A DNA stretch of 64,000 nucleotides from Shigella phage JK36. Shown here in pieces: positions 1-64,000 of this stretch; positions within the stretch are counted from its first letter, which is position 1; every line of letters begins with the position of its first letter. Where the stretch lies: sequence record MK962754.1; one strand, given 5' to 3'. The notes below the pieces were generated by a model. That model did no database searches. It worked only from the letters and a program-made list of their open reading frames with translations, and had not been told where the DNA came from. The position numbers were made by a program, and so were the translations under genes.

Positions 1-1125
<1,125 letters not shown>

Positions 1126-1126
<1 letters not shown>

Positions 1127-1365
1127 TGGACGATTTAATTCAAGCTATTAAATCAAACGACCTCGTTGCTACTCGAAAGTTTTTTGAAAGTGCAATGGCA
1201 GAAAAAACGGTTCGTTTGATTGAAGCACGCAAAGCAGAAATCGCTTCTCAATTTTTGATTGAAGGCGAAGAACCTGAAGAAGAAGAAAAGAAAGCTAAAG
1301 CTTCGGAAGACGACGCTGATGAAGGCGATGACGACGAAGACGAAGATGATGAGGACGATGAATAA
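1126..1365 (+). CDS. 67: prohead core protein gp67 (acidic Asp/Glu-rich C-terminus)
   Basis: 79 aa, near-identical to remembered T4 gp67; ATGA overlap with gene 20 stop. Confidence 0.9.
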
Positions 1366-1790
1366 TGTATCTTATCCCTGAATCTTATGAATTGGTACTC
1401 GAAAATGTCGAAGCACTTATTCCTGAAGCACAGGGCCGAATCGATGCATTGTCTTCTGCTCTCGATATTGACGATATAAATACTATTATCGAGAACATGC
1501 TTGAAACTGAAACGGATTTAGCTGTTGCAATGGCTTCCATTATTAATGAAGAACAGTTAAATGAGTTTATCGTTAAACATGTTTCTTCTCGTGGTGAAGT
1601 CACCCGCACTAAAGACCGTAAAACTCGTGAACGTAACGCGTTCCAAACCACTGGTCTTTCTAAAGCAAAACGTAGACAAATCGCTCGTAAGGTCGTTAAA
1701 GCTAAAAAAGCTAACCCTTCAGGCCAAGTTAAAGGCTTGCGTAAGCGTAAAAAGGCTCTTAAACGTCGTAAAGCATTAGGATTAAGCTAA
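1365..1790 (+). CDS. 68: prohead core protein gp68
   Basis: 141 aa, T4 gene order and size. Confidence 0.85.
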
Positions 1791-2431
1791 TGAATAAACC
1801 CGAGTTACTTATTGAAACTTGGGGTCAACCCGGTGAGATTATTGATGGCGTTCCAATGTTGGAATCTCATGATGGAAAAGATTCTGGCTTAAAACCAGGG
1901 CTTTATATAGAAGGTATTTTTCTTCAGGCAGAGGTTGTTAACCGAAATAAACGTTTATATCCTAAACGCGTTTTGGAAAAAGCAGTAAGTGACTATATTA
2001 AAGAACAAGTCGCAACCAAACAAGCCCTTGGAGAATTAAACCATCCACCTCGTGCAAATGTTGACCCTATGCAAGCCGCTATCATTATCGAAGATATGTG
2101 GTGGAAAGGAAACGATGTATATGGACGTGCTAGAATTATTGAAGGCGACCATGGTCCCGGCGATAAATTAGCTGCTAATATACGAGCTGGTTGGATTCCA
2201 GGTGTTTCCTCTCGTGGTCTTGGTTCTTTAACCGACACCAATAAAGGGTACCGTATCGTGAACGAAGGATTTAAATTAACCGTCGGCGTAGATGCCGTAT
2301 GGGGACCTTCTGCTCCAGATGCTTGGGTTACTCCTAAACAAATATCAGAATCAGAAAATTCGGTGGAAATCACCAAAAACAGTGCTGACGAAGCATTTAA
2401 AGCTCTCGCAGAGAGTTTAAAAGCATTATAA
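1790..2431 (+). CDS. 21: prohead core scaffold protein / prohead protease gp21
   Basis: 213 aa (T4 212 aa), synteny. Confidence 0.9.
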   Translation: MNKPELLIETWGQPGEIIDGVPMLESHDGKDSGLKPGLYIEGIFLQAEVVNRNKRLYPKRVLEKAVSDYIKEQVATKQALGELNHPPRANVDPMQAAIIIEDMWWKGNDVYGRARIIEGDHGPGDKLAANIRAGWIPGVSSRGLGSLTDTNKGYRIVNEGFKLTVGVDAVWGPSAPDAWVTPKQISESENSVEITKNSADEAFKALAESLKAL

Positions 2432-2434
2432 ATA
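2427..2434 (+). promoter_or_regulatory. T4-type late promoter -10 element TATAAATA upstream of gene 22
   Basis: exact TATAAATA about 30 nt upstream of the gene 22 start. Confidence 0.55.
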
Positions 2435-2464
2435 ATAATGTAATCTAAACCACAGGACACTAAA

Positions 2465-3277
2465 ATGATCAAAGAACAACTTTTGAAAGAAGCTCAGAAC
2501 ATCGAGACTTCAGTTGCTCTTAATAGTGTTTTCGAATCAGTAGAACTGTCTCCGGACGTTAAAGCTAATTTCAGCACTGTATTCGAAGCCACCGTTAAGC
2601 AGGAAGCAGTCAAACTTGCTGAATCTCATATCAAAGCCATCGCCGAAAAGGCCGAAGAAGAAGTTGAAAAGGCTAAAGAAGATGCTGAAGAGAAAGCTGA
2701 TAAAAAATTGGCTGAACAAGCTTCTAAATTCCTAGACCATCTTGCAAAAGAATGGCTCGCAGAAAACCAAATCGCAGTTGATAAAGGCATTAAAGCTGAT
2801 TTGTTCGAATCCATGCTTGGTGGTCTGAAAGAACTGTTTGTTGAACATAACGTTGTTGTTCCAGAAGAATCTGTAGATGTTGTAGCAGAAATGGAAGAAG
2901 AGCTGGCCGAACATAAAGAAGAAACCGCTCGTTTGTTCGAAGAAGTTACCAAACGTGATGCATATATCAATTACGTTCAGCGTGAAACCGCTATTAATGA
3001 AAGCGTAAAAGACCTGACTGAATCTCAGAAAGAAAAAGTTATTGGCCTGGTTGAAGGTATGGATTATTCTGACGCATTTGGTACTAAGTTAACTGCTATT
3101 GTAGAAATGGTTAAAGGTTCTACTAAAGAAGAAGCCGCTATTACCGAAAGTATAAATACAGTTGACAATGACGCTGCCGGTCTTAATTTTGTTGCCGAAG
3201 CAGTTGACACTACCACAACTCAGGTAGAACAGAATTCTAATGTAAGTTTATATGCGAAAGTCGCATCTCGTTTCTAA
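2465..3277 (+). CDS. 22: prohead core scaffolding protein gp22
   Basis: 270 aa, acidic coiled-coil-like, synteny. Confidence 0.9.
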   Translation: MIKEQLLKEAQNIETSVALNSVFESVELSPDVKANFSTVFEATVKQEAVKLAESHIKAIAEKAEEEVEKAKEDAEEKADKKLAEQASKFLDHLAKEWLAENQIAVDKGIKADLFESMLGGLKELFVEHNVVVPEESVDVVAEMEEELAEHKEETARLFEEVTKRDAYINYVQRETAINESVKDLTESQKEKVIGLVEGMDYSDAFGTKLTAIVEMVKGSTKEEAAITESINTVDNDAAGLNFVAEAVDTTTTQVEQNSNVSLYAKVASRF

Positions 3278-3294
3278 TTTAAAGGTTAACACAA

Positions 3295-4665
3295 ATGACT
3301 ACTATCAAAACTAAAGCTCAGCTCGTAGACAAATGGAAAGAACTGCTGGAAGGTGAAGGCCTGCCGGAAATCGCTAATAGCAAGCAGGCTATTATCGCTA
3401 AAATCTTCGAAAACCAGGAAAAAGATTTCGAAGTATCCCCTGAATATAAAGACGAGAAAATCGCTCAGGCATTTGGTTCTTTCTTGACCGAAGCTGAAAT
3501 TGGTGGTGACCATGGTTATAATGCTCAGAACATCGCAGCGGGTCAAACCTCTGGTGCAGTAACCCAAATTGGGCCGGCAGTTATGGGTATGGTTCGTCGT
3601 GCTATTCCTAATCTGATCGCTTTTGATATTTGTGGTGTTCAGCCTATGAACAGCCCGACCGGTCAGGTATTTGCTCTCCGTGCAGTATATGGTAAAGACC
3701 CTATCGCTGCTGGCGCTAAAGAAGCTTTCCATCCGATGTATGCTCCAGATGCGATGTTCTCTGGTCAGGGTGCTGCTAAGAAATTCCCAGCTCTGGCTGC
3801 TGACACTACTACTGTTGTAGGTGATATCTATACTCACTTCTTCCAAGAAACTGGTACTGTATATCTGCAAGCTTCTGCTGTCGTAACACTTGATTCTGGT
3901 GCAACTGATGCAGCTAAATTAGATGCAGAAGTTAAGAAACAAATGGAAGCTGGTGCACTGGTAGAAATCGCTGAAGGTATGGCTACTTCTATCGCTGAAC
4001 TCCAGGAAGGTTTCAACGGTTCTACCGATAACCCATGGAATGAAATGGGCTTCCGTATCGATAAACAAGTTATCGAAGCTAAATCTCGCCAGCTGAAAGC
4101 TGCTTACTCTATCGAATTAGCACAAGACCTCCGTGCAGTACACGGTATGGATGCTGATGCTGAATTGAGCGGTATTCTGGCTACAGAAATTATGCTAGAA
4201 ATCAACCGTGAAGTTGTTGATTGGATTAACTACTCTGCACAGGTTGGTAAATCTGGTATGACCCTGACTCCGGGTTCTAAAGCTGGTGTATTTGACTTCC
4301 AGGACCCGATTGATATCCGTGGTGCTCGTTGGGCCGGTGAAAGCTTTAAATCTCTGTTGTTCCAGATTCATAAAGAAGCAGTTGAAATTGCTCGTCAAAC
4401 CGGTCGCGGTGAAGGTAACTTCATTATCGCTTCCCGTAACGTAGTTAACGTACTGGCTTCAGTTGATACTGGTATTTCTTACGCTGCACAGGGTCTGGCT
4501 TCTGGTTTTAATACCGACACTACTAAGTCGTATATGGTAAAGACCCTATCGCTGCTGGCGCTAAAGAAGCTTTCCATCCGATGTATGCTCCAGATGCGAT
4601 GTTCTCTGGTCAGGGTGCTGCTAAGAAATTCCCAGCTCTGGCTGCTGACACTACTACTGTTGTAG
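3295..4665 (+). CDS. 23: gp23 N-terminal fragment (about 411 native codons then 44 out-of-frame codons)
   Basis: ORF track; C-terminal tail YMVKTLSLLALKK... is the duplicated segment read in a shifted frame. Confidence 0.8.
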   Translation: MTTIKTKAQLVDKWKELLEGEGLPEIANSKQAIIAKIFENQEKDFEVSPEYKDEKIAQAFGSFLTEAEIGGDHGYNAQNIAAGQTSGAVTQIGPAVMGMVRRAIPNLIAFDICGVQPMNSPTGQVFALRAVYGKDPIAAGAKEAFHPMYAPDAMFSGQGAAKKFPALAADTTTVVGDIYTHFFQETGTVYLQASAVVTLDSGATDAAKLDAEVKKQMEAGALVEIAEGMATSIAELQEGFNGSTDNPWNEMGFRIDKQVIEAKSRQLKAAYSIELAQDLRAVHGMDADAELSGILATEIMLEINREVVDWINYSAQVGKSGMTLTPGSKAGVFDFQDPIDIRGARWAGESFKSLLFQIHKEAVEIARQTGRGEGNFIIASRNVVNVLASVDTGISYAAQGLASGFNTDTTKSYMVKTLSLLALKKLSIRCMLQMRCSLVRVLLRNSQLWLLTLLLL

Positions 4666-5374
4666 GTGATATCTATACTCACTTCTTCCAAGAAACTGGT
4701 ACTGTATATCTGCAAGCTTCTGCTGTCGTAACACTTGATTCTGGTGCAACTGATGCAGCTAAATTAGATGCAGAAGTTAAGAAACAAATGGAAGCTGGTG
4801 CACTGGTAGAAATCGCTGAAGGTATGGCTACTTCTATCGCTGAACTCCAGGAAGGTTTCAACGGTTCTACCGATAACCCATGGAATGAAATGGGCTTCCG
4901 TATCGATAAACAAGTTATCGAAGCTAAATCTCGCCAGCTGAAAGCTGCTTACTCTATCGAATTAGCACAAGACCTCCGTGCAGTACACGGTATGGATGCT
5001 GATGCTGAATTGAGCGGTATTCTGGCTACAGAAATTATGCTAGAAATCAACCGTGAAGTTGTTGATTGGATTAACTACTCTGCACAGGTTGGTAAATCTG
5101 GTATGACCCTGACTCCGGGTTCTAAAGCTGGTGTATTTGACTTCCAGGACCCGATTGATATCCGTGGTGCTCGTTGGGCCGGTGAAAGCTTTAAATCTCT
5201 GTTGTTCCAGATTGATAAAGAAGCAGTTGAAATTGCTCGTCAAACCGGTCGCGGTGAAGGTAACTTCATTATCGCTTCCCGTAACGTAGTTAACGTACTG
5301 GCTTCAGTTGATACTGGTATTTCTTACGCTGCACAGGGTCTGGCTTCTGGTTTTAATACCGACACTACTAAGTC
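3685..5374. repeat. direct tandem duplication, 2 x 845 bp (3685-4529 and 4530-5374), 844/845 identical
   Basis: hand alignment at offset 845; single mismatch C4369 vs G5214; duplicated antisense ORFs also appear in the ORF track. Confidence 0.9.
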
Positions 5375-5708
5375 TGTATTTGCCGGTGTACTTGGTGGTA
5401 AATACCGCGTATACATCGACCAGTATGCTAAACAGGATTACTTCACCGTTGGTTACAAAGGCGCTAACGAAATGGATGCAGGTATTTACTATGCTCCTTA
5501 CGTTGCACTTACCCCGCTGCGTGGTTCCGATCCTAAGAACTTCCAGCCGGTAATGGGCTTTAAAACTCGTTACGGTATCGGTGTTAACCCGTTTGCTGAA
5601 AGTTCCCTGCAGGCTCCAGGTGCTCGCATCCAGTCCGGTATGCCATCTATCCTGAACAGCCTTGGTAAGAACGCTTACTTCCGCCGTGTATATGTAAAAG
5701 GCATCTAA
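4581..5708 (+). CDS. 23: gp23 C-terminal fragment starting at an internal Met (native frame of second copy plus true 3' end)
   Basis: 375 aa identical to the corresponding part of the upstream ORF except one residue (D vs H), then the native C-terminus ...RRVYVKGI. Confidence 0.8.
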   Translation: MYAPDAMFSGQGAAKKFPALAADTTTVVGDIYTHFFQETGTVYLQASAVVTLDSGATDAAKLDAEVKKQMEAGALVEIAEGMATSIAELQEGFNGSTDNPWNEMGFRIDKQVIEAKSRQLKAAYSIELAQDLRAVHGMDADAELSGILATEIMLEINREVVDWINYSAQVGKSGMTLTPGSKAGVFDFQDPIDIRGARWAGESFKSLLFQIDKEAVEIARQTGRGEGNFIIASRNVVNVLASVDTGISYAAQGLASGFNTDTTKSVFAGVLGGKYRVYIDQYAKQDYFTVGYKGANEMDAGIYYAPYVALTPLRGSDPKNFQPVMGFKTRYGIGVNPFAESSLQAPGARIQSGMPSILNSLGKNAYFRRVYVKGI

Positions 5709-5732
5709 TCTTAATTGATTAAATCTTATTTT

Positions 5733-5762
5733 GGGAGACTTCGGTCTCCCATTTTTGGTTTT
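5733..5762 (+). terminator. rho-independent terminator after gene 23 (GGGAGACUUCGGUCUCCC hairpin + U-tract)
   Basis: perfect 7-bp GC stem with CUUCGG-type loop followed by ATTTTTGGTTTT. Confidence 0.8.
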
Positions 5763-6030
5763 ATTTCTGTGCAATTTCGATGTAAGTTTTCAAAATATTT
5801 TGCCAATTAGGCATACCTTCTTGGACATATGCCGGAGAACCGTCTTTGTTTTTGAATGATGCAAGTTTATCAGTGGCCCAATAACCTTTAGCTCGAGCTT
5901 CAGAATCAACTTTCATCCATACTTTGTTGAAGGCATTACCATTAACTTTTGCACCATATTTTTCTACTAACTTAACTGCTTCAGCTTCCAGAACTTTTAA
6001 AGTATCTCGTAAGAAACGTGCTTTAGTCAT
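5761..6030 (-). CDS. hypothetical early protein (89 aa)
   Basis: ORF with AGGAG-type RBS and an upstream early-type promoter; sits between 23 and 24 where T4 has segD; no family recognised. Confidence 0.55.
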   Translation of the reverse strand: MTKARFLRDTLKVLEAEAVKLVEKYGAKVNGNAFNKVWMKVDSEARAKGYWATDKLASFKNKDGSPAYVQEGMPNWQNILKTYIEIAQK

Positions 6031-6060
6031 TTTGTTTACTCCTCTGTAGTTGATAAGTCT

Positions 6061-6090
6061 ATAGTATCACATACCAAATACGTTGTAAAC
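6061..6090 (-). promoter_or_regulatory. T4 early-type promoter (GTTTAC -35, 17-18 nt spacer, TACTAT -10) for the 89-aa ORF
   Basis: read on the minus strand: GTTTAC...TACTAT. Confidence 0.5.
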
Positions 6091-6096
6091 AATCTT

Positions 6097-6104
6097 TATA
6101 AATA
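6097..6104 (+). promoter_or_regulatory. late promoter TATAAATA upstream of gene 24
   Basis: exact TATAAATA about 28 nt upstream of the gene 24 start. Confidence 0.55.
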
Positions 6105-6131
6105 ATCTATATCACATAAGGAAAAAATGCA

Positions 6132-7415
6132 ATGAGTAAAATCCAAAAATTATTGCGTGAATCTACAACGTCTACTAGCAACTCAATTGGTCGCCCAAAT
6201 CTCGTTGCTTTGACTCGCGCTACGACTAAATTAATATATTCTGACATTGTAGCAACACAAAGAACTAATCAACCTGTTGCTGCTTTTTATGGTATCAAAT
6301 ATCTTAACCCAGATAACGAATTCACATTTAAAACCGGTGCTACTTATGCTGGCGAAGTTGGATATGTAGACCGAGAAAAAATTACTGAGCTCACAGAAGA
6401 ATCAAAAGTCACACTAAATAAAGGTGATTTTTTCAAATATAATAATATCGTCTATAAAGTGTTAGAAGATACACCATTTGCAGATATTCAAGAAAGTGAT
6501 CTAGAATTAGCTCTTCAGATTGCAGTCGTTCATTTAAAGGTACGGTTATTTTCAGATGCAGCGGTAACAAGCAAATTTGAAAGCTCTGGTAGCGAAATTT
6601 CTGATGCAAGATTCCAGATTAATAAATGGCAAACTTCAGTCAAATCTCGTAAACTTAAAACTGGCCTCACGGTTGAATTAGCGCAAGATTTGGAAGCGAA
6701 TGGATTTGATGCCCCTAACTTCTTAGAAGATTTGCTTGCTACTGAAATGGCTGATGAAATTAATAAAGATATTCTTCAGTCTTTAATTACTGTATCGAAA
6801 CGTTATAAAGTTACTGGAATTACTGACACCGGATTTATTGACTTGAGCTATGCATCCGCTCCAGAAGCAGGTCGTTCATTATATCGAATGGTGTGTGAAA
6901 TGGTATCACACATTCAAAAAGAGACAACTTATACTGCAACGTTTTGTGTAGCCTCAGCTCGTGCAGCTGCTATTCTTGCTGCTTCTGGTTGGTTAAAACA
7001 TAAGCCAGAAGATGACAAGTATCTTTCACAAAATGCTTATGGATTCTTGGCAAATGGATTACCTCTTTACTGCGATACCAACAGTCCGTTAGATTATGTT
7101 ATTGTGGGTGTTGTAGAAAATATCGGCGAAAAAGAAATTGTAGGGTCCATCTTTTATGCTCCATACACTGAAGGAGTAGATTTAGATGACCCGGAACATG
7201 TCGGTGCATTTAAAGTTGTAGTTGATCCGGAAAGTTTGCAACCGTCTATCGGATTATTGGTTAGATATGCTTTATCAGCAAATCCTTACACAGTAGCAAA
7301 AGACGAAAAAGAAGCGAGAATAATTGATGGCGGGGACATGGATAAAATGGCAGGACGTTCAGACTTGTCTGTTTTATTAGGTGTTAAGCTACCAAAAATT
7401 ATCATTGATGAATAA
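6132..7415 (+). CDS. 24: capsid vertex protein gp24
   Basis: 427 aa (same as T4 gp24); shares the gp23-like ELAQDL motif. Confidence 0.92.
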   Translation: MSKIQKLLRESTTSTSNSIGRPNLVALTRATTKLIYSDIVATQRTNQPVAAFYGIKYLNPDNEFTFKTGATYAGEVGYVDREKITELTEESKVTLNKGDFFKYNNIVYKVLEDTPFADIQESDLELALQIAVVHLKVRLFSDAAVTSKFESSGSEISDARFQINKWQTSVKSRKLKTGLTVELAQDLEANGFDAPNFLEDLLATEMADEINKDILQSLITVSKRYKVTGITDTGFIDLSYASAPEAGRSLYRMVCEMVSHIQKETTYTATFCVASARAAAILAASGWLKHKPEDDKYLSQNAYGFLANGLPLYCDTNSPLDYVIVGVVENIGEKEIVGSIFYAPYTEGVDLDDPEHVGAFKVVVDPESLQPSIGLLVRYALSANPYTVAKDEKEARIIDGGDMDKMAGRSDLSVLLGVKLPKIIIDE

Positions 7416-7420
7416 AACAA

Positions 7421-7446
7421 AGGGACCTTACGGTCCCTTTTTTCGT
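7421..7446. terminator. hairpin AGGGACCUUACGGUCCCU + U-tract; terminator between convergent genes 24 and rnlB
   Basis: GC stem followed by T-run on plus strand; also lies immediately 3' of rnlB on the minus strand. Confidence 0.7.
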
Positions 7447-8444
7447 TATGATACTAATTCAATCCATGCAGGACGCAGAACATCTTGCACCATTCGGACT
7501 AATTCTTTCTTAACAAGATTCGGATTATCAGATGATGTTAATACAATACCTTCGCGAGAAGTTTCTTCCAGAATATCTTGAACAGTCAATCCCATCACTT
7601 TGCCAAAATCTTTTGGCGTTACAGCACCAATCTTAGAAATCACATTATTAATACGATTTAATGTAACATAACAAGCTAGAACATCAAGCAAGTTTTTGTC
7701 AGTTTCGGTTAATGGAACCTGAGTTTTAATAGGCTTATCAGACTTTTTCTTTTCACTGAATTTAGAGTTCTTGCACTTAATAGCTACACGAGTACCGTTT
7801 GGCAGCCATTTAGGGAAACAAGGCTTCAGAACATAACCTTCTGCCGTATTATCGCCAATAACATTAGCATCAAATACGCAATTATTTGCTTCGACAAGGT
7901 CTTCCGATGCCGTGGCGTTATAAGCGGCTAAGACAGAATCAAGATCGTTTGGAATCATGATAAGAGCATCAAATGTGCCACGTCCAAGCATTGGTGCCAT
8001 TTTAAAACCGAATTCATTACAGAAATCTTGCATTTCGTAATCGGTCAAATACGTATTATCACCACTTTCTGTATTGATAAGGATATCGAACACATAAAAA
8101 TCTTTTTCACCGTAGTCAACACCTTTCTGGATTCCACCACCAGCGAATTCACCGAATACTTGATATGATACGGCTCGAGAACTACCCATTACTTCTTGAA
8201 CGTTTTTAATAGCCTTATCATACTTCTTGAGTACGATTTCATAACCATAAAAATCTTCTGCCGGAAGAATAGGGCCTGTGCGCTTGGCGCATGTGACGTT
8301 GTCACGTTCAATTATTAACGAGAAGTTAGTCCCATGGATTTTCTCACGTGCTACCCAAACACCAGTAGTCAAACCATTAGTGTAGAGTTTTTCAATAAAC
8401 TTAGAGTTGTAGTGGTTTTCAAGACTGCTGTATTTCTTAAACAT
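7446..8444 (-). CDS. rnlB: RNA ligase 2
   Basis: 332 aa; N-terminus [21 protein letters not shown] and KIHGTNF ligase motif I match remembered T4 Rnl2. Confidence 0.9.
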
Positions 8445-8563
8445 AAATCACCATTATAAATAATAATATCAAAATAATTAGCAGAGACTCTATCTCTGAC
8501 CGGATGTTTAATTTGAATGGATAGAACCTAGATTCATTATACCATCAAAAATTGTAAAGCATA

Positions 8564-8815
8564 TTAGAACTTGATTTCTATCCAATGACCATCACGCTGG
8601 TCGTGATTAATTTTGTACTGAAAGCCGTTATCACGAAGCCATTGACCGACTTGTTCAGTTATAGTTAAATCGTTCTTTGACGGGTAGTACGTGAATTGTG
8701 TCTGGCCTTTATCAGCGGCTTTCTCTGCCATCACAGAGAAGTTAGTAATAAAATCACTCAACAAATTAGCTTTAGTGGCCAGCGCCCTTTCTCTTAATTC
8801 CTGTGCAAAACTCAT
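8564..8815 (-). CDS. hypothetical protein (83 aa)
   Basis: ORF in T4 24.2/24.3 position. Confidence 0.5.
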   Translation of the reverse strand: MSFAQELRERALATKANLLSDFITNFSVMAEKAADKGQTQFTYYPSKNDLTITEQVGQWLRDNGFQYKINHDQRDGHWIEIKF

Positions 8816-9012
8816 TTCTTCACCTTTTTGTTAATCAAACGTTTACGGTATACAACTTTTTCTTTTGCTTTAAACTTTGACCGAGCTATCTCGGCTTTAG
8901 TCCATAGTAATCCAACTTCTTTAGGTTGTAAACCAATTTTTTGAGCAATTTCTACGAATGAAAATCCCGCCTCATGTAATGTATAAACTTCAACTTCAGC
9001 TCTCATAATCAA
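8812..9012 (-). CDS. hypothetical protein (66 aa), basic C-terminus, possible HTH
   Basis: ORF; ATGA-type overlap with downstream gene. Confidence 0.5.
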   Translation of the reverse strand: MIMRAEVEVYTLHEAGFSFVEIAQKIGLQPKEVGLLWTKAEIARSKFKAKEKVVYRKRLINKKVKK

Positions 9013-9074
9013 TCCCGTACTATTTGGTTTGTGCCATTATATACATAAATCTCAAGTTGTGTTTTGTATGCTTT

Positions 9075-9101
9075 AAAAACGAAGAAAGGGGCCGAAGCCC
9101 C
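9075..9101 (-). terminator. terminator hairpin GGGGCUUCGGCCCC + U-tract downstream of hoc
   Basis: GC stem-loop followed by T-rich tract on the minus strand. Confidence 0.65.
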
Positions 9102-9107
9102 TTACGA

Positions 9108-10238
9108 TTATGGATATGTATAGATGATACCAGTTTCCAAAGCAGTTTTATGGATGATGTATCCATTACGTGATTCTTGAACATCAACTTCCGGATAGTC
9201 TTTCATCATCTTCTGAAGAGTGTAACGATGCAGGTAGTATTTACTATCTGGATCTTCAGTTTTCCAATCTTTACCTTCTTCAGTCATTTTTTGGATTTCA
9301 TCCATAACCCACCATCCGCACCAGATGTAAGCTGAAGTACGATGTGGAAGAGGATGAACATAAGGTAATTCACCTTCTGGTTCTGGAGCAACTTTATCGG
9401 TTACTTGAACTTGACCTTCTGCTGTAATAGTTTTGCTATCATAATCAGTAGCAGTAACAGTTGCAGTAACTTCAATAGTTTGACTTCCAATAGATGAGGT
9501 ATCAACGGTATATACATTAGTTGACCCTTCTACAGGAGAAGAATCTTTCTTCCATGAATACTCAATTTGCGCTTCTTCTGGAGCATCAGTGACATTAACG
9601 GTAAATGTAGCCGAAGCATCTTGCTGAACGTTAATAGAAGGAGGAGTCAATGTAACCTGTGGATTCATTGTCTTCTTATTAACCGTTAATGATACTTCAT
9701 TCGAAGTAACTTCCTTTGCATCATAATCTGTCGCGGTTACTTGGGCTACACATTTAATTCTTTTTACTCCACTTGCAGTTGGAGTATAGCTAAATGTAGA
9801 GTTAGTTTCTCCACCAACCTGTGAATCATCTACATACCACTGATACGTAGCAGATGCGCCTGATGGCTGCGAAGCCAAAGCAGCGGTAAATTCAACAGCT
9901 GTTCCAATCACTCCAGCCGCAGGACTAGCAGGAGTTACGGCTAAGGTAGTCGTCTGTGTCTTATTTTGAACTGTGATAGTTGTAGTAGCTTCTGCTGTTT
10001 CAGCGTCAGTATCAGGAATAGTATTTGTTGCAACAACTTTAATTGTTTTTGTTCCGGCAGGTCCTTTTAACACATAATCAAAAGTTTCTGCTGATCCTTC
10101 TTGGGGAGCATCGTCTACACTCCATGCATAGGTAATAGTTCCACCTTCAGTTTGACCACTGGGTGCAGCAGTAAACTGCTTAGTCTCATCTATAACTCCA
10201 GTAGGTGTTTTAGGAGTTATATCAACTGTAAAAGCCAT
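9108..10238 (-). CDS. hoc: highly immunogenic outer capsid protein Hoc (Ig-like domain repeats)
   Basis: 376 aa, same as T4 Hoc; conserved C-terminal capsid-binding region. Confidence 0.9.
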   Translation of the reverse strand: MAFTVDITPKTPTGVIDETKQFTAAPSGQTEGGTITYAWSVDDAPQEGSAETFDYVLKGPAGTKTIKVVATNTIPDTDAETAEATTTITVQNKTQTTTLAVTPASPAAGVIGTAVEFTAALASQPSGASATYQWYVDDSQVGGETNSTFSYTPTASGVKRIKCVAQVTATDYDAKEVTSNEVSLTVNKKTMNPQVTLTPPSINVQQDASATFTVNVTDAPEEAQIEYSWKKDSSPVEGSTNVYTVDTSSIGSQTIEVTATVTATDYDSKTITAEGQVQVTDKVAPEPEGELPYVHPLPHRTSAYIWCGWWVMDEIQKMTEEGKDWKTEDPDSKYYLHRYTLQKMMKDYPEVDVQESRNGYIIHKTALETGIIYTYP

Positions 10239-10247
10239 AAGTTATCC

Positions 10248-10916
10248 TTATTTTAATGTTACGAAAGAAGAATTACGAGTTTCACGAATTAGAACTGATC
10301 CATCGCGATTAATATAATAAATTAAGCTAAATAATGTTTGGTGAGCAGAAGCGTGCACAAAACTGGTTGGACGAGATTTCCAATCTGGGGTTTCGGCTAT
10401 CCATTGATAAATCCACCAAGGAACAGTAACATATCCTGGGGCTTTGCCTAATTTAATGAGTGTAGGACTAAAATTTTCAGGCAGAACAAATTTTACTTCT
10501 TTATTTACCTCTGTCTCAGGCTCTTTTTCAGATTCAACAACCTGAGTAATTGCTTCTTCGAATTTATCATGGTCGAATTCTTTTTCTTGTTCGACAACTT
10601 CTAATACTTCAACTTGTTCTGTTGGAGAATCAAACAACAGAATAGCTTCTTCTTTAACTTCTTCGTTGGTGAAATTAACACCGTCCACATCATCTGCGGC
10701 AGTAATTAAATCGGTGATAGATAATCCATCGGTTTCAGGTAATGGTTCATCAGCCAGTGCGTTAAGAGCTTCTTCGATATCAATAACAATATTATCGAAT
10801 GATTTTGTTTTCTTAACACTAATGCCAAATTGTTTCGCATATTCGAACAGTTTAGCTTTGGCTTCCTTTTTATCAGAAAGAGCACGTAACTCTTCAATAT
10901 AGTCTTTATCGATCAT
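10248..10916 (-). CDS. inh: probable Inh, inhibitor of prohead protease
   Basis: 222 aa ORF in the T4 inh position between hoc and uvsW; acidic. Confidence 0.6.
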   Translation of the reverse strand: MIDKDYIEELRALSDKKEAKAKLFEYAKQFGISVKKTKSFDNIVIDIEEALNALADEPLPETDGLSITDLITAADDVDGVNFTNEEVKEEAILLFDSPTEQVEVLEVVEQEKEFDHDKFEEAITQVVESEKEPETEVNKEVKFVLPENFSPTLIKLGKAPGYVTVPWWIYQWIAETPDWKSRPTSFVHASAHQTLFSLIYYINRDGSVLIRETRNSSFVTLK

Positions 10917-10929
10917 GATATTTCCTCAT

Positions 10930-10937
10930 TATAAATA
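10930..10937 (+). promoter_or_regulatory. late promoter TATAAATA upstream of uvsW
   Basis: exact TATAAATA about 30 nt upstream of the uvsW ATG. Confidence 0.55.
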
Positions 10938-10966
10938 TAACTATATTTATTACATGGTAATTTGAC

Positions 10967-12481
10967 ATGACTGACATTAAAGTACATTTTCATGATTTTA
11001 GTCACGTGCGCATTGAATGCGACGAAAGTACGTTTTACGAACTTCGTGACTTTTTTAGCTTTGAAGCTGACGGGTATAAATTTAACCCAAAATATCGCTA
11101 TGGGCAATGGGATGGTAGAATTCGACTTTTAGATTACAACCGTTTGTTACCATATGGACTTGTAGGACAAATAAAAAAGTTCTGTAGCAATATGAGTTAT
11201 TCTGTATGGATTGACCCTAAAATCTTTGAGACCGAAGACCTTACCAGAGAAGATTTTGACGCATGGCTTTCTAAACAAGAAATTTATTCGGGCAACTCCA
11301 AAATCGAACCACATTGGTATCAAAAAGATGCAGTATATGAAGGACTAGTTAATCGTCGTCGAATTTTAAACCTTCCGACATCAGCAGGTAAATCACTAAT
11401 CCAAGCACTTTTAGCTCGGTATTATCTAGAGAACTATGAAGGTAAAATTCTCATTATCGTCCCTACAACAGCATTGACAACCCAGATGGCTAATGATTTT
11501 GTTGATTATCGCTTGTTTAGTCATTCGATGATTAAGAAAATTGGCGGTGGTGCTGATAAAGCAGACAAATCTAAAAACGACGCTCCAATTATTGTTGGCA
11601 CATGGCAAACGGTAGTTAAGCAGCCTAAAGAATGGTTCTCTCAGTTCGGTATGATGATGAACGATGAATGCCACTTAGCAACAGGCAAAAGTATTTCTTC
11701 AATCATCGCAGGATTAAATAATTGTATGTTTAAATTCGGTTTATCTGGCTCATTAAGAGACGGAAAAGCCAATGTAATGCAGTACGTGGGTATGTTCGGC
11801 GAAATCTTCCGTCCTGTTAGCACGTCTAAATTAATGGAAGATGGACAGGTAACTGAGCTTAAGATTAATAGTATTTTCCTTCGTTATCCGGACGAATTCA
11901 CTGTTAAATTAAAAGGTAAAACATACCAAGAAGAAGTTAAAATTATTACCGGACTAAAACGTCGTACAAAGTGGATTGCTCAACTTTCAGTCAAATTGGC
12001 TAAGAAAGACGAGAACGCTTTTGTAATGTTTAAACACGTTACACACGGTAAAGAAATATTTGAAGCTATTAAAGAGCTTGGATACGAAAAAGTTTATTAC
12101 GTATCAGGTGAAGTTGATACTGAAACACGTAACGCGCTTAAAGTCATGGCAGAAAATGGTAAAGGCATTATTATTGTCGCATCATATGGAGTATTCTCTA
12201 CTGGTATTTCAGTCAAGAATCTTCATCATGTTATTTTTGCCCATGGTGTTAAATCAAAAATTATCGTACTTCAAACCGTAGGTCGCGTGCTTCGCAAGCA
12301 TGGTTCTAAATCTGTTGCTACAGTTTGGGATCTCATCGACGATGCAGGTGTAAAACCTAAATCATTAAATACTAAAAAGAAGTATACTCATCTTAATTAC
12401 TTGTTAAAACACGGTATTGATCGTATCCAACGTTACGCTGATGAGAAATTTAACTATGTAATGAAAACAATTAATTTATAA
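10967..12481 (+). CDS. uvsW: UvsW SF2 DNA/RNA helicase
   Basis: 504 aa; Walker A PTSAGKS and DECH box; strong match to remembered T4 UvsW. Confidence 0.92.
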   Translation: MTDIKVHFHDFSHVRIECDESTFYELRDFFSFEADGYKFNPKYRYGQWDGRIRLLDYNRLLPYGLVGQIKKFCSNMSYSVWIDPKIFETEDLTREDFDAWLSKQEIYSGNSKIEPHWYQKDAVYEGLVNRRRILNLPTSAGKSLIQALLARYYLENYEGKILIIVPTTALTTQMANDFVDYRLFSHSMIKKIGGGADKADKSKNDAPIIVGTWQTVVKQPKEWFSQFGMMMNDECHLATGKSISSIIAGLNNCMFKFGLSGSLRDGKANVMQYVGMFGEIFRPVSTSKLMEDGQVTELKINSIFLRYPDEFTVKLKGKTYQEEVKIITGLKRRTKWIAQLSVKLAKKDENAFVMFKHVTHGKEIFEAIKELGYEKVYYVSGEVDTETRNALKVMAENGKGIIIVASYGVFSTGISVKNLHHVIFAHGVKSKIIVLQTVGRVLRKHGSKSVATVWDLIDDAGVKPKSLNTKKKYTHLNYLLKHGIDRIQRYADEKFNYVMKTINL

Positions 12482-12506
12482 GGGCTTCGGCCCTTAGGAG
12501 ATAAAA

Positions 12507-12737
12507 ATGGTACTTGAATTTAAACAATTTTTATACGAAGCATCTATTGACGAATTCATGGGTAAAATTGCTAGTTGTCATACCCTAGAAGGGCTTGAAG
12601 AATTGGAAGCTTATTATAAGAAACGTATAAAAGAAACGGAATTAAAAGATACAGATGATATTTCTGTCAGGGATGCCTTAGCAGGTAAGCGTGCCGAACT
12701 TGAAGGCGATGATGAGGATGTGGAAGAAGACTTCTAA
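12507..12737 (+). CDS. uvsW.1: UvsW.1 small acidic protein
   Basis: 76 aa ORF with GGAG RBS immediately after uvsW. Confidence 0.7.
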   Translation: MVLEFKQFLYEASIDEFMGKIASCHTLEGLEELEAYYKKRIKETELKDTDDISVRDALAGKRAELEGDDEDVEEDF

Positions 12738-12741
12738 TTAA

Positions 12742-12772
12742 AAAAAAAGGCCCAACCTTTTTGGAAGGGCCA
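12742..12772 (-). terminator. terminator hairpin (GGCCC...GGGCC) + U9 on the minus strand
   Basis: stem followed by nine T on the minus strand. Confidence 0.5.
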
Positions 12773-12797
12773 AAAACCATAGGCAAAAAAGGTAACA

Positions 12798-12965
12798 CTA
12801 TAGTAAAAGTTGGGTTTCGTTCAATTGCTCTTCTGAACTTTCTGAAACCGGCAATTGTTGGACATAATTATAACAAGGACCAGGATGTGCTGGACCTTTG
12901 TCTGTTTCAACAACCAATGCAGAATCGATTGGAGTTTTACAGACAACACAAATCTTATCTGACAT
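12798..12965 (-). CDS. small Cys-containing protein (about 55 aa), uvsY.-2-like position
   Basis: hand-translated; strong AGGAGG RBS 5 nt upstream of ATG; below the 60-aa cutoff of the ORF track. Confidence 0.5.
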   Translation of the reverse strand: MSDKICVVCKTPIDSALVVETDKGPAHPGPCYNYVQQLPVSESSEEQLNETQLLL

Positions 12966-12997
12966 GATTGCCTCCTAAGTTGAAATTACATATCTAT

Positions 12998-13222
12998 TTA
13001 TACCACTCGCATGCACATATCGATACCCATATCTTTTGTATAAAAATACTCGTCGATGTACCCAGCAAACTTCCCTTTAATATAAAGGACGTCTTCGCCA
13101 CAAGGGTGGTCTGCCAGGATACGAATATCCTGACGACGTAGACGATACTTTTCCATTAAGAATTTAATTTCAGTTTCAAATTCTTCGTCATTATTAAAGG
13201 CATCTTCAATTGAATAACGCAT
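12998..13222 (-). CDS. hypothetical protein (74 aa), uvsY.-1-like position
   Basis: ORF abutting the uvsY stop. Confidence 0.55.
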   Translation of the reverse strand: MRYSIEDAFNNDEEFETEIKFLMEKYRLRRQDIRILADHPCGEDVLYIKGKFAGYIDEYFYTKDMGIDMCMRVV

Positions 13223-13635
13223 TATTGCCCCGCTTCAAATTCTCGCATATCCTGGATATGTTTAAGTGCAAAACTACGAGACTTAACTGCGTCAAGTGCA
13301 CCACTACAGAACTCAAGTAAAATTCCCCAGTATTGTAAAGTAGTCTCTATTTTAAGCACATCTTTATCTGCAGCCAGGACAGTTTTCATTTCAGATTTCT
13401 CGTATCGGTCCATACTGAATTCATCACCGTCACCTCGTCCCGAGTAGTAGTCTAATCTTGCTTTTAGAGCAGTTTTCTTCTGAGTCTCTATACGCAACAT
13501 TTCTTTACGAATAAATGAGTGCTTACGTAGCCATTTGCTGTATAACTTAACATTATTCGCCGTCTCATATTGCAACTTTGTCGTATCAATAGCTAAGTCT
13601 GCGTCTAACTCTTCCTGTAAATCTTCCAGCTTCAT
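13222..13635 (-). CDS. uvsY: UvsY recombination mediator protein
   Basis: 137 aa; LDYYSGRGDGDEFSMDRYEKSEMKTVL matches remembered T4 UvsY. Confidence 0.92.
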   Translation of the reverse strand: MKLEDLQEELDADLAIDTTKLQYETANNVKLYSKWLRKHSFIRKEMLRIETQKKTALKARLDYYSGRGDGDEFSMDRYEKSEMKTVLAADKDVLKIETTLQYWGILLEFCSGALDAVKSRSFALKHIQDMREFEAGQ

Positions 13636-13687
13636 AATATTCTCTCTTTAACTAATAATCTCCCGGCTGTATCGGAAGGACCTAAAA

Positions 13688-13716
13688 CCATTATACATAG
13701 GTTGCCTTGAAGCATT
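13688..13716 (-). promoter_or_regulatory. middle (MotA-dependent) promoter for uvsY: MotA box aaTGCTTCA, 12-nt spacer, TATAAT
   Basis: minus-strand read AATGCTTCAaggcaacctatgTATAAT about 60 nt upstream of uvsY. Confidence 0.5.
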
Positions 13717-14113
13717 ACACTCTATTGCTTGACGCTAACTGAAGTTTAATTTGTTCAATATCGTCAGGGTTGTCTACGACCGAAAATCTAATCTCTACTA
13801 TAACCGTATAGTCATCATATACTGGCGTTACACTTACAGAAAGTTTGTCGATGCGTGGCTCATAGTTACGAACAGCTGCCTGGATATTACGCTCAATCGT
13901 ATCGGCTGTAAGTGGTGTCATGTTCTCGAAAAGTTCATCGACCAAATCACATCCAAATTCAGGGTCGAAGGGGCGTGAGCCTTTTCTAGTTGTCACTATA
14001 CCAAGAAGACTATTTTTAATAGAACGAAGTCCTACAGAACGAGCAACGTCCTTGTTCCAATCCATACGCATTTCTGGATCGATATCTGAATAAAGTTTAT
14101 TGATATTAGACAT
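13715..14113 (-). CDS. 25: baseplate wedge protein gp25
   Basis: 132 aa, strong match to remembered T4 gp25. Confidence 0.92.
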   Translation of the reverse strand: MSNINKLYSDIDPEMRMDWNKDVARSVGLRSIKNSLLGIVTTRKGSRPFDPEFGCDLVDELFENMTPLTADTIERNIQAAVRNYEPRIDKLSVSVTPVYDDYTVIVEIRFSVVDNPDDIEQIKLQLASSNRV

Positions 14114-14739
14114 TATAGTAACTCAAAGAATTCTTTGAGGCCTCGTATTGTGTGAACGTGTGACGCCCCACATTTGGGACATTTAATAGGGGTTGCCAGA
14201 TAAATTGACGGCGATACTAAAAGATTTTTAATATTGATCATGTCATCTTCTGTTATAAGGCCGTAAAGGTCGTTTATTTCTGCTTCAGTTAAATCTTCAA
14301 CAGGGATGGACTCTCCATTGACAAAAACGGCCTCAATACATGAAGCAATCATTAATGCGATATTTTTATCGTCAAATAATTTAGGTTGACGGAACTTAAT
14401 TTTAATACCGCTGAACGAATACCAGGGATCGGCCTGTTCATCTAATTGAGTGTGCAATAAATTCATATAGACTTGAAATGAATGCCCACAGGAACAATTC
14501 CAGGTGTGTTCTTGATTCACTTCACCTAATGAATGGGCCCACAGATTTACCAACAATAACTCGGCTTCTTGTTTAGTCAAGTTTTTAGCATTAGAGCAAT
14601 TAGTGATAATATTGTTCACTGCGGATTCAATAGTACCGGTAGCCCGCGCACCTATGAGTCCTAAATATTCTTTTAAAGTAAAGGCTCTACAATTCACTTC
14701 TTTATCGCCTAAACGTACTGTAAACGTATATTTGTACAT
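14113..14739 (-). CDS. 26: baseplate hub subunit gp26
   Basis: 208 aa, synteny; ATGA overlap with gene 25. Confidence 0.85.
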   Translation of the reverse strand: MYKYTFTVRLGDKEVNCRAFTLKEYLGLIGARATGTIESAVNNIITNCSNAKNLTKQEAELLLVNLWAHSLGEVNQEHTWNCSCGHSFQVYMNLLHTQLDEQADPWYSFSGIKIKFRQPKLFDDKNIALMIASCIEAVFVNGESIPVEDLTEAEINDLYGLITEDDMINIKNLLVSPSIYLATPIKCPKCGASHVHTIRGLKEFFELL

Positions 14740-14750
14740 GTTAACTCCTT

Positions 14751-14769
14751 TATTGTGTATTTATAAATA
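14751..14769. promoter_or_regulatory. back-to-back late promoters: palindromic TATTTATAAATA reads TATAAATA on both strands (genes 26/25 leftward, 51 rightward)
   Basis: single 48-nt divergent intergenic region. Confidence 0.55.
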
Positions 14770-14786
14770 ATAGAAAAGGAGTAATT

Positions 14787-15539
14787 ATGGCTAATATAAT
14801 TCGTTGTAAATTACCGGATGGTGTTCATCGTTTCAAGCCGTTCACCGTAGCGGATTATAGAGACTTTTTACTAGTTAGAAATGATATCGAACATCGTTCG
14901 CCACAAGAACAAAAAGAAATAATTGCCGATCTGATTGATGATTATTTTGGCGAGTATCCTAAAACATGGCAACCATTTATATTCCTGCAAGTTTTTGCAG
15001 GCTCTATAGGCAAAACAAAAGTTCCCGTTATTTTCACTTGCCCTAAATGCTCTAAAGAAAAAACTGCACCATTTGAGATATATCAAAAAGAACTAGTCGA
15101 ACCTGAACTTGATGTTGCTGGTATAAAAATACGTTTTTCTTTCCCTGAAAAGTTTTATGACAACAAGGCATTAATGATAAGTGAAAACATAAAAGAAATA
15201 TATTATAATGACGAATGGTACCCATGGAATGATTTGACTGAAGAGAACCAAATCCAAGTAATAGAAGCAATAGACATTGACTCGCTCGAGAAGGTTATTG
15301 CTTCTATGAACCCTATTAATTTGACCCTTAGATTAGGTTGTTGTGAACGACATGTTAAAACATATACTGATATCTTAGAGGTTTTTAAATTGTTAGTTAA
15401 CCCTGATGAGATTTTTACATTCTATCAGATAAACCATTCACTAGTAAAGAGTCAATACACATTGGATTCTATTATGCAAATGATTCCTGTTGAACGTGGT
15501 ATTGCTTTAACATTAGTAGAAAAGGACCATAAAAAATGA
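14787..15539 (+). CDS. 51: baseplate hub assembly catalyst gp51
   Basis: 250 aa, synteny; paralogous to gp26 by eye. Confidence 0.85.
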
Positions 15540-16708
15540 AAGTATTCCAACGTCCAGGATATCCTAACTTAAGCGTTAAATTATACCAAGATTATTCGGC
15601 TTGGCAAGAAAATAGATACGTTGAACTCGCGGCAACAATAACAACTTTAACCATGCGAGATTCGCTATATGGAAGAAATGAAGGGATTCTTCAATTTTAT
15701 GACACTAAAAACATCCACACTAAAATGGACGGTAGACAGATAGTTCAAATCTCTGTTTCAAATTCAAACACACCTCTCCAAGTTAGAACTCGAATTTATG
15801 GATGTAGACATTATTCTGTGTCTGTGGACTCAAAAGGTGACAATATTATTGCAATTGAGCTTGGAACAATACATTCTATAGAGAACCTTAAATTTGGGCG
15901 TCCATTCTTCCCGGACGCAGGCGAATCTATACGTGAAATGTTAGGTGTCATATACAAAGACCGTGCGTTAATTACTCCGCCAATAAACACTATTAATGCT
16001 TATGTTCCTGATATCCCTTGGACAAGCACATTTGATGATTATTTGGCATATGTCAGAGAATTAGGACTTGCTACAGCGAGTGATAAGTTCGTATTCGTAT
16101 GGCAAGATATTTTAGGCGTAAACATGATTGACTACGATACTCTTATTGGTCAGGAAGGCATTAAGATGATTGTAGGTGAGCCAAATACTGTAGGTCAGTA
16201 TATTCAAGAGCTTGAGTATCCATTAGTATGGGATTTCACCTGGATGACTAAAGCTAACCAATTTACAAGAGACCCTATTAAAAACGCCACGATATTCGCT
16301 CATTCATTTTTAGATACATCTATTCCGGTTATTGTTACAGGCGATGGTGATAATGCTATTCTTGTGTCAAGATCCGGTGGATATTCCGAAATGACCTATC
16401 GTAATGGATTTGAAGAAGCAAGTCGTCTTCAGACAATGGCTCAATATGACGGATATGCTAAATGCACTACTACAGGCAATTTTAACATAACGCCTGCTAC
16501 TAAAATTATATTTGTTGACCAAAAGAACCAATTCAAATCCGAATTTTACGTAGATGAAGTTATTCATGAGTTATCAAATAACAACTCACAAACTCATCTG
16601 TACATGTTTACCAACTCAATGGTGTTAGAACCTGTTAACCCAGTTAAGGTTAAAAATGAACTTAAATCTGATTCTACCTCTAAAGAAAATAATTCTACCA
16701 CAGTCTAA
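15536..16708 (+). CDS. 27: baseplate hub subunit gp27
   Basis: 390 aa (T4 391), synteny. Confidence 0.9.
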
Positions 16709-17189
16709 TAAAAAGGTAATGATTCCCAAATTAGGGCTCAAACATTATAATCTTTTAAAGGACGTTAAAGGCCCTGATGAAAACATGAAAATCTTAGCTG
16801 ATTCTATTTGTAAAAATATGAGTCCCGCAGATTTTGATTTTGCATGTCTACACATATTGGAATTTAATAACAAACTTAAGTCTGAAGTTGAAAAAGATGG
16901 ATTCACTTATAAACTAGATGACGTCTATGTATGCCAACGAACAGAATTCCAATTTCAAGGTAATACTTTTTATTTTAGACCCCCAGGCAAATTTGAACAA
17001 TTCGCTACAATCAGTGAAATGCTATCAAATTGCTTAATAAAAGTTAATGACGAAGAGAAAGAAATTTCTTTCCTTGAGATGCCTGCTTTTGTAATCAAAT
17101 GGGCAGAAGACCTTTCGACAACTATTGCTATTCCAGGCCCTAATGGTCCTATTAAGGGTATAGCAGAAATTATTGGATTGCTTGAATGA
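16656..17189 (+). CDS. 28: baseplate hub distal subunit gp28
   Basis: 177 aa (same as T4); overlaps gene 27 3' end in another frame. Confidence 0.85.
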
Positions 17190-18958
17190 AACCTGAAGAA
17201 ATGAAATCCATGCGTAGAAATAAGGTCATTGCCGATAATAAACCACAAAAAGTAGCTGCTGATGCAGCTACCGATTCATTAGAAGCATTGAATAACATTT
17301 CATCAAAACTAGACGATGTCCAAGCCGCGTCTGAACTCACATCACAAAGTGTAGAAGATAAAGGCAATGGAATTATTGAATCAATTGGAGACTTAAAGAA
17401 TTCGACAGATAATACTGCTGAAGGCACAGAGCTTATCGCAGAAGTTATTGAAAAACAAACTGAAGTCACTAAAGGTATAAACGAAGTTTCTAGTGCAATA
17501 AGCTCTAAGTTAGACCGATTAGCTACATTATTAGAGCAAAAATTACAAACATCTACCGCTATTCAAAATACAGGAGGCACCTCTCTTGAAGTAATTGAGA
17601 ACGCAATACCTGTTAAAGTGGTTGAGAATGAAACTTCTGATGAGTTGTTTAAAGCATTCCCTACACCTGAAAAGATTGATAATAAGCCAGACGAAGATTT
17701 CTTCCCAGCACCGGTTCAAGAAAGTGCTAATTCTACTTCCGATTCTAAAGGCGGAATTAGCTTTAAATTGAGCGATAAAATTGCAATGCTCACCAAAACA
17801 GTTCAAACCGGGTTTAATAAATCAATATCAATTTCAGACAGAATTGCTGGAATGCTTTTCAAATACACTATAACGGCTGCTATTGAAGCAGCAAAAATGG
17901 CCGCACTTATTCTTGGTATTGTTATCGGTATTGATTTATTGATAGTCCATTTCAAATATTGGACAGACAAGTTCACTTCTGCCTGGGATTTATTTGATGA
18001 AAACTTTACTAAATTCTCCGATGAAGCTAAAGAGTGGGGTAAATTCTTAAGTGATATATTCACTTCTATTGACTCTATAAAACAATTGTGGGAAGCTGGA
18101 GACTGGGGTGGTTTAACCGTTGCTATTGTCAAAGGTGTAGGAACAGCATTAATGAACTTAGGTGAACTAATTCAATTAGGAATGGCTAAACTCTCCGCGT
18201 CTATATTGCGTGCTATAGGTTTTGGTGATACCGCGGACGAAATAGAAGGACGTGCTTTAGAAGGATTCCAAGAAACTACTGGGAACAAATTAAAGAAAGA
18301 AGACCAAGAGAAAGTCGCTAAATATCAAATGAAACGTGACGATGGGGAATTAGGAACCGTTTCTAAAGGTCTTGATATGTTACAACGCGGCAAAACATTC
18401 GTTACTAACTGGGTTCGTGGTAATGACAATAAAGAAGAGTTTAGTACAAGCGATGAGCGTGCTGCGGAATCAGCAAAATTAAAAGAGTTACCTGAAGAGG
18501 AGCGTAAAGAGGCGTATATAAAAGCTAATGAAACTCGTGCGGCACTGGTTAGATTTGAGGATTATATCGATAAAATCGATATGACTAATCCGGAAAATGC
18601 TAAAAACGTCGAGAAGTCTTATGCTGATTTAAGTAAACTTATTAAAGACCCTGAACTTAATAAAACTCCTGTTGTTAAAAAGGAACTAGATGCTAGATTT
18701 GAAAAGCTAAATAATAAAATGGCTGAAGCCAAAAAGGCTCAGACAACAGTTAAGCCTGAATCTTCGTCTAAATCTCCGGAAGCAAAACAAGTTCAGTCAA
18801 TAGAGAAAGGACGTGCTTCTGAATCTAAACAACAGCAACCGGTAGCGGCGATTAGTAACACAAATAATGTCGTCAAAAAGAATACCGTAGTCCAGAATAT
18901 GACCCCTGTAACAAGTACAACGGCTCCTGGAATTTTCCATGCCACCGGTGTTAATTAA
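17186..18958 (+). CDS. 29: baseplate hub subunit / tail length determinator gp29
   Basis: 590 aa (same as T4). Confidence 0.9.
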   Translation: MKPEEMKSMRRNKVIADNKPQKVAADAATDSLEALNNISSKLDDVQAASELTSQSVEDKGNGIIESIGDLKNSTDNTAEGTELIAEVIEKQTEVTKGINEVSSAISSKLDRLATLLEQKLQTSTAIQNTGGTSLEVIENAIPVKVVENETSDELFKAFPTPEKIDNKPDEDFFPAPVQESANSTSDSKGGISFKLSDKIAMLTKTVQTGFNKSISISDRIAGMLFKYTITAAIEAAKMAALILGIVIGIDLLIVHFKYWTDKFTSAWDLFDENFTKFSDEAKEWGKFLSDIFTSIDSIKQLWEAGDWGGLTVAIVKGVGTALMNLGELIQLGMAKLSASILRAIGFGDTADEIEGRALEGFQETTGNKLKKEDQEKVAKYQMKRDDGELGTVSKGLDMLQRGKTFVTNWVRGNDNKEEFSTSDERAAESAKLKELPEEERKEAYIKANETRAALVRFEDYIDKIDMTNPENAKNVEKSYADLSKLIKDPELNKTPVVKKELDARFEKLNNKMAEAKKAQTTVKPESSSKSPEAKQVQSIEKGRASESKQQQPVAAISNTNNVVKKNTVVQNMTPVTSTTAPGIFHATGVN

Positions 18959-18966
18959 GGATTATT

Positions 18967-20076
18967 ATGATTAGTGTAAAAGAAATAGTAGTAGATGCAA
19001 AGGATTTAAATAAAGCAATCCCAGTCTCAGAAAGTGCCGGGCAAAGCACTAAAACCGAAACAACCACTAAAACTTATGTTGCTCAATTTCCTACAGGAAG
19101 AGCAGCCGGAAATGACTCCACAGGAGACTTCCAGGTAACAGACCTTTATAAGAATGGATTATTATTTACCGCGTACAATATGTCTGCACGCGATTCAGGA
19201 TCCCTCAGGAATTTACGTCCGGCGTATGCCGGGACTTCATCTAATGGTATCATATCAGATTTAACTGACAACGTGAAAGATGCAGTGACTAAATTCTCAA
19301 ATGGCTTGCTTCCTGCCGGAGCTAATAAGTCTACTATAAACAAAACTCCTGTTGCTAATATACTTTTGCCACGTTCCAAATCTGATGTTGATACAACTTC
19401 ACATCGTTTTAATGATATCGGTGATAGCCTTATTACTAAAGGTGGAGGTACTGCTACGGGTGTTTTAAGTAACATTGCTTCTACTGCAGTTTTTGGTGCA
19501 TTAGATTCTATTACTCAAGGGCTTATGGCTGATAATAACGAACAGATTTATACGACTTCTCGTAGTATGTATGGTGGTGCTGAGAACCGTACTAAAGTCT
19601 TTACATGGGATTTAACTCCGCGTTCAACTGAAGACCTTATGGCTATTATAAACATTTACCAGTATTTTAACTATTTCTCATATGGTGAGACCGGTAAATC
19701 ACAGTACGCCCAAGAGATTAAAAGTTATTTAGACGAATGGTACCGTTCAACGTTTATTGAGCCTATGACGCCAGATGATGCAGTAAAAAATAAGACATTG
19801 TTTGAAAAGATTACTGCGTCATTAACAAATGTATTAGTTGTAAGCAACCCTACAATTTGGATGGTTAAAAACTTTGGTTATACGTCTAAATTTGATGGAT
19901 TAACTGACGTATTTGGTCCATGTCAAATTCAAAGCGTACGTTTTGATAAAACTCCAAATGGACAATTTAATGGTCTCGCTGTTGCTCCTAACTTACCATC
20001 AACATTTACGTTAGAGATAACAATGCGAGAAATTATTACATTAAACCGTTCTTCACTTTATGCGGGGACTTTCTAA
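18967..20076 (+). CDS. 48: baseplate tail tube cap gp48
   Basis: 369 aa, synteny. Confidence 0.88.
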   Translation: MISVKEIVVDAKDLNKAIPVSESAGQSTKTETTTKTYVAQFPTGRAAGNDSTGDFQVTDLYKNGLLFTAYNMSARDSGSLRNLRPAYAGTSSNGIISDLTDNVKDAVTKFSNGLLPAGANKSTINKTPVANILLPRSKSDVDTTSHRFNDIGDSLITKGGGTATGVLSNIASTAVFGALDSITQGLMADNNEQIYTTSRSMYGGAENRTKVFTWDLTPRSTEDLMAIINIYQYFNYFSYGETGKSQYAQEIKSYLDEWYRSTFIEPMTPDDAVKNKTLFEKITASLTNVLVVSNPTIWMVKNFGYTSKFDGLTDVFGPCQIQSVRFDKTPNGQFNGLAVAPNLPSTFTLEITMREIITLNRSSLYAGTF

Positions 20077-21038
20077 TGTACTCTTTAGAAGAATTTAATA
20101 ACCAAGCTATAAATGCAGATTTCCAACGAAACAATATGTTTAGTTGTGTATTTGCTACTACACCATCGACTAAATCATCTTCACTAATTTCGTCAATTGG
20201 TAGTTTTGCTTATAATAACTTAGGGTTGGATTCCGATTGGCTAGGATTGTCTCAAGGTGATATCAATCAGGGCGTAACAACCCTGATTACAGCAGGAACA
20301 CAGAAATTAATTCGAAAATCAGGTATAAGTAAATACCTGATTGGAGCAATGAGTCAACGTACGGTACAAAGCTTGTTAGGTGAGTTCACAGTAGGAGCTT
20401 ATCTGATAGACTTCTTCAATATGGCATATAATAATACAGGTTTAATGATTTATTCTGTAAAAATGCCTGAGAACCGATTATCTTATGAAACGGATTTCAA
20501 CTATAACTCCCCGAACATCCGAATTACCGGCCGTGAAATGGACCCGTTAGTAATAAGCTTTAGAATGGATTCTGAAGCATCTAACTTTAGAGCAATGCAA
20601 GACTGGGTAAACTCGGTCCAAGACCCTGTAACAGGTCTTCGCGCTTTACCACAAGACGTCGAAGCAGATATTCAGGTTAATTTACACGCACGAAATGGTT
20701 TACCACATACCGCTGTCATGTTCACAGGATGTATTCCTGTTAGTGTCTCTTCTCCTGAGTTAACGTATGATGGTGATAATCAGATAACAGTTTTTGATGT
20801 AACATTTGCTTATCGCGTTATGCAATCAGGTGCTGTAAATAGACAGGCTGCTTTAGAATGGCTGGAATCAGGACTTATTAGTAGTGTTTCAGGAATGTTT
20901 GGAAATAATCAGAATGATTCTGGACTAGGAAGTGCAGTATCAAGACTTTCTAGATTAGGTGGGACTGCTGGTGGTGTGTCTAATATAAACACATTGACAG
21001 GTGTGGTGAATTCTGCGTCAAGAGTTTTAGGACTATAA
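20076..21038 (+). CDS. 54: baseplate tail tube initiator gp54
   Basis: 320 aa (same as T4); ATGT/TAATG junction with 48. Confidence 0.88.
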   Translation: MYSLEEFNNQAINADFQRNNMFSCVFATTPSTKSSSLISSIGSFAYNNLGLDSDWLGLSQGDINQGVTTLITAGTQKLIRKSGISKYLIGAMSQRTVQSLLGEFTVGAYLIDFFNMAYNNTGLMIYSVKMPENRLSYETDFNYNSPNIRITGREMDPLVISFRMDSEASNFRAMQDWVNSVQDPVTGLRALPQDVEADIQVNLHARNGLPHTAVMFTGCIPVSVSSPELTYDGDNQITVFDVTFAYRVMQSGAVNRQAALEWLESGLISSVSGMFGNNQNDSGLGSAVSRLSRLGGTAGGVSNINTLTGVVNSASRVLGL

Positions 21039-21044
21039 GAAAAA

Positions 21045-21068
21045 GGGAGACAACGTCTCCCTTTAGGG
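21045..21068. terminator. bidirectional terminator hairpin GGGAGAcaacgUCUCCC between gene 54 (+) and the minus-strand early block
   Basis: GC stem flanked by T-runs on both strands. Confidence 0.7.
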
Positions 21069-21070
21069 GT

Positions 21071-21403
21071 TTATTTACGGAATGAAAGGAATGCTGGTGC
21101 TCGGAATGGAGTATCATCTTTAGAGTATTTAACTAATACGACCATTGGTACCTCTGTTTCTAAATGACCTGTCACCACACCGATAAAAATTTGATCAGTG
21201 TGCTCAGGGTCACGAAAGTTTTTAAGAGGTTCCATAGCAATATGGAATGCACCTGGGAATACTCGATTCAATTCGTCAATCACAGCTTCGTTAAAAACAT
21301 CATCCGCTGGGATAGCATCTTCAACTACTAGTTCTTGACCATTAAAGCGAAGCATAGATTTCATAACGTTTTCCTCATGTTGTTGATGGGATGATAGTAT
21401 CAC
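21071..21403 (-). CDS. hypothetical protein (110 aa; likely starts at internal Met, about 97 aa)
   Basis: ORF downstream of alt (alt.-1-like position). Confidence 0.5.
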   Translation of the reverse strand: MILSSHQQHEENVMKSMLRFNGQELVVEDAIPADDVFNEAVIDELNRVFPGAFHIAMEPLKNFRDPEHTDQIFIGVVTGHLETEVPMVVLVKYSKDDTPFRAPAFLSFRK

Positions 21404-21422
21404 ACATCCATGTGTTTGTAAA

Positions 21423-23510
21423 CTATCCTTGGATAAATTTAAACGGAACTGATTCTAAATCCATTAAAGATGCTAACAATTTCAAACCTTTAGGTGCACT
21501 AGTTTTTTCTACAAATGAGGCAAAAGATACCGGCTCATCTGATTCGATTTCACCCGTCATAGCAACTACCTCGCCTGTTTCCATGAGAACATCACCATCG
21601 TAAATGACAGCTTCGTCCAACTGGTCCGAGGACATGACTTCAGCTTGAATAAATTTAAGGTTGGATTCTAAACCTGCACCAGTGTCAGATGACGCATCTG
21701 TAATTTTATTTATCTGCAAGAGAATGCCTCTAGGCAAAATAATTTCTTGCTCATTAGGGTGATTACTCAACTGTCCGGGATAAATCACGTTAACTTTATG
21801 AGCGCCATCAATAGCCCATCCAACATTAACACGAATTTGTTCTGGCGCATGCATAGCGGTACGTGCCAGGCTAGGAGAAATAGTAACACCTTCGTCATTA
21901 TTGTCAATGTTAAGCTCTTTGCGAACTTCTTCAGGAGCAAGTCCAAGGGCAACGTTCTCTTTAAACCCACCAAAAATAATAGGAGCTAATGAAGTAGAAA
22001 CATAGTTTCTGAAGTAGAATACCTTATTTTTAACCATTGCTTCGTAAATAGGCATTCTGATAGACTGGGCTCTATACAACGTTAGTCCTTCAGGTAAACG
22101 GTCTCCATTTAAAAACGCCGAATCAAGACCATCAATAGCGCGTTTAACTTCATCTTCATCTGCAACATCATAAAAATCCGGTTTATAACGGCCTAACAAC
22201 ATATTATTGATATCGGTATACGCAGAAGAGGCATATTCGCGAATAGCTCGTTTTTCAGCAACAGAGTATTGTTTAGGGTCCCGATTCATTGTTATATTAA
22301 AGGTGCCTCTAGCCGATTCTCGTGCATAAGTATACATCACATTAGACAAGAACGCTGATTTACGTTGTTTCCAAGTTTTTTCAGATACTTCAGCTAAAAC
22401 ATCGTCGGCCAGTTGGAAATTATCACGTCTAAAATCTTCAAACCATTCGTCTTTAATTGAGTCCGCAATTTCGTTTGCAGCTTCAACAAAAGCAGCTAAT
22501 GCTTTAACAGATGTTGTTTTTTCAGTTTTAATTTTCTTAGCAAACTTTTCTAAAGTTGGCTTAATAACACTACCATAAGAAACTTCATCAGCAAATCTAA
22601 AGGATTCATCAATACGATTATAAATCTTATTTTCGATATCAGCAACTAAAGTGCCTTTTGCTGTGGATGATGCTTGGGCTAGTACGATTTCATATGCTTC
22701 AGGAAGTAATTCGGCTGTAGCCGGGCCACTAACTTCTTTAGCAGAATTTTCGTATTTCTGGAATAACTCACCTTCTTGGCGGTCAGCTTCTAAAGATTGG
22801 CTTGCGGCAATAGCACGACGAGAAATTTTAGTACGAGCAATAACAGGCTTATCTTTACGTTTTTCTTCTACAGCAGCAATAGAACCAGCGATAGCCGTTT
22901 CTTTGGTGACTTTTTCGCCGGTCTTTTTACTCACATAAACTTCGCCAACATCAGAATCTACTTTCGTGTACAACTCTGTGTTAATGTTAGGGATGCCTTT
23001 AATATCTTCAATGTTGGCATTTTTACGAACCATCATCACATAGGTGTGTTTACCTGTGAATTGATACATTGCCGACAATACTTTAAAACGACCACCGGTT
23101 TTAGTAGAAACTAAACGAGCAAGAAGAGTTTGAAGCTGTTGTCCACGTCCTTTCAATTTCTTGGTAGGGAATCGGAACAGAACTGCATCCATACGAAGAG
23201 CTTTAACTTGTTCATATACTGTATTGAAAATGGTGTTGATTGCATCAATAGGAGCAGGACCAAGGCCATTTTTCAATTCAGCGAGATTACCCTTTTCAGA
23301 CAGACTCATAATAACAACATGAGCGTATTTGTCGCCAAGTTTAACTTGTTTTACAGCGTCGCCTTCGGAAAGGTAAGAGAATAAACGAACTACAATATTT
23401 GTATCGATATCACCAATTTTCCAGACTTGTGGAACTTTAGCTTTAGGGTTCAAATTGACGACAGGAAGACTGCCTTCAGATTCAAACACTTCATTTAATT
23501 GTTCAGACAT
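21423..23510 (-). CDS. alt: Alt ADP-ribosyltransferase (packaged, modifies host RNA polymerase)
   Basis: 695 aa; ART-like R / S-T-S / E signature (YRAQSIR, VSTSLAP, NEQEIILP); T4 position between 54 and 30. Confidence 0.85.
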   Translation of the reverse strand: MSEQLNEVFESEGSLPVVNLNPKAKVPQVWKIGDIDTNIVVRLFSYLSEGDAVKQVKLGDKYAHVVIMSLSEKGNLAELKNGLGPAPIDAINTIFNTVYEQVKALRMDAVLFRFPTKKLKGRGQQLQTLLARLVSTKTGGRFKVLSAMYQFTGKHTYVMMVRKNANIEDIKGIPNINTELYTKVDSDVGEVYVSKKTGEKVTKETAIAGSIAAVEEKRKDKPVIARTKISRRAIAASQSLEADRQEGELFQKYENSAKEVSGPATAELLPEAYEIVLAQASSTAKGTLVADIENKIYNRIDESFRFADEVSYGSVIKPTLEKFAKKIKTEKTTSVKALAAFVEAANEIADSIKDEWFEDFRRDNFQLADDVLAEVSEKTWKQRKSAFLSNVMYTYARESARGTFNITMNRDPKQYSVAEKRAIREYASSAYTDINNMLLGRYKPDFYDVADEDEVKRAIDGLDSAFLNGDRLPEGLTLYRAQSIRMPIYEAMVKNKVFYFRNYVSTSLAPIIFGGFKENVALGLAPEEVRKELNIDNNDEGVTISPSLARTAMHAPEQIRVNVGWAIDGAHKVNVIYPGQLSNHPNEQEIILPRGILLQINKITDASSDTGAGLESNLKFIQAEVMSSDQLDEAVIYDGDVLMETGEVVAMTGEIESDEPVSFASFVEKTSAPKGLKLLASLMDLESVPFKFIQG

Positions 23511-23544
23511 AGTGTTTTCCTTTTAGTAATAATTTATATTTATG

Positions 23545-23566
23545 CCAAAAAGAGCCCGAAGGCTCT
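23545..23566 (-). terminator. hairpin AGAGCCUUCGGGCUCU + U-tract upstream of alt
   Basis: minus-strand stem-loop followed by TTTTT. Confidence 0.5.
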
Positions 23567-23775
23567 TAATCCACAATCGGAAGCAAAGTACGATAAACTT
23601 CAAAATTAGAGCCTTTTTCGTACTTATCGAAATTGTCCATAAAAATATGATAGGAATCGTTATTAGGAAAATCTAATATAATCTGAGAGCAAGAGGTGGA
23701 AACATCTCCACCATCCTTCTTAGCTACAATAACTGTTTCTAAATAAGCTTTCATTATAAACCTGTCTGGGACCAC
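23566..23775 (-). CDS. hypothetical protein (69 aa; probable start at internal Met overlapping gene 30 stop)
   Basis: ORF between alt and gene 30. Confidence 0.5.
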   Translation of the reverse strand: MVPDRFIMKAYLETVIVAKKDGGDVSTSCSQIILDFPNNDSYHIFMDNFDKYEKGSNFEVYRTLLPIVD

Positions 23776-25247
23776 GGTCCAAATACGTCTTCAAACGAAT
23801 CCGCTTCTGTTTTATCAAAACGGAACCCTTTAATAATTGGGAGGAAAATACCTACAGTGCCTTCACGGCCTTTAGAATGAACCCAACCATTACATTCACA
23901 ATCAGCGATACGTCCAATTAATTTACCTTCACGAGCTTCGGTCATTAATCGTTCACGGTCTAAATCATGACGCTCGTCTAAAGGAATAAGAACCTTTACA
24001 CCGTCAACTGTTTTATGAGTTGTATCTTTAAAACCTGAACCGCAATCGGTTGTAATACGACGACAACGTGATACGAGTTCGACACCACCTAATTTGTTAG
24101 GGTCTTTAGAGTGTTCATAGTATCCTACAACTTCTAAAGCGATATCAATAACTTCTTTAAATTTAATTAGGTTCTTAGAACGTTTGTTTTCCCAATACGA
24201 ATCACGGTTTTTAAGGATAATACCTTCAAGACCTTGGTCAACATATTTTTTATAAACCACTTTAGCTTCGTCAAGATTACGAACTAACTGATTTTCAATT
24301 GGCTCAATTCGTTTAAAGCCTTCAGCCATATTTTCAAGAGCAGCAAAACGAACATCGTATTTCTGACCTTTAATTTTGCCATCAGAATAGACTTCATCTA
24401 AAGGAACATAGTCCCAGGCTTGAAGAACCATACCTTCAGCTTCTTTAGGAGAAATAGTCCCTTGAAGAGATTTATTTGCTAAACCGTTTGAAGTGCTACG
24501 GTCCGCAACTTGTACTTCTTCGGATTCTTCATTATCACCAAATAAGAACGACAGGTCATTTCCTGAGCTCACAGCCTTTTTAATATCAAATGAATGGTAA
24601 ACTAATTCACCGTCGATTAAAACCCCATTAGGGTGTCTTTCACGAGCTTCTTTAGTCATTTCCATTAGTTCATCCGCTAATAGAGTAAGACCATGATATT
24701 CATTGCCGGCACGAGAAAAGAATTGAACACCATCATCGCGAACTTCAGCGAAACAACGAGCACCATCTGCTTTTAATTGGGCAAATGCGGGCCATTTAAT
24801 ATTTTTAGTAATCAATTTCTCGTCATATGCAGATGCTAACATCTGTGGTTGCAATTGAATAAGTCCAGGCCACACCTTATTCGCGATAGACACTGAAGCA
24901 CCTACTTCAAGGTCGCGCATCATTACACGACGAAGGACTTCTACATCATCAGGTTTACCATCAGCGATATAACCCATGAGCTCTTTAATTGCAGCATTAC
25001 CAGTGAGTTTACGAGTGGCTAATGTGAACTCAATAAAATCCAACATGTCATCTAATTCAAGAAGACCATACGCTTGAGACCTTTCACCTGGTCCTGGCCA
25101 TTTCTTAATATAATACTGGATACCACGTGCATATGTTAAACGATACACACGTTCAAGTAATTTGTTGTCCTTATTTTTCTTAAGGATTTCCTGTTTTGTT
25201 TTAGTAGAACCGATCGCAGCTATTTGGTTTAAAATATCTAAAATCAT
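23754..25247 (-). CDS. 30: ATP-dependent DNA ligase gp30
   Basis: 497 aa; adenylation motif KADGAR; N-terminus MILDILNQIAAIGSTK matches remembered T4 ligase. Confidence 0.93.
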   Translation of the reverse strand: MILDILNQIAAIGSTKTKQEILKKNKDNKLLERVYRLTYARGIQYYIKKWPGPGERSQAYGLLELDDMLDFIEFTLATRKLTGNAAIKELMGYIADGKPDDVEVLRRVMMRDLEVGASVSIANKVWPGLIQLQPQMLASAYDEKLITKNIKWPAFAQLKADGARCFAEVRDDGVQFFSRAGNEYHGLTLLADELMEMTKEARERHPNGVLIDGELVYHSFDIKKAVSSGNDLSFLFGDNEESEEVQVADRSTSNGLANKSLQGTISPKEAEGMVLQAWDYVPLDEVYSDGKIKGQKYDVRFAALENMAEGFKRIEPIENQLVRNLDEAKVVYKKYVDQGLEGIILKNRDSYWENKRSKNLIKFKEVIDIALEVVGYYEHSKDPNKLGGVELVSRCRRITTDCGSGFKDTTHKTVDGVKVLIPLDERHDLDRERLMTEAREGKLIGRIADCECNGWVHSKGREGTVGIFLPIIKGFRFDKTEADSFEDVFGPWSQTGL

Positions 25248-25513
25248 TTGATGTCCTCGATTTTGGTTACGGTTCTATTATAAGCCACTTCATCTAGAAG
25301 CGATTTCAGCGTTTTCTGATAAGTTGTAATCCATTTACCGAGTCCTTCAACATAGTATTCTGAAATGTAGATGAACCCTTGTTCAACACACTCTTTAAAT
25401 ATTTCTGCGTCTTTTACTGAACGAAACAATGGCCAGTCTCGAAAGAACATGTTAACGTGACCGTAGTCACGTGTGGTATTTTTGCCATCTGTAATATCAT
25501 GAACTACAAACAT
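25244..25513 (-). CDS. hypothetical protein (89 aa), 30.1-like
   Basis: ORF, ATGA overlap with gene 30 start. Confidence 0.55.
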   Translation of the reverse strand: MFVVHDITDGKNTTRDYGHVNMFFRDWPLFRSVKDAEIFKECVEQGFIYISEYYVEGLGKWITTYQKTLKSLLDEVAYNRTVTKIEDIK

Positions 25514-25522
25514 AATTAACCC

Positions 25523-26347
25523 TTAACAATTTATAGACCAAGTCCATTTAGACGAATCTAAAGGAAAGTTTTGAATCGTCCACCACGGCTGCATATCAGT
25601 TGGTCCTTGGGTTCGCCAGGTGTATGGAGTACGTGTTGTCGAGGGGCCACCAATTTGATTGGGCCATGCACCTGGACTTGTTGCACCAGATTCTTTAAGC
25701 AAATCCGCCAATCGTTTTAAAAGGTCTTCACGATCTGAATCTGAATTATTCTTAGGCAGAACCAAACGAGATTCAATATCATCCCACGTGTGTACACGTT
25801 GTGCAGTACGAGGAATGGCATCACGTTCACCACGAGCCAACCAATAAATCGGTACATTAAGAATTTCTGCCGCATGGTCACAATGATGAGCTAAATCGTC
25901 AACGTAACAAATTACGTTATATTTTGTTTTAGCTAGTTCGAATAATTGTTCCTTTGAAGAATCATGACCACACATCATTACTTCAGAGAAAGCGCCTGGG
26001 AACAAAGCATTCAAATTAAATTGTCTATTCAATCGAGCATCAATTGAATCACCTAGCGCCGTCACGGCTACAAAATTATAGTCTTCTTTTAGTTTATTGA
26101 TAACTCGAAGAGCATCAGAATAAGGCGCTAAGTAACGAATAAAATCAGAGCTATTATATTTTTCTATTAATTGTTTACCAAGGTTATCGTCGGTATTGAA
26201 CAGTTTACCAGGAGAAATAAATTTTTCGTCCTGAATCATTTTTAAAATATGTTCTAATGGAAGGTTATATTTTTGGGCAAAATAAGGAAGTCCAGATTGC
26301 CAGCTTAAACATACACCATCAATATCAGTCAAAATAGTAGGCTTCAT
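25523..26347 (-). CDS. HAD-superfamily-like hydrolase (30.2-like)
   Basis: 274 aa; N-terminal DxDGV motif (ILTDIDGV) typical of HAD phosphatases. Confidence 0.6.
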   Translation of the reverse strand: MKPTILTDIDGVCLSWQSGLPYFAQKYNLPLEHILKMIQDEKFISPGKLFNTDDNLGKQLIEKYNSSDFIRYLAPYSDALRVINKLKEDYNFVAVTALGDSIDARLNRQFNLNALFPGAFSEVMMCGHDSSKEQLFELAKTKYNVICYVDDLAHHCDHAAEILNVPIYWLARGERDAIPRTAQRVHTWDDIESRLVLPKNNSDSDREDLLKRLADLLKESGATSPGAWPNQIGGPSTTRTPYTWRTQGPTDMQPWWTIQNFPLDSSKWTWSINC

Positions 26348-26811
26348 AAAGAGTCTCTTAATAGGTTTAACACGTCAATAAATTCATCTTCAGTTAGTAT
26401 TGTATCATCTTTTGTTAGGTGGCTGGCCATGCTGTGCTTCAAAATTTTTCCTTTAGAGGCTTGTAAGGCATCACGAAACCCCTTGTTTTGGATCGCGGCT
26501 TCAAAATATGCATTTGTGTATAATTCTTTCCACGCTTCGGAGTATCTTGAAAATGGAACTCCTAACCAGAAGAGAGTCCCACGGTCCTGAGCTCTTGCGT
26601 AAGACCTTCCAGCTTGCTGTGCAGCCAATCCAGACAACCCAAATATACGTCTTTGTTGTTCAACATTTTTCACCTTACATCCTTGGAGAAATCCTTCAAG
26701 ACCTCCGAATTGAATACCATCCATAACAAAAGGCCATTGAGCAAAGTTACTTAATGCACATGACGGCCATTTGAAATTACTTCTTATTTCTAATTCAGAC
26801 ATCTTTAACAC
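26344..26811 (-). CDS. NADAR / YbiA-like (DUF1768) domain protein (30.3-like)
   Basis: 155 aa; family assignment recalled from T4 30.3 and E. coli YbiA, not checked by search. Confidence 0.55.
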   Translation of the reverse strand: MLKMSELEIRSNFKWPSCALSNFAQWPFVMDGIQFGGLEGFLQGCKVKNVEQQRRIFGLSGLAAQQAGRSYARAQDRGTLFWLGVPFSRYSEAWKELYTNAYFEAAIQNKGFRDALQASKGKILKHSMASHLTKDDTILTEDEFIDVLNLLRDSL

Positions 26812-27013
26812 TTATAATTTCAACATCAGCCCAATGTCCGTATCCAGGTATACGGTCTTCGATAGATAAATTTCTGTCATTTTTAGGCATTTTAATTGAC
26901 GTAACGTATGGTTCTAAACGGTTTTCCGCGTAATATGGAAAAACGTCGGTTACACGATAAGTAACTTCAATCATTTCCGTACCAAACAATTTCTGGATTA
27001 ATTTATTCAACAT
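26795..27013 (-). CDS. hypothetical protein (72 aa)
   Basis: ORF in 30.x early cluster. Confidence 0.5.
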   Translation of the reverse strand: MLNKLIQKLFGTEMIEVTYRVTDVFPYYAENRLEPYVTSIKMPKNDRNLSIEDRIPGYGHWADVEIISVKDV

Positions 27014-27200
27014 GTTTCAACCCTTTAATAGGAGATAACTCTTTACCCATACGTATGTCAGAAGTCCCATCAACCCATTGAACAGCATACGCTTCATTGA
27101 TAATTCCAGCGGCAGTTTTAAATTCGTTGAGAACTTTAAAAATCATCCCAGGGATTCCAACACCTTTTAATTGGACTGTTTGTGCTATTAAAAATTTCAT
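27003..27200 (-). CDS. hypothetical protein (65 aa)
   Basis: ORF in 30.x early cluster. Confidence 0.5.
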   Translation of the reverse strand: MKFLIAQTVQLKGVGIPGMIFKVLNEFKTAAGIINEAYAVQWVDGTSDIRMGKELSPIKGLKHVE

Positions 27201-27254
27201 ATTTTTCCACTTACTAAAGAAATCATTATACTCTAATCCGTCCTTGGATGTACA

Positions 27255-27899
27255 CTACTTAATGAAATTAATTTCTACCGGATGAACAACAGGTTGAGCA
27301 GTGATATATTGAGTAATTGCTTTCATGACTAGAGCTTCAGAACCAGGATTTTTCTCAACGAATTCACGTGCTAGGTTATGAGCTTCGAGTTCACTCAATA
27401 AACCAGAACGCTGGCATCCACGGTCTTGAGTACCCTGTTCAGATAAAAGGACTACTACATATTTTTCATCGTCGTAGGGCTTAGCCAGTTGAGCAAATGT
27501 TCCTTTACTTCCAAAAGGAGAGTTATGTCGCCACATCACGCCGTGAGGAGTTTCAACCTTCGTATATTCGTGCGGTCCATTTTTCTTAGTTTCTTGATGT
27601 GGAACTTCATAGACCTTAGGGTTAGGACATTCAATAAAATGCTCATCTAAATCGGTCGAGAATATTAAAGTAAAACAATTACTGAATTTACCAACACCGG
27701 CCTGATAAATTTTACCTTCAGAAGTTCTAATTTCACAAACTGAGCCGGCATCAGTAACTTCTAAAACTTCAAAAGGCTCAATAAGGTCATATGAGAACAT
27801 GTTTTTAAGGCGTGGAGTAATATCCCCATTTTTAAAATTCATTTTATAAAAAGTATTAACTTTAAACATAATTTCCTCAGTGGGAGCTTCGGCTCCCAA
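27255..27899 (-). CDS. hypothetical protein (214-aa ORF; probable true start at internal Met near 27869 with GAGGAA RBS, about 204 aa)
   Basis: ORF; the hairpin at 27881-27898 overlaps the first ATG, so the internal start is more plausible. Confidence 0.55.
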   Translation of the reverse strand: MGAEAPTEEIMFKVNTFYKMNFKNGDITPRLKNMFSYDLIEPFEVLEVTDAGSVCEIRTSEGKIYQAGVGKFSNCFTLIFSTDLDEHFIECPNPKVYEVPHQETKKNGPHEYTKVETPHGVMWRHNSPFGSKGTFAQLAKPYDDEKYVVVLLSEQGTQDRGCQRSGLLSELEAHNLAREFVEKNPGSEALVMKAITQYITAQPVVHPVEINFIK

Positions 27900-27904
27900 T
27901 TAAT

Positions 27905-28270
27905 TTAGATATCAAATTCGTTAAGAACTACATCAAAGATTGCTTCAAGATGTTCAGGTTTAGCTCGGTTACTCAGGATATGACGAATCCAAGTTTTAAC
28001 CAGAAGTTTACGATTAACACCATTCCAGCAAGGATGAGTACCTAAATCACGCTGACGGAAATCATCATCTAATGCAATTTTAAAATTTGAACCTTCCATC
28101 GTGATTGAAACCGTGATACCATTTTCAAATCGCATATAAACGTAATTAGGAGTCATGCACTGTTCGATTTCACAAACTGTACCGTTTTCGTGTTTCCATA
28201 AGCAAATAACTTCAGAAGAACCAGCAATACCGTTAGAAACATATTTACGTTCGAAGTTGGTGTAGTTCAT
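27905..28270 (-). CDS. hypothetical protein (121 aa)
   Basis: ORF preceded by an early-type promoter (GTTTAC ... TATTAT). Confidence 0.55.
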   Translation of the reverse strand: MNYTNFERKYVSNGIAGSSEVICLWKHENGTVCEIEQCMTPNYVYMRFENGITVSITMEGSNFKIALDDDFRQRDLGTHPCWNGVNRKLLVKTWIRHILSNRAKPEHLEAIFDVVLNEFDI

Positions 28271-28344
28271 TTTATTCTCCAGATGTTTAAGTTGTTTGTT
28301 GGTACAGGTCTATAATAACATAACCTGTACCAAAGTAAACTGTT

Positions 28345-28713
28345 TTATGCAACTTTAATCCAATTGTCTAAATTTAAAACACCTTTGGCTTTCATTTTTT
28401 CGATCAGGTTATCTGCGGTAATGCGTCCATTTTGATACCATGTAACATCTTCAGAGTAACCAGTTTCTTCGTCAACATATGTTTCTGAACGAATTTTACC
28501 GGTAATAATAGTTTTTAATTCGTATGTGTCACCTGTGAAAAAGTTTGCTAACACAATTTTCCAAGAGAAATCATCAGAAGGACCTTCAGGGGTCATACAA
28601 CCTACGAACTCAAATTGCTCTTTGTATAACATCCACTGGAATTCTTTAATTTCGATAGCTTTATAACCATCATGGTCTTTACATTTGATGTATGAGTTCA
28701 GATTGATTTTCAT
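28345..28713 (-). CDS. hypothetical protein (122 aa)
   Basis: ORF preceded by an early-type promoter. Confidence 0.55.
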   Translation of the reverse strand: MKINLNSYIKCKDHDGYKAIEIKEFQWMLYKEQFEFVGCMTPEGPSDDFSWKIVLANFFTGDTYELKTIITGKIRSETYVDEETGYSEDVTWYQNGRITADNLIEKMKAKGVLNLDNWIKVA

Positions 28714-28755
28714 TTTGTTCTCCAGGTTGTTTTATTGATTAGGTGGTACAAGTCT

Positions 28756-28784
28756 ATAGTAACACATCCTACAGGAGAGTAAAC
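28756..28784 (-). promoter_or_regulatory. T4 early-type promoter (GTTTAC, 17-nt spacer, TACTAT) for ORF 28345..28713
   Basis: minus-strand read GTTTACtctcctgtaggatgtgtTACTAT. Confidence 0.55.
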
Positions 28785-28814
28785 ATCTTTTTAAACTTTT
28801 TCCGCCCTAAACGC

Positions 28815-28840
28815 ACAAAAGGGAGACCGAAGTCTCCCTA
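28815..28840 (-). terminator. terminator hairpin GGGAGACUUCGGUCUCCC + U-tract after the small basic protein gene
   Basis: minus-strand stem-loop followed by TTTTGTGCGTTT. Confidence 0.7.
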
Positions 28841-28844
28841 AAAT

Positions 28845-29024
28845 TATGCAACAACCTTTCCAAAACGAGAAGCATCATCTCGAAGAACTGCACGTGCTCT
28901 GCGCATGATCTTCTCAACTGTTTGATTAATACGAGAGTTCGACCCACGCTTGTATCCAGCGCGTTTAGAGGTACCATCAACTTTCTTTTCAACTGCTTTC
29001 TTTGCTTTAGCTTGTTTTGCCATT
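28845..29024 (-). CDS. small basic protein (about 59 aa), 30.9-like position
   Basis: hand-translated MAKQAKAKKAVEKK...; below ORF-track cutoff; followed by a terminator. Confidence 0.45.
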
Positions 29025-29318
29025 ATAAATTCTCTTTAAATGAAAATGCAGGACTTATTGACATTGCCTGCGCAAGCCCTCAAGGGGAACATAGGTTTTG
29101 GATATTTAACGACAGGATAACCATAAACCCGTCATCATACCAACCACGACTTAGACAGATAACCTTTTTCTGACGCGTGATAGTACAAAATACATTCAAG
29201 AGGTACACCGTAAAACTGCCGGGGCCTTAAAACTATAATGATTCGCAAATCATTAATCAGACAGTTCGACGGCTCCTCGATTTTCTAGCCGCACTTAAGG
29301 TAGCGAATCACCTAAAAC

Positions 29319-29567
29319 TTATTTAAGGGTAATAACAAAATGACGTACTGCTTTACGAGCTGCAGAAGCCAAAGGCTTAGCATATTTCAGTTCATCTTTT
29401 GCTTCCAGTTCAGAAGCCAAAGCTGCCTGTACCGGGTTCAGATGTTTGAAATAATGCAGGATTTCCAGTGCTTCGGCTTCAACATCAATCGACGCGCCGT
29501 AGTTTTCGTGACCGTTATTCCATGCGTTTCGTTGCAGTTCAAGAGCGTGTTGTAATTGTTTAATCAT
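29319..29567 (-). CDS. rIII: RIII lysis-inhibition accessory protein
   Basis: 82 aa; near-identical to remembered T4 RIII. Confidence 0.92.
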   Translation of the reverse strand: MIKQLQHALELQRNAWNNGHENYGASIDVEAEALEILHYFKHLNPVQAALASELEAKDELKYAKPLASAARKAVRHFVITLK

Positions 29568-29691
29568 TTTAAATTCTCAATTCGAGATAATATTTAGTAG
29601 CCACGTTCGTCTGAATTTCACCTTCTTTCGACAAGTCTCTCAGTTGTAGGCTACCGCTTAGAAGAGTGTTCTCTTCATATAGTTATTTATA

Positions 29692-30024
29692 TCACTTATA
29701 AAGACACGGAATAGCTTTATAGTGGCATGTTACGAATTTCTGTTTAATTTCTTTAGGTTGTTTAAGTCCCAAAGCCACAAATGGATGTGGAACATTTCGA
29801 ATTTGTCCAACTGGTAGTGGAGTCAAATCACCGACTTCAACAAAACCTTCAGGAACATCAGGACCTACAGAATGAACTACACATAGTTCAGGAACTTCAC
29901 CTTGAACACGTTTACCAATCACAAGTCCTGATTCGGTAACTTCTTCATCACCTGCTTGAGCGGGTTCAGAAACCAGAATGACATATTCACCAACAGCACG
30001 AATTGGGAGTTGTACTTCAGACAT
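29692..30024 (-). CDS. 31: gp31 co-chaperonin (GroES-like, for gp23 folding)
   Basis: 110 aa (T4 111), synteny. Confidence 0.88.
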
Positions 30025-30081
30025 CTTATTTCCTTGTTGTTTGACGATAGATTAATAATATCATACTAGTCGTAAAGCATA

Positions 30082-30390
30082 TTACATAAGAAGCAAACGT
30101 TCTACCGGAGTACCATCAACCGAAATTACTTTATCAAGGCGGAAAGAACGCCACTGACCTAACTTGGTATCGAATGCTCGAACTGATTCACGAGGTTCAT
30201 AACGAACTTCTGTTGCCGGATTGTTATTTTCATATTTGACTTCAAGTTCATCGCGCGAAGCAAACATAGTGCGTACCTCACCGTTAGCCTTTTCAAATAC
30301 AACACAATGAACGCCTACAGACAGAATAGTTTTAATACGTTCACGAAGAACCATAGTTTCTTGTTCAGTTAAAATCATATTATTCACCAC
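30082..30390 (-). CDS. hypothetical protein (102 aa), 31.1-like
   Basis: ORF. Confidence 0.55.
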   Translation of the reverse strand: MVNNMILTEQETMVLRERIKTILSVGVHCVVFEKANGEVRTMFASRDELEVKYENNNPATEVRYEPRESVRAFDTKLGQWRSFRLDKVISVDGTPVERLLLM

Positions 30391-30961
30391 AAAAGTTTCG
30401 GATTTGTTCCCAATTCAGAGAACGAAGATTATTACGAGAGTACTGAATTACTTCAATACCGGCTTGTTTTAGAATGTCTGCCCAATTTTCAGGAGATCTG
30501 TCATATAATTCTGCGTATACAACCTTTTTAATACCTGACTGTGTAATAGCTTTAGTGCAATCAGGACACGGAGAAAGCGTCGTATATAACGTAGCACCTT
30601 CAATAGAATTACCTTTGCGAGCAGCAAACAAAATGGCATTTAATTCAGCATGGATTTCGTTATTAGCAGACCATGCACTATGAGCGGCCCGATGTTCTTT
30701 AGCCAAAACAAAATTATCCACCCGTCCAAATGCTGTAGTGCCTTCTTTATGCCCAGCAACGATGACCGGGCTTGGTTTATTCTTCAACCAACCGTTTTCG
30801 GATGCATGTTCGCAACAGTTTGTACCACCTGAAGGAGAGCCATTATAACCTGTAGAAATAATGCGTCCATCTTTTTCAATGACGGCGCCAACTTTCCATG
30901 AACAACATTTTGATTCTTGAGAAATCAGATAAGCAATCTGAAGATATGTGCTAGCTTTCAT
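30380..30961 (-). CDS. cd: dCMP deaminase
   Basis: 193 aa; zinc-binding HAELNAI and PCPDC motifs. Confidence 0.92.
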   Translation of the reverse strand: MKASTYLQIAYLISQESKCCSWKVGAVIEKDGRIISTGYNGSPSGGTNCCEHASENGWLKNKPSPVIVAGHKEGTTAFGRVDNFVLAKEHRAAHSAWSANNEIHAELNAILFAARKGNSIEGATLYTTLSPCPDCTKAITQSGIKKVVYAELYDRSPENWADILKQAGIEVIQYSRNNLRSLNWEQIRNFCGE

Positions 30962-31197
30962 TATAGTGTTCCGTATACACGAGTTGCTTCAACTAAACCG
31001 TCACTGCCTAATTTAAGGCTAGTAATCTGGTCACCATCTTTAGGATTAACAATTATGAGAAAAGAACGTGGAGATTCTTGAATAACACGTAATGTTGCAT
31101 CTTGGAAACGTTCAGACACTTTATTGATAAGTGCTTGAGCAAATTCTTTTACTTTAATCTGAAATTCGTGCACTGTAATTGGGTTTTCACTTAGCAT
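30961..31197 (-). CDS. hypothetical protein (78 aa)
   Basis: ORF, cd.x cluster. Confidence 0.5.
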   Translation of the reverse strand: MLSENPITVHEFQIKVKEFAQALINKVSERFQDATLRVIQESPRSFLIIVNPKDGDQITSLKLGSDGLVEATRVYGTL

Positions 31198-31255
31198 TTC
31201 GATTTCCTCATTTTGGTAGAGTCATCATATCACAACTCCACCAGGTTGTAAACCA

Positions 31256-31531
31256 TTAAATTGCTTTGCATTCAATTTTTTGTGTACCGAAATTGATATC
31301 ACATTGGATAACTAAATCGCCGTCAAGATCAAATACCACGATGACGTGTGCAGACCCAGGGAGAAGAGTAATAGCAATAGAATCTACTTGGTCTGGGAGC
31401 AAAGCATTGAGTACATGAGTTACTTGAGCATGAACTCTGAGTTCGGCTGCATTATCAAGCACTTCAAACATATTATTAGCAATAATCTGACTGAAGACTA
31501 CCTTTACAATTTCAGAATAAGTTGGGAACAT
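31256..31531 (-). CDS. hypothetical protein (91 aa)
   Basis: ORF, cd.x cluster. Confidence 0.5.
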   Translation of the reverse strand: MFPTYSEIVKVVFSQIIANNMFEVLDNAAELRVHAQVTHVLNALLPDQVDSIAITLLPGSAHVIVVFDLDGDLVIQCDINFGTQKIECKAI

Positions 31532-31538
31532 AATTACC

Positions 31539-31763
31539 TCAGTGCACAGTATTTACTTTAACTCGAACAACAAATCGCTCGGTTGGTTCACCTACAGGAA
31601 CAAACTCTACATGATATTCACCTTTGTAACGAGTATTCAGATCATTACGAATTCCTGCGAGTTTGTTGATTAATGTAGGACTCATATTAAGTCCCACTAG
31701 TTTACGAAGCATTTTGTATGCTTCATCTTCGATTTCATGATGTTTATCGTACATAGTTTTCAT
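31539..31763 (-). CDS. hypothetical protein (74 aa)
   Basis: ORF, cd.x cluster. Confidence 0.5.
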   Translation of the reverse strand: MKTMYDKHHEIEDEAYKMLRKLVGLNMSPTLINKLAGIRNDLNTRYKGEYHVEFVPVGEPTERFVVRVKVNTVH

Positions 31764-31935
31764 TTAACCATTCAATTGCCTGGTCGACGTTATCAAATAT
31801 ACCGCCGTCCAAACGTTCTTCATGCTCATAGTCCAGCACATCAATACCGAACTGTCCATTTACTAAAGGCCAGGCAACAAACAAATATTCTTTATGCTGT
31901 TCGATGGCCTCAATCACTTCATATAATCGTTTCAT
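31744..31935 (-). CDS. hypothetical protein (63 aa)
   Basis: ORF, cd.x cluster. Confidence 0.45.
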   Translation of the reverse strand: MKRLYEVIEAIEQHKEYLFVAWPLVNGQFGIDVLDYEHEERLDGGIFDNVDQAIEWLNENYVR

Positions 31936-33022
<1,087 letters not shown>

Positions 33023-33023
<1 letters not shown>

Positions 33024-33322
33024 TATTTTATTCCTAAGAAAATTTCAAGAATACGAATGTTATGCTCGCGCCGGTCTTTATTAATTTCAGCAACGTTTTT
33101 ATTAATTGACGTACTTCTAACGTTTGAAGAAATAAATTTAATCATATGACTTTTGAGTTGTTGCAAATCCAACCCTTTTTCTTTAGCAGCTTTACGAAGA
33201 GCTTTACCTGCTTCATCTAGTGCCTTTGCTGCATCTTTGTCATAATTGCCAAGTGACATTCCACGACAGATATCAATATACTCATCAGACCGTTTGATGT
33301 AATTCTCTAGTAATGTTTTCAT
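33023..33322 (-). CDS. hypothetical protein (99 aa)
   Basis: ORF. Confidence 0.5.
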
Positions 33323-33379
33323 TTAGATTTCCTCAATTATCCATAGGAGCATTATACTCTGCTCCTGAGAGTTTGTAAA

Positions 33380-33604
33380 CTATTTTACTAAAGATTCAAT
33401 ATACTCGTGAAGAGCTTTAGTCGCTACTGCCCACTTATTCTGATATTCATTTTTCAGATTAGCACGAGACTGAACTAACAATCGGTCATTAGTCGGAGGC
33501 AAAGATTCTAATCGTTGAATCTGGCGCCCATAAATCATAGCCGCCATTTCAGATTCATAGATAAGCCCTTTAATGTATTCATGCTGTTCTTTAGTCATTG
33601 GCAT
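33380..33604 (-). CDS. hypothetical protein (74 aa)
   Basis: ORF. Confidence 0.5.
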   Translation of the reverse strand: MPMTKEQHEYIKGLIYESEMAAMIYGRQIQRLESLPPTNDRLLVQSRANLKNEYQNKWAVATKALHEYIESLVK

Positions 33605-33885
33605 TTTTCCTCTTTTAAACCACTACGATAATAACATACCATAGTCTTCTGGTCATGTATATATCTTTTTACGTCGTTTAACCAGATACGAAATTCTTGA
33701 GAGTCTTCAAATGGCATTCCAACCCACGGATTACCATCAATAACCTTTACTTGCCATTTCTGGTTGTATTCGGAAATAGGCGTAGGCCATGAAGGATGTA
33801 AAGTTTCTTTAGGGCTTACTGGCACATCCTGAGTACATCCAACTAGGAGACCAATAGATAATACAGCCACAGTTAATTTAATCAT
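33595..33885 (-). CDS. outer-membrane spanin subunit (o-spanin lipoprotein), T4 PseT.2-like
   Basis: signal peptide with lipobox LVGC; 96 aa; immediately downstream of and overlapping the i-spanin candidate. Confidence 0.65.
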   Translation of the reverse strand: MIKLTVAVLSIGLLVGCTQDVPVSPKETLHPSWPTPISEYNQKWQVKVIDGNPWVGMPFEDSQEFRIWLNDVKRYIHDQKTMVCYYRSGLKEEKCQ

Positions 33886-34238
33886 TCTGAGAGCTTCCTG
33901 AGGTCTTCTGCAAAGGAATCGAAGGACCTGTTGATTTGTTTTTCGACCAATCCTGGCTTACTTGCCACCACGTTCTTCTTCTTCGAATCCTTACGGAGCT
34001 TTTCATTTTCGGCCTTAAGTTGGTCAACTAAAACACGGTTCTTATAAGTCATTTCTTCGATTGACTGATATTGAACCTTGAAGTCATCTAATACTTTAGC
34101 ATTGTTTTTAGCAGTCTCTTTGACAGAAGCTAATTCAGTATTCAACGAATCAACTTTGTTGTTTAAGACAACTATTGTTACCGTAGAAACTAGAGCAAAA
34201 GCTGCTACTATAGCGTAAATAGGATTTACTTTAAGCAT
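33882..34238 (-). CDS. inner-membrane spanin subunit (i-spanin), T4 PseT.3-like
   Basis: N-terminal transmembrane helix then coiled-coil-rich periplasmic domain; 118 aa. Confidence 0.65.
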   Translation of the reverse strand: MLKVNPIYAIVAAFALVSTVTIVVLNNKVDSLNTELASVKETAKNNAKVLDDFKVQYQSIEEMTYKNRVLVDQLKAENEKLRKDSKKKNVVASKPGLVEKQINRSFDSFAEDLRKLSE

Positions 34239-34768
34239 GTTTTAATAATCTCAATGATTTCATCTCGGGATAATCCATTGATAAGAATGGTTTTCAAACC
34301 ATCACACTGGATTTTGTACGATTCAAACAATACACACAACTCTTCTGCTGTATGATATGGACTTGAAATTCCGAGGCGGTTGAATTTGTCGGTAAGAGGG
34401 TCGCAAATAATATAGAATTTGATACCTGCGATATGTACGTTTGGTTGACTAATATTAATGAACACATTAGCGTCATATTTAGTCAAATTGTTTTGAAGAA
34501 ATTCTACCATAGCATTAACTGCTTCTGGCATCGCTTCGCGTTTCTCTTCAGCGTATCGGGTTGAATACTCTTTTTGTTTTACTTTCTTTTTAAGATTTTT
34601 GGCCAGTGTAACACGTAGGTCAGTAAGATAACCAACTGGACGTCCTTTCTTAAAGACCCGGATTCCGTCGGTTGTGTCTCCAAAAGCGTTTACGACCATA
34701 TCGTTAGTAATCAATTGCATATTCATAATTTTCTCCTCGTGTTGTTGATAAACCCATAGTATCACCAT
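34226..34768 (-). CDS. alc: probable Alc (inhibitor of host transcription); true start probably internal Met (about 165 aa)
   Basis: position between spanins and rnlA as in T4; size. Confidence 0.55.
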   Translation of the reverse strand: MVILWVYQQHEEKIMNMQLITNDMVVNAFGDTTDGIRVFKKGRPVGYLTDLRVTLAKNLKKKVKQKEYSTRYAEEKREAMPEAVNAMVEFLQNNLTKYDANVFINISQPNVHIAGIKFYIICDPLTDKFNRLGISSPYHTAEELCVLFESYKIQCDGLKTILINGLSRDEIIEIIKTCLK

Positions 34769-34787
34769 CCTTGGTGTTTGTAAACCG

Positions 34788-35921
<1,134 letters not shown>

Positions 35922-35967
35922 TCAGTTAGTTTTTTTAAATTGTACCACAATCCTTGTGGTATGTAAA

Positions 35968-36378
35968 CTACTTTTTCTTATGTTGGATATTCCAAGGCGG
36001 GTTGAACTTTTTGATAAAAAGCGGTTCTTCAAGGTCCATTGTTGCGATGGTCATTGAACCAAGTTCGTTGGTGACTGAAAGGTCAAAACATTGGCGGGCC
36101 CAGAATTCAACCTTTTTGCCTTGCATTAAGGCATCCAAAATCATAAGTGATTTTCTTGAATCTGAAGTCTGGTCTTTTCGATTTATGGCTGTTCGATAAT
36201 AGTTAATGCGTTTCTTTAAATTCTTGGTTTTACCAATATACACAAGTTCGTCATCTATAGCAATAGCATATATGACATTTTTCTTATTAGGGACATCAAC
36301 TGTTTTAATTGTTGCATCTTCTAATAGCTCCAATTCTGTATATTTAATAAAGGAATATTCGGCGGCGATATCTTTCAT
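35968..36378 (-). CDS. denA: endonuclease II
   Basis: 136 aa (same as T4); GIY-YIG-like IYAIAIDDELVYIGKT. Confidence 0.85.
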   Translation of the reverse strand: MKDIAAEYSFIKYTELELLEDATIKTVDVPNKKNVIYAIAIDDELVYIGKTKNLKKRINYYRTAINRKDQTSDSRKSLMILDALMQGKKVEFWARQCFDLSVTNELGSMTIATMDLEEPLFIKKFNPPWNIQHKKK

Positions 36379-36404
36379 AATAAAGTGGGACCGAAGTCCC
36401 GTCC

Positions 36405-37595
36405 TTAGAAATATTTTTTGTATGAATTGATTACATTTTGGTCTACATCATTATCAATTTGTGCGACAAGATAAGAACTTATTTCAACTTCTTGTGGGGC
36501 TGCTTGAACCAAATCAGAGTTCAAATACTCACGAATCCATGGAATAGGATGACGAGTTGATACGTCTTTAAGAGGACATGGCAGACCACAACTACGCATA
36601 CGAGACACGGTAAGATAATCCACAAATTCACTTAGGATTTTAACATTTAGACCTGGAAGAGCACCATCTTTAAACAAGTGTTCAGCCCATTCTTTTTCTT
36701 GAGCGTTAACTTCCATGAAAATATCAACTGCTTCTTGTTCACACTCTTGAGCAATTTTGACCCATTCATCACCGTCTTCGCCATCTTGTAAAGCACGAAT
36801 AATATATTGAGTGCCCTTGAGGTGGAGCTGTTCATCACGAGCAATGAACTTCATAATCTTGGCATTACCTTCCATGATTTCCATATTCTTGTGGAAGTTA
36901 AAGGTGCATGCGAAAGATACATAAAAACGAATAGCTTCTAAGGCATTAATAACGTGCAAACAGAGGTAAAGAGATTTCATTAGCTCACGCTTCCAATATG
37001 TCTCATGCTCAATAGCATCTTCAATAACGTCTTCGTCTGCATTAATTTCTTTTTGGTATTCGATATCAGCTTTAGCGTTTTCCCAATAACGAGCTTTAAC
37101 CAGAACATCATCATAATATCGTCCGATAGATTCGGCACGCTTCATAATAGCTTCATCTAATACAATCTCATCAAACACCTTCGATGGATCTGTATAAAGA
37201 TTTCGCATAATATGAGTATATGAACGAGAGTGAATAGTTTCACTGAAAGTCCATGTAGCAACCCATGTATCTAATGAAGGGTCTGAAAGCAATGACATAA
37301 GTACCGCAGATGGTGCTCTACCTTGGATAGAATCTAATAATGATTGATACTTAAGGTTGTTGGTAAAGATGTCCTGTTGGAACTGTGGAAGCTTATTAAA
37401 CTGGGCCGAATCCAACATCAAGTTTACTTCCTCGGGACGCCAAAAGAACGAGAGCTGCTTTTCGATAAGCTCTTCAAAAACTTTATGACGCTGAATATCA
37501 TACCGTGCGAGGCCAAGACCAGAACCAAAGAACATCGGTTCATTCAAAACATCGACTTGTTGTGTGTTAAAAACTGTACTCATTATATTTCTCAC
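36405..37595 (-). CDS. nrdB: ribonucleotide reductase small subunit (uninterrupted, no intron)
   Basis: 396 aa continuous ORF. Confidence 0.9.
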   Translation of the reverse strand: MRNIMSTVFNTQQVDVLNEPMFFGSGLGLARYDIQRHKVFEELIEKQLSFFWRPEEVNLMLDSAQFNKLPQFQQDIFTNNLKYQSLLDSIQGRAPSAVLMSLLSDPSLDTWVATWTFSETIHSRSYTHIMRNLYTDPSKVFDEIVLDEAIMKRAESIGRYYDDVLVKARYWENAKADIEYQKEINADEDVIEDAIEHETYWKRELMKSLYLCLHVINALEAIRFYVSFACTFNFHKNMEIMEGNAKIMKFIARDEQLHLKGTQYIIRALQDGEDGDEWVKIAQECEQEAVDIFMEVNAQEKEWAEHLFKDGALPGLNVKILSEFVDYLTVSRMRSCGLPCPLKDVSTRHPIPWIREYLNSDLVQAAPQEVEISSYLVAQIDNDVDQNVINSYKKYF

Positions 37596-37637
37596 TTAGT
37601 TATTAACTCATCCATGAGTAAATTATAATAAAAAGTC

Positions 37638-39893
37638 TTAAAGCTTACAAGCAGAACAATCTTCTGCTTTAGGTGTTTCTAATTCATAGTCGTCTGTACC
37701 AGACCCATCACGAGTGTTATGATAGTAGAGGTTTTTTCCGCCAAAGTACCAGAAGTAAAGCAGATCGTCAAGCATTACTGACATTGGCACTTTACCTTTC
37801 TCAAATACTGCAGGGTCATAGTAAGTATTAGCAGAAGCAGATTGGCACACCCATTTCAACATGATAGCAACTTGGGTCAAATAAGGTTTATTACCTTTCT
37901 TAGCAAGTTTCCACGCGTAGTCGTAAAGACCCATGTTATGTTCGATATTAGGAACAACCTGACGGAAGTTGCCTTCTTTAGATTCTTTAATACTCACTGG
38001 ACCACGCGGCGGTTCAATCCCGTTTGTAGAGTTTGATACTTGACTGCTTGACTCACAAGGCATGAGTGCAGACAACGTTGAGTTACGAATTCCATGTTCT
38101 TTGAGTTCAGCTCGAAGTTCTTCCCAATCACATACGTAGTTCGGGGCTGCGATTTGGTCAATCTTTTTATTGTACCAGTCAATAGGTAATTCGCCTCTAG
38201 ACCATTTAGTGTCTGAATAATACTCGCAACATCCTTTTTCTTTGGCGAGTTTGATTGATGCTTTGATAAGGCCATATTGCAATCTCTCAAACAATTCATG
38301 AGTCAAATCGTTAGCGTCTTCATATGAAGCAAAGTTAGAAGCTAACCATGCGGCATAGTTCGTAACACCAACACCGAGGTTTCGACGCTTTTTAGCTTTT
38401 AAAGCTTCTGGAACCGGATAATCTTGATAGTCTAACAGGTTATCAAGTGCACGTACTTGTACTTCAGCAAGTTCATTAATTTTATCTTGGTCTTGCCAAT
38501 CAAATTTATCTAATACAAAGGCAGATAACGTGCATAAACCAATTTCAGCATCAGGACCATTCACATCATTAGTTGGAATAGCGATTTCACAACATAAGTT
38601 ACTCTGACGAATTGGAGCTTTTTCACGAATAAATGGAGTGTAGTTGTTCGTGTTATCAACAAACTGTGGATAAATTCGAGCAGTGCCAGAACGTTCAGTC
38701 ATGAACAATTCAAAGAGTTCTAGTGCTTTGATTCTTTTCTTTCTGATTGTCGGGTCTTTTTCAGCTTTCTCATAAAGCTCACGGAATTTATCTTGATCTT
38801 CAAAGAACGAGTAGTATAGTTCGCCTGACATTTCGTGAGGGCTAAATAAAGTAATATAATCATTTTTACCAAGGCGTTCCATCATAAGGTCATTAATCTG
38901 AATTCCGTAGTCCATATGTCGAATACGGTTTTCATCCACGCCTTTGTTATTTTTCAGAACTAATAGGTTCTCTACTTCTAAGTGCCACATCGGATAATAC
39001 GCTGTAGCAGCACCACCACGAATACCACCTTGAGAACAAGATTTTACTGCAGTTTGGAAATGTTTCCAGAATGGAATAACACCCGTATGTCGAACTTCAC
39101 CCATACCGATCTTAGAACCTTCTGCACGAAGCATACCAACGTTGATACCAATACCAGCTCGTTTAGAAATATATTCAATAATTGATGCTGAAGTTTTGTT
39201 AATAGATTTTAACGAATCACCGGCTTCAATAACTACACAACTAGAGAACTGGCGAGTTGGAGTACGAGCACCTGCCATAATTGGGGTTGGCAATGAAACT
39301 TGATGAGTAGAAACGGCATCATAAAAACGAATAATATGTTTCAAACGGTCATGAGTTTCGTCTTGGTGTAAGGCCATGCCAATAGCCATGATAGCAAACT
39401 GGGGAGTTTCATAAATCTTCCCAGTTGTTTTATCTTTAACTAGATATTTTTCTTTAAGCTGCATAGCACCAGCATAAGTCAGGTCAAAGTCTCGTTCATG
39501 TTTAATCTGTGAATCGAGATAAATGATTTCTTCTGCTGAATATTGAGACAACAGCTCAGGGTCATATTTGCCTTCATTAACACAATAAGAAATATGGTCG
39601 ATAAAAGCAGGCGGTTCAAACTGCCCATATACATCTTTACGAAGTGCAAACATTAGCCCTTTGGCGGCGACATACTGATAATCAGGTTCTTCGACAGAAA
39701 TCGAGTTAGCTGCAACTTTAATACAAATCTTCTGGATATCTTTGGTGCTCATCCCGTCGACAAGATGGGTCTTAATTTCTTCATACAATTCATATGGGTC
39801 AATTTGTGTTCCTTCACATTGCCAAGTTAAGACTTGAATAATTTTCTGTGCATCAAAATTTTGTGATACACCACTGCTCTTAGTTACTTGCAT
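37638..39893 (-). CDS. nrdA: ribonucleotide reductase large subunit
   Basis: 751 aa; class I RNR active-site region NLCCEI. Confidence 0.92.
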   Translation of the reverse strand: MQVTKSSGVSQNFDAQKIIQVLTWQCEGTQIDPYELYEEIKTHLVDGMSTKDIQKICIKVAANSISVEEPDYQYVAAKGLMFALRKDVYGQFEPPAFIDHISYCVNEGKYDPELLSQYSAEEIIYLDSQIKHERDFDLTYAGAMQLKEKYLVKDKTTGKIYETPQFAIMAIGMALHQDETHDRLKHIIRFYDAVSTHQVSLPTPIMAGARTPTRQFSSCVVIEAGDSLKSINKTSASIIEYISKRAGIGINVGMLRAEGSKIGMGEVRHTGVIPFWKHFQTAVKSCSQGGIRGGAATAYYPMWHLEVENLLVLKNNKGVDENRIRHMDYGIQINDLMMERLGKNDYITLFSPHEMSGELYYSFFEDQDKFRELYEKAEKDPTIRKKRIKALELFELFMTERSGTARIYPQFVDNTNNYTPFIREKAPIRQSNLCCEIAIPTNDVNGPDAEIGLCTLSAFVLDKFDWQDQDKINELAEVQVRALDNLLDYQDYPVPEALKAKKRRNLGVGVTNYAAWLASNFASYEDANDLTHELFERLQYGLIKASIKLAKEKGCCEYYSDTKWSRGELPIDWYNKKIDQIAAPNYVCDWEELRAELKEHGIRNSTLSALMPCESSSQVSNSTNGIEPPRGPVSIKESKEGNFRQVVPNIEHNMGLYDYAWKLAKKGNKPYLTQVAIMLKWVCQSASANTYYDPAVFEKGKVPMSVMLDDLLYFWYFGGKNLYYHNTRDGSGTDDYELETPKAEDCSACKL

Positions 39894-39980
39894 ATATTCC
39901 TCAGTATAGGTTGATAGACATTACTCCAAACGGGATAGTATTTATCCCGTTAATTTATTATACACTTTTAAACTGAAGCG

Positions 39981-40235
39981 TTAATTATCCTCAGCAATAA
40001 TTTCTTCGTATTCTTTAGGTGTCAAGACTGTGATATTGAAATAAACCAACGGTTCTTTTTCTATACCGAATCCACCACAGAATTCACGATATTCATAAAT
40101 TCGTTCATGTGAATAACAAATGAATCGTTCACCTTTAACTGTGATTTCACTATTCGGTGAAGGGATATCCAGTTCACTTGGATTTTTCATTTCAAAAATT
40201 GTGGTGCCATATGAATTAATAAAACGTAAAATCAT
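39981..40235 (-). CDS. hypothetical protein (84 aa)
   Basis: ORF between td and nrdA. Confidence 0.5.
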   Translation of the reverse strand: MILRFINSYGTTIFEMKNPSELDIPSPNSEITVKGERFICYSHERIYEYREFCGGFGIEKEPLVYFNITVLTPKEYEEIIAEDN

Positions 40236-40236
40236 T

Positions 40237-41922
<1,686 letters not shown>

Positions 41923-41924
41923 AA

Positions 41925-42236
41925 TTATTTCCTCAGATTTTTCTTAACAACTTTCCAATCGGCTTTGAACATTTCAACATCAGAGTGGCAAATCCAGAAT
42001 CCTGCACTTTCACCATCTTCGTAGAGTGGACATCCATCACATTCTTCGTTCCAACCCATTTCGCGTAAAGCTTCTTCAGCTTGTTCAAGGAGTTCAGCAT
42101 CTTTACCAACGATGTTGAAGTACCATTTACCTCTAACTTCAGAATCTTTGATGCTCTGACGTTGCAATCTCATTTTATTCTCCTTCACTTTTGATTTGAT
42201 AGGGCTACTATAACATAACCCTATCTGATTGTACAC
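41925..42236 (-). CDS. hypothetical protein (103 aa)
   Basis: ORF, frd.x cluster. Confidence 0.5.
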   Translation of the reverse strand: MYNQIGLCYSSPIKSKVKENKMRLQRQSIKDSEVRGKWYFNIVGKDAELLEQAEEALREMGWNEECDGCPLYEDGESAGFWICHSDVEMFKADWKVVKKNLRK

Positions 42237-42628
42237 TACTTTTTAAAAGTTTTTTGCAAAAGTTCGATGATTTCGTCGACGTTGGTTTCATCTACGATAC
42301 AATGGATTTTTGTTACACCTAAAGCTATACCTTCGTTAGTAGGTTGAGGCTTTACTATATCTACCTCAGTAAAGTATTTGAACTCGTCAGGATAAATCTC
42401 AAAATAAGTTTCAATTTCACCACCGGCAGAACATACAGTACCATCTTCCATAGTTACACTTAATACGTTTGACGTATCGCTATCATAATCAGGTTCCATT
42501 CCGTTTACAACAAAACTAGGCCCGTGGAGTTCAATCAATTTTAACATCTTAGCGTTATTGTGTGGTGCTTCTTGAACAAAGTCATCTTTAAATAAAGGGT
42601 TAATGATATAAGATTTTCCGATTTCCAT
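42236..42628 (-). CDS. hypothetical protein (130 aa)
   Basis: ORF, frd.x cluster; early-type promoter upstream. Confidence 0.5.
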   Translation of the reverse strand: MEIGKSYIINPLFKDDFVQEAPHNNAKMLKLIELHGPSFVVNGMEPDYDSDTSNVLSVTMEDGTVCSAGGEIETYFEIYPDEFKYFTEVDIVKPQPTNEGIALGVTKIHCIVDETNVDEIIELLQKTFKK

Positions 42629-42710
42629 TTTGATTTCCTCATGTTGTTGATAGGTCTATACTAACACATCCAGGGAAGAAGTAAACAACTTTTTCGGCAA
42701 TTTACAGATA

Positions 42711-42735
42711 CTCAAAAGGGAGACCGAAGTCTCCC
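42711..42735 (-). terminator. terminator hairpin GGGAGACUUCGGUCUCCC + U-tract after gene 32
   Basis: minus-strand stem-loop followed by TTTTGAG. Confidence 0.7.
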
Positions 42736-42741
42736 AATTTA

Positions 42742-43644
42742 TTATAAACCAGCTAACAGGTCATCGAGGTCGCCATCATCAGAGGATGAGGTAGAGCTCA
42801 TGAAGTCATCTTCAGTTTTTGCAGAACTAAAGGCTTCCATGTCTTTATCAAAATCGTCAAGGTCAGAAGCAACTTTATCTGCAACAGAAGCTGCTGCGGC
42901 TGCTGCACCACCAAGAGCGGCAGTACCAAGAACCTTAGCGAAAGATTCATTTAATTTTTCAAAGGATTTGAACTGGTCTTTAGCCGTCAAAGTAGTAAGG
43001 TCTACCATCTGGTCATATAGTTCTTTCTGGAATGCTTCATCATTAATACGAGGAATTTCAGATTGACCCAAGAATTTAGATTCGTCATAGTTGCTAAAAC
43101 CGGAAACCTGCTTAGCTTTCAGAACGAAGTTGGCACCTTCAAACGGACAAGTAACATCAACTGGAGTTTCACCCATTTCGGTATCAACAGCAATCATTGC
43201 ATTGATTTTGTCCCAAATCTTTTTACCGAAACGATATTTAAATACTTTACCTTCGTTATCTGGAGCTTGAGGGTCTTTAACAACCAGAATATTAGCCCAA
43301 TAAGAAGTTTTACGTTTCAGTTGAGAATATTCATTTTTGTTGGTATTGTACAGGTCATTTTTACTAATGTACTGACATACAGGACAAGAGTCATAATCAC
43401 CATGTGTAGAAGAGCAATTTTCAATATACCATTTACCATTTTTCTTGAAACCGTGGTTAACAAGAATTGCAAATGGTAGTGCATCATCAGTTTTTGCTGG
43501 CAAGAAACGAATTACCGCTTGACCATTACCGGATGCATCTAGCTTCAGCTTCCATTCGCCTTTATCTTCTGAAGAGAAACCTTTGTTACCATTCAGTTTA
43601 GCCATTTGAGCAGCGAGGTCAGCAGTAGATTTACGTTTAAACAT
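42742..43644 (-). CDS. 32: single-stranded DNA-binding protein gp32
   Basis: 300 aa; acidic Ser/Asp-rich C-terminal tail; matches remembered T4 gp32. Confidence 0.93.
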
Positions 43645-43762
43645 GGATTATTACCTTTTATTTAGATTATTTAATTTATTTACAGTTGGTTGCTACGACA
43701 CTTATACCTCGTAGCTGGTATGATTTATTTATAAAGTAATTTTAACACACAAGAAATAAAGC
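43645..43762 (-). promoter_or_regulatory. gene 32 leader: AU-rich translational operator (UAAAUAAAUUAAAUAAUCUAAAUAAAAGG), upstream stem GCUACG/CGUAGC, and a late-promoter-like TATAAATA
   Basis: sequence read on the minus strand; architecture matches the known T4 gene 32 autoregulatory leader. Confidence 0.55.
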
Positions 43763-44416
43763 TTAATACTTACATGATTTGATTGTTTCTATGAACAATT
43801 TCTTAGCAACATTTCCATCGATTTGAAGTATTTTTCGATATGCCTTTAATTTGGTAGAATAATTTTGCCAGACTAAGTTATCGGTGAGTTCGTCGTGCTT
43901 ATCTATAATATTCAAAAACGAGTCCAACAATAAGAAAGTTTCAAATGAAATTATATTGCTTTGTAGCAATTTAAATATGTAGCTCGACTGAACGTTGTTA
44001 TTATAATCAAATATCTCTTGAAGCGCACTAACTTCAACTTTCTTACTGAAATAGTAGATGTTACGTACGTCTTCAGCAAACGTCTCCTTGGCTTGTTTGA
44101 GACGTCCAATATATTCCCTATAGAAAACTAATGCATCAGCGTCTGATATCTCACCAATCCATGCGTCTTGGTTAGCAACTAAGTTGCTTATGAATATCAA
44201 GGTGAGTTCCTTCAATTTATATTTCTCTGCTAGTTTTTCAAAGAAATATTTATCTCGGCGTTTTTGATACGCATTATCCGAAACACGCATGCACCAGTTA
44301 TATTTGATTACGTCATACCGACCATTAAAATGTTGTTTGCACATCAAGTATAGTTTGTATACCGATTTTCCGTTAATATAACGTTCTCCATCAGGAGGCA
44401 TGCGTATTTTAATCAT
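43763..44416 (-). CDS. 59: helicase loader gp59
   Basis: 217 aa (same as T4). Confidence 0.88.
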   Translation of the reverse strand: MIKIRMPPDGERYINGKSVYKLYLMCKQHFNGRYDVIKYNWCMRVSDNAYQKRRDKYFFEKLAEKYKLKELTLIFISNLVANQDAWIGEISDADALVFYREYIGRLKQAKETFAEDVRNIYYFSKKVEVSALQEIFDYNNNVQSSYIFKLLQSNIISFETFLLLDSFLNIIDKHDELTDNLVWQNYSTKLKAYRKILQIDGNVAKKLFIETIKSCKY

Positions 44417-44751
44417 AATAAGAAATCTAACGTATTAGTTTTTTCGCCACGAGCAACTGATGGGCGAAGCATGTTTTCGTCAATTGCTTCGCTTGTAATT
44501 TTTTCAACAATTCCTGTAGGAATAAATTTAGCAAATTGTGTTTCTGGAATAGAATTTTCTTCCAAGAAAGCAGTTGTTGCTTCTAAATAAGACATACCAA
44601 ATTGTTCAACCATGGATTCGATAATGAATCCGTTTTCTTGCCGGTCAAGCAATTTAGCGATATCATCTTTATCGTGTTTTACTGCTAATTCTTGTTCAGA
44701 TAAACCGGCCTCATCAACCGGTTTAATATCACTTAGTGAAAACTGTGTCAT
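44413..44751 (-). CDS. 33: late transcription co-activator gp33
   Basis: 112 aa (same as T4). Confidence 0.88.
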   Translation of the reverse strand: MTQFSLSDIKPVDEAGLSEQELAVKHDKDDIAKLLDRQENGFIIESMVEQFGMSYLEATTAFLEENSIPETQFAKFIPTGIVEKITSEAIDENMLRPSVARGEKTNTLDFLL

Positions 44752-45016
44752 AAAGCTCGACTACCTCTTCGTTTTCAGCTTCAAATTGATCACGAGCGTC
44801 TTTATGATAAAGAGCTAACAAACGATTAAACATTTTTCCATCGACACCAAGCTCTTCTTTAGCACGAGTACGAATGTCTTTAATCAGTTCATTATAACCA
44901 GAAATTTTAAGTTTGTTATCGGAAGCTTCCTTGACTAGTTTAGCCAGTTCTTCACCATGCACATCTTGATTAAATTCAACTGCTTCTTTCTTAGCCATGT
45001 TTACCTCAGAATTCAT
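44729..45016 (-). CDS. dsbA: dsDNA-binding protein DsbA (start probably at internal Met, about 89 aa)
   Basis: position and size as in T4. Confidence 0.7.
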   Translation of the reverse strand: MNSEVNMAKKEAVEFNQDVHGEELAKLVKEASDNKLKISGYNELIKDIRTRAKEELGVDGKMFNRLLALYHKDARDQFEAENEEVVELYDTVFTK

Positions 45017-45923
45017 TAATTACACTTGTTAATTTAGAAAGACCAGATTTTACAAAGTATGAATAAATCTTGCCTTTAGGTTGTGGTTTATATGAGTTAT
45101 AATACTCTATAATGGTTGAAGCAATATTATCAGGGATATAATCAAAATCAATGAGAACCAAATTTTCTTGATACCGTTTATATTCTTCTGCACTTAATAA
45201 TACTTCAGCTTGAGAACGGTCATTGGCAATTGCTTCAATAATCGTTGTTTTCATGCTCGGAGTTCGTTCACCTTCAACTCGAGTAAACCAGAAGTCACCA
45301 CGAACTCGAACAGATGCAACACCATCCTTACGGTCACCTTTAAGGATTTTAGTCATGCAATCAATTTCAGCAGAACCGTTCTTAATTTTAACCCATTTTT
45401 TCTGTGGTGGCGACCACTGTTTAACGTTAGGATATTTGTGTAATTGTGTAAAGTCACCATCTGATGCAACAATACATACCTTATGACCGGCTAATGACAA
45501 ATATTTAGTTAATACACCGATATGGTCATCCGCTTCATACTTGTCAATATCCATTACAACGTATGGCATGTATTTCTTAATCTCATCAACAACTTGATGG
45601 AGTGCAGTAAAATATCCTTCCCAATCCCACTTTGAAGCTTCACGATCGGTTTTACGATTTTTCTTGTAATAGTAAGCAAAGTCACGACGCCAATAACCTG
45701 AAGTAGCATTATCCATACACAATACAAATTTTGTATAGCCTTGCTTACGGAACATCACTACGTTTTTACGAATTGAATTCAAGATTACATGGCGAACCAT
45801 CGGAACAGTAATTTTATCGCCGTCTTCAAAGTTGTTTAATGCGGCTGCCAATGCAATGTTACTAAAGTCGGCAAGTGCAATACCTTCTTTGTAATCTTCA
45901 TCCAACATCATTTCTAAATCCAT
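45006..45923 (-). CDS. rnh: RNase H (5'-3' exonuclease, FEN-1 family)
   Basis: 305 aa (same as T4). Confidence 0.9.
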   Translation of the reverse strand: MDLEMMLDEDYKEGIALADFSNIALAAALNNFEDGDKITVPMVRHVILNSIRKNVVMFRKQGYTKFVLCMDNATSGYWRRDFAYYYKKNRKTDREASKWDWEGYFTALHQVVDEIKKYMPYVVMDIDKYEADDHIGVLTKYLSLAGHKVCIVASDGDFTQLHKYPNVKQWSPPQKKWVKIKNGSAEIDCMTKILKGDRKDGVASVRVRGDFWFTRVEGERTPSMKTTIIEAIANDRSQAEVLLSAEEYKRYQENLVLIDFDYIPDNIASTIIEYYNSYKPQPKGKIYSYFVKSGLSKLTSVINEF

Positions 45924-45951
45924 ATGAACCTCTTGTTCAGTTAGTCAACTT

Positions 45952-45988
45952 GTCTATAGTAACACACTCATTTGAAAGCGTAAACTGG
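45952..45988 (-). promoter_or_regulatory. T4 early-type promoter for rnh (GTTTAC ... TACTAT)
   Basis: minus-strand read GTTTACgctttcaaatgagtgtgtTACTAT. Confidence 0.5.
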
Positions 45989-45996
45989 TATAAATA
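45989..45996 (+). promoter_or_regulatory. late promoter TATAAATA upstream of gene 34
   Basis: exact TATAAATA about 30 nt upstream of the gene 34 ATG. Confidence 0.6.
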
Positions 45997-46026
45997 AGTA
46001 TTATTGAAACAATAAAGGAAAAACGA

Positions 46027-49000
46027 ATGGCCGACATCAAACGTAAGTTCAGAGCCGAAGACGGTCTGGACGCCGGTGGCGACAAGATTGTTAACGTAGC
46101 ATTAGCCGACCGTACAGTAGGTACTGATGGCGTAAACGTTGACTTCCTGGTACAAGAAAACACCGTTCAAGTATATGATTCTACGCGTGGATATAATAAA
46201 GGATTTGTTGTTCTTTATGACAACCGTTTATATCAAGCAATAAATGATATCGTGTCTCCTTCCGGGGCATTTAACCTTTTACAATGGCGTGCAGTTCGTA
46301 CTGATGCACAATGGATAACTGTCGCTTCTGGGACTTATCAACTTTCTTCAGGTGAATCGATTTCGGTTAACACTGGTGCCGGCAATGATATGGTTTTCAC
46401 GTTGCCAAATGCGCCGGTTGATGGTGATACTGTTGTTTTGGCTGATATTGGTGGAAGAACCGGGACAGTTAAAGTACAGATTAACGCGTCTGTGCAGAGT
46501 ATTTTAAACTTTAGAGGTGAACAAGTTCGTACAGTTTTAATGACGCGCCCACGTTCACAACTATTGTTTGTGTTTAGTAATCGTTTGTGGCAGATGTATA
46601 TTACCGATTATGGTAAAGAATCAATCACTGTTACACCTGCGTCACCATATCAAGCACAAGCAAATGATTTTATCGTTCGTCGTTTTACTAGTGCAGCACC
46701 AATCAACATTACACTTCCACGTAATGCTAACAATGGTGATATAATCAGCCTAGTCGATTTAGATAGATTAAACCCACTGTATCATACAATTGTTAAAACA
46801 TTTGATGATACAACGTCTATTGGTGAAGTCGGGACTCATATTGCCGAAGGCAGAAATGACTCTGACGCGTTTTTTGTTTTTGATGCTGCAAGTAGTTTAT
46901 GGCGTATATGGGAAGGCGACCAGAAATCGCGTCTTCGTATTATCCGTGCGGATTCAAATATTCGTCCAAATGAAGAAGTTCTTATTTTTGGCACAAATAA
47001 CGCTACAGCCGGAACTATTAATCTTACGCTGCCTACAGGAATTTTGAGTGGTGACACTGTTAAAATTTCAATGAACTACATGCGTAAAGGCCAAACAGTA
47101 AAAATTAAAGCTGCCGAAGGTGATACAATTGCTTCTTCTGTTGCATTGCTTCAGTTCCCTAAACGTTCTGAATATCCACCTGATGCTCAATGGGTCTCTG
47201 TTACTGAACTAGAATTCAATGGCACTACTTCATATGTTCCTGTATTAGAATTAGCGTATATCGAAGACACTGTTGCTGGTACAAGTTATTGGGTTGTTCA
47301 ACAAAACGTCCCAACTGTAGAACGTGTTGATGCTGGAACTGATGCTACACGAGCTCGTTTAGGTGTTATTGCTCTTGCTACTCAAGCGCAAGCAAATGTT
47401 GATTTAGAGAATACTCCAGCTAAAGAAGTGGCTATTACTCCTGAAACGTTGGCAAATCGTACAGCAACTGAAGCTCGACGTGGTATCGCTAAAATTGCTA
47501 CAACAGCACAAGTTAACCAGAATTCCACAGCATCATTTGTGGACGATACTATTGTTACGCCTAAAAAACTAAATGAGCGTACAGCAACTGAAACTCGTCG
47601 CGGTCTTGCTGAAATTGCTACTCAGACTGAAACCGATGCTGGTCTTGATGACACAACGATTATTACACCTAAGAAATTGCAGGCACGTCAGGGTTCTGAA
47701 ACACTATCAGGTATAGTTAAATATGTATCAACTACTTCTGCTACTCCTGCTGAAACTCGTGGTGCTGCAGGCACTAACGTTTATAATAAAACCGTAAATA
47801 ATTTAACTATTTCTCCTAAAGCCCTTGACCAATATAAAGCAACTTATGCTCAACAAGGTGCAGTAATTTTAGCTGTTGATAGTGAAGTAATTGCTGGTCA
47901 ATCACAAGCAGGTTATTCTCACGCTGTAGTAACTCCTGAAACACTACATAAGAAAACTTCTACTGATGGACGTATTGGTTTAATTGAAATTGCTACGCAA
48001 ACAGAAACTAATGCTGGGACTGATTATACACGTGCAGTAACGCCTAAGACGTTAAATGATAGGAAAGCTACGGAAGGATTATCCGGCATAGCCGAACTTG
48101 CTACGCAAGTTGAATTTGATACTGGAACTGATGATACTCGTATCTCGACTCCACTGAAAATTAAAACTCATTTTGATTCTTCTGACCGTACCAGTGTTAA
48201 TTCTGATTCTGGACTTATTGAAGAAGGAACCTTGTGGAACCATTATACTCTTGATATTTCTAAAGCAAATGAAACACAACGTGGTACACTTCGCGTAGCG
48301 ACTCAGGCAGAATCTAATGCAGGAACTTTAGATGATGTTCTTATTACTCCTAAAAAGCTTTTAGGGACTAAGTCCACTGAAACGTCTGAAGGCGTAATTA
48401 AGGTTGCTACTCAGGCTGAAACTATAACAGGAACTTCTGCTAATACTGCTGTATCTCCTAAGAATTTAAAATGGATTGTCCAGAATGAACCAACATGGGC
48501 TGCTACTACAGCAATTCGTGGATTTGTTAAAACTTCATCTGGTTCAATTACATTCGTTGGTAATGATACAGTTGGTTCAACACAACCTTTAGAATCATAT
48601 GAAAAAAATAGCTATGCTATATCTCCATATGAATTAAACCGTGTATTAGCAAATTATTTGCCATTGAAAGCTAAAGCCGTAGATAGTAATTTATTAGATG
48701 GACTAGATTCATCTCAGTTCATTCGTAGGGACATTGCACAGACGGTTAATGGTTCACTAACCTTAACCCAACAAACGAATCTGAGTGCCCCTCTTGTATC
48801 ATCTAGTACTGCTACGTTTGGTGGTTCGGTATCTGCTAATAGTACACTGACTATTTCTAATACGGGAACAGCTACTCGACTGATTTTTGAAAAAGGACCT
48901 CAGACTGGAACTAACCCAGCACAGACGATGACTATCAGAGTTTGGGGAAATCAGTTTGGTGGCGGATCAGATACAACACGTTCTACTGTATTTGAAGTTG

Positions 49001-49902
49001 GTGATGAAACGTCTAATCATTTTTATTCTCAACGTAATAAAGATGGGAATATAGCGTTTAGCATTAATGGTACTGTGATGCCAATAAATGTTAACGCTTC
49101 AGGCACGTTAAATGCGAATGGTGTTGCAACATTTGGTCGTTCAGTTACAGCCAATGGTGAATTCATTAGCAAGTCTGCAAATGCTTTCAGAGCAATTAGT
49201 GGTGATTACGGATTCTTTATTCGCAATGATGGAGGCAGCACATATTTTATGCTTACTGCATCAGGTGATCAGACTGGTGGATTTAATGGATTACGTCCAT
49301 TATCAATTAATAACCAATCCGGTCAGATTACAATTGGTGAAGGCTTAATCATTGCCAAAGGTGCTACTATAAATTCAGATGGTTTGACTGTTAACTCGAG
49401 AATTCGTTCTCAGGGTACTAAAACATCTGATTTATATACCCGTGCACCAACATCTGATACTGTAGGATTCTGGTCAATCGATATTAACGATTCAGCCACT
49501 TATAACCAGTTCCCAGGTTATTTTAAAATGGTTGAAAAAACTAATGAAGTGACTGGGCTTCCATACTTAGAACGTGGCGAAGAAGTTAAATCTCCTGGTA
49601 CATTGACTCAGTTTGGTAATACACTTGATTCACTTTACCAAGATTGGATTACTTATCCAACAACTCCAGAAGCACGTACAACCCGTTGGACACGTACATG
49701 GCAGAAAACTAAAAATTCTTGGTCAAGTTTTGTTCAGGTATTTGATGGTGGAAACCCTCCTCAACCTTCTGATATTGGTGCTTTACCTTCTGATAATGCA
49801 ACAATCGGAAACTTGACAATAAGGGATTTCTTAAGGATTGGTAATGTCCGCATTATTCCAGACCCTGTGAATAAATCTGTTAAATTCGAGTGGATTGAAT
49901 AA
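46027..49902 (+). CDS. 34: long tail fibre proximal subunit gp34
   Basis: 1291 aa (T4 1289); fibrous internal repeats. Confidence 0.92.
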   Translation: MADIKRKFRAEDGLDAGGDKIVNVALADRTVGTDGVNVDFLVQENTVQVYDSTRGYNKGFVVLYDNRLYQAINDIVSPSGAFNLLQWRAVRTDAQWITVASGTYQLSSGESISVNTGAGNDMVFTLPNAPVDGDTVVLADIGGRTGTVKVQINASVQSILNFRGEQVRTVLMTRPRSQLLFVFSNRLWQMYITDYGKESITVTPASPYQAQANDFIVRRFTSAAPINITLPRNANNGDIISLVDLDRLNPLYHTIVKTFDDTTSIGEVGTHIAEGRNDSDAFFVFDAASSLWRIWEGDQKSRLRIIRADSNIRPNEEVLIFGTNNATAGTINLTLPTGILSGDTVKISMNYMRKGQTVKIKAAEGDTIASSVALLQFPKRSEYPPDAQWVSVTELEFNGTTSYVPVLELAYIEDTVAGTSYWVVQQNVPTVERVDAGTDATRARLGVIALATQAQANVDLENTPAKEVAITPETLANRTATEARRGIAKIATTAQVNQNSTASFVDDTIVTPKKLNERTATETRRGLAEIATQTETDAGLDDTTIITPKKLQARQGSETLSGIVKYVSTTSATPAETRGAAGTNVYNKTVNNLTISPKALDQYKATYAQQGAVILAVDSEVIAGQSQAGYSHAVVTPETLHKKTSTDGRIGLIEIATQTETNAGTDYTRAVTPKTLNDRKATEGLSGIAELATQVEFDTGTDDTRISTPLKIKTHFDSSDRTSVNSDSGLIEEGTLWNHYTLDISKANETQRGTLRVATQAESNAGTLDDVLITPKKLLGTKSTETSEGVIKVATQAETITGTSANTAVSPKNLKWIVQNEPTWAATTAIRGFVKTSSGSITFVGNDTVGSTQPLESYEKNSYAISPYELNRVLANYLPLKAKAVDSNLLDGLDSSQFIRRDIAQTVNGSLTLTQQTNLSAPLVSSSTATFGGSVSANSTLTISNTGTATRLIFEKGPQTGTNPAQTMTIRVWGNQFGGGSDTTRSTVFEVGDETSNHFYSQRNKDGNIAFSINGTVMPINVNASGTLNANGVATFGRSVTANGEFISKSANAFRAISGDYGFFIRNDGGSTYFMLTASGDQTGGFNGLRPLSINNQSGQITIGEGLIIAKGATINSDGLTVNSRIRSQGTKTSDLYTRAPTSDTVGFWSIDINDSATYNQFPGYFKMVEKTNEVTGLPYLERGEEVKSPGTLTQFGNTLDSLYQDWITYPTTPEARTTRWTRTWQKTKNSWSSFVQVFDGGNPPQPSDIGALPSDNATIGNLTIRDFLRIGNVRIIPDPVNKSVKFEWIE
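47340..48480 (+). repeat. degenerate tandem peptide repeats inside gp34 (about 35-40 aa units, ...ATQxExxxGxDDTxxxTPKKL...)
   Basis: repeated motif visible in the translated protein at least 7 times. Confidence 0.6.
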
Positions 49903-49910
49903 GAGGTATT

Positions 49911-51038
49911 ATGGAAAAATTTATGGCTAAGTTTGGACAAGGATACGTCCAAACGCCATTTTTATCGGAAAGCAATTCAGTACGATTTAAATTAAGCATA
50001 GCGGGCTCTTGCCCGCTATCAACATCTCCTGCTTATATTAAGTTCCAGGATAATCCACTTGGGTCCCAGGTTTTTTCCGTTGGATTAAACGTTCGTGTAA
50101 TAAATCCTACAACGGGTGCAGTAGTTGAATCTAAGACATATAATTTCTCTACTGAAAACGACGCCACGTCAAGTGCATTTGTTACTTTCATGGACACATA
50201 TTCTTCAAATTTTATATTTGCTCTTGTTACTAACGCTAAAACAAACTTTCCGCCAGAAGTTCTTGCATGGTTTAATAAAGCCGGAAGTTCTGCTATTCCA
50301 TTAGCTCAACAAGTTTTAAATATAGTGGACATTTCTTATTCGGCATTTTATATTTCTGGTAAGAATGCTATAGCACTAGAACATATTAAGTATAGTAATA
50401 AGAAAACTTCAACCGACTATAGTACACCACTTGATGTTGTGTACGACACGATCGATGATATTGGTGCTACCGGCTTCCCTAGTCGTACGTACGAATCGAC
50501 AGACACATTTTTATCTGCTGTTGGAGGTACTAATAATGAAATTAAAAGGATGCCTACAACGTCCATTATTACACCTCTCGCTGGGTATAAATTGAAGCCT
50601 GGAGATTTCCTTTATATGAAATTCCAACTAATGGCCGATGCTGATTTGTTAGCACAAGGGACGACACGACTTTCTATTCGTTTCTTTAAATCTCCTTCTA
50701 CTTCACCTATTTCATTTAAGGATATAAACTTTGATGGGGGCGCAGGTGAATGGAAGATATATGAAGACTACATAGAAATTCCTGCTGGTGCTGACGGGTT
50801 CACGATTTATTGTTATCGTACAGCTCCAGTAGGGCAAGGTGGATTAAGAAACGTTATATTAACTGAAGTATCATGCAATGGAAGCGTTTCAAAACCTGCT
50901 GAGTTTGGTATAAATGGTATTCGTGTAAATTATGTTTCAGAATCTTTAAGTGCTCCAGACATAATGACATTACCTACTCAATCTTCAACTTATACCGGTA
51001 AGGTATTTGGACAAGAATTTAAAGAAGCATCAGAATAA
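49911..51038 (+). CDS. 35: long tail fibre hinge connector gp35
   Basis: 375 aa, synteny. Confidence 0.88.
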   Translation: MEKFMAKFGQGYVQTPFLSESNSVRFKLSIAGSCPLSTSPAYIKFQDNPLGSQVFSVGLNVRVINPTTGAVVESKTYNFSTENDATSSAFVTFMDTYSSNFIFALVTNAKTNFPPEVLAWFNKAGSSAIPLAQQVLNIVDISYSAFYISGKNAIALEHIKYSNKKTSTDYSTPLDVVYDTIDDIGATGFPSRTYESTDTFLSAVGGTNNEIKRMPTTSIITPLAGYKLKPGDFLYMKFQLMADADLLAQGTTRLSIRFFKSPSTSPISFKDINFDGGAGEWKIYEDYIEIPAGADGFTIYCYRTAPVGQGGLRNVILTEVSCNGSVSKPAEFGINGIRVNYVSESLSAPDIMTLPTQSSTYTGKVFGQEFKEASE

Positions 51039-51043
51039 ATTTA

Positions 51044-51068
51044 GGGAGACTTCGGTCTCCCATTTTTG
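51044..51068 (+). terminator. hairpin GGGAGACUUCGGUCUCCC + U-tract after gene 35
   Basis: same hairpin sequence as the one after gene 23. Confidence 0.7.
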
Positions 51069-51076
51069 TATAAATA
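51069..51076 (+). promoter_or_regulatory. late promoter TATAAATA upstream of gene 36
   Basis: exact TATAAATA about 25 nt upstream of the gene 36 ATG. Confidence 0.6.
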
Positions 51077-51100
51077 TGGTATACATATAAGGAGACAACT

Positions 51101-51766
51101 ATGGCCGATTTAAAAGCTGGTAGTACAACTGGCGGTGCCGTTATATGGCATCAAGGTAATTTCCCTTTAATGCCAGCAGGTGATGACGTCCTGTATAAAA
51201 CGTTTAAACTCTATTCAGAATATAATAAACCACAAGCTGCTGATAACGATTTCGTTTCTAAAGCTAATGGTGGTACTTATGCATCAAAGGTAACATTTAA
51301 CAGCGGTGTTCAAATACCATATGCTATAAACAATACAAATCAATCTGGTATTTATCCTGGTAATGGAGATGCAGCTACTTTTGTTACAGCAAATATTGAT
51401 ATTGTTTCGTGGTATGGTATTGGTTTTAAATCATCACAAGGAACAGCGGGTAGAACTGTAGTAATCAATACACGTAATGGCGATATTAATACAAAGGGCG
51501 TTGTATCTGCTTCAGGACAAGTAAGAAGCGATATGACTGCTCCGGTTGCAGCAAATGATCTCACAAGAAAAGATTATGTTGATGGACGAATAAATATTGT
51601 TACGGATAACGCAAATTCCCGTGTATTGCGTAAAGGCGATACCATGACTGGTACTTTAACAGCACCAAACTTTTTCTCACAGAATCCGGCGTCTGAGGCT
51701 AATCATGTTCCTCGTTTCGACCAAATCGTAATTAAGGATTCTGTTCAAGATTTCGGCTATTATTAA
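51101..51766 (+). CDS. 36: long tail fibre distal subunit connector gp36
   Basis: 221 aa (same as T4). Confidence 0.9.
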
Positions 51767-51774
51767 GAGGACTT

Positions 51775-54700
51775 ATGGCTACTTTAAAACAAATACAATT
51801 TAAAAGAAGCAAAACCGCAGGTGCACGTCCTGCTGCTTCAGTATTAGCCGAAGGTGAATTGGCTATAAACTTAAAAGATAGAACTCTTTTTACTAAAGAT
51901 GATTCAGGAAATATCATCGATTTAAGCATTTCCGCTGGCGGTAATATCAGTGGAAATATCACTCAAACTGGTGATTATACACAGACTGGAAAATTTAATT
52001 TAATTGGCCCACAGATTATAGCAAGTGGTGGATATATTGAGTTTAATTATCGTACTACTGGAAGTGGGGCTTGGTCCGGTCAACACACTGCAAAAGCTCC
52101 AATTTTTGTAGATTTAAGCTCAGCTACTTCCACATCTGAATATAATCCTATAATTAAACAGCGCTTTAAAGATGGAACTTTTTCATTAGGTACTTTAGTT
52201 TCTGAAGGTTCGTTAAAGATTCATTATATTGATGAAACTGGTCAATCTAAATATTGGACATTTGCGCGCTCAGGTAATTTTCAAGTTGATTCTGGTAATT
52301 TATTAGTATCTGGTGGGTATTTAGTCGCTCAGAGTAATATTGAAACAAGAACAGGTTCTTTGATTGGTCCATCTGTTGTAACTAAAAATATTTCATTTGA
52401 TACGAAAGCGTTTGGACAATACGATTCGCAGTCATTAGTTCAATATGTTTATCCTGGAACTGGTGAAACAAACGGAATTAATTACCTTCGTAAATTCCGT
52501 GCAAAATCTGGTGGTACGATTTATCATGAATTAGCTTCTGCACAAACCGGAAAAAGCGATGAACTGTCTTGGTGGACCGGTAATACAGCCGTTAATAAAC
52601 AAATGGGCCTTCGCAATGATGGGTCTTTAGTGTTGCGACGCTCACTCGCAATTGGTACAATTACAACAGATGAAAACATTAATAATTACGGCTCCACTGG
52701 AGCAATGGGTGAATGCTATATAGTCATTGGAGATGCCGCAACTGGTGTATCATATAAAAGATCTGGTGTATATGATTTAGTTGCTAATGGTCTTTCTATC
52801 GCGTCTATTACTCCTGACAGTTTCCGTAGTACTCGTAAAGCATTATTTGGACGTTCAGAAGACCAAGGCGGAACATGGAATATGCCTGGAACGAACGCTG
52901 CGCTTTTATCAGTTCAAACACAAGCTGATGGAAACTCTGCCGGTGATGGTCAAACCCACATTGGATATAATTCTGGCGGTAAAATGAATCATTATTTTCG
53001 TGGTACTGGTCAGATGAATATCAATACCCAACAAGGTATGGAAATTAATCCAGGACTGTTGAAACTAACAACCGGTACAAACAATGTAATGTTTTATGCT
53101 GATGGCGGTATTACATCCACTAAGCAGCTTTCAATATATAATGGTGTATATTTAGCAGCTAATAATTCTACTGCTGGGCTAACATTCGCTCCAACTACTA
53201 CAGTTGATGGCACTAAGCAAATTTTGTGGGAAGGCGGTACTCGTCCTGGTCAGAATAAAAGCTATGTAACTGTTAAAGCGTGGGGTAATTCATTTAACGC
53301 ATCTGGCGATCGTAATCGTGAAACAGTTTTTGAAGTAGCTGACGGACAAGGTTATTATTTTTATTCCCAACGCGTAGCCCCAAGCGGCTCAGAAACTACT
53401 GGTCCTGTTGTAACCCAGTTCAATGGACAAGTTAATGCTAGAGGAAGTATTATTACTGACGGAAGTTTTAAAGTTAATGGATTAAGCACTTTAGTCGGTA
53501 ATGTTACCATGTCTAACGGTTTGTTTGTCCAAGGTGGTTCTTCTATTACTGGACAAGTAAAAATTGGTGGAACAGCTGATGCATTAAGAATTTGGAATGC
53601 CGAATATGGTGCCATTTTCCGCCGTTCAGAAGCATCATTACATATTATCCCGACTCCTAAAGATGCCGGTGAAAGTGGTGGAATAAGTAATCTCCGCCCG
53701 TTAAGTATTAGTCTTAATAATGGTATGGTACAAATGCGCCATTCCGTTACATTAGGTGATGATGGTGCAGGCGGTAATATGGTGACGGTTGATAATGATT
53801 CTAAAGTTATGGTAATGACGACTAATAGCCGTATTAGTCCTAACTTCCGTATGCAAATTGGACAGTCGTCTTATATTGATGTGGAATGTACTGATGCTGT
53901 GAGACCTGCTGGAGCCGGTTCTTTTGCTTCACAGAATAACGAAAACGTTCGCGCTCCGTTCTATATGAATATTGATAGAACAGATACAAGCACTTATGTT
54001 CCTATTGTGAAACAAAGATACGTTCAAAATAATAGTTGCTATTCTATTGGTACTTTAATTAATGGTGGTAACTTTAGAGTTCATTATCATGAAGGCGGTG
54101 ACGGCGTTTCTACTGGTGCTATTATAAAGGATCTTGGATGGGAATTTAATAAAAACGGTGATTTTTATTCTCCTGGTAAATTAGGCGCTGGAAATATTAG
54201 AATAGGTACTGATGGTAATATTACTGGCGGAACTGGTAACTTTGCTAACTTGAACACAACTATCGAATCATTAAAAACCGATATTGTTTCAAGTTATCCT
54301 ATTGGAGCTCCTATTCCATGGCCTACAGATACTCCTCCTAATGGTTACGCTATTATGGAAGGACAGACTTTTGATAAGTCTGCATACCCAAAATTGGCTA
54401 TAGCTTACCCATCTGGAGTAATTCCTGATATGCGCGGGCAAACTATCAAAGGTAAACCAAGCGGTCGTGCTGTATTAAGCGCAGAAGCCGATGGTGTTAA
54501 GGCTCATAGCCATAGTGCATCGGCTTCAAGTACTGACTTGGGTACTAAAACTACGTCGAGTTTTGATTATGGTACTAAGACGACAAGTAGCTTTGACTAT
54601 GGCACTAAGACTAGCAATACCACAGGTAACCACTCTCATACTGTAAGCGGTACTACGAGTTCTGCTGGTGCACACCAACATGCGCGCTCAGGTCCTCAGA

Positions 54701-55050
54701 TACAAGCCGGCATACCCAATAACATATTCTATGACGGATATAATAGTGTAGGTGCAAACGCCAACGCTAAATTCACTGGAACCGTGAACGGTGCTACTGC
54801 AGGGTCGAATATAGCCAAAACTTCTTCAGACGGTGCTCATACCCATACTTGGTCTGGTACTACAAGCACTACAGGTAACCATGCTCACACAGTAGGTATT
54901 GGTGCTCATACCCATACTGTAGGTATCGGTGCCCACTCTCATTCGGTAGCGATTGGTTCCCATGGACATACAATAACTGTAAATGCCACAGGAAATACAG
55001 AAAACACAGTTAAAAACGTTGCTTTTAACTATATCGTTCGTTTAGCATAA
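51775..55050 (+). CDS. 37: long tail fibre distal subunit gp37 (receptor-binding tip with His-x-His boxes)
   Basis: 1091 aa; C-terminal GHSHTV / AHTHTW / [16 protein letters not shown] motifs as in T4-type gp37. Confidence 0.9.
54541..54615 (+). repeat. 30-bp tandem repeat (2.5 copies) encoding [10 protein letters not shown], with synonymous divergence between copies
   Basis: ggtactaaaactacgtcgagttttgattat / ggtactaagacgacaagtagctttgactat / ggcactaagact... Confidence 0.8.
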
Positions 55051-55055
55051 GGAGA

Positions 55056-55069
55056 GGGGCTTCGGCCCC
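55056..55069 (+). promoter_or_regulatory. intercistronic hairpin GGGGCUUCGGCCCC between 37 and 38 (no U-tract)
   Basis: GC stem-loop 8 nt before the gene 38 ATG. Confidence 0.5.
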
Positions 55070-55077
55070 TTCTAAAT

Positions 55078-55629
55078 ATGAAAATATATCATTATTATTT
55101 TGACACTAAAGAATTTTACAAAGAAGAAAATTACAAACCGATTAAAGGTATGGGTCTTCCAGCTCACTCGACATCTAAAAAACCTTTAGACCCTAAAGAA
55201 GGCTATGCTGTTTTATTTGATGAACGCGAACAAGAATGGGTGTATGTTGAAGACCATCGTGGAAAAACAGTATGGACTTATGATAAGCAAAAAATTGTTA
55301 TTGACACTCCAGGTGCTCTTCAAAATGTTACTACAGAAGAACCTGGTGAATTTGACATTTGGACCGGTGACGGGTGGAAGGAAGATGAAGCATATAAACG
55401 CGTAGTTCAACGTGATAAGAAAATTCATGAACTCTATAAATTATTCAGTGTTTTAAGTTCTCTTATTGACGCAGAGGTTGCTAATAGAGAAGAAAAACGA
55501 AAATTTAAAGAGCTCAAAAAATTCTTTGCCCTTTTAGAAAAACATGAACATCTTGGCGGTGAATTCCCTAAATTCCCTGACCTTGAAAACAAATCTATTA
55601 TCAAAGCGATTATAAATATCTTTAAGTAA
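55078..55629 (+). CDS. 38: gp38, T4-type tail fibre assembly chaperone
   Basis: 183 aa (same as T4 gp38); N-terminus MKIYHYYFDTKEFYKEENYKP matches remembered T4 gp38. Confidence 0.9.
   Translation: MKIYHYYFDTKEFYKEENYKPIKGMGLPAHSTSKKPLDPKEGYAVLFDEREQEWVYVEDHRGKTVWTYDKQKIVIDTPGALQNVTTEEPGEFDIWTGDGWKEDEAYKRVVQRDKKIHELYKLFSVLSSLIDAEVANREEKRKFKELKKFFALLEKHEHLGGEFPKFPDLENKSIIKAIINIFK
55611..55618 (+). promoter_or_regulatory. late promoter TATAAATA upstream of t (inside 3' end of gene 38)
   Basis: exact TATAAATA about 20 nt upstream of the t ATG. Confidence 0.55.
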
Positions 55630-55638
55630 GGAGGTATT

Positions 55639-56298
55639 ATGGCAACACCAAAAGTGTCATTTTCGCCTAGTGATATTCTATTTGGGTTGCTAGATCGTAT
55701 TTTCAAAGATAACGCTACTGGAAAGGTTTTAATGTCCCGAGTAGCGGTAATTATTCTTTTGTTCCTAATGGCACTAATATGGTACAAAGGAAGTATTTTG
55801 CTGGATTATTATGTAAGAGCTAAGTATGATACTTATACTGAAATAATCCAAAAAGAACGAGCTTTACGTTTTGAATCTGCGGCTCTAGAACAACTGCAAA
55901 TAGTTCATATCTCATCTGGTGCAGATTTTAGTGCTGTGTATTCTTTCAGACCTAAAAACTTAAATTATTTTGTCGACCTTATAGCTTATGAAGGCAAACT
56001 ACCTAGCACAATTTCTGAAAAGTCCCTTGGCGGATTCCCGGTGGATAAAACGGCCAATGAATATATAATTCATTTAAGTGGCCGTCATTTCTCATCTAAA
56101 TCAGAATTTGCATTTTTGCCTACAAAATCTAAGACTGCCGAACTTTCTTATATGTATAGTTGTCCATACTTTAATTTGGATAACATCTATGCTGGAACTG
56201 TGACGATGTATTGGTATAAGGGGAATAATATACTTGAGGAAGATCGCTTAGCGGCTATATGCAACCAAGCGGTCCGAATACTAGGAAGGGCTAAATAA
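55639..56298 (+). CDS. t: holin T
   Basis: 219 aa; one N-terminal TM helix plus large periplasmic domain; matches remembered T4 T. Confidence 0.92.
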   Translation: MATPKVSFSPSDILFGLLDRIFKDNATGKVLMSRVAVIILLFLMALIWYKGSILLDYYVRAKYDTYTEIIQKERALRFESAALEQLQIVHISSGADFSAVYSFRPKNLNYFVDLIAYEGKLPSTISEKSLGGFPVDKTANEYIIHLSGRHFSSKSEFAFLPTKSKTAELSYMYSCPYFNLDNIYAGTVTMYWYKGNNILEEDRLAAICNQAVRILGRAK

Positions 56299-56571
56299 TT
56301 AGTTGTTAGAATACATCGCTAAATGACGATAAATATTTTCAAAACCTTCATTGAATTCACTAATCAGTGTTTTCTTTTCTTCGGCAGTTAAATTTGTAAT
56401 TAGTTTTCTGAACGAATTCTGATTTAGCTGCCGACCATCTTTTTTAATTCCAATCTCATTCAAGAATCCGATGAAACTTGCTCGGTCTTCAACAATATCT
56501 TCCCTAGAGAATTTAATCAAAATAGAAGCAATAGTAATAATTTCACGTACGATTTCAATGTCTTTATTCAT
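56299..56571 (-). CDS. asiA: anti-sigma70 factor AsiA
   Basis: 90 aa (same as T4); FSREDIVE..FLNEIG matches remembered T4 AsiA. Confidence 0.92.
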   Translation of the reverse strand: MNKDIEIVREIITIASILIKFSREDIVEDRASFIGFLNEIGIKKDGRQLNQNSFRKLITNLTAEEKKTLISEFNEGFENIYRHLAMYSNN

Positions 56572-56617
56572 AACGTTTTATTCATTCCACTTAGTTGATA
56601 TGGATATAGTACCATTA

Positions 56618-56833
56618 TCAGTGTTGATTGTAAACGGCTTTTTCTACGCTTTTAACGTAATTGGTGTAGTCTTCCTGTTCATACGAGTGTAAGGCCAAGA
56701 ATGGAACTAATAGTTCATTATAGACTAAAGCCTCACGCTCACGTTCGGCCTCTACTACGTTCTGAAGATTATGACTCATATTGTTCCTTATAACTATCAA
56801 TGTAGTCCTGTATGTCGAAGAATGACATTTCAT
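56618..56833 (-). CDS. hypothetical small protein (probably about 53 aa from internal Met)
   Basis: ORF overlapped by the next ORF. Confidence 0.4.
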   Translation of the reverse strand: MKCHSSTYRTTLIVIRNNMSHNLQNVVEAEREREALVYNELLVPFLALHSYEQEDYTNYVKSVEKAVYNQH

Positions 56834-57068
56834 ATTCTAGGACATTAAGAGCCCGTTCTTCAGTATAGTCAGAACCAAAGACGATAGTGATTTCACCGGG
56901 CTTCATGTGATTGAAATCGACACTAAAAGGAATACGAGAACATACTTCGTCTGCCATATCTACGATAACACTACGACACACTTCTCGGTTAACCTGATAA
57001 AGCTCTGCAAGTTCTTCACAACGAATAACAAGTTCAGTGGCAGGATTTTCTTTGATTTTAGTAAGCAT
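56769..57068 (-). CDS. acidic small protein, possible Arn-like anti-restriction DNA mimic
   Basis: 99 aa, strongly acidic; T4 arn occupies this position next to asiA. Confidence 0.45.
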   Translation of the reverse strand: MLTKIKENPATELVIRCEELAELYQVNREVCRSVIVDMADEVCSRIPFSVDFNHMKPGEITIVFGSDYTEERALNVLEYEMSFFDIQDYIDSYKEQYES

Positions 57069-57142
57069 AGTCTTTACCCTTATGTTTTTGTTTGCGTTTA
57101 GATTGAAGTTCTGATTTCTTCTTGTCCTTATGGACAGAAGCC

Positions 57143-57370
57143 TTATTGAAATCGTGTTTTGCTACAAGATTGTTCATAATGATTTATAACCTCATTTAAA
57201 CATTTGTCTGTGAAAGAAAACTTTTTAGCCACAGAACATTCGATAATGTGCTCTTTCAAATCTTTAGAGTCAGTATATCCCATCTCAGTAATAAAGTGAC
57301 GAATTAAAGCTTTATTCTTATCATTAACAGAATTAAAATAATCTGCTTTAGAATCAATTATTCTCATCAT
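57143..57370 (-). CDS. hypothetical protein (75 aa)
   Basis: ORF. Confidence 0.5.
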   Translation of the reverse strand: MMRIIDSKADYFNSVNDKNKALIRHFITEMGYTDSKDLKEHIIECSVAKKFSFTDKCLNEVINHYEQSCSKTRFQ

Positions 57371-57635
57371 CTAATTTCCTTAATTGATATTGCAACGAGC
57401 CAATAATTTCTTCGTTCATTTTAATATACATGTCGCGCAAGAAAGGTTTTAACCCATCACGAATAATTGCTAACGTATCACCTTTACATAAATTAACCAA
57501 ATAAGGATGGTCTAAAGCATCCCAACCAGGCTGATTAGCATACATACCATAATTTTCTTCCATCATAGCATTCAGGCGTTTGATATGATTAATGTGGGCT
57601 TCAATAGCATCAATCTGGAGTTGTTTAAGATTCAT
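57354..57635 (-). CDS. hypothetical protein (93 aa)
   Basis: ORF. Confidence 0.5.
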   Translation of the reverse strand: MNLKQLQIDAIEAHINHIKRLNAMMEENYGMYANQPGWDALDHPYLVNLCKGDTLAIIRDGLKPFLRDMYIKMNEEIIGSLQYQLRKLDDENN

Positions 57636-58096
57636 TAGTAAAGGTCCTCAGAGTAAAGTTCTTTTTCATTACCACCACGTTCAATACGTACTTGTCCAGC
57701 GTAAGTTGCAATAATCATTGCTTCTTCACGTGTCCAATAATTACTATATTGGTCAATAAACCCTTGGTCATCATCACAAACTTGTTGAGTAACTAATTGA
57801 GGTTTAACTACATCTAAAACTTCTGCCATATCTTTAGAATAATGACGAGCACCTGGAATAATAAGAGTTCGTCCGTCTTTTAATTTAAAACGGTTGGCTG
57901 CGCAGACAATTCGTCGTTGATACTTTTGGTTTTCATCCCAATACAGAGTCTGCCAACAGATTTCAGGAACTTCATCTAAAACATTTTGTTCTGTATATTC
58001 ACCGCCGTAAGAAGCTAATTTAGCAGCCAGACTTTCCGGAGTCTCACGCGACAAAGCTTTATCTAACAGAGCTAAACGTTCTTTAAAAGTTTTCAT
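57635..58096 (-). CDS. hypothetical protein (153 aa)
   Basis: ORF, ATGA overlap. Confidence 0.55.
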
Positions 58097-58422
58097 TTAA
58101 ACCATCCTTTAATACGTTGCCAAATAGATTTTTGTGCTTGTTTATTTACACCAATCGAACGAATAACCGGTTGTGACTGCTGGTATTCTTTATAATCTTC
58201 TTTATAGATTTCGTAAGCTGCATCAACAAATGAACTGATCGCTGCCATGTAGTTTTTACGAAGGCCAAATGGCGCGTCATTATTTTCACGAATAACCGTA
58301 TATTGGCCTGCTTTAATCTTTACAATTGTCCCTAAATAAGCCCCGTGGTACCAAATATCCCATCCTTCCTGAGTAGGTTCTGCACATTTACGAAGTTCGT
58401 TAATAATATTCAGCTTATTCAT
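58093..58422 (-). CDS. hypothetical protein (109 aa)
   Basis: ORF, ATGA overlap. Confidence 0.55.
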
Positions 58423-58432
58423 TATGTATTCC

Positions 58433-59065
58433 TCACAGTACGTTAGTTACAAGGGTAATGATTTCTTTGGACACATTAGGGAAGTCAATGTAAGTATATT
58501 TACCACCGATCTTAATCTTAACATCATTTTCAAGAGAAGTAAACAGCTTTGATTCAGTTTCTGACATGTTGTATGCAAAGATTCTAAGAGCGCCATCTCG
58601 ACGAATTTCGATCTGACGAATACCTAGAACTCGTTTTGCAAATCGAACTTCTAAGTTACTACGGTTTTCACCAATTTCTTTAACTTCAACTTTATCTTTA
58701 ATATTTTCAAAAACAAAGTTTGCTAATTCATGCATTTCAGGAGTAACTCCACGTGCTTTTCTGGTGTTACGTTTCTGAAGAAGTTCTGGAGCATTTTCTT
58801 GAGCAAATAGGTCTGCAGCTTTTTGGATAATATCCATTGCTTCGCCTGTTGCTACAAGTCCATCACCGGATTTTTCGACCAAACCTTTCTTAATCAATAC
58901 ACCAATGTTAGAGTTAACAACCGATGCATTGTATTCTGCTTCCAGAGCTTCACGGACATTGGCAGCAGTGGTGAAGTTGTTCTTAATGATATAAACCATT
59001 ATTGCAGCAGTTTTTTCATTCAGAGCGTTTTCAGAAGCTTTGATGATGTAAGTAACTTTAGACAT
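58433..59065 (-). CDS. motA: MotA middle-transcription activator
   Basis: 210 aa; N-terminus MSKVTYIIKAS...NVLNEKTA and NSNIGVLIKKGLVEKSGDGL match remembered T4 MotA. Confidence 0.9.
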   Translation of the reverse strand: MSKVTYIIKASENALNEKTAAIMVYIIKNNFTTAANVREALEAEYNASVVNSNIGVLIKKGLVEKSGDGLVATGEAMDIIQKAADLFAQENAPELLQKRNTRKARGVTPEMHELANFVFENIKDKVEVKEIGENRSNLEVRFAKRVLGIRQIEIRRDGALRIFAYNMSETESKLFTSLENDVKIKIGGKYTYIDFPNVSKEIITLVTNVL

Positions 59066-59100
59066 TTTATTTCTCCAATTCGGTTGTTTTGTTTTGATAG

Positions 59101-59140
59101 GTTTATAATATCATGTTTGAAGCACGTGTAAACTGTTTTG
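59101..59140 (-). promoter_or_regulatory. early-type promoter upstream of motA (GTTTAC, 17 nt, TATTAT)
   Basis: minus-strand read GTTTACacgtgcttcaaacatgaTATTAT. Confidence 0.5.
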
Positions 59141-59155
59141 TGAGAAAAATGCACA

Positions 59156-59176
59156 AAAAGGAGCCGAAGCTCCCTA
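59156..59176 (-). terminator. terminator hairpin GGAGCUUCGGCUCC + U-tract downstream of gene 52
   Basis: minus-strand stem followed by TTTTTGTGCATTTTT. Confidence 0.65.
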
Positions 59177-59250
59177 ATCATGTTTGTCCAACCAATACAG
59201 CCAAATCACTAGTGCAGCTATTGCACCGAGAAATCCTAAGGCTAGGGCAC

Positions 59251-60576
59251 TCAAAGTGCCTCCAAGTCTTTAGTGTACTCTGTCACAACATCGGTAGACT
59301 TCCAATACTCATTTTCTTCTTTCTTAGCTTTAGCTTCTTCTGCTAGTTTACGTGCTTCATCGGAAGTGATATGGAAGATGTTAAGACCTACCAGTTTATC
59401 GACATGTTCTTTATACATTTCGATTTGTGCTAGCTCTTCAGTCAAAGCTTTACGAGTCTTGCCCTGAATCACAATTTCACCGTTGATAACTTTTTTGATG
59501 AAGTGTGCCTTAGCAAAAGCAAGTTTAAATGCTTTTTCAGATTCAAGGATTTTGTTGTCAATACGTTTCTGAACGTAAGTCTTACGGACTTCAACAAAAT
59601 CTTTGATTAAGTCCACTACGTTATCATAGACAGCTAATTTACCCTTTTCATTAATCACTGTGATGTTTTGTGAACGACGTTCGATGAGACTAAAATCTTT
59701 CATGATTTTTTCATGACGTAGCTCTTCATCATCAGGAAGCGAGTACTCTTTACGGAACTTCACCTTAAACCCAAAGCCGTGTTCACCGCAATCATCTTCC
59801 CATGAGATTAGACCTTTGTCTTCCAACGGGTCAAGAACCTTACTCACATACGTTTCACGGTCGAATTTATATGGGATTTCAGTTATCTGCATTTGAGTGC
59901 GAGATGTGAACTTATATGTTCCGTGAATCTCATAACGTCCATCAACTTCATGTACTTCACCACGGAATTCCGGGAATTCAACTTTTGGCTTAGTGACATT
60001 TTTACCTTGAAGAGCTTGTAATACAGCCTTTTTGACTGATTTAAAACTATGAGGCAGAATATTTGTTGCGTAACCGGTTGCAATACCAGAGACGCCATTC
60101 AAAAGAACTGTCGGAATAATAGGAAGATAGAATTTTGGTGGAATGTGTTCTTTATCTTCATGAGCTGGAGCATATTCAGTATCTTTATATACGTTATAGA
60201 AATTTTTACTTACACGAGCAAAAATATAACGAGATGCTGCAGCTTTTTGGACTGTTCGAGAACCAAAGTTGCCTTGGCCATCTAACAGTGGATAGTTGTT
60301 GTTCCATGTGTTAGCCATCAATGCACCTGCATCTTGTGCAGAAGATTCACCATGGTGATAACCTAAATCTGCAACACCGCCTGCAATTGACGCAAGTTTA
60401 TGAAATTTTTCTTTATTACCACGAGCCAAATCTAACGCACGATGAACCACAAAACGTTGAACCGGCTTAAATCCATCAATCATGTTTGGGATTGCACGGT
60501 TTTCAACGGTGTACATCGCATATGCTAAGGCTTCGTTATCAATAATACTTTTTAGATTACGAGAATTCAATTGCAT
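59251..60576 (-). CDS. 52: DNA topoisomerase II medium subunit gp52
   Basis: 441 aa (T4 442); GyrA-like N-terminal region. Confidence 0.92.
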   Translation of the reverse strand: MQLNSRNLKSIIDNEALAYAMYTVENRAIPNMIDGFKPVQRFVVHRALDLARGNKEKFHKLASIAGGVADLGYHHGESSAQDAGALMANTWNNNYPLLDGQGNFGSRTVQKAAASRYIFARVSKNFYNVYKDTEYAPAHEDKEHIPPKFYLPIIPTVLLNGVSGIATGYATNILPHSFKSVKKAVLQALQGKNVTKPKVEFPEFRGEVHEVDGRYEIHGTYKFTSRTQMQITEIPYKFDRETYVSKVLDPLEDKGLISWEDDCGEHGFGFKVKFRKEYSLPDDEELRHEKIMKDFSLIERRSQNITVINEKGKLAVYDNVVDLIKDFVEVRKTYVQKRIDNKILESEKAFKLAFAKAHFIKKVINGEIVIQGKTRKALTEELAQIEMYKEHVDKLVGLNIFHITSDEARKLAEEAKAKKEENEYWKSTDVVTEYTKDLEAL

Positions 60577-60586
60577 ATTTTCACCA

Positions 60587-60721
60587 TATTAATGAACGAA
60601 TATCCATTATAACATCTGAAATGAAAAGCACTACTTGGATTAGTCCAAACATCACACCGTAGTACAGAACCGTAAGCAACAACAAGAGCCCGAAGGCTCC
60701 TGCTAAGATTTTCTTAATCAT
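60587..60721 (-). CDS. hydrophobic membrane peptide (about 44 aa)
   Basis: hand-translated MIKKILAGAFGLLLLLTVLYYGVMFGLIQVVLF...; start overlaps upstream stop (TAATG). Confidence 0.4.
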
Positions 60722-60867
60722 TACTCGCCTTTTAACACGTTAAAAAGAGCTAAGACCGCTAAGGTGCCTTGTGATACGGCCTGTTGAAATACTGTTGTTT
60801 CGCCTGTAACTAAAGTGTTAACGAATAAAAACGACCAACACAGCAATGCAATAATCCATGCTACCAT
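60721..60867 (-). CDS. small membrane peptide (about 48 aa), Ac-like position
   Basis: hand-translated MVAWIIALLCWSFLFVNTLVTG...; GAGG RBS; T4 ac lies between 52 and ndd. Confidence 0.45.
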   Translation of the reverse strand: MVAWIIALLCWSFLFVNTLVTGETTVFQQAVSQGTLAVLALFNVLKGE

Positions 60868-60919
60868 TTTAATTACCTCAAAAATAAATTAAAGGCCCAA
60901 CTTAATAGGCCTGTATAAA

Positions 60920-61366
60920 TTAGTAACTCTGCAGAATGAATTTGAAATTATCAGCCAGAAGACGGTTCATTTCAGTGAGTGTTTGATATTCTGATGTATG
61001 GTTGCGAGTGAATGCCAGAGCCAATTGACCTTTACAATAACCAGTGGTCAGTGGTTTCATGTTCTTAGCTGCAACAAAGATTACATCATATTCAATATTG
61101 TTAGTGCCCATGGTACGGGCTAGTTGTGAACGGCCTTGACGAATGTGAGAAAGAATTGCATCCAACCCTTGTTTAGAACGTTGACGTCCTACAAAGAATC
61201 GTGCTGCTACTTGTCGCCAATCAGATGAACCTTTAACGAAGAAGTAAAAACCTTCACGAGAACGAAACTCTTTAGAAACTTCAGAACCGTATTCGCCATT
61301 ACGAACTACTGCAACAACTTCACCGCCAACTGCCAGAAGGTCTTTACGAGTTAAATATTTGGACAT
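60920..61366 (-). CDS. ndd: nucleoid disruption protein Ndd
   Basis: 148 aa; GNQRSKQG..LSHIRQ.RSQLART and [35 protein letters not shown] match remembered T4 Ndd. Confidence 0.88.
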
Positions 61367-61395
61367 GCTAATTTCCTCAATTGATTAATGTTTTT

Positions 61396-61430
61396 ATAAT
61401 CCATGAGAGCATTATACTCTGCTCTCAAGA
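61396..61430 (-). promoter_or_regulatory. early-type promoter upstream of ndd (TTGTACA ... TATAAT) with flanking 6-bp inverted repeat
   Basis: minus-strand read; near-duplicate of the promoter element at about 33345-33372. Confidence 0.45.
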
Positions 61431-61442
61431 GTTTGTACAATT

Positions 61443-61643
61443 TTATTCGGCTATATCAGAACGTTCAAAAAGCTCTTCAACAGTTAAACATTCAGTGTCA
61501 TCTTCAATAAAGAATCGAGTCCAACACGTTGGGGCGATACAGTTATGAGTTTGTCCGGCGATAGAAGCTACACGAATAAGCTGCTGACCGTTATTCAGAA
61601 CAAATTTTTCACCAATTTCAACATCTTTAAAAAGCTTAGCCAT
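61443..61643 (-). CDS. hypothetical protein (66 aa)
   Basis: ORF. Confidence 0.5.
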   Translation of the reverse strand: MAKLFKDVEIGEKFVLNNGQQLIRVASIAGQTHNCIAPTCWTRFFIEDDTECLTVEELFERSDIAE

Positions 61644-61890
61644 TTTGTGTTCCTCATGTTTCAGTAGGACTACTATACCATAATCCTACCGTGATGTAAA
61701 CAATTAAATTACATTAAAATATGTTAAAGCCAACCATGTTCCAGTGAACGAACATGCAATGTAAAAACCCGTATCACAAATTGTTCTTAATACAATAAGT
61801 GCATTTTTCATAAGTACCTCAATGCAATTGAAAATATTATACAAATCATAGGGATACTAAGCAACCATATTCCGATCCACATTTTAGAGC

Positions 61891-62154
61891 TCATATCTCA
61901 ACTTCTGCAAGTTCCATATATCCTTTGTTGATAACCTCTTTAAGGTCTTTAGAAAGAATAACACCAAAATGGTCGTTCATATGTCCGTTAACTAAACGAG
62001 TTATTTCGGCTTCAGATGACATATAAGGCACGTCCGAGTCCCAGTGAGATAGGCCTAAATGGGTATAAATCATCCCTTCGTCATCTGCAGTGTTGTACAT
62101 TGAAACAAATTCGCCTGTTACTTTATGTTTTGCGTAGAAAAATTTAAATTTCAT
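61891..62154 (-). CDS. hypothetical protein (87 aa)
   Basis: ORF with early-type promoter upstream. Confidence 0.5.
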   Translation of the reverse strand: MKFKFFYAKHKVTGEFVSMYNTADDEGMIYTHLGLSHWDSDVPYMSSEAEITRLVNGHMNDHFGVILSKDLKEVINKGYMELAEVEI

Positions 62155-62222
62155 GATGTTATCCTCTTTTAGATAGGACTACTATATCATAGTCCTACTT
62201 AGTTGTAAACACTTTTGTGAAA

Positions 62223-62843
62223 TTAAAGATGAAGATACCACCCGTTGTAGTTGCTCTTGCGGACGATTTTCTTTAGGTCTTCATGGTCTCCCACGAACTT
62301 TATAGAATAAGAGAAGACGTCAGGTGAGGTTTCTTTGACATCTAATATAATAATGCAATCTGCGACTCGATGGTTCAAGAAGGGCCCTATATTGATTCCA
62401 TTACCACCCGGATAATCACCACTGTATCCTGTGGTAACCGAAATCCATTTCGAATCCATCTGATGGGTCTTTACTTCTACGCGTAGACCACAGTACTTAG
62501 GATGAGCTAAAACGTCCCATGCATACGTGTACGGGTCTTCTACGTCTTCATTACCTTTATTAACATATCCGTCTAGCCAATTTGCTACTACATACTCTGC
62601 AAAGACTGCAACCTTACAACGTCGAACAACGTCTTCTTTTATTTGACCTGGATCTTGTTTCAACGAGTACCGAGCAGTATCAGCGATCTTAACCTTCATT
62701 TCGCTAGTCAAAAACTCATTCGACAGGACAAATGTCGGAAGACTCTTCAGCCTCAACAGCCCCAAGTTCGTCTTTACCATAGATACCTCTGATGTGTAGT
62801 TCGCCAAAATAAATGCGGTCACCTTCTTCAAGATATTCTGCAT
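62223..62843 (-). CDS. hypothetical protein (206-aa ORF; real start may be internal, about 185 aa)
   Basis: ORF; overlaps the next ORF by 128 nt if the first Met is used. Confidence 0.5.
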   Translation of the reverse strand: MQNILKKVTAFILANYTSEVSMVKTNLGLLRLKSLPTFVLSNEFLTSEMKVKIADTARYSLKQDPGQIKEDVVRRCKVAVFAEYVVANWLDGYVNKGNEDVEDPYTYAWDVLAHPKYCGLRVEVKTHQMDSKWISVTTGYSGDYPGGNGINIGPFLNHRVADCIIILDVKETSPDVFSYSIKFVGDHEDLKKIVRKSNYNGWYLHL

Positions 62844-63054
62844 CTACCGGCGGAATTTCATTAACAACTTCGTCGCATTCTAACCAGCCGTAGTGTGCAT
62901 CGCCAGGATGTTTTACCAATTTAGCACAATAAACTGATTTACACTTATGATGACCACGAAGATTAGCAATTTTGGATTCTGATACGTCAAATGGATGAAT
63001 CATAATTACCCCTAAAGAAAAAGGGGACCGAAGTCCCCAATTATTATTCTGCAA
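62716..63054 (-). CDS. hypothetical protein (probable start near 63003 after the rIIB terminator, about 95 aa)
   Basis: ORF; AGGGG RBS before the internal Met. Confidence 0.5.
   Translation of the reverse strand: MQNNNWGLRSPFSLGVIMIHPFDVSESKIANLRGHHKCKSVYCAKLVKHPGDAHYGWLECDEVVNEIPPVDAEYLEEGDRIYFGELHIRGIYGKDELGAVEAEESSDICPVE
63014..63038 (-). terminator. terminator hairpin GGGGACUUCGGUCCCC + U-tract after rIIB
   Basis: minus-strand stem followed by TTTTTCTTT. Confidence 0.7.
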
Positions 63055-63991
63055 ATAATTCAGTAACGTCTGAAATTACTTCATAACGACAAGTACGCAT
63101 CTTAGCATCACCATAGTCGACTGGGATGGATACAACATCACGTGGATGAACTTTAACTTTCACAACTTTATCTGAGCTTGAACCAAAGTGGCGAATATAA
63201 GATTTAGCACAAACGTGGAGACCGCGAGAACAGGTTTGAGTATCATCGTCGTTAACTCGAGTACGAGGCATTGAAACAACTTTACCTGGGGAGTTATCAA
63301 ATGTACCACTATAGCAGTCTAAATAGTCCTTACGAACTACTTTCCACGCATAGAAATGACCATCTTCAGTGATTTCAATATCGTTTGCAACCAAGAAGTC
63401 GAATAAACGTTGTACAGCTTTTTCACTTGGGTTTTCTAACAGGTTTTCAAGGAATGGCAGATAGAATTTAAAGTCTTCACCTTTTTCCATGGAATCAATA
63501 ATACGGTTAACCAACCCTGAACGAATCTCTATACCTTGATAAAATAAACTACCACCTTCAATAGTAACATTACCATCAACAAACTTAGTAATAGCTTTCT
63601 TGATGTTAATAAGTTCGACAGCTTTACTAAGGTTTCCTGCGACCAGATTAGCTTTAATTTCTTCAAAATTTGCATGACTTGATGGAGTCGCATTGTATGC
63701 TACGCGTCCTTCAATAATTGAAATAAATTTAGATGACGCGTTCCATACGATTTCAGGACGATGTCCGCCGATAATAGGTTCATCATTTTCTGGAACTTCT
63801 TCGATTACATAAGAGGCATCGTTTGCTTCAGGGACAACGCCTTCTGCTTTAAAATTCTTAACAATCTTACGAAGAGTATCTGTTGAAATGTCGAAGTAAT
63901 CGGCAATTTCTTTACGAGTCCATTTGCCTGATTCAACCAGGCCGTAAGCTTCTAACTGTTCTTCTTGGGACAAGCATTTGATATTGTACAT
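63044..63991 (-). CDS. rIIB: RIIB protein
   Basis: 315 aa; MYNIKCL... N-terminus and conserved C-terminal half match remembered T4 rIIB. Confidence 0.92.
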   Translation of the reverse strand: MYNIKCLSQEEQLEAYGLVESGKWTRKEIADYFDISTDTLRKIVKNFKAEGVVPEANDASYVIEEVPENDEPIIGGHRPEIVWNASSKFISIIEGRVAYNATPSSHANFEEIKANLVAGNLSKAVELINIKKAITKFVDGNVTIEGGSLFYQGIEIRSGLVNRIIDSMEKGEDFKFYLPFLENLLENPSEKAVQRLFDFLVANDIEITEDGHFYAWKVVRKDYLDCYSGTFDNSPGKVVSMPRTRVNDDDTQTCSRGLHVCAKSYIRHFGSSSDKVVKVKVHPRDVVSIPVDYGDAKMRTCRYEVISDVTELFAE

Positions 63992-64000
63992 AATGTTTCC

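Follow-up and report, generated by a model that had tools for sequence, protein, structure and literature searches.

The major capsid gene of Shigella phage JK36, as deposited, is interrupted by an internal duplication, which raises the question of whether the phage itself carries the rearrangement or whether it was introduced when the sequence was put together. The analysis was carried out on a window of 64,000 nucleotides (nt) of the phage record (MK962754.1). Gene 23, coding for the major capsid protein, occupies positions 3295..5708 of its plus strand as written, a length of 2414 nt that includes the duplication. Comparison of the window with itself identified a direct repeat of 845 bp in head-to-tail arrangement on the plus strand, in which copy 1 (3685..4529) is followed by copy 2 (4530..5374) with identity at 844 of the 845 positions, as reported in the first-pass annotation of this DNA. 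The first 300 nt of the two copies are 100% identical and the sole mismatch is a C at position 4369 of copy 1 facing a G at position 5214 of copy 2. Identity at offset 845 falls to background directly outside the limits of the repeat. The duplicated unit starts at codon 131 and ends with the second base in codon 412. No other direct or inverted repeat of at least 60 nt is present in the 64-kb window and, because it is the only one of this kind, the 845-bp repeat is far beyond chance. The window gave no result with Tandem Repeats Finder because the longest period that this program considers is 500.

The two copies meet at position 4529/4530 with the sequence ACTAAGTC/GTATATGG (AAGTC/GTATATGG in short form). 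As the first-pass annotation had also stated, there is no microhomology at this junction (0 bp): the match extends by 0 bases to the left and by 0 bases to the right. No base was inserted or lost at the join, the single-copy gene 23 measuring exactly 1569 nt, and the 26-mer that spans the junction occurs once in the window. According to our own calculation, an arbitrary join without a shared base on either side is expected in roughly 56% of cases. Boundaries as blunt and arbitrary as these would also be left by an in silico or laboratory edit in which the gene 23 block was pasted twice, deliberately or by accident. Such an edit is hardly credible: no vector, marker, scar or foreign sequence was seen at the junction, a copy-and-paste operation would give identical copies instead of 844 identities in 845 positions, and there is no rationale for engineering a frame-breaking duplication inside gene 23.

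The structure of the junction bears as well on a genuine tandem duplication in the sequenced DNA, carried by a subpopulation or by a defective genome, which would have arisen by illegitimate recombination or by replication slippage. T4-type phages readily form tandem segmental duplications (PMC9391042). The repeat found here resembles those described in T4 (rII, Hp17 gene 17–18, and dmd-tifA; PMC9391042) in being head-to-tail, hundreds of bp long, and of a size tolerable for headful packaging; the extra 845 bp fits within a terminal redundancy of roughly 3.3 kb (PMC9391042), so the genome would be packageable. However, the dmd-tifA amplifications typically join at 6–10 bp of microhomology and earlier studies of duplications in rII and in genes 16–18 found 2–10 bp (PMC9391042), whereas 0 bp is shared on either side of the junction here, as opposed to 2–10 bp at both boundaries in the T4-type events, which keep one copy of the microhomology at the junction. 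The T4 duplications hold whole expressed genes that are selected for their dosage, while the 845-bp unit lies inside one essential gene (codons 131–412), contains no complete dosage-selectable gene, shifts the reading frame, and would bring no benefit, being lethal. Taken with the evidence presented below, a genuine duplication appears unlikely.

An imperfect similarity (C-GTAT-TG; 8 of 10 positions) was noted between the left boundary of the repeat (3683–3692) and the sequence that follows the right one (5374–5383), which lie 846 nt apart when a single copy is counted. Recombination at this motif would yield an in-frame duplication of 846 bp (282 codons). The observed unit has 845 bp and the match at offset 846 is probably a coincidence. 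A scenario in which recombination at the imperfect GTAT match first duplicated 846 bp in frame and 1 nt was then lost was considered and set aside as less parsimonious; a gp23 (gene product 23) with an in-frame insertion of 282 amino acids is, moreover, unlikely to be functional. We also considered an origin of the repeat from a g23 marker amplicon, presumably the one obtained with primers MZIA1bis/MZIA6. This was rejected on the grounds that the repeat has its boundaries at codons 131 and 412, and the motifs DICGVQPM and EIMLEINR match neither of them.

The duplication breaks the reading frame of gene 23. The frame that opens at 3295 stops at 4665 (ORF 3295..4665, plus strand) and codes for 456 amino acids, of which 412 are identical to the native protein and the last 44 are out of frame (codon 412 is TCG instead of TCT, both coding for Ser). 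The native carboxyl-terminal frame is found only in a second ORF that starts at an internal Met (4581..5708, plus strand) and whose 375 amino acids correspond to native residues 148–522. This organization of the broken gene is the one proposed in the first-pass annotation. No Shine-Dalgarno motif was seen in the sequence upstream of the second ORF (gaagctttccatccgATG). Neither the 456-amino acid nor the 375-amino acid fragment has an exact entry in the protein index searched, and both match the Pfam family PF07068 (Gp23) with scores of 272.5 and 332.6 bits (cut-off 24.4). Deletion of either copy of the repeat yields an intact gene 23 of 522 codons followed by its stop codon. This collapsed gene shows 2 differences relative to gene 23 of Escherichia phage APCEc01 when copy 2 is kept and 3 when copy 1 is kept. 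Its product is identical (522/522) to the gp23 encoded by a metagenome contig from ENA (L004), and it aligns end to end with the T4 gp23 structures 6uzc and 7vs5, over residues 3–522 (1104.8 bits) in the case of 6uzc. In this the collapsed protein of 522 amino acids resembles the gp23 family (PF07068; T4 gp23 structures 6uzc, 7vs5, and 5vf3), from which the gene of the window differs by being split in two overlapping partial ORFs without a full-length product.

Two ways to rescue gp23 synthesis from the gene as written were examined and rejected. There was no signal for recoding by frameshifting or bypassing, for which 845 nt would have to be skipped. There was also no signal for complementation between the two gp23 fragments, the second ORF being devoid of a ribosome-binding site.

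Recombination between direct repeats is established biology in T4, and the presence of two 845-bp copies could allow an intact gene 23 to be regenerated by this route in the infected cell. A genuine duplication would persist only through a co-infecting wild type or through segregants that have recombined between the copies. It breaks an essential gene with no conceivable selective benefit and should therefore not become the consensus of a lysate. In the extreme form of this explanation the rearranged DNA would be physically real and abundant in the sequenced stock: a Mosigvirus genome, defective because the frame of its gene 23 is broken, would travel as a hitch-hiker or natural "cheater" genotype, a proposal to which we give very little credence. 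Intact gp23 would then be supplied by the co-infecting wild type, or by wild-type segregants that recombination between the two copies generates in each infected cell.

Gene 23 sits in a canonical T4-type head module. It is preceded by a gene coding for 270 amino acids (2465..3277) that aligns with an APCEc01 gene annotated as prohead core protein and it is followed by the vertex protein gene 24 (6132..7415). An ORF of 89 amino acids without a Pfam family is found between genes 23 and 24 on the minus strand (5761–6030); an ORF of the same size occupies the same position between the two genes in the six relatives that cover the locus (L002–L007). In reverse complement, APCEc01 (KR422352), an RB69-like phage of the genus Mosigvirus, is collinear with the window from position 81468 of its record down to 17097, and the best-conserved blocks are 99.4–99.9% identical in the two sequences. 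Gene 23 is the only one found split among 130 stop-to-stop frames of at least 80 amino acids common to APCEc01 and the window, which bears out the earlier claim that no other gene is disrupted. The remaining frames flagged in this comparison are accounted for by hits to paralogues, by the portal gene that is cut by the start of the window, and by small differences in frame length. Because gene 23 alone is split, the sequence of the window is not generally noisy and the defect is one discrete structural error.

Several differences between the window and APCEc01 were identified far from gene 23. About 1.1 kb of APCEc01 (record positions 50258–51353) is missing from the window at approximately 30946–30964. 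The missing segment carries APCEc01_082, annotated as hypothetical, which matches the Pfam family DAHP_synth_1 (PF00793, E 5e-75); it is an accessory gene of metabolism whose presence varies between these phages. The gp37-like distal long-tail-fibre gene (51775–55629, 1091 amino acids) is only ~60% identical to the one of APCEc01; its segment 51957–54205 had no megablast match and the 1091-amino acid protein has no exact entry in the protein index. For the adjacent tail-fibre assembly protein of 183 amino acids, the only identical match is in phage moha (MN850590.1), which has a different gp37 of 1163 amino acids. To judge from these comparisons, the region coding for gp37 and the 183-amino acid protein looks like a mosaic host-range module. 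The segment that follows the tail-fibre/holin module (54205–59134) is markedly more divergent from APCEc01 than the rest, with 95.7% identity and 21 gap openings, and an indel of ~240 bp relative to APCEc01 is found near 59.1 kb (59057–59134).

Relatives of the phage were searched for the duplication by megablast against a database of 50,697 phage records, using as queries positions 3000–6100, 20000–44000, and the junction segment 4400–4660. The matches listed were to single-copy relatives, the best being APCEc01 (99.3–99.8%), whose identity to the 24-kb query is about 99.3%. In the best 30 of the 1042 records that matched the 3101-nt query 3000–6100, this query covers only 2255–2256 nt of the record. 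The contiguous junction was absent from the best 15 of the 911 phage records that matched the junction segment, which is found in those records as two pieces separated by ~850 bp. Ten relatives whose sequence was read directly have one gp23 gene each, of 522 amino acids in nine cases and 525 in one. The junction 26-mer had 0 exact matches in the collections of metagenomes, genomes, and viral contigs, and no junction match was found in complete E. coli genomes. A control search with the native 26-mer retrieved 0 viral contigs and 2 metagenome contigs, and the negative results from those collections are accordingly weak; the phage collection provides the informative negative because the others hold few or no close relatives. 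A genuine duplication is thus at odds with its absence from the relatives compared.

Two sequences retrieved in these searches deserve a separate mention. The relative with a gp23 of 525 amino acids is a metagenome contig (L012; OCHD01000040.1) that codes for the protein on its minus strand, in a frame starting at position 2160 of the reverse complement; the 525 versus 522 amino acids apparently represent a small in-frame length difference. A Logan contig of 56.6 kb found in 17 samples (L008; SRR19761043_288; 1–1379) begins 95 nt upstream of gene 24, which suggests that assemblies from other datasets break repeatedly in the vicinity of gene 23.

The single mismatch between the copies is informative about their history. 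Codon 359 is CAC (His) in copy 1, where C4369 precedes the final base of the copy by 160 nt, and GAC (Asp) in copy 2, a D359H substitution. Among 189 related phage records none had an identical 61-mer with the C allele, while the corresponding 61-mer with the G allele was identical in 133 of 204. Of the ten relatives read, nine have Asp359 and the remaining one (the 525-amino acid protein of L012) was read out of register; the residue of T4 gp23 aligned to position 359 is also Asp. By this comparison His359 is private to copy 1 and Asp359, encoded by G5214, is the ancestral state. The C/G difference is most simply attributed to a consensus error near the presumed end of a contig, although C-to-G is not the commonest sequencing error. 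A lethal duplication, on the other hand, must be very young, and one recent enough not to have been purged should have identical copies, whereas copy 1 carries a substitution seen in none of the 189 relatives. The mutation rate of T4 is reportedly ~2e-8 per bp per replication, according to Drake's estimate, and a substitution within a young duplication is very improbable because this rate is low.

The presence of exactly one difference between the copies is also what two strain alleles would look like. In a local mis-assembly, the duplication could originate from chimeric molecules generated by amplification or ligation, or from two near-identical strains assembled together, one with His359 and the other with Asp359, whose alleles were threaded in series by the assembler. 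Of the T4-type genes, gene 23 is the most conserved, and the assembly of L008 breaks just downstream from it, two features that fit such an event. Nevertheless, the His359 allele occurs in no other record among the 189 compared, and a bubble caused by one SNP does not by itself make an 845-bp cycle in the assembly graph, so that reads across the junction would still be required. We therefore hold a mis-assembly of this type to be quite improbable. It belongs in any case to the same class as an overlap between contigs, the duplication not being in the phage, and only the mechanism differs.

The way in which the record was opened is relevant to this latter possibility. The last 9 bases of the window (63992..64000) are the spacer between rIIA and rIIB: rIIB starts at 63991 on the minus strand and the last base of the window adjoins the rIIA stop codon. 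Record MK373784.1, which is opened at rIIA as complement(1..2214), ends with the same bases (...CATAATGTTTCC). This shows that the record was re-opened (rotated) at rIIA following the T4 convention and that the window comprises its last 64 kb, at the 3′ end. The ends of the original contig are, as a consequence of the rotation, now somewhere inside the record. Rotation is necessary for an explanation based on contig ends, yet it is non-discriminating, being a common practice that is expected also if the duplication is real. It places no old join at 4529/4530 specifically, a position that we infer.

Owing to their circular permutation, T4-type genomes appear circular on assembly, and their contig ends are arbitrary and overlap. 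We consider it likely, on the basis of the sequence comparisons, that the duplication is an untrimmed overlap between the contig ends of such a permuted genome. Two contig ends, or two neighbouring contigs, would have shared 845 bp of gene 23, and instead of being merged they would have been placed end to end. The subsequent rotation to rIIA would then have moved the untrimmed overlap to the interior of the record. A perfect tandem duplication made in this way would have blunt and arbitrary limits, would be indifferent to the reading frame and would be missing from all relatives, a pattern that agrees with the one observed. Copy 1 would correspond to the 3′ end of the original contig and copy 2 to its 5′ end, with 4529/4530 as the point where the ends were abutted; the private C4369, situated near a contig end, may be a consensus call with low support. 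De Bruijn graph assemblers leave an overlap of the size of the k-mer. As 845 bp is far above such an overlap, an overlap-based or long-read assembler, or the manual joining of contigs, would be required.

A number of observations argue for an untrimmed overlap. Removal of either copy restores a gene near-identical to that of APCEc01 with nothing gained or lost at the join. A phage could not propagate with a frame break in a structural gene that is essential and present once. Elsewhere the sequence (63 kb) is clean, with no second repeat of at least 60 nt. Unlike genuine T4 segmental duplications, the junction lacks microhomology, and it is missing from the relatives compared. The lone mismatch, a variant specific to copy 1, is situated 160 nt from the junction, at the place expected for a contig end. 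The Phage Annotation Guide (PMC8785237) counts terminal repeats located mid-sequence, together with circularisation, among the common artefacts of assembly, and duplicated overlapping ends, often seen in assemblies and in need of trimming, have been reported for HGAP (PMC5513972). The 845-bp repeat shares with these untrimmed overlaps (PMC8785237; PMC5513972) the head-to-tail arrangement, the arbitrary blunt boundaries, and the apparently circular genome; likewise, its collapse restores collinearity and the gene, the record was rotated, and the lone discrepancy is found near an end. It differs from them in its length, 845 bp being more than the k-mer overlap that de Bruijn assemblers working on short reads typically leave. 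If the duplication is an artefact, the real phage has one intact gene 23 of 522 codons.

The first-pass annotation had listed four explanations for the repeat without ranking them. An artefact, which was among them, is favoured by the evidence gathered here, which argues against a genuine rearrangement at the level of the consensus. The repeat is real in the sequence but most probably it is not a real feature of the phage, and the sequence evidence does not favour a real duplication. If it is an artefact, its value is for curation only: the record would be 845 bp too long, its annotation would show two partial or pseudogene major capsid ORFs, and analyses such as gp23 phylogeny, gene-content clustering, and completeness checks could be misled. 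The correction would be to delete one copy and to keep the version with Asp359. If, instead, the duplication were real, it would represent an unusual lethal rearrangement of a structural gene present at detectable frequency in the stock of a T4-type phage, and it would bear on the dynamics of defective genomes and on the rate at which duplications revert by recombination.

Follow-up and report, generated by a model that had tools for sequence, protein, structure and literature searches.

An out-of-frame 845-nt tandem repeat in the major capsid gene of a Mosigvirus-type phage sequence is probably an untrimmed assembly overlap

The question raised by this locus is whether a long direct repeat inside gene 23, which encodes the major capsid protein, was made by the phage or by the handling of its sequence. 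The window (the whole stretch of DNA that was analysed, 64,000 nt) is collinear with the genome of Escherichia phage APCEc01 (Mosigvirus) at approximately 99.5% identity. Identity is 99.4-99.9% over most of the length, drops to 96-98% near the window end and is lower still across the tail-fibre region. The gene order in the window runs from the portal, prohead core, protease and scaffold genes through gp23 to gp24 and onwards. The initial annotation offered two readings of the repeat: two alleles of a mixed population that an assembler had placed in tandem, or a genuine duplication with a later substitution. An assembly origin is favoured in our analysis and a genuine duplication is disfavoured, because the repeat is unique, lies out of frame in an essential gene, has no in-register homology at its junction, sits in an otherwise clean sequence and is accompanied by signs of rotation.

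A base-by-base comparison at an offset of 845 nt identified one 845-nt unit present twice, head to tail (Table 1). Identity at this offset covers positions 3685-4368 and 4370-4529, the spacer between the copies is 0 nt, and the copies match at 844 of 845 nt (99.9%). The sole mismatch is C at 4369 versus G at 5214, which is base 1 of gp23 codon 359 and gives His in copy 1 and Asp in copy 2. This comparison bears out the C/G, His/Asp difference described in the initial annotation, and both of the peptides quoted there were found again in the ORF translations, LLFQIHKEAV in ORF 3295-4665 and LLFQIDKEAV in ORF 4581-5708. The other differences from APCEc01 that fall inside the repeat are common to both copies (3803 corresponds to 4648). 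The repeat is the only one of at least 60 nt within the window, and an 845-nt repeat with 844 identities cannot be of chance origin.

Table 1. Coordinates of the gene 23 repeat, its junction and the window end.
Feature	Position	Strand	Remark
Gene 23 (major capsid protein) as written	3295..5708	+	2414 nt versus 1569 nt in relatives; PF07068 on both pieces
Frameshifted ORF	3295..4665	+	456 aa: gp23 residues 1-412, then 44 out-of-frame residues, stop
Residual C-terminal ORF	4581..5708	+	375 aa; internal Met start; original gp23 frame
Copy 1 of the 845-nt unit	3685..4529	+	codon 131 base 1 to codon 412 base 2; private C at 4369; copy to delete
Copy 2 of the 845-nt unit	4530..5374	+	ancestral G at 5214
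CAT, His359 in copy 1 (T4 numbering 358)	4369..4371	+	seen nowhere else; 160 nt upstream of junction
GAT, Asp359 in copy 2	5214..5216	+	ancestral residue; Asp358 of T4 gp23
Junction ...CTACTAAGTC / GTATATGGTA...	4529..4530	+	without in-register microhomology
Window last base	64000	.	equals last base of T4-convention Mosigvirus records (zero point next to rIIB)
Record ends matching 64000	MK373778 (170429); PP434429 (169367); MK373782 (170187)
Record ends matching 64000, others	MK327943 (167834); OL960576/OL960577 (169615)

The unit runs from the first base of one gp23 codon to the second base of another, and its length is 845 = 3 x 281 + 2, a departure from a multiple of three that the initial annotation left unmentioned. 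Thus, the frame of gene 23 shifts at 4529/4530 and the gene is split into two fragments, both of which match the Pfam family PF07068 (Gp23), with E = 9e-81 and 5e-99. As written, the gene has no single intact frame collinear with full T4 gp23, and no second intact gp23 copy was found within the 64-kb window. T4 gp23 is the essential shell protein and the single major capsid protein. From this known essential role, a phage with only the genome as written would be unable to build heads. In addition, neither the exact 456-aa product nor the exact 375-aa product of the two ORFs has a record in public assemblies. Programmed frameshifting or bypassing across the junction was also considered as a way to express the gene as written. 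It was rejected, since even an in-frame read-through would be expected to add a second 282-residue copy to a capsid protein of the HK97 fold.

Removal of one copy restores a normal gene. Deletion of copy 1 gives a 1569-nt ORF, and its 522-aa product has the same sequence as P0121, a capsid protein of Mosigvirus that occurs on 75 public contigs. Against the T4 gp23 of solved capsid structures (for example, PDB 6uzc), the collapsed protein aligns from one end to the other, residues 3-522 matching T4 residues 2-521. Each of the best 40 phage records matches the 2414-nt query over exactly 1569 nt of its own sequence, annotated as major capsid protein, which indicates that gene 23 is single-copy in these records. 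The repeat is therefore absent from the close relatives, and both this absence and the recovery of a normal gene on collapse are expected of an artefact. Beyond these relatives, an 80-nt junction probe was covered to at least 80% in 0 of 50,697 phage records, and the exact junction patterns were found in none of the IMG/VR sequences, JGI metagenome contigs and GTDB genome contigs. The true gene 23 is most likely single-copy, 1569 nt in length, with a 522-aa product that carries Asp at residue 359.

The junction itself was examined for homology that could have guided a join. Copy 1 ends in CTACTAAGTC and copy 2 begins with GTATATGGTA. Copy 1 is preceded by A and copy 2 is followed by T, which leaves no in-register microhomology. 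The true downstream flank is TGTATTTGCC, and the GTAT match there is offset by one base. A duplication mediated by the GTAT microhomology was rejected for this reason: its register is one base off, and it would give an in-frame unit of 846 nt, not 845. The GTAT near-miss at the junction is probably coincidental. Gene 23 also contains an internal, imperfect 34-nt repeat (3676-3709 and 4129-4162, duplicated at 4521-4554 and 4974-5007) with a 12-nt exact core, CTCCGTGCAGTA (at 3676 and 4129), that encodes LRAV(Y/H)G. The left boundary of the unit, 3685, falls within the first of these cores, which is probably a coincidence as well. The junction is arbitrary with respect to both frame and homology (the unit is 3n+2 in length and the joined bases are unlike the parental flanks), as would be expected of an artefact, and the in-register short-homology join expected of a genuine T4-type duplication was not found.

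The initial annotation held that the ancestral copy could not be told from the sequence alone, and proposed a comparison with gp23 of close relatives. That comparison does settle the matter: judged from the related sequences, Asp/G, as in copy 2, is the ancestral state, and C/His is private to copy 1. A 61-mer around the copy 2 G has 100% identical matches in 133 phage records; of the 189 phage records that match the corresponding 61-mer with the copy 1 C, 0 are identical to it. T4 gp23 in PDB 6uzc has Asp358 at the position that matches residue 359. Among 121 gp23 homologues (down to approximately 70% identity), the residue-359 column contains Asp in 120, Asn in one and His in none, and a full-length His gp23 was not found among about 15 billion proteins. 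Thus, neither the 189 records nor the 121 homologues provide the independent isolate with a His359 allele that a natural Asp/His polymorphism would be expected to show. Gene conversion from the paralogue gp24 was rejected as the source of His, since gp24 (25% identity) carries Val at the matching position. A literature search on gp23 D358 variants and on T4 gene 23 tandem duplications found nothing relevant in the collection searched.

The remainder of the window was compared with APCEc01 gene by gene. Among the 75 APCEc01 ORFs of at least 100 aa, gp23 alone is broken by frameshift or truncation in the window. The remaining ORF differences are a portal gene that runs off the edge of the window, a single gene that is absent, changes of start codon or length, and a divergent gp37. 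The few other indels of 1-2 nt relative to APCEc01 are located in intergenic homopolymer runs or at gene ends. Poor overall quality, such as long-read indel errors, was therefore rejected as the cause of the frameshift, as the comparison with APCEc01 shows neither frameshift nor truncation in any other gene of the window, and general indel noise would not explain a frameshift located exactly at the junction.

Approximately 1.1 kb of APCEc01 (L004:37750-38742) is missing from the window at about 30946-30964. The missing gene, APCEc01_082 (330 aa, annotated as hypothetical), belongs to the DAHP synthase family (PF00793, E = 5e-75); it is an auxiliary metabolic gene whose presence varies between close relatives in Mosigvirus. 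The protein of the distal long tail fibre, gp37 (51775-55050), has approximately 60% protein identity to its APCEc01 counterpart (1091 versus 1016 aa), and the exact gp37 product of the window has no public record. Tandem Repeats Finder identified short imperfect repeats within gp37 at 54534-54613 and 54892-54949 (periods 30 and 27). The neighbouring gp38 (55078-55629, 183 aa) is identical to gp38 of phage moha (MN850590), whose gp37 differs (1163 aa). The gp37/gp38 pair is a mosaic host-range module within a genome that is otherwise 99.5% identical.

The end of the window bears on how the sequence was handled. For at least six independent Mosigvirus records in the T4 convention, the match to 62801-64000 runs up to the final base of the record, a short way beyond the start of rIIB (Table 1). 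T4-type genomes are circularly permuted, and an assembler opens the contig at an arbitrary position. Because the window nevertheless ends on the T4-convention base, the source sequence was probably rotated or scaffolded to a reference layout after assembly, and the window probably represents the final 64 kb of a record whose start was set to the T4 zero point. Rotation or ordering of this kind brings the original contig ends together at a point within the record. Reference-guided assembly could also give the reference layout, and it would not by itself create the duplication.

We consider it likely that the tandem repeat is an artefact of sequence construction in which overlapping assembly ends were joined untrimmed. 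An assembler would open the contig of a permuted genome at some arbitrary site, leaving an overlap between the two contig ends or between the ends of neighbouring contigs. The original contig may have run from 4530 round the circle to 4529, or two adjacent contigs may have ended there, in either case with an end overlap of 845 nt. The sequence would then have been rotated or ordered to the T4 reference layout, and the old ends, which by chance lay inside gene 23, would have been abutted at 4529/4530 with the 845-nt overlap left in. The C at 4369 would lie 160 nt from the putative old 3' contig end, where the consensus may have been drawn from a subset of the reads. It could be an error of base calling or of the consensus where few reads support the contig end; alternatively, a variant present in a minority may have become the consensus locally. 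The mismatch between 4369 and 5214 may have hidden the overlap from an end-trimming step that required an exact match. We infer this order of events (assembly, rotation, failure to trim) and this origin of the C. Two properties expected of such an artefact, a near-identical tandem direct repeat without spacer and signs of a re-layout after assembly, are both present. The initial annotation had argued that an artefact would normally give identical copies. This argument is weak, since overlapping contig ends that are built from subsets of the reads can differ, and a mismatch is one reason that automatic end-trimming fails. Besides the possibility of a reference-guided assembly, two observations count against an untrimmed overlap. 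The length of 845 nt does not fit the k-mer size (for example, 127 nt) that SPAdes overlaps typically have, which calls for an overlap-type assembler or for contigs that were abutted. Also, the GTAT match offset by one base and the boundary in the CTCCGTGCAGTA repeat are not predicted by an arbitrary contig end.

Several other explanations were weighed against the untrimmed overlap. The Asp and His alleles of gp23 might both be real in a mixed population, kept as overlapping contig ends and then concatenated, so that only the duplication is an artefact. As a sub-case of the untrimmed overlap, this explanation has all of its support in common, and a true minority allele would account for the lack of automatic merging. 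However, Asp is nearly invariant at this site, which makes a viable His allele at high frequency unlikely; His is absent from the close records, the homologues and the protein collection described above, and one erroneous base fits the data equally well. A real polymorphism is thus unlikely, though it deserves some weight. A manual editing or copy-paste slip, or a deliberate in-silico change during gap closing, polishing or record preparation, would be unrelated to contig ends. It is consistent with the blunt, homology-free junction, the one changed base, the otherwise flawless sequence and the layout that was handled after assembly. Nothing points to it specifically, and an untrimmed end overlap is the commoner cause of such a pattern in permuted phage genomes, so we give it very little credence.

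The repeat could also be a real intragenic tandem duplication of gene 23, made by illegitimate recombination or template switching in T4-type replication, with the G-to-C change in copy 1 arising later or concurrently. T-even phages do form tandem duplications and amplifications, the join is clean and novel and could not be invented by a k-mer assembler from the four shared nucleotides of GTAT, and there is imperfect homology close by (C-GTAT-TG). On the other hand, the out-of-frame duplication leaves the genome without an intact major capsid gene, and such a genome would be unable to form heads on its own. Inactivation of the sole major capsid gene speaks against a fixed duplication, and the viability or selectability expected of a genuine T4-type duplication was not found, as the sole gp23 gene is frameshifted, which would presumably be lethal. 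In addition, recombination between the 845-nt repeats would, by our own estimate from T4 map lengths, remove the duplication in a few growth cycles, and a repeat lost so rapidly by homologous recombination would not be expected to make up the consensus of a lysate. At the junction, the homology is one base off the register of an 846-nt event, and the duplication was seen in none of more than 1000 related records. For these reasons a real duplication is improbable. Still less probable, in our judgement, is the particular case of a defective Mosigvirus genome in which a real out-of-frame capsid-gene duplication, together with D359H in copy 1, reached high frequency in a lysate and was propagated by co-infection or by recombinational repair to wild type inside the cell; this would capture a capsid-gene duplication in progress.

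The feature is most probably not biological and represents an error to correct. The correction is to remove the copy 1 sequence, 3685-4529, and keep Asp359. If left uncorrected, the sequence would yield a broken or split major capsid gene, a genome length inflated by 845 nt and a false Asp-to-His change where the capsid residue is nearly invariant. The main value of the finding is in quality control. A real repeat would offer a rare direct view of an intragenic capsid-gene duplication in a T-even-type phage, a possibility that the evidence does not favour.

The repeat can be compared with several known systems. Artificial terminal overlaps are described in assembled circular or circularly permuted phage contigs, for example a 127-bp SPAdes overlap, followed by resetting of the start site (PMC5923482). 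Like these overlaps, the repeat described here is a near-identical direct repeat, absent from relatives and at an arbitrary position relative to genes. An assembler terminal overlap turns into an internal tandem duplication if the contig is rotated untrimmed, and the reference-style layout of the window implies such handling. Unlike SPAdes-type overlaps, the repeat is 845 nt in length and not k-mer sized, contains one mismatch and is internal rather than at the record ends.

Genuine tandem duplications of phage T4 include the duplications of the rII region and the Hp17 amplifications, which form at short homologies. The repeat resembles these in being head to tail in a T-even-type genome, in which headful packaging can take extra DNA. 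The genuine T4 duplications keep functional gene copies, are selected and have short in-register joins, whereas the window has a frameshift in its sole major capsid gene and out-of-register homology at the junction. The gp23/gp24 paralogues represent an ancient capsid-gene duplication that gave the vertex protein. As with that pair, a major capsid protein sequence is duplicated in the same neighbourhood, with gp24 at 6132-7415. However, gp23 and gp24 are whole genes, of ancient origin and 25% identical, and the repeat is partial, 99.9% identical and disruptive. Lastly, putative variants of the Mosigvirus-type capsid protein with an internal repeat or deletion were found in databases. The gp23 of Escherichia phage AV112 (P0001, 540 aa) has an in-frame 18-aa tandem repeat, GATDAAKLDAEVKKQMEA twice, in a variable middle part of the protein, and the ENA metagenomic gp23 proteins P0005 and P0006 have in-frame deletions of 16 and 32 aa near the AV112 repeat region. 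The repeat in the window is likewise an internal variant of such a protein, but these three variants are short and in frame and would be compatible with function, whereas the unit described here is a unique, out-of-frame repeat of 282 codons.

Follow-up and report, generated by a model that had tools for sequence, protein, structure and literature searches.

The factors by which T-even phages take over the host or counter its defences are drawn mainly from a reservoir of small early ORFs. Alc, AsiA, Ndd, Arn and Dmd are such small early proteins, which serve host take-over or counter-defence. For the genus Mosigvirus, a screen of phage AV110 covered 45 early proteins that were chosen by homology to T4 early proteins (bioRxiv 10.64898/2026.09.14.751387).

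A described occupant of the interval between the genes for the major capsid protein (gene 23) and the vertex protein (gene 24) is T4 segD, which codes for a free-standing homing endonuclease of the GIY-YIG type. According to a review of 2010, a segD-specific promoter could not be found (PMC2988022). In T4 omics datasets, segD RNA was classed as early and the SegD protein was detected (PMC9697503, supplement).

Here we analyze the junction of genes 23 and 24 in a stretch of 64,000 nucleotides from Shigella phage JK36 (MK962754.1), in the following referred to as the window. An ORF at this junction had been singled out from the sequence alone, in what we call the original prediction, as an unrecognized early gene located where T4 carries segD. 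Like many other small early ORFs of T-even-type phages, it has no assigned function.

An early-type transcription unit reversed between two late head genes

The ORF (5761..6030, minus strand; translation MTKARFLRDTLKVLEAEAVKLVEKYGAKVNG...) starts with ATG and encodes 89 amino acids, with a calculated molecular mass of 10.1 kDa and a calculated pI of 9.6. As originally described, it lies antisense between gene 23, whose 3′ end is at position 5708, and gene 24, which starts at position 6132. The surrounding region (5600–6250) matches Escherichia phage APCEc01 at 100% identity and dozens of other Mosigvirus genomes at 99.4–99.7% identity, and, judged by its sequence, the window stems from a T4-like Mosigvirus of the RB69 group.

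The ribosome-binding site and the early promoter that had been proposed for the ORF were both located upstream of its start codon. A Shine-Dalgarno sequence, GAGGAG (6039..6044, minus strand), which includes GGAG and corresponds to the predicted AGGAG-type site, is found 8 nt 5′ of the ATG. On early mRNAs, Shine-Dalgarno sequences of the GGAG type are known to be targeted by the RegB nuclease of T4. Farther upstream on the same strand, a putative early-type (sigma70) promoter comprises the extended −10 element TGaTACTAT (6061..6069, with TACTAT at 6066–6061 and TG at 6069–6068) and the −35 element GTTTACA of the T4 early-promoter type (6084..6090, with GTTTAC at 6090–6085). The spacer between TTTACA (6089–6084) and the −10 element is 17 nt long. 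This promoter is arranged back to back with the late-promoter motif TATAAATA of gene 24 (6097..6104, plus strand), which is located 6 nt from the −35 element. The 64-kb window contains 12 matches to the pattern GTTTAC-N16-18-TAYNAT, compared with 0.43 expected from shuffles, and all 12 matches are on the minus strand, which bears the early-type genes in the window. The promoter motif of the ORF is thus a member of a genuine, strand-specific promoter class of this phage.

At its other end the ORF abuts the gene 23 terminator, in agreement with the original prediction. This intrinsic terminator (5732..5761, plus strand) consists of a GC-rich hairpin with an 8-bp stem and a UUCG loop, and of a T-tract. 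Its assignment to gene 23 is based on the hairpin at 5732–5751 together with TTTTTGGTTT, which follows immediately downstream on the plus strand. The stop codon of the ORF (5763–5761) is 9 nt away from the hairpin and overlaps the end of the T-tract. The fold energy of the hairpin is −16.8 kcal/mol (z = −3.5) for the plus strand and −13.5 kcal/mol (z = −4.3) for the minus strand. Read on the minus strand, the hairpin ends the transcript region of the ORF and has no U-tract, and the ORF transcript may therefore run on antisense into gene 23. An RNA-level role, additional to that of the encoded protein, is possible.

The locus was aligned among the window, the metagenome locus L011, JS98 (Dhakavirus), VR7 (Gaprivervirus), and L009. 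The −35 element, the TG-extended −10 element, the GGAG, and the hairpin are conserved in this alignment, whereas the promoter spacer and the 5′ leader are variable, and the same pattern of conserved signals and variable spacers was found again in ten further loci. Conservation of promoter, Shine-Dalgarno sequence, and hairpin thus extends over the three genera Mosigvirus, Dhakavirus, and Gaprivervirus. A −35 element of the GTTTAC type is kept in 10 of 11 T4-like loci (L011 has GTGTAC), the −10 element in the T4-like homologous loci reads TGnTAYTAT (CATAAT in the VR7 group), and GGAG is present at the Shine-Dalgarno position in all of these loci. The VR7 hairpin has a different sequence in which pairing is preserved through compensatory changes. 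The late-promoter motif TATAAATA is invariant across all aligned T4-like loci, including T4. It is well supported by these sequence signals that the ORF possesses a T4-type early promoter of the host sigma70 class. Based on the promoter class, the conservation of the promoter, and the classification of T4 segD RNA as early, we infer that the ORF is expressed early, by the unmodified host RNA polymerase.

Database identity and distribution of the gene family

The gene is not new: more than 200 records of T4-like phages already list it as a “hypothetical protein”, and genes of this kind are very common in phages of the T-even type. In the profile HMM searches, the sole family above threshold was PHROG 6003, which has no assigned function. 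The window protein matched this family with an E-value of 2.1e-45 over its entire length (residues 1–89 on profile positions 1–90 of 90), and 23 of 23 diverse aligned homologues matched it as well. Proteins that are 100% identical to the ORF product are encoded by APCEc01, AV110, PhAPEC2, and many other phages, and the exact protein was found on 262 public contigs, on every one of which it is labelled “hypothetical protein”. Other names of family members are RB69ORF188c/189c, PhAPEC2_170, JS98 orf173, and VR7ORF190c, and GenBank notes tie the homologue of the ORF to RB69ORF188c. Hence, the term “unrecognized” holds with regard to function and does not hold with regard to databases, where the family has been annotated since RB69 and JS98. 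All other sequence features named in the original prediction were confirmed at the coordinates given, and its interpretation proved largely right. The matches among T4-like small ORFs were hypothetical proteins of PHROG 6003, and none was to an ORF of known function.

Two frameshifts, +1 and −1, interrupt the gene in the RB69 reference genome, which accounts for its annotation as a pair of mini-ORFs, 188c with 41 aa and 189c with 29 aa. The gene is also disrupted by frameshift in phage mogra, and truncation is seen in P0014 and in 310Ecol104PP. A literature search under all names and accession numbers of the gene found no mention of it, and no Mosigvirus transcriptome was found in the literature. 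The designation “ORF188c” does appear there, for 44RRORF188c and RB49ORF188c, which are unrelated ORFs of other phages.

A tblastn search with the ORF against 50,697 phage records retrieved 240 records, in 238 of which the gene is full length. About 120 Mosigvirus records contain the gene at an identity of at least 80%, and about 120 records of Dhakavirus and Gaprivervirus contain it at 31–38% identity. The copies in the latter two genera are always on the opposite strand and between genes 23 and 24(a), and synteny of this kind was seen in PhAPEC2, Shf125875, AV110, JS98, VR7, L009, and L011. PHROG 6003 has a narrow distribution: among 1.8 billion representative proteins, searched exhaustively with HMMER, there were 8 matches to the family, and a profile search of 5.8 billion proteins yielded 30.

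Outside the T4-like phages, a homologue was found in one phage of the Vequintavirinae, ABPH49, where it is located among small early ORFs, and the homologues in metagenomes sit in co-directional arrays of small ORFs. The metagenome contigs include two Vequintavirinae-like ones (L007 and L012), a lambdoid-like one on which the homologue is accompanied by NinX, Ea22, and a primase-polymerase (L005/L006), and others (L004, L023). Most non-T4 homologues are preceded by a sigma70-type promoter 60–80 nt 5′ of the start codon, which in L023 has the full consensus TTGACA-17-TGgTATAAT. At the sequence level, these data show that the family is also present behind putative sigma70-type promoters of its own in unrelated phages. 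No partner gene conserved across phage groups was found, and common neighbours were restricted to related Vequintavirinae-like contigs. Likewise, no tRNAs were found near the non-T4 homologues, and no bacterial or prophage copies were detected in the genomes of 185,579 bacterial species by two pattern scans with two subfamily profiles.

Coding status and selection

For the informative pairs of homologues, dN/dS of the PHROG 6003 gene was approximately 0.04–0.16. The window and its 62%-identical metagenome homologue in L011 gave a dN/dS of 0.16 (pS = 0.68, pN = 0.24), and JS98 and VR7 gave 0.08. The Vequintavirinae pair L007 and ABPH49 differs by 17 synonymous and 3 nonsynonymous changes. The reading frame is open and under purifying selection in the relatives despite saturated synonymous divergence. 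As judged from these sequence comparisons, the ORF is a true protein-coding gene that is kept by purifying selection. Between genera the protein is 31–38% identical, compared with 85–87% for the C-terminus of gp23 in the same phages, which shows on the sequence level a much faster evolution of this gene than of its neighbours.

Predicted structure and conserved residues

AlphaFold2, run with an alignment of 23 sequences, produced a confident model of the ORF product (pLDDT 94.4, pTM 0.80). The predicted topology consists of a helix at residues 3–25, a second helix at residues 31–48, a beta-hairpin (52–60/66–70), and a C-terminal helix at residues 76–88. A run with 5 sequences gave the same topology at low confidence. 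A Foldseek search of the PDB with the predicted model returned no match at E ≤ 0.001, and in a Foldseek-type fold search of BFVD the sole match was a member of the family itself. The predicted fold has no recognized relative in either database, and the structure comparison thus provided no informative neighbour.

The family is hydrophilic and without a hydrophobic span. The pI is 9.4–9.8 in 10 of 11 members checked, with K+R exceeding D+E. Only M1, K3, F6, G31, N32, N35, and Q70 are invariant, and N30, L14, and G64 are nearly so. Column analysis revealed a hydrophobic core with helical periodicity and a polar Asn/Gly/Gln cluster (N30-G31-N32, N35, and Q70) at the turn between helices 1 and 2 and at the end of the hairpin. 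The role of these conserved Asn, Gly, and Gln residues may be a structural one only, in helix capping and turns. The only basic positions conserved in the family are K3 and K/R39. The PHROG 6003 alignment contains no invariant Cys, His, Asp, or Glu, which disfavours catalysis or metal binding and favours a binding protein.

Profile searches of Pfam, NCBIfam, PADLOC, and PDB sequences gave no match above threshold, and none of five family members significantly matched a defence-system profile in PADLOC. A GIY-YIG domain (Pfam) is absent from the ORF product and from 23 of 23 homologues, and the same library did detect this domain in T4 SegD. Pfam also gave no match to an HNH domain, and the family has no conserved His or Cys, so that the predicted lack of both endonuclease motifs was borne out. 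In the tblastn search of the 50,697 phage records no Tequatrovirus was among the matches listed, and the identity bands leave no place for similarity to SegD.

Several candidate relationships were rejected. DUF4859 (PF16151) scored 17.9 bits, below its cut-off of 22.6, and was matched by 2 of 23 members. PHROG 8765 (“internal virion protein”) matches were below threshold and inconsistent (E = 0.09 for the window protein; at best 0.0015, in 2 of 23 members). HU/IHF (DNABII), which the size and charge of the protein and its MNK start had brought to mind, was ruled out by hhalign. A kinship with Cyt-b5, raised by the exhaustive HMMER search, turned out to be a local resemblance of 19 residues that is inflated by 5–6 repeats, and the ORF product has no Pfam match to PF00173 (Cyt-b5).

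The slot between genes 23 and 24

The 23/24 junction had been described as a site of insertion and replacement, and across T4-like genomes we indeed observed four states of this slot in the Tevenvirinae: empty, with the ORF only, with the ORF and a segD-like endonuclease gene, and with segD only. The empty slot has a size of 81–85 bp, comprising the hairpin and the late promoter, and occurs in Karamvirus, Jiaodavirus, and several Tequatroviruses. Most Mosig-, Dhaka-, and Gapriverviruses have the ORF alone, whereas T4, T6, and others have segD alone, in T4 at the equivalent position and with matching orientation, as predicted. In LF82-4, F2, AV115, 04086, and other phages, the ORF is followed after 3–6 nt by a segD-like GIY-YIG gene. 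One Krischvirus contains two tiny plus-strand ORFs in the slot. The PHROG 6003 gene is absent from those genomes of T4, Karamvirus, Jiaodavirus, and Krischvirus that were examined at the 23/24 junction.

The endonuclease of LF82-4 (219 aa) is 57% identical to T4 SegD, and approximately 33 records encode an endonuclease at least 90% identical to that of LF82-4. Its gene lacks a Shine-Dalgarno sequence of its own and therefore depends on the promoter of the ORF. From gene 24 through the promoter region to the Shine-Dalgarno sequence, LF82-4 and the window are 99.5% identical. The ORF that follows is a Dhaka-type allele, with a protein 32% identical to that of the window and DNA nearly identical to JS98, and the left junction is within the last ~30 nt of gene 23. 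Such a mosaic is the pattern expected from endonuclease-driven co-conversion. LF82-4, a Mosigvirus, also shows, as far as can be read from sequence, that two divergent alleles of the ORF are interchangeable in one phage backbone and that divergent PHROG 6003 alleles are exchanged between backbones.

T4 segD is preceded by TTTACA-17-TGaTATTAT and by GGAG, adjoining the late promoter of gene 24 as in the window. This arrangement suggests that T4 segD may have a promoter after all.

Proposed function and alternative explanations

We propose that the ORF codes for an early accessory protein which the phage can do without and which works by attaching to a macromolecule of the host, a reading to which we assign a probability of roughly 55%. 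According to this proposal, a host-sigma70/T4-early-type promoter, a GGAG ribosome-binding site, the 89-codon gene, and the 3′ hairpin would form a self-contained early unit, which sits in reverse orientation in the variable slot, with the terminator of gene 23 on one side and the late promoter of gene 24 on the other. During the first minutes after infection, this unit would give rise to a soluble basic protein of 10 kDa, which would act without catalysis by binding a macromolecule of E. coli or Shigella and would thereby help to take over the host or to counter a host defence. The early timing, binding in place of catalysis, and the host target are all inferred. A host target is favoured over a phage target because alleles swap between backbones and because the family occurs in unrelated phages. 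The ORF would be an accessory gene, outside the core machinery of replication and morphogenesis, since it is absent in several genera, disrupted in mogra and the RB69 reference, and fast-evolving. We also consider, tentatively, a further-reaching version: PHROG 6003 might be a class of early effector with a new fold that binds and neutralizes a host factor of Enterobacteriaceae, be it part of a defence or a target of take-over, and it might travel between unrelated coliphages as a self-contained unit of promoter and gene. In T-even phages the 23/24 slot would then hold a resident gene whose promoter was hijacked by homing endonucleases of the segD type, which would also have dragged its alleles between genera.

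The basic charge of the protein favours an acidic partner or nucleic acid, but no conserved basic surface is evident from the sequences. A rather unlikely alternative is a nucleic-acid-binding regulator of phage or host DNA or mRNA, such as an early factor directed at the nucleoid or at transcripts, instead of an inhibitor of a host protein, for which the high pI throughout most of the family, the excess of K+R over D+E, and a small, predicted helical structure with a beta-hairpin can be cited. If the significance of the locus lay mainly at the RNA or DNA level, the protein would be minor, and the unit would serve antisense transcription into gene 23 or would act as a landing pad or expression platform of the segD type. 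Read-through past a minus-strand hairpin that lacks a U-tract would fit this explanation, as would LF82-4, F2, and ~30 other genomes with a promoter-dependent segD-like gene 3–6 nt past the stop codon of the ORF. However, the amino acid sequence is under strong purifying selection, the confident predicted fold is backed by coevolving positions, and the ORF is kept without the endonuclease in more than 200 genomes as well as in unrelated phages, so that we regard this explanation as very unlikely.

That the ORF lies between genes 23 and 24 throughout three genera raises the question of a role in head morphogenesis, in which the product might either assist gp23/gp24 as a chaperone or regulator or be packaged as an internal protein, and the weak “internal virion protein” matches in PHROG point in the same direction. 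Yet the ORF is on the opposite strand behind an early and not a late promoter, it is missing from T4 and from several genera that share the capsid genes, and it is disrupted in some viable phages. Moreover, the non-T4 homologues are situated amid small early ORFs far from capsid genes, and divergent alleles swap between backbones, all of which renders a morphogenetic role highly improbable. The existence of damaged copies (mogra, the RB69 reference, and the truncated P0014) and the absence of a known function anywhere in the family could also be taken as signs of a decaying or neutral passenger that is retained through linkage to the essential capsid genes. A dN/dS of 0.04–0.16 in informative pairs, 238 full-length copies out of 240, the conservation of promoter and Shine-Dalgarno sequence, and the persistence of the family in unrelated phage lineages speak against this, and we consider it the least probable of the explanations. 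The morphogenetic, RNA-level or platform, and passenger explanations are each disfavoured.

These findings leave current concepts unchanged, and the value of the gene lies in being a well-defined candidate for functional screens. It is a clean experimental target, being a single stand-alone transcription unit whose product has a confident model without a known relative. Further merits are the two very divergent alleles that have been swapped naturally between backbones and the existence of natural knock-outs.

Comparison with known systems

The closest match is PHROG 6003 itself. The window protein aligns with its profile end to end, its position and orientation are common to Mosigvirus, Dhakavirus, and Gaprivervirus, and no difference sets the window copy apart from the family. 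The resemblance to Cyt-b5-like (MAPR) proteins is confined to W51–V69, a stretch of 19 residues in the predicted beta-hairpin, which is 42–53% identical to repeats of the 655-aa metagenome protein P0013 and corresponds to the N-terminal hairpin of its Cyt-b5 repeats. It comprises the hairpin only and is restricted to the Mosigvirus subfamily, and the remaining parts of the domain, among them the one that binds the ligand, are absent.

With the small early proteins of T-even phages that act in take-over or counter-defence (Alc, AsiA, Ndd, Arn, and Dmd, and also Emp/Gp94 of AV110), the ORF product shares small size, an early promoter, non-essentiality, fast evolution, and patchy distribution. 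The likeness is a functional analogy only. Neither in sequence nor in fold did the ORF product resemble any of these proteins, and the searches of PDB sequences, PDB folds, and BFVD gave no match to a characterized anti-defence inhibitor, the sole BFVD match being a member of the family itself. The identical copy encoded by AV110 was outside the screen of that phage because the ORF has no T4 homologue.

As classically defined, morons are found in temperate phages, where the prophage expresses them. The unit resembles phage morons in having its own promoter and a flanking hairpin and in being inserted between two late genes that lie next to each other in other genera, and the PHROG 6003 gene has its own promoter in unrelated phages, too. 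It differs from morons in that it resides in strictly lytic phages and has an early-lytic appearance, and the two pattern scans detected no copy in bacterial genomes.

The system most similar in its arrangement is T4 segD. Both genes occupy the same slot in reverse orientation, from the gene 23 hairpin to the gene 24 late promoter, and both are preceded by a similar sigma70/early-type promoter and by GGAG. In contrast, SegD has 223 aa and the ORF product 89 aa, and the latter shows no sequence similarity to SegD and neither a GIY-YIG nor an HNH motif. Since the ORF and a segD-like gene occur in tandem in LF82-4 and F2, they are distinct genes and not alleles of each other. The 23/24 locus appears to be a clear example of a homing endonuclease that rides on the promoter of a resident gene and co-converts this gene across genus borders.

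Exchange and variation at the gene 23/24 junction

A case of gene replacement at the polymorphic place between genes 23 and 24 was found in Escherichia phage LF82-4 (PV660448, locus L035), in which a segment at positions 1575-2980 has been replaced within a Mosigvirus backbone. The replaced segment extends from approximately the last 30 nt of gene 23 to the Shine-Dalgarno sequence of the 89-aa minus-strand ORF, and carries a Dhakavirus-type allele of this ORF together with a segD-like GIY-YIG endonuclease, whose ATG lies 3 nt past the ORF stop codon. This pattern looks like an endonuclease-driven co-conversion across genera. The same tandem of ORF and endonuclease is also present in F2, AV115, and 04086.

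The neighboring gene 24 varies in copy number. Tandem paralogues (24a/24b) were found in Dhaka- and Gapriverviruses, represented by JS98 (L003) and VR7 (L002), respectively, and also in two metagenome relatives (L009 and L011), of which L011 combines the duplicated gene 24 with a Mosig-like allele of the ORF (62% identity). The window contains a single gene 24, as do other Mosigviruses. The RB49-like Krischvirus KFS-EC represents a further state of the slot: its 23/24 gap of ~740 bp (L019, 2098-2834) is annotated with two very small plus-strand ORFs of 45 and 50 aa, and contains neither the 89-aa ORF nor segD.

In the RB69 reference genome (AY303349, locus L034, 455-752), the copy of the ORF is disrupted by a +1 and a -1 frameshift, with mismatches clustered near codons 17-22. 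Its annotation there consists of two separate mini-ORFs, namely RB69ORF188c with 41 aa and RB69ORF189c with 29 aa. Either the gene is truly a pseudogene in the strain kept in the laboratory, or these differences stem from errors in the early sequencing.

A homologue of the ORF on a metagenomic contig of 63.7 kb (IMG/VR; L023, 4900-5300) has a sigma70 promoter of consensus sequence (TTGACA-17-TATAAT) on either side, one located upstream and one immediately past the stop codon. Beyond the latter promoter lie a palindrome (gagccaaaacac/gtgttttggctc) and a run of T residues. The region appears to be composed of single-gene promoter units. A resemblance of another kind was seen in P0013, a metagenome protein of 655 aa in which a Cyt-b5-like repeat occurs six times. 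Each repeat begins with a beta-hairpin (W-T-x-E-K-L-A-x-Y-N-G-K-N-x-Q-P-A-Y-I) that shares 42-53% identity over 19 aa with residues 51-69 of the Mosigvirus ORF, which we judged to be local convergence.

Duplication within gene 23

The major capsid gene (gene 23) of the window contains a tandem direct duplication at 3685-5374 with a repeat unit of 845 bp. Both copies (3685-4529 and 4530-5374) are identical except for a single mismatch (4369 vs 5214). Because the duplication shifts the reading frame (845 mod 3 = 2), gene 23 is broken into two ORFs at 3295..4665 and 4581..5708. The duplication is absent from the closest public genomes (APCEc01, 99.8%), to which 2601 query bases align in two pieces covering 1756 record bases. 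Possible origins are an error of assembly, a mutation in the phage, or editing of the window sequence.

Early-type promoters

The pattern GTTTAC-N16-18-TAYNAT occurs 12 times in the window (0.43 expected), always on the minus strand, at 6061, 8904, 21394, 28312, 28756, 31224, 33351, 34756, 35939, 45956, 56606, and 59105. Many of these promoter-like sites show the extended form GTTTACA...TG(A/T)TACTAT. Together, the 12 positions can serve directly as a map of the phage's candidate early promoters.

Upstream of segD in T4 (NC_000866, locus L015), we predicted a minus-strand sigma70/early-type promoter at 7234-7290 (TTTACA, 17 nt, TGaTATTAT, plus GGAG), which adjoins the gene 24 late promoter and was graded as good. 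According to a 2010 review, a segD-specific promoter was not identifiable and vanishingly low transcript levels were expected (PMC2988022). T4 omics data place segD RNA in the early class and include detection of the SegD protein (PMC9697503).

Follow-up and report, generated by a model that had tools for sequence, protein, structure and literature searches.

Paralogous baseplate hub assembly genes 26 and 51 and the overlapping late-promoter boxes between them in a T4-like Shigella phage

Shigella phage JK36 (sequence record MK962754.1) was analysed over a stretch of 64,000 nucleotides, here called the window. Positions 13700–15600 are 99.6% identical to Escherichia phage APCEc01, 95–99% identical to about 130 other Mosigvirus (RB69-like) genomes, and 60–80% identical to T4 and other Tevenvirinae. 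Judged by these identities, the window is a Mosigvirus, a T4 relative of the RB69/APCEc01 type. Its gene order is that of T4, namely uvsY, 25, 26 (minus strand), then 51, 27, 28, 29 (plus strand), and Pfam matches confirm gp25, gp27, and gp28. Gene 26, for a baseplate hub assembly chaperone of 208 amino acids, occupies 14113–14739 on the minus strand, and gene 51, for a baseplate hub assembly protein of 250 amino acids, occupies 14787–15539 on the plus strand, both as given in the list of open reading frames. Further along the plus strand follow gene 28 (16656–17189, 177 amino acids, PF11110) and, directly 3' of it, the tape-measure gene 29 (17186–18958). Genes 26 and 51 are separated by a divergent intergenic control region that serves both strands (14740–14786). 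An earlier sequence-only reading had placed the two open reading frames correctly and had given this spacer as 48 nt, which was corrected to 47 nt.

The same reading had proposed, from an alignment by eye, that gp26 and gp51 are paralogues. BLASTP with compositional adjustment aligned the two proteins over 214 columns at 25% identity (E=2e-10), and the core peptides that had been paired by eye were found in the same register. The score thus stayed significant after composition correction, on which the proposal had been staked in advance. Profile-profile comparison with hhalign, in which gp26 was represented by 34 orthologues (43–99% identity) and gp51 by 47 orthologues (40–74% identity), gave a probability of 99.2% and E=1.3e-19 over 188 columns, spanning nearly the whole of gp26 (188/208) and residues 9–203 of gp51. 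Both proteins also match a single curated Pfam family, PF12322 (T4_baseplate, gathering threshold 24.5 bits), along its entire profile (1–219/219), gp26 with 203.5 bits (E ~1e-60) and gp51 with 200.2 bits (E=4.6e-59). PHROG 150 (phrog_150) likewise contains both, and the NCBI name of the orthologues is 'gp26 family baseplate hub assembly chaperone', while NCBIfam has no family for gp26, gp51, or gp28.

At the level of predicted structure, the AlphaFold model of gp26 (pLDDT 91.8) was compared with BFVD, a library of viral structures. The first group matched consisted of gp26 orthologues and the second of 'baseplate hub assembly' proteins of 250–253 residues (E 1e-15 to 1e-12, TM ~0.7); a gp51-type 'hub assembly catalyst' was matched as well. 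The models thus point to the shared fold that had been expected, with gp51 represented by relatives of its length. A likeness produced by chance or composition, that is, by short Cys motifs and AT-rich codon bias in place of common descent, might be suspected, as pairwise identity is just 25% and the conspicuous CPKC motifs of the two proteins do not align with each other. However, it was rejected on the composition-adjusted BLASTP score, the profile-profile alignment across 188 of the 208 gp26 residues, and the end-to-end coverage of both proteins by one curated HMM at about 200 bits each, and the predicted structural match to gp51-length proteins speaks against it too, so that virtually no weight is left to it. 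On these alignments, gp26 and gp51 are true paralogues, members of one protein family that acts in baseplate-hub assembly in T4-type phages. This kinship is already known in so far as Pfam and PHROGs group the two, and the window proteins are ordinary members of PF12322 and PHROG 150 that show no difference from the rest. A search of the accessible literature found no explicit statement of gp26/gp51 paralogy or of a role as tail assembly chaperone (TAC), and papers on proteins called 'gp51' or 'gp26' in other phages proved to be unrelated.

The model of gp26 suggests two domains, an N-terminal TAC-like domain of the order beta-beta-alpha-alpha-alpha and a C-terminal alpha/beta domain that contains a conserved site of four cysteines (Cys4). 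A TAC-like N-terminal domain and a C-terminal domain held together by the four cysteines are predicted for gp51 as well. The site comprises C82, C84, C187, and C190 in gp26 and C85, C88, C185, and C186 in gp51. Three of the gp26 cysteines (C82, C187, and C190) do not vary among the orthologues, and C84 is conserved in at least 90% of them; among gp51 orthologues C85 and C88 never vary, and conservation of at least 90% was found for both C185 and C186. CPKC had been pointed out as a motif common to both proteins, and it is indeed present in each, but not at homologous positions: hhalign pairs the CPKC of gp51 (C85/C88) with the CSC of the CSCGH motif in gp26 (C82/C84), and the CPKC of gp26 (C187/C190) with the CC of gp51 (C185/C186). 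By this alignment, gp26 and gp51 each hold one conserved four-Cys site at equivalent positions.

In the gp26 model, the Cys pairs lie in the turns of two beta-hairpins (E75–81/E87–93 and E179–186/E193–199), so that four conserved cysteines at beta-hairpin turns were found, as in a two-knuckle zinc ribbon. Weak matches in sequence and fold to zinc-ribbon proteins were also obtained (Elf1, RNase P Rpp21, Tim15, NrdR, and ZitP). The layout is that of a zinc ribbon, and zinc is presumably bound there. Adjacent cysteines such as C185-C186 of gp51 are an atypical pair of zinc ligands. Pfam and PHROGs are silent on the aligned Cys4 site.

Two further features concern only one of the paralogues each. 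A possible internal in-frame product, gp26', would consist of the C-terminal 95 amino acids of gp26 (14113–14400, minus strand). Its putative start is an AUU codon (14398–14400, minus strand, residue 114) that is aligned with the start of 26' annotated in the T4 record and stands in a GGT-ATT-AAA-ATT context conserved from T4. Such a product would begin exactly at the best-conserved strand, IKIKFR, and would contain only half of the Cys4 site. In gp51, residues 1–203 are paralogous to gp26 and are followed by an additional C-terminal domain about 45 amino acids long. This extension (residues ~204–250) has no counterpart in gp26 or gp28 and falls into families of its own, PF28602 (from precomputed assignments of orthologues) and phrog_634. 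It is rich in invariant residues (E208, Y213, Y224, P234, and R237), and it may be a source of the distinctness of gp51.

The spacer between the two genes contains the perfect 12-nt palindrome TATTTATAAATA (14758–14769, both strands), identical to its reverse complement. A single copy is present in the window, where 0.04 copies would be expected. The palindrome comprises two exact copies of the box TATAAATA that overlap by 4 bp, with the central TATA common to both. One lies on the plus strand (14762–14769), 17 nt from the ATG of gene 51, as the putative promoter box for genes 51-27-28-29, and the other runs from 14765 to 14758 on the minus strand, at a distance of 18 nt from the gene 26 ATG, as that for genes 26-25. 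The claim of a late box on either strand was therefore upheld. In T4, TATAAATA is the late-promoter consensus and occupies positions -13 to -6 (PMC1524935), and late promoters can do with the 8-bp box, without a -35 element and in either polarity (PMC2988020). By the -13 to -6 rule, the rightward transcript is predicted to start at about 14775, with a 12-nt leader, AAAGGAGUAAUU, before AUG, and the leftward transcript at about 14752, with a 13-nt leader, UAAAGGAGUUAAC, before AUG. Each gene has a Shine-Dalgarno sequence AAGGAG 5 nt before its ATG, at 14776–14781 (plus strand) for gene 51 and at 14745–14750 (minus strand) for gene 26, the one site mirroring the other, and the two leaders as a whole are mirror images.

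Across the window, TATAAATA was found 14 times against 7.2 expected, and nine of these boxes lie 17–30 nt upstream of an open reading frame on the same strand that starts with ATG. Among these, the boxes of the 26/51 pair stand closest to their ATG codons, at the 17 and 18 nt given above. Seven boxes, at 2427, 6097, 10930, 12995 (minus strand), 45989, 51069, and 55611, stand 20–30 nt upstream of ATG open reading frames and, judged by this placement, are probably the other late promoters of the window. Those at 1475 and 3151 lie within long open reading frames, and the one at 8455 has no open reading frame start within 120 nt downstream. Promoters are not annotated in the examined 26/51 region of the T4 RefSeq record. 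A 'promoter' feature in the record of phage NBG1 was set aside as irrelevant to the 26/51 spacer, as its position is within gene 27, on the other strand.

Conservation of the spacer was followed in 55 loci encoding gp51 relatives on viral contigs, together with T4 and phage NBG1. Genes 26 and 51 could both be detected in 54 loci, and they diverge in every one of these. The exact palindrome TATTTATAAATA is present in 47 of 54 loci, corresponding to 27 of 32 distinct spacers, and is retained in phages whose gp26 is down to ~31% identical to that of the window. In the 27 palindrome-bearing spacers, the bases directly flanking it are conserved to 33–60%, and conservation resumes at the Shine-Dalgarno sequences of the two genes. 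This footprint is what would be expected from selection on two overlapping promoter boxes. Together with the exact match to the T4 definition, such strong phylogenetic footprinting bears out the suggestion of back-to-back late promoters, and promoter activity on either strand fits both the sequence and its conservation.

From five of the 32 distinct spacers the exact palindrome is missing. Three variant loci (L047, L049, and L051) have kept the rightward box alone. In another (L042, IMGVR_UViG_650627003_000001) the pair is rearranged, with a different overlap, in the spacer CATTTATAAATATTTATAAAGG. There the order of the boxes is exchanged, the rightward one coming first and an exact leftward one lying to its right, and the usual left half-site carries one mismatch; given this order, the transcripts are predicted to run across each other and not apart. 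From the rightward-only and the rearranged spacers it follows that strict overlap of the boxes is not obligatory. In Aeromonas-type T4-like phages (L052; L048, 2960–3003) a 10-nt palindrome, TATTTAAATA, replaces TATTTATAAATA. Its boxes would overlap by 6 bp, and in both the same position departs from the consensus, because a palindrome forces symmetry.

Perfect palindromes are typical of operator sites, and TATTTATAAATA might thus serve chiefly to bind a dimeric regulator, with its match to two promoter boxes secondary, or only one of its boxes might be in use, in line with the relatives that retain the rightward box alone. A candidate regulator would be DsbA of T4, an accessory factor of late transcription that binds A/T-rich sites and was reported at two late promoters, which its sites overlap (PMC2988020). 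However, the affinity of DsbA is reported to be low and its gene is non-essential (PMC2988020). The conserved block is precisely as long as two TATAAATA boxes require, 12 nt, with positions -1 and +12 unconserved, and a longer operator is disfavoured because conservation stops at the palindrome. Gene 26 moreover has no other space for a promoter upstream, because the other strand carries the start of gene 51 at a distance of 47 nt. The 17 and 18 nt from box to ATG are similar to the distances found at other boxes of the window. A role mainly as an operator, or use of a single box, is therefore considered very improbable, and two divergent late promoters are the preferred reading of the palindrome.

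Overlapping divergent late boxes are already present in T4. The T4 26/51 region carries the same TATTTATAAATA in a spacer of 50 nt, against 47 nt in the window, and the palindrome and the Shine-Dalgarno elements alone are shared between the two spacers, whereas the flanks differ. Scarlato and colleagues (Virology, 1989) reportedly mapped overlapping late promoters and divergent transcription of the T4 base-plate cluster by experiment. Like the late promoters of T4, which depend on gp55, gp33, and gp45, the window has orthologues of late genes that are preceded, on either strand, by an exact TATAAATA; unlike them, the window pair shares 4 bp and lies 17–18 nt from the ATG. As stated from the sequence, the finding of paralogy and promoters is a correct, ordinary observation that changes nothing. 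Its value lies in a clean, confirmed case of a predicted minimal bidirectional promoter that is kept in the T4-like phages sampled, even where gp26 identity is as low as ~31%.

For the two operons, the following course of events is proposed. RNA polymerase carrying gp55 would start late transcription of gene 26 and gene 51, each from its own TATAAATA box. Leftward transcripts would serve genes 26-25 and rightward transcripts genes 51-27-28-29, starting about 6 nt past the respective box (~14752 on the minus strand and ~14775 on the plus strand) and carrying mirror-image leaders of 12–13 nt with AAGGAG 5 nt before the ATG. Because the 8-bp element suffices, TATTTATAAATA would be the smallest possible bidirectional late promoter. 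Since the boxes share 4 bp, the promoters would not be independent, and a polymerase on one would occlude the other. Through this occlusion, the two operons would probably be fired alternately, one direction at a time. The reading as a whole, in which the paralogues stand head to head behind late boxes of their own, with alternate firing and a chaperone role presumed for them, is held with high confidence.

A third relative seems to be encoded two genes downstream of gene 51. gp28 belongs to a separate Pfam family, PF11110 (Phage_hub_GP28, 272.3 bits against a cut-off of 21.5), and resembles gp26 by eye, the gp26 segment compared being FSGIKIKFRQPKLFDD. With profiles built from close orthologues, hhalign gave weak scores for gp28 against gp26 (E=0.0014), gp51 (E=0.0087), and a merged gp26+gp51 profile (E=6e-4), and gp26 against the gp28 family phrog_1140 reached E=0.002. 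An exhaustive HMMER search of 1.84 billion proteins with a gp28 profile returned 47 representatives (50% identity) and recovered no gp26 or gp51. The relation became significant only when divergent gp28 members were added to the profile: gp26 against this broadened profile scored 95.5% and E=1.6e-8 over 131 columns, and gp51 E=4.5e-4.

The predicted structures agree with these alignments. The gp28 model (pLDDT 89.4) has the order of secondary-structure elements of gp26, minus one helix. Searched against BFVD with Foldseek, it found the representative of gp26 at E=5e-6 and proteins of gp51 length at E between 4e-5 and 6e-5, and reciprocally the gp26 model matched a gp28 orthologue of 175 residues. 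gp28 has no conserved cysteines and lacks the Cys4 site. By profiles and models, gp28 is a third, more diverged, Cys-less paralogue of gp26 and gp51, which has lost the cysteines. The gp28 family is very narrow; the gp26/gp51 fold occurs in many distant large myoviruses (in BFVD, of Campylobacter, Bacillus SP-15, phiRSL1, and PaBG). Pfam and PHROGs do not mention the link to gp28. No statement of this link was found in the accessible literature, nor of the aligned Cys4 site or of an N-terminal domain resembling a TAC, and the three are modest additions to what the families already tell.

With regard to the history of the locus, the sequence-only reading had suggested an ancient inverted duplication. 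Such an origin of the 26/51 pair would be reasonable, with the same outcome to be expected from a duplication followed by an inversion. As all sampled loci are divergent, the event must be older than the sampled diversity, and a third paralogue in direct orientation implies more than one duplication. Alternatively, gp26, gp51, and gp28 might have arisen by tandem direct duplications, with a later inversion of gene 26 together with gene 25 and subsequent selection of the palindrome for compactness. The direct orientation of the gp28 paralogue, two genes downstream of gene 51, would agree with such a course, and a late promoter, with a minimum of 8 bp, arises or persists easily. However, the sampled loci are all divergent already and fit both histories alike, and the tandem course is considered rather unlikely.

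A role of the three paralogues as chaperones was considered next to their kinship. gp26 and gp51 are listed as hub assembly chaperones by Leiman et al., and gp51 is needed for assembly yet absent from the particle (PMC3004832). Gene 28 adjoins the tape-measure gene 29, with genes 51 and 26 two and three genes further upstream, and some database labels read 'tape measure chaperone' or 'tape measure protein assembly chaperone'. From the adjacency of gene 28 and gene 29 and the roles described (PMC3004832), chaperoning of gp29 becomes plausible. In hub assembly, gp26, gp28, and gp51 would then probably chaperone the tape-measure protein gp29 and hub proteins, bringing gp29 into the hub. A PDB sequence search returned no chain matching gp26, gp51, or gp28.

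The TAC fold consists of a beta-hairpin followed by a helical spiral. In the models, similarity to it covers only ~70–78 residues at moderate Z. Compared with known TACs (lambda gpG/gpGT class; HK97 TAC, PDB 2OB9; YqbN, 3KLU), the window proteins lack a TAC match at the level of sequence, as Pfam scans at E<=1 gave no TAC family for gp26, gp51, or gp28. Unlike these TACs, gp26 and gp51 have an extra C-terminal Cys4 domain. The frameshift pair G/GT of lambda also differs from the window, where three separate paralogous genes (26, 51, and 28) are found and binding of gp29 is putative. No G/GT-type -1 frameshift pair was seen among genes 26, 51, and 28; many TACs of other phages also do without such a frameshift.

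A more far-reaching proposal is that the three TAC-like paralogues form the long-missing gp29 chaperone system of T4, with gp26 and gp51 stabilised by a Cys4 zinc ribbon lost from gp28 and with mutually exclusive promoters, overlapping by 4 bp, setting the ratio of leftward (26-25) to rightward (51-27-28-29) hub and wedge transcripts. It is put forward tentatively, at slightly below an even chance. If true, it would give a concrete biochemical role to the gp51 that classical genetics called 'catalytic'. If gp26, gp28, and gp51 form one family of tape-measure chaperones with a zinc site, direct tests of how the T4 hub is assembled would become possible by binding studies and mutagenesis.

A minor observation concerns the junction of genes 27 and 28. 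The best match of the gp28 model in BFVD is A0A0A0YVM8 of Citrobacter phage Moon, a protein of 545 amino acids labelled 'Tape measure chaperone' and 55% identical to gp28. Its length is that of a gp27-gp28 fusion, from which it appears that a frameshift-type fusion product was annotated there. A quick read of positions 16630–16730 in the window revealed no obvious slippery heptamer. Genes 27 and 28 have 53 nt in common (16656–16708), gene 28 being read in the +1 frame from an ATG of its own.

Follow-up and report, generated by a model that had tools for sequence, protein, structure and literature searches.

The distal subunit of the T4 long tail fibre, gp37, has a stem formed by residues 882-931 and 960-1009 and a tip formed by residues 932-959, and residues of this tip bind LPS and OmpC (PMC6957217). 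The structure of the T4 gp37 tip is available as PDB 2XGF (Bartual et al. 2010). Protein 37 of phage TuIb (GenBank X55191) was described in J Mol Biol in 1990 (Montag, Hashemolhosseini & Henning). A different arrangement is found in the T2/T6/S16-type system, where a gp38 of about 260 aa caps gp37 and acts as the adhesin (PMC3157838). Here, we analysed 64,000 nt of Shigella phage JK36 (MK962754.1), hereafter called the window, with a focus on a short tandem repeat near the 3' end of its gene 37. Our analyses indicate, with a probability of about 0.85, that the gp37 receptor-binding tip encoded here is a TuIb-type allele of the T4 family, with a collar, an iron-studded needle stem and a head, in which the extra repeat copy would be one half of an additional stem layer.

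The best full-length match to gene 37 was from phage KMB23, with 92.6% nucleotide identity across the full gene. The C-terminal 278 aa of window gp37 (aa 814-1091) matched residues 2-242 of the 2XGF chain (phmmer, E=2.8e-94), and a global alignment with T4 gp37 contained 674 identical residues. Window gp37 is 65 residues longer than T4 gp37 (1091 vs 1026 aa, the latter from NC_000866), and alignments to the 2XGF sequence and T4 gp37 revealed insertions of +10, +15, +3 and +9 aa in the tip. Of the extra residues, 18 are in the head, 19 correspond to one stem layer (10 + 9), and 28 are located far upstream in the fibre shaft. The downstream gene product, gp38, is 67% identical to T4 gp38 and matches Pfam Caudo_TAP and phrog_105 ('tail fiber assembly', E=4.9e-50). 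These results bear out a preliminary description of this DNA, which had reported a gp37 longer than that of T4, tip included, and a T4-type chaperone gp38. They also uphold its view that gp37 itself carries the specificity, because gp38 is of the chaperone type.

Table 1 Features of the gene 37-38 region, with positions in the window.
Feature	Position	Strand	Basis
Gene 37, long tail fibre distal subunit	51775..55050	+	1091-aa ORF
Collar domain, N-terminal part, aa 839-909 (= T4 811-881)	54289..54501	+	Pfam, 2XGF match, PMC6957217 limits
Ascending stem strand, aa 910-969, 60 aa (T4: 50 aa)	54502..54681	+	Alignment to T4/2XGF
Three His-less 10-aa ascending units (T4: two)	54532..54621	+	Tandem Repeats Finder array, unit DNA
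Head (tip) subdomain, aa 970-1015, 46 aa (T4: 28 aa, 932-959)	54682..54819	+	T4 equivalence
Descending stem strand, aa 1016-1074, 59 aa (T4: 50 aa)	54820..54996	+	Alignment to T4/2XGF
9-aa HxH units VGIGAHTHT / VGIGAHSHS / VAIGSHGHT	54892..54972	+	
C-terminal strand returning into collar, aa 1075-1091 (= T4 1010-1026)	54997..55047	+	
Gene 38, T4-type tail fibre assembly chaperone, 183 aa	55078..55629	+	

Tandem Repeats Finder reported a 30-bp x 2.7 array at 54534-54613 (74% matches, score 83). Read in frame, copy 1 (54541-54570, GGTACTAAAACTACGTCGAGTTTTGATTAT) and copy 2 (54571-54600, GGTACTAAGACGACAAGTAGCTTTGACTAT) encode the same 10-aa peptide. The two copies differ at 8/30 bases, in 6/10 codons, every difference being synonymous, and the longest identical run that they share in register is 8 nt. 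A partial third copy (GTKT...) begins at 54601, and the whole repeat spans 54541-54612. The tandem repeat with one peptide and diverged DNA, as first noticed, is thus real, with two full copies and a partial one in the frame used there, which correspond to the three ascending units at 54532-54621. Chance or low complexity is ruled out as its origin, since conservation of the peptide extends to hundreds of homologues. Relative to T4, the extra 10 aa were placed at aa 938-947 in alignments to both the 2XGF sequence and T4 gp37.

Eight HxH motifs are present in window gp37, three before the head (aa 911, 953, and 967) and five after it (aa 1022, 1036, 1045, 1054, and 1063). The run of motifs listed in the preliminary description is present in full; the first motif, KAHSHSA (aa 911-913), had been overlooked. 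The spacings are 42, 14, 55, 14, 9, 9 and 9 residues, both in the window and in TuIb-type tips. Tandem Repeats Finder also resolved the VGIGAHxHx run as a tandem array (27 bp x 2.1, 54892-54949), which had gone unmentioned. Together with NHAHT, the 9-aa units provide four HxH at 9-residue spacing (three in T4), and the alignments to the 2XGF sequence and T4 gp37 place the extra 9 aa in this descending strand. Pfam PF03335 (Phage_fiber) matches the stem in six stretches (E=7.7e-9, 35.3 bits vs a cutoff of 20), and PF07484 (Collar) matches aa 844-891, preceding the needle (E=3e-11, 43.6 bits vs a cutoff of 24). At the sequence level, the ascending and descending strands match in length (60 vs 59 residues here, 50 vs 50 in T4). 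An AlphaFold2 monomer of the C-terminal 278 aa, built from a 54-sequence alignment, was too poor for use (mean pLDDT 56, pTM 0.21), as expected for a single chain of an intertwined trimer.

The repeat had been taken to belong to the receptor-binding tip. Alignment to 2XGF and the domain limits of PMC6957217 place it immediately C-terminal to the collar on the ascending strand of the stem, far from the head; T4 gp37 residues 895-914 fall in the stem by the same limits (PMC6957217). Among homologues, the mean pairwise identity fell from 84% in the ascending unit to 69% in the descending units and 27% in the head. In these proteins with unrelated heads, no other segment of the module was conserved as well as the ascending repeat. 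The preliminary description had named two observations that would speak against its view of the repeat, a structural model that puts it outside the receptor-binding tip and a segment that is invariant among phages with different host ranges, and the position and conservation of the repeat agree with both. Judged from these alignments, the repeat is a conserved structural spacer in the needle stem and not the receptor-binding end.

We propose that the polypeptide would travel out along the stem, make the head and come back. The trimer stem would form a six-stranded antiparallel needle, with one Fe ion expected on the axis at every HxH triad. In the collar-proximal half of the stem, the axial HxH sites would be supplied by the returning strand, in 9-residue units (xGIGxHxHx), and the outgoing strand would run past these levels in 10-residue units that lack His (xD[LY]GTKxTxS, the repeat peptide). 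The extra 10-aa copy would then represent half of one extra stem layer, and the extra VGIGAHSHS unit, which follows about 110 residues later, would supply the other half. The added layer would result in eight predicted Fe sites rather than seven, and in 60/59 rather than 50/50 stem residues per strand. The repeat peptide may be kept constant by packing constraints and not by receptor contact. Two published contacts in T4 gp37, G921-F970 and H929-G964 (PMC6957217), imply an antiparallel register of i+j about 1891-1893, which puts the T4 ascending units (893-912) level with the descending HxH at 980, 989 and 998. We infer the exact spatial pairing of the 10-aa and 9-aa units from these two T4 contacts and from length co-variation. 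Fe occupancy and a physical lengthening of the window needle are predictions from sequence.

The co-variation was profiled in 167 non-identical homologous needles, in which layers were scored by the spacing between HxH 1 and HxH 2. Counting units with the regular expression D[YL]GTK gave 31 apparent exceptions, all of which were degenerate motifs, such as DLGNK or DYGQK, and this count was replaced by the spacing. A spacing of 32 aa was accompanied by three terminal 9-spaced HxH (79/79 needles), 41-42 aa by four (81/81) and 52 aa by five (6/6). Longer stems fit too, with six motifs at a spacing of 62 aa and seven at about 73 aa. By spacing, the layer counts were balanced in 166/167 needles; the sole outlier (P0226) has lost one HxH, yet is balanced by unit count (2 units vs 3 motifs). 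The count of 14-spaced HxH ahead of the head invariably matched that behind it (0/0 for 86 needles, 1/1 for 79 and 2/2 for 1). We distinguished 65 head families, nine of which were found on more than one stem length and were balanced in every case, and the family AQRAWRxGGGGNG occurs with 2, 3, 4 and 5 stem layers. As the same heads sit on different stem lengths, all balanced, the layer rule is independent of descent.

The rule also holds at 85 of the 86 loci for which DNA was compared. The exception is a metagenomic locus (L002, IMG/VR contig 3300030021_000020), whose three ascending units are accompanied by just three 9-spaced HxH. Its middle descending unit equals a fusion of two TuIb-type units, with the 5' end coming from unit 2 and the 3' end from unit 3; units 2 and 3 have 24/27 nt in common. 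The locus may reflect an unbalanced stem that is tolerated, or the contig may be defective or an artefact. No prior statement of the balanced-layer rule was found in the accessible literature. It provides a modest design rule for tail-fibre and tailocin tips, in which 10-aa ascending and 9-aa HxH descending units change in step (about 170 distinct needles, at least nine head families). A more ambitious version, which we regard as doubtful, is that the needle stems of a very large fibre family obey a strict 'balanced layer' grammar, [12+10n] [14]xa head [14]xa [9]xn with n=2-6 and a=0-2, where layers would be gained or lost only as matched pairs up to >100 residues apart, and where stem length would also tune reach through surface polysaccharide. 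If stem length does so, layer number would be a second host-range axis that is independent of the head and open to engineering.

The 46-aa head, located between HxH 3 and HxH 4, is hypervariable and is probably the receptor-binding site and the host-range determinant. The interval 54300-55050 had been proposed as a likely host-range determinant. This holds in that the interval contains the hypervariable head, but the repeat is excluded, and the head accounts for just 18 of the 65 extra residues. At the DNA level, this head is 99-100% identical to those of teqhad and Bas40, and infection by Bas40 was shown experimentally to depend on OmpC (PMC8594841). Because the head is nearly identical to the TuIb and Bas40 heads, OmpC is probably the receptor of the window phage as well. 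Only near-identical heads allow such a prediction of the receptor, given that T4 also uses OmpC although its head is unrelated. Host-range engineering should aim at the 46-aa head, with the repeat and its partner unit kept unchanged or altered only together.

We consider it improbable that the repeat, or the stem length that it sets, determines host range, with a longer needle reaching OmpC through thicker LPS or capsule and a copy number tuned to the host. Duplications in the T4 adhesin domain reportedly expand host range, going by the title of work by Tetart et al. from 1996, and we counted this in its favour. The natural stems of 2 to 6 layers indicate that length is evolvable, and work on Bas63 has put forward a scaling between the number of HxH and the length of the needle (PMC12609058). 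However, the nine head families on differing stem lengths indicate that length and head type assort independently, and OmpC serves T4, with 2 units, as well as Bas40, with 3 units, on E. coli K-12. The repeat peptide is also near-invariant across unrelated heads. Furthermore, each of the 60 best-matching cultured phages, with tip identities of 89% or more, matched across an identical span of 558 nt. The check suggested initially, for repeat-number variation in relatives, thus turned up no variation in length among these close relatives from different hosts.

The two full copies of the repeat share 22/30 nt and 4/10 codons, compared with the 22.9 +/- 2.1 nt and 4.3 codons expected for random synonymous encodings (P(<=22)=0.42). 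As the codon divergence equals the random synonymous level, the duplication is old and under purifying selection, which was one of the two explanations offered initially. We interpret the synonymous sites as saturated because the duplication is ancient. The positional orthology of the copies across loci is weak (21.9/30 same-position vs 21.5/30 cross-position identity), which fits saturation and does not date the duplication. Other lineages retain 24-27/30 identity between copies, and one locus (L001) has copies that are identical at 30/30 positions.

It is also unlikely, in our judgement, that the divergence itself was selected on the grounds that identical tandem DNA invites slippage or unequal crossover, which would unbalance the stem and kill the fibre. 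Locus L002 resembles the product of such an event, and the run of only 8 identical nt between the window copies would suit this idea. However, 22/30 is not below neutral saturation, so age alone suffices, and the 24-27/30 identity in other lineages and the identical copies of L001 are the opposite of enforced divergence. A recent or hypermutable contingency locus, which would make fibre length variants within a phage population, could be suspected from an in-frame tandem repeat in a host-recognition gene and from L001, which shows that identical-DNA copies can occur. This notion is effectively refuted by the conserved, diverged repeat DNA: the copies are at synonymous saturation (22/30 nt, with the 8-nt longest shared run), the 90-nt array is base-for-base the same in TuIb X55191 (J Mol Biol 1990) and recent isolates, and the 60 closest cultured tips show neither a length change nor copy-number variation.

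An old stem-layer duplication in a TuIb-type tip remains the preferred reading, and we compared it with known systems. The T2/T6/S16-type adhesin gp38, which has glycine-rich motifs and hypervariable segments, was rejected, as window gp38 has 183 aa and belongs to the assembly-chaperone family, and gp37 retains the full collar-needle-head. The laboratory duplications of Tetart et al. from 1996 are said to be recent tandem duplications of a specificity segment bounded by His boxes. This type of host-range duplication was also rejected, since the window unit is a His-less 10-mer outside the head, ancient and common to prophage fibres. The PF03335 model, a 14-residue phage tail fibre repeat, covers the HxH-containing stem units of the window but contains neither the His-less 10-aa unit nor its pairing to the 9-residue units.

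The tips of lambda Stf and prophage side tail fibres (the 'T4- and lambda-based RBP family', PMC9659904) have the same collar-needle-head, with 10-aa units and HxH boxes at 60-70% identity, and obey the same layer rule as the window. They differ in their N-terminal shafts and heads and are borne by temperate siphoviruses, myoviruses and prophages, not by T-even phages. The T4 gp37 tip is closer, having in common with the window the collar-needle-head, the HxH iron motifs, the 10-aa unit, the C-terminal return strand and the gp38 chaperone. As in a T4 gp37-type tip, we found in the window homology over the whole module, a collar, HxH on both sides of a variable head, matched strands and gp38 downstream. 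The T4 tip has two ascending units, three nine-spaced HxH, seven HxH in total and a 28-aa head, whereas the window has three ascending units, four nine-spaced HxH, eight HxH in total and an unrelated head of 46 aa.

The TuIb-type tips, which also occur in teqhad, teqdroes, Ozark and the BASEL phages Bas40 FelixPlatter, AdolfPortmann and FriedrichZschokke, are the closest of all. The C-terminal 186 aa of window gp37 are 96-98% identical to those of TuIb, teqhad and Bas40 (96.2% for TuIb, 97.3% for Bas40), and the TuIb-type phages share the T4-type gp38 downstream. The window has the DNA of the 90-nt ascending repeat base for base in common with TuIb, teqhad and KMB23, and Bas40 departs from it at 1 nt. 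The differences lie elsewhere: the third descending unit is GIGAHSHSV in the window and GIGAHTHTV in TuIb-type tips, the last ~190 nt are only about 89% identical, and the remainder of window gp37 is a different mosaic. The window allele and its repeat are an already known, routine TuIb-type tip, a T4-like tip that has been sequenced since 1990.

The window is a portion of a T4-like (Tequatrovirus) genome with the gene order g35, g36, g37, g38, t. A 24-kb stretch upstream of these genes (20000-44000, the genome backbone) is 99.3% identical to phage APCEc01. Tandem Repeats Finder detected two arrays in gene 37, which encodes the distal subunit of the long tail fibre. The first array encodes a 10-residue peptide that lacks histidine. 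Its two full copies mismatch at 8 of 30 bases and 6 of 10 codons, all of them synonymous, and a partial third copy (GTKT) follows the second. The preliminary description had every particular of this repeat right and also correctly reported a T4-type gp38 chaperone and a gp37 longer than the 1026 aa of T4. The HxH motifs it listed are all present, and the overlooked AHSHS at aa 911 brings the total to eight.

Domains and repeats of gp37, with the adjacent gp38
Feature	Residues (aa)	Nucleotides	Remark
gp37		51775..55050	1091 aa ORF
Collar	839-909	54289-54501	
Ascending stem	910-969	54502-54681	
30-bp x 2.7 array		54534-54613	Tandem Repeats Finder
Repeat peptide, full copies		54541-54570 and 54571-54600	In frame
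Head	970-1015	54682-54819	
Descending stem	1016-1074	54820-54996	
27-bp x 2.1 array		54892-54949	Tandem Repeats Finder; absent from the preliminary description
Return into collar	1075-1091	54997-55047	
gp38			183 aa; 67% identity to T4 gp38; matches Caudo_TAP and phrog_105 'tail fiber assembly'

Two neighboring features were also recorded. The hinge protein gp35 (49911-51038) has a Pfam match to ILEI (interleukin-like EMT inducer, PF15711) at aa 58-129 that barely exceeds the curated cutoff (29.6 bits vs 27). Between the gp37 stop and the gp38 ATG (55048-55080; ATG at 55078), a strong Shine-Dalgarno-like AAGGAG overlaps the gp37 stop codon and precedes the ATG by ~20 nt, with a GGGGC-UUCG-GCCCC hairpin (MFE -15.6 kcal/mol, z=-2.4) in between. 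T4 keeps the same arrangement ahead of gp38, which may bring the Shine-Dalgarno sequence near the start codon.

The C-terminal 278 aa of gp37 align with the protein sequence of the crystallised T4 gp37 tip (2XGF, E=2.8e-94). In T4, the collar D10 comprises residues 811-881 and 1010-1026, the stem 882-931 and 960-1009, and the tip 932-959, and mutagenesis has shown that LPS and OmpC are bound by tip residues 933-953 (Islam et al. 2019, PMC6957217). Since the chain turns back on itself at the head, the trimeric needle is six-stranded, and iron is held on its axis by seven HxH triads (PMC12609058; PMC9659904). The T4 unit of the repeat peptide (residues 895-904) begins 13 residues into the ascending stem strand, beside the collar and ~30 residues ahead of the tip. 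Mapping the window's domains onto the T4 limits therefore places the repeat in the stem and not in the receptor-binding head. The repeat is the most conserved element of the tip module and is common to proteins with unrelated heads. Distinct needles paired at random share on average 84% identity in the ascending unit, 69% in the last descending units and 27% in the head. By the preliminary description's own standard, such conservation counts against its reading of the repeat.

Two inter-strand contacts in T4 (G921-F970 and H929-G964; Islam et al., PMC6957217) both give an antiparallel register with i+j of about 1891-1893, consistent with the stem limits (882+1009, 931+960). Read this way, T4 residues 893-912, a His-less ascending stretch made up of two xD[LY]GTKxTxS units, share axial levels with the descending HxH motifs 980, 989, and 998, spaced 9 residues apart. 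Every 10-residue unit on the ascending strand is thus predicted to require one 9-residue HxH unit on the descending strand as its partner. The window agrees, with three ascending units and four 9-spaced HxH, compared with two and three in T4.

We tested the pairing on homologues found among 5.8 billion proteins and among representatives of 50%-identity clusters, the latter searched exhaustively, comparing the HxH 1-HxH 2 spacing with the count of terminal 9-spaced HxH in 167 non-identical needles. A spacing of 32 aa went with three terminal motifs (79/79), 41-42 aa with four (81/81), and 52 aa with five (6/6). The sole outlier (P0226) has lost one HxH, yet retains two units against three motifs. 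Longer-stem proteins beyond the parsed set prolong the series (62 aa with six motifs, ~73 aa with seven). A second layer type, a 14-residue HxH unit beside the head on both strands, is always balanced (before/after the head: 0/0, n=86; 1/1, n=79; 2/2, n=1). Six tip-bearing E. coli proteins (P0016, P0021, P0028, P0053, P0054, P0063) carry the source names 'terminase large subunit family protein' or 'tape measure protein', probably reflecting gene-call fusions or misannotations at prophage ends.

Because related sequences are not independent, we clustered the heads into 65 families; nine occur on more than one stem length, and every one is balanced. One family (AQRAWRxGGGGNGxYIDRN...) sits on 2-, 3-, 4-, and 5-layer stems (P0193, P0133, P0081, P0179), which makes a naturally occurring set of tips that are similar apart from the length of the needle. 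The number of layers is therefore independent of head type. At the DNA level, the rule holds in 85 of 86 loci. The exception, L002 (IMGVR_UViG_3300030021_000020, needle near locus 1501-2307), is the only unbalanced stem seen, with three 9-spaced HxH motifs against three ascending units. Its middle descending unit, GGTATTGGTGCTCATACCCACACGGTA, joins the 5' end of a TuIb-type unit 2 to the 3' end of unit 3, and the T4 unit has the identical sequence. Unequal crossover that removed 27 bp, or recombination with a phage of shorter stem, seems to lie behind it, and the locus may be an artefact. We interpret the repeat, from comparative sequence evidence, as a structural spacer of the stem, paired with an additional predicted iron-binding layer and distant from the head that binds the receptor.

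The copies themselves are consistent with long retention. As a null, two random synonymous encodings of the peptide were drawn many times, with codon usage taken from the five window ORFs that run from gene 35 to t. Such pairs share 22.9 +/- 2.1 of 30 bases and 4.3 of 10 codons, close to the observed 22 and 4, so the copies are at synonymous saturation. Selection for codon divergence is not needed, since this sharing matches random expectation. The duplication is therefore old and the peptide is kept by purifying selection, one of the options first proposed. One Ser pair (TCG vs AGT) can interconvert only via a non-Ser intermediate, which points to great age or to independent origins of both units. 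A conserved peptide with diverged codons is the norm for the family, and several prophage-type lineages combine full peptide identity (10/10 residues) with 22-27/30 shared bases. The copies in L001 (IMGVR_UViG_2706795401_000001, a 170.8-kb T4-like contig) agree at 30/30 bases and differ from T4's single copy by 1 nt, whereas the descending partner units have diverged, which suggests that the ascending unit was recently re-duplicated or underwent gene conversion.

When gp37 is aligned globally with its T4 counterpart, all 65 extra residues can be placed: +17 net in the variable N-terminal shaft (aa 55-215), +11 around aa 653, and +37 in the C-terminal module. The last comprise an additional repeat-peptide copy (+10), +15 and +3 from HxH 3 to HxH 4, and an additional VGIGAHSHS unit (+9). 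By this alignment, the greater part of the extra length lies outside the head. The preliminary reading is thus partly supported: the view of an old repeat under purifying selection stands and the interval holds the likely host-range determinant, but the repeat is in the stem and most of the extra length is outside the head.

Window-by-window comparison of gp37 with phages teqhad, Bas40, and KMB23 revealed mosaicism. The N-terminal half of gene 37 matches KMB23 at 99-100%, and over 52203-52926 the identity is 97-100% with KMB23, compared with only 67-89% for teqhad and Bas40. Three stretches (52927-53076, 53677-54270, 54858-55007) have only 70-89% identity to any of the three. The stretch 54571-54857, which starts with the second repeat copy and takes in the head, is 99-100% identical to teqhad and Bas40, against flanks of 70% (54124-54270) and 89% (54858-55007). 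The head therefore moves as a cassette with conserved collar and His-box sequence at its borders. Such movement agrees with the title of a reference cited in PMC3157838, Tetart et al.

As sequence, this feature was known before. Earlier work has described the tip family and its hypervariable specificity segment of 30-70 aa (PMC9659904), Pfam curates the His-box unit as a repeat (PF03335), and the idea of HxH number scaling with needle length has been published (PMC12609058). In the part of the literature covered, we found no explicit statement of the pairing of 10-aa His-less with 9-aa HxH units, a rule that follows directly from the solved fold. Matches to the 60 closest cultured phages listed all cover the same 558 nt, and hence there is no copy-number variation among these close relatives. 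The C-terminal 186 aa of gp37 share 96-98% identity with TuIb, teqhad, and Bas40. The 90-nt ascending array is the same base for base in TuIb gene 37 (X55191, Montag et al. 1990), teqhad, and KMB23, and differs by one base in Bas40 FelixPlatter, a phage that requires OmpC (PMC8594841).
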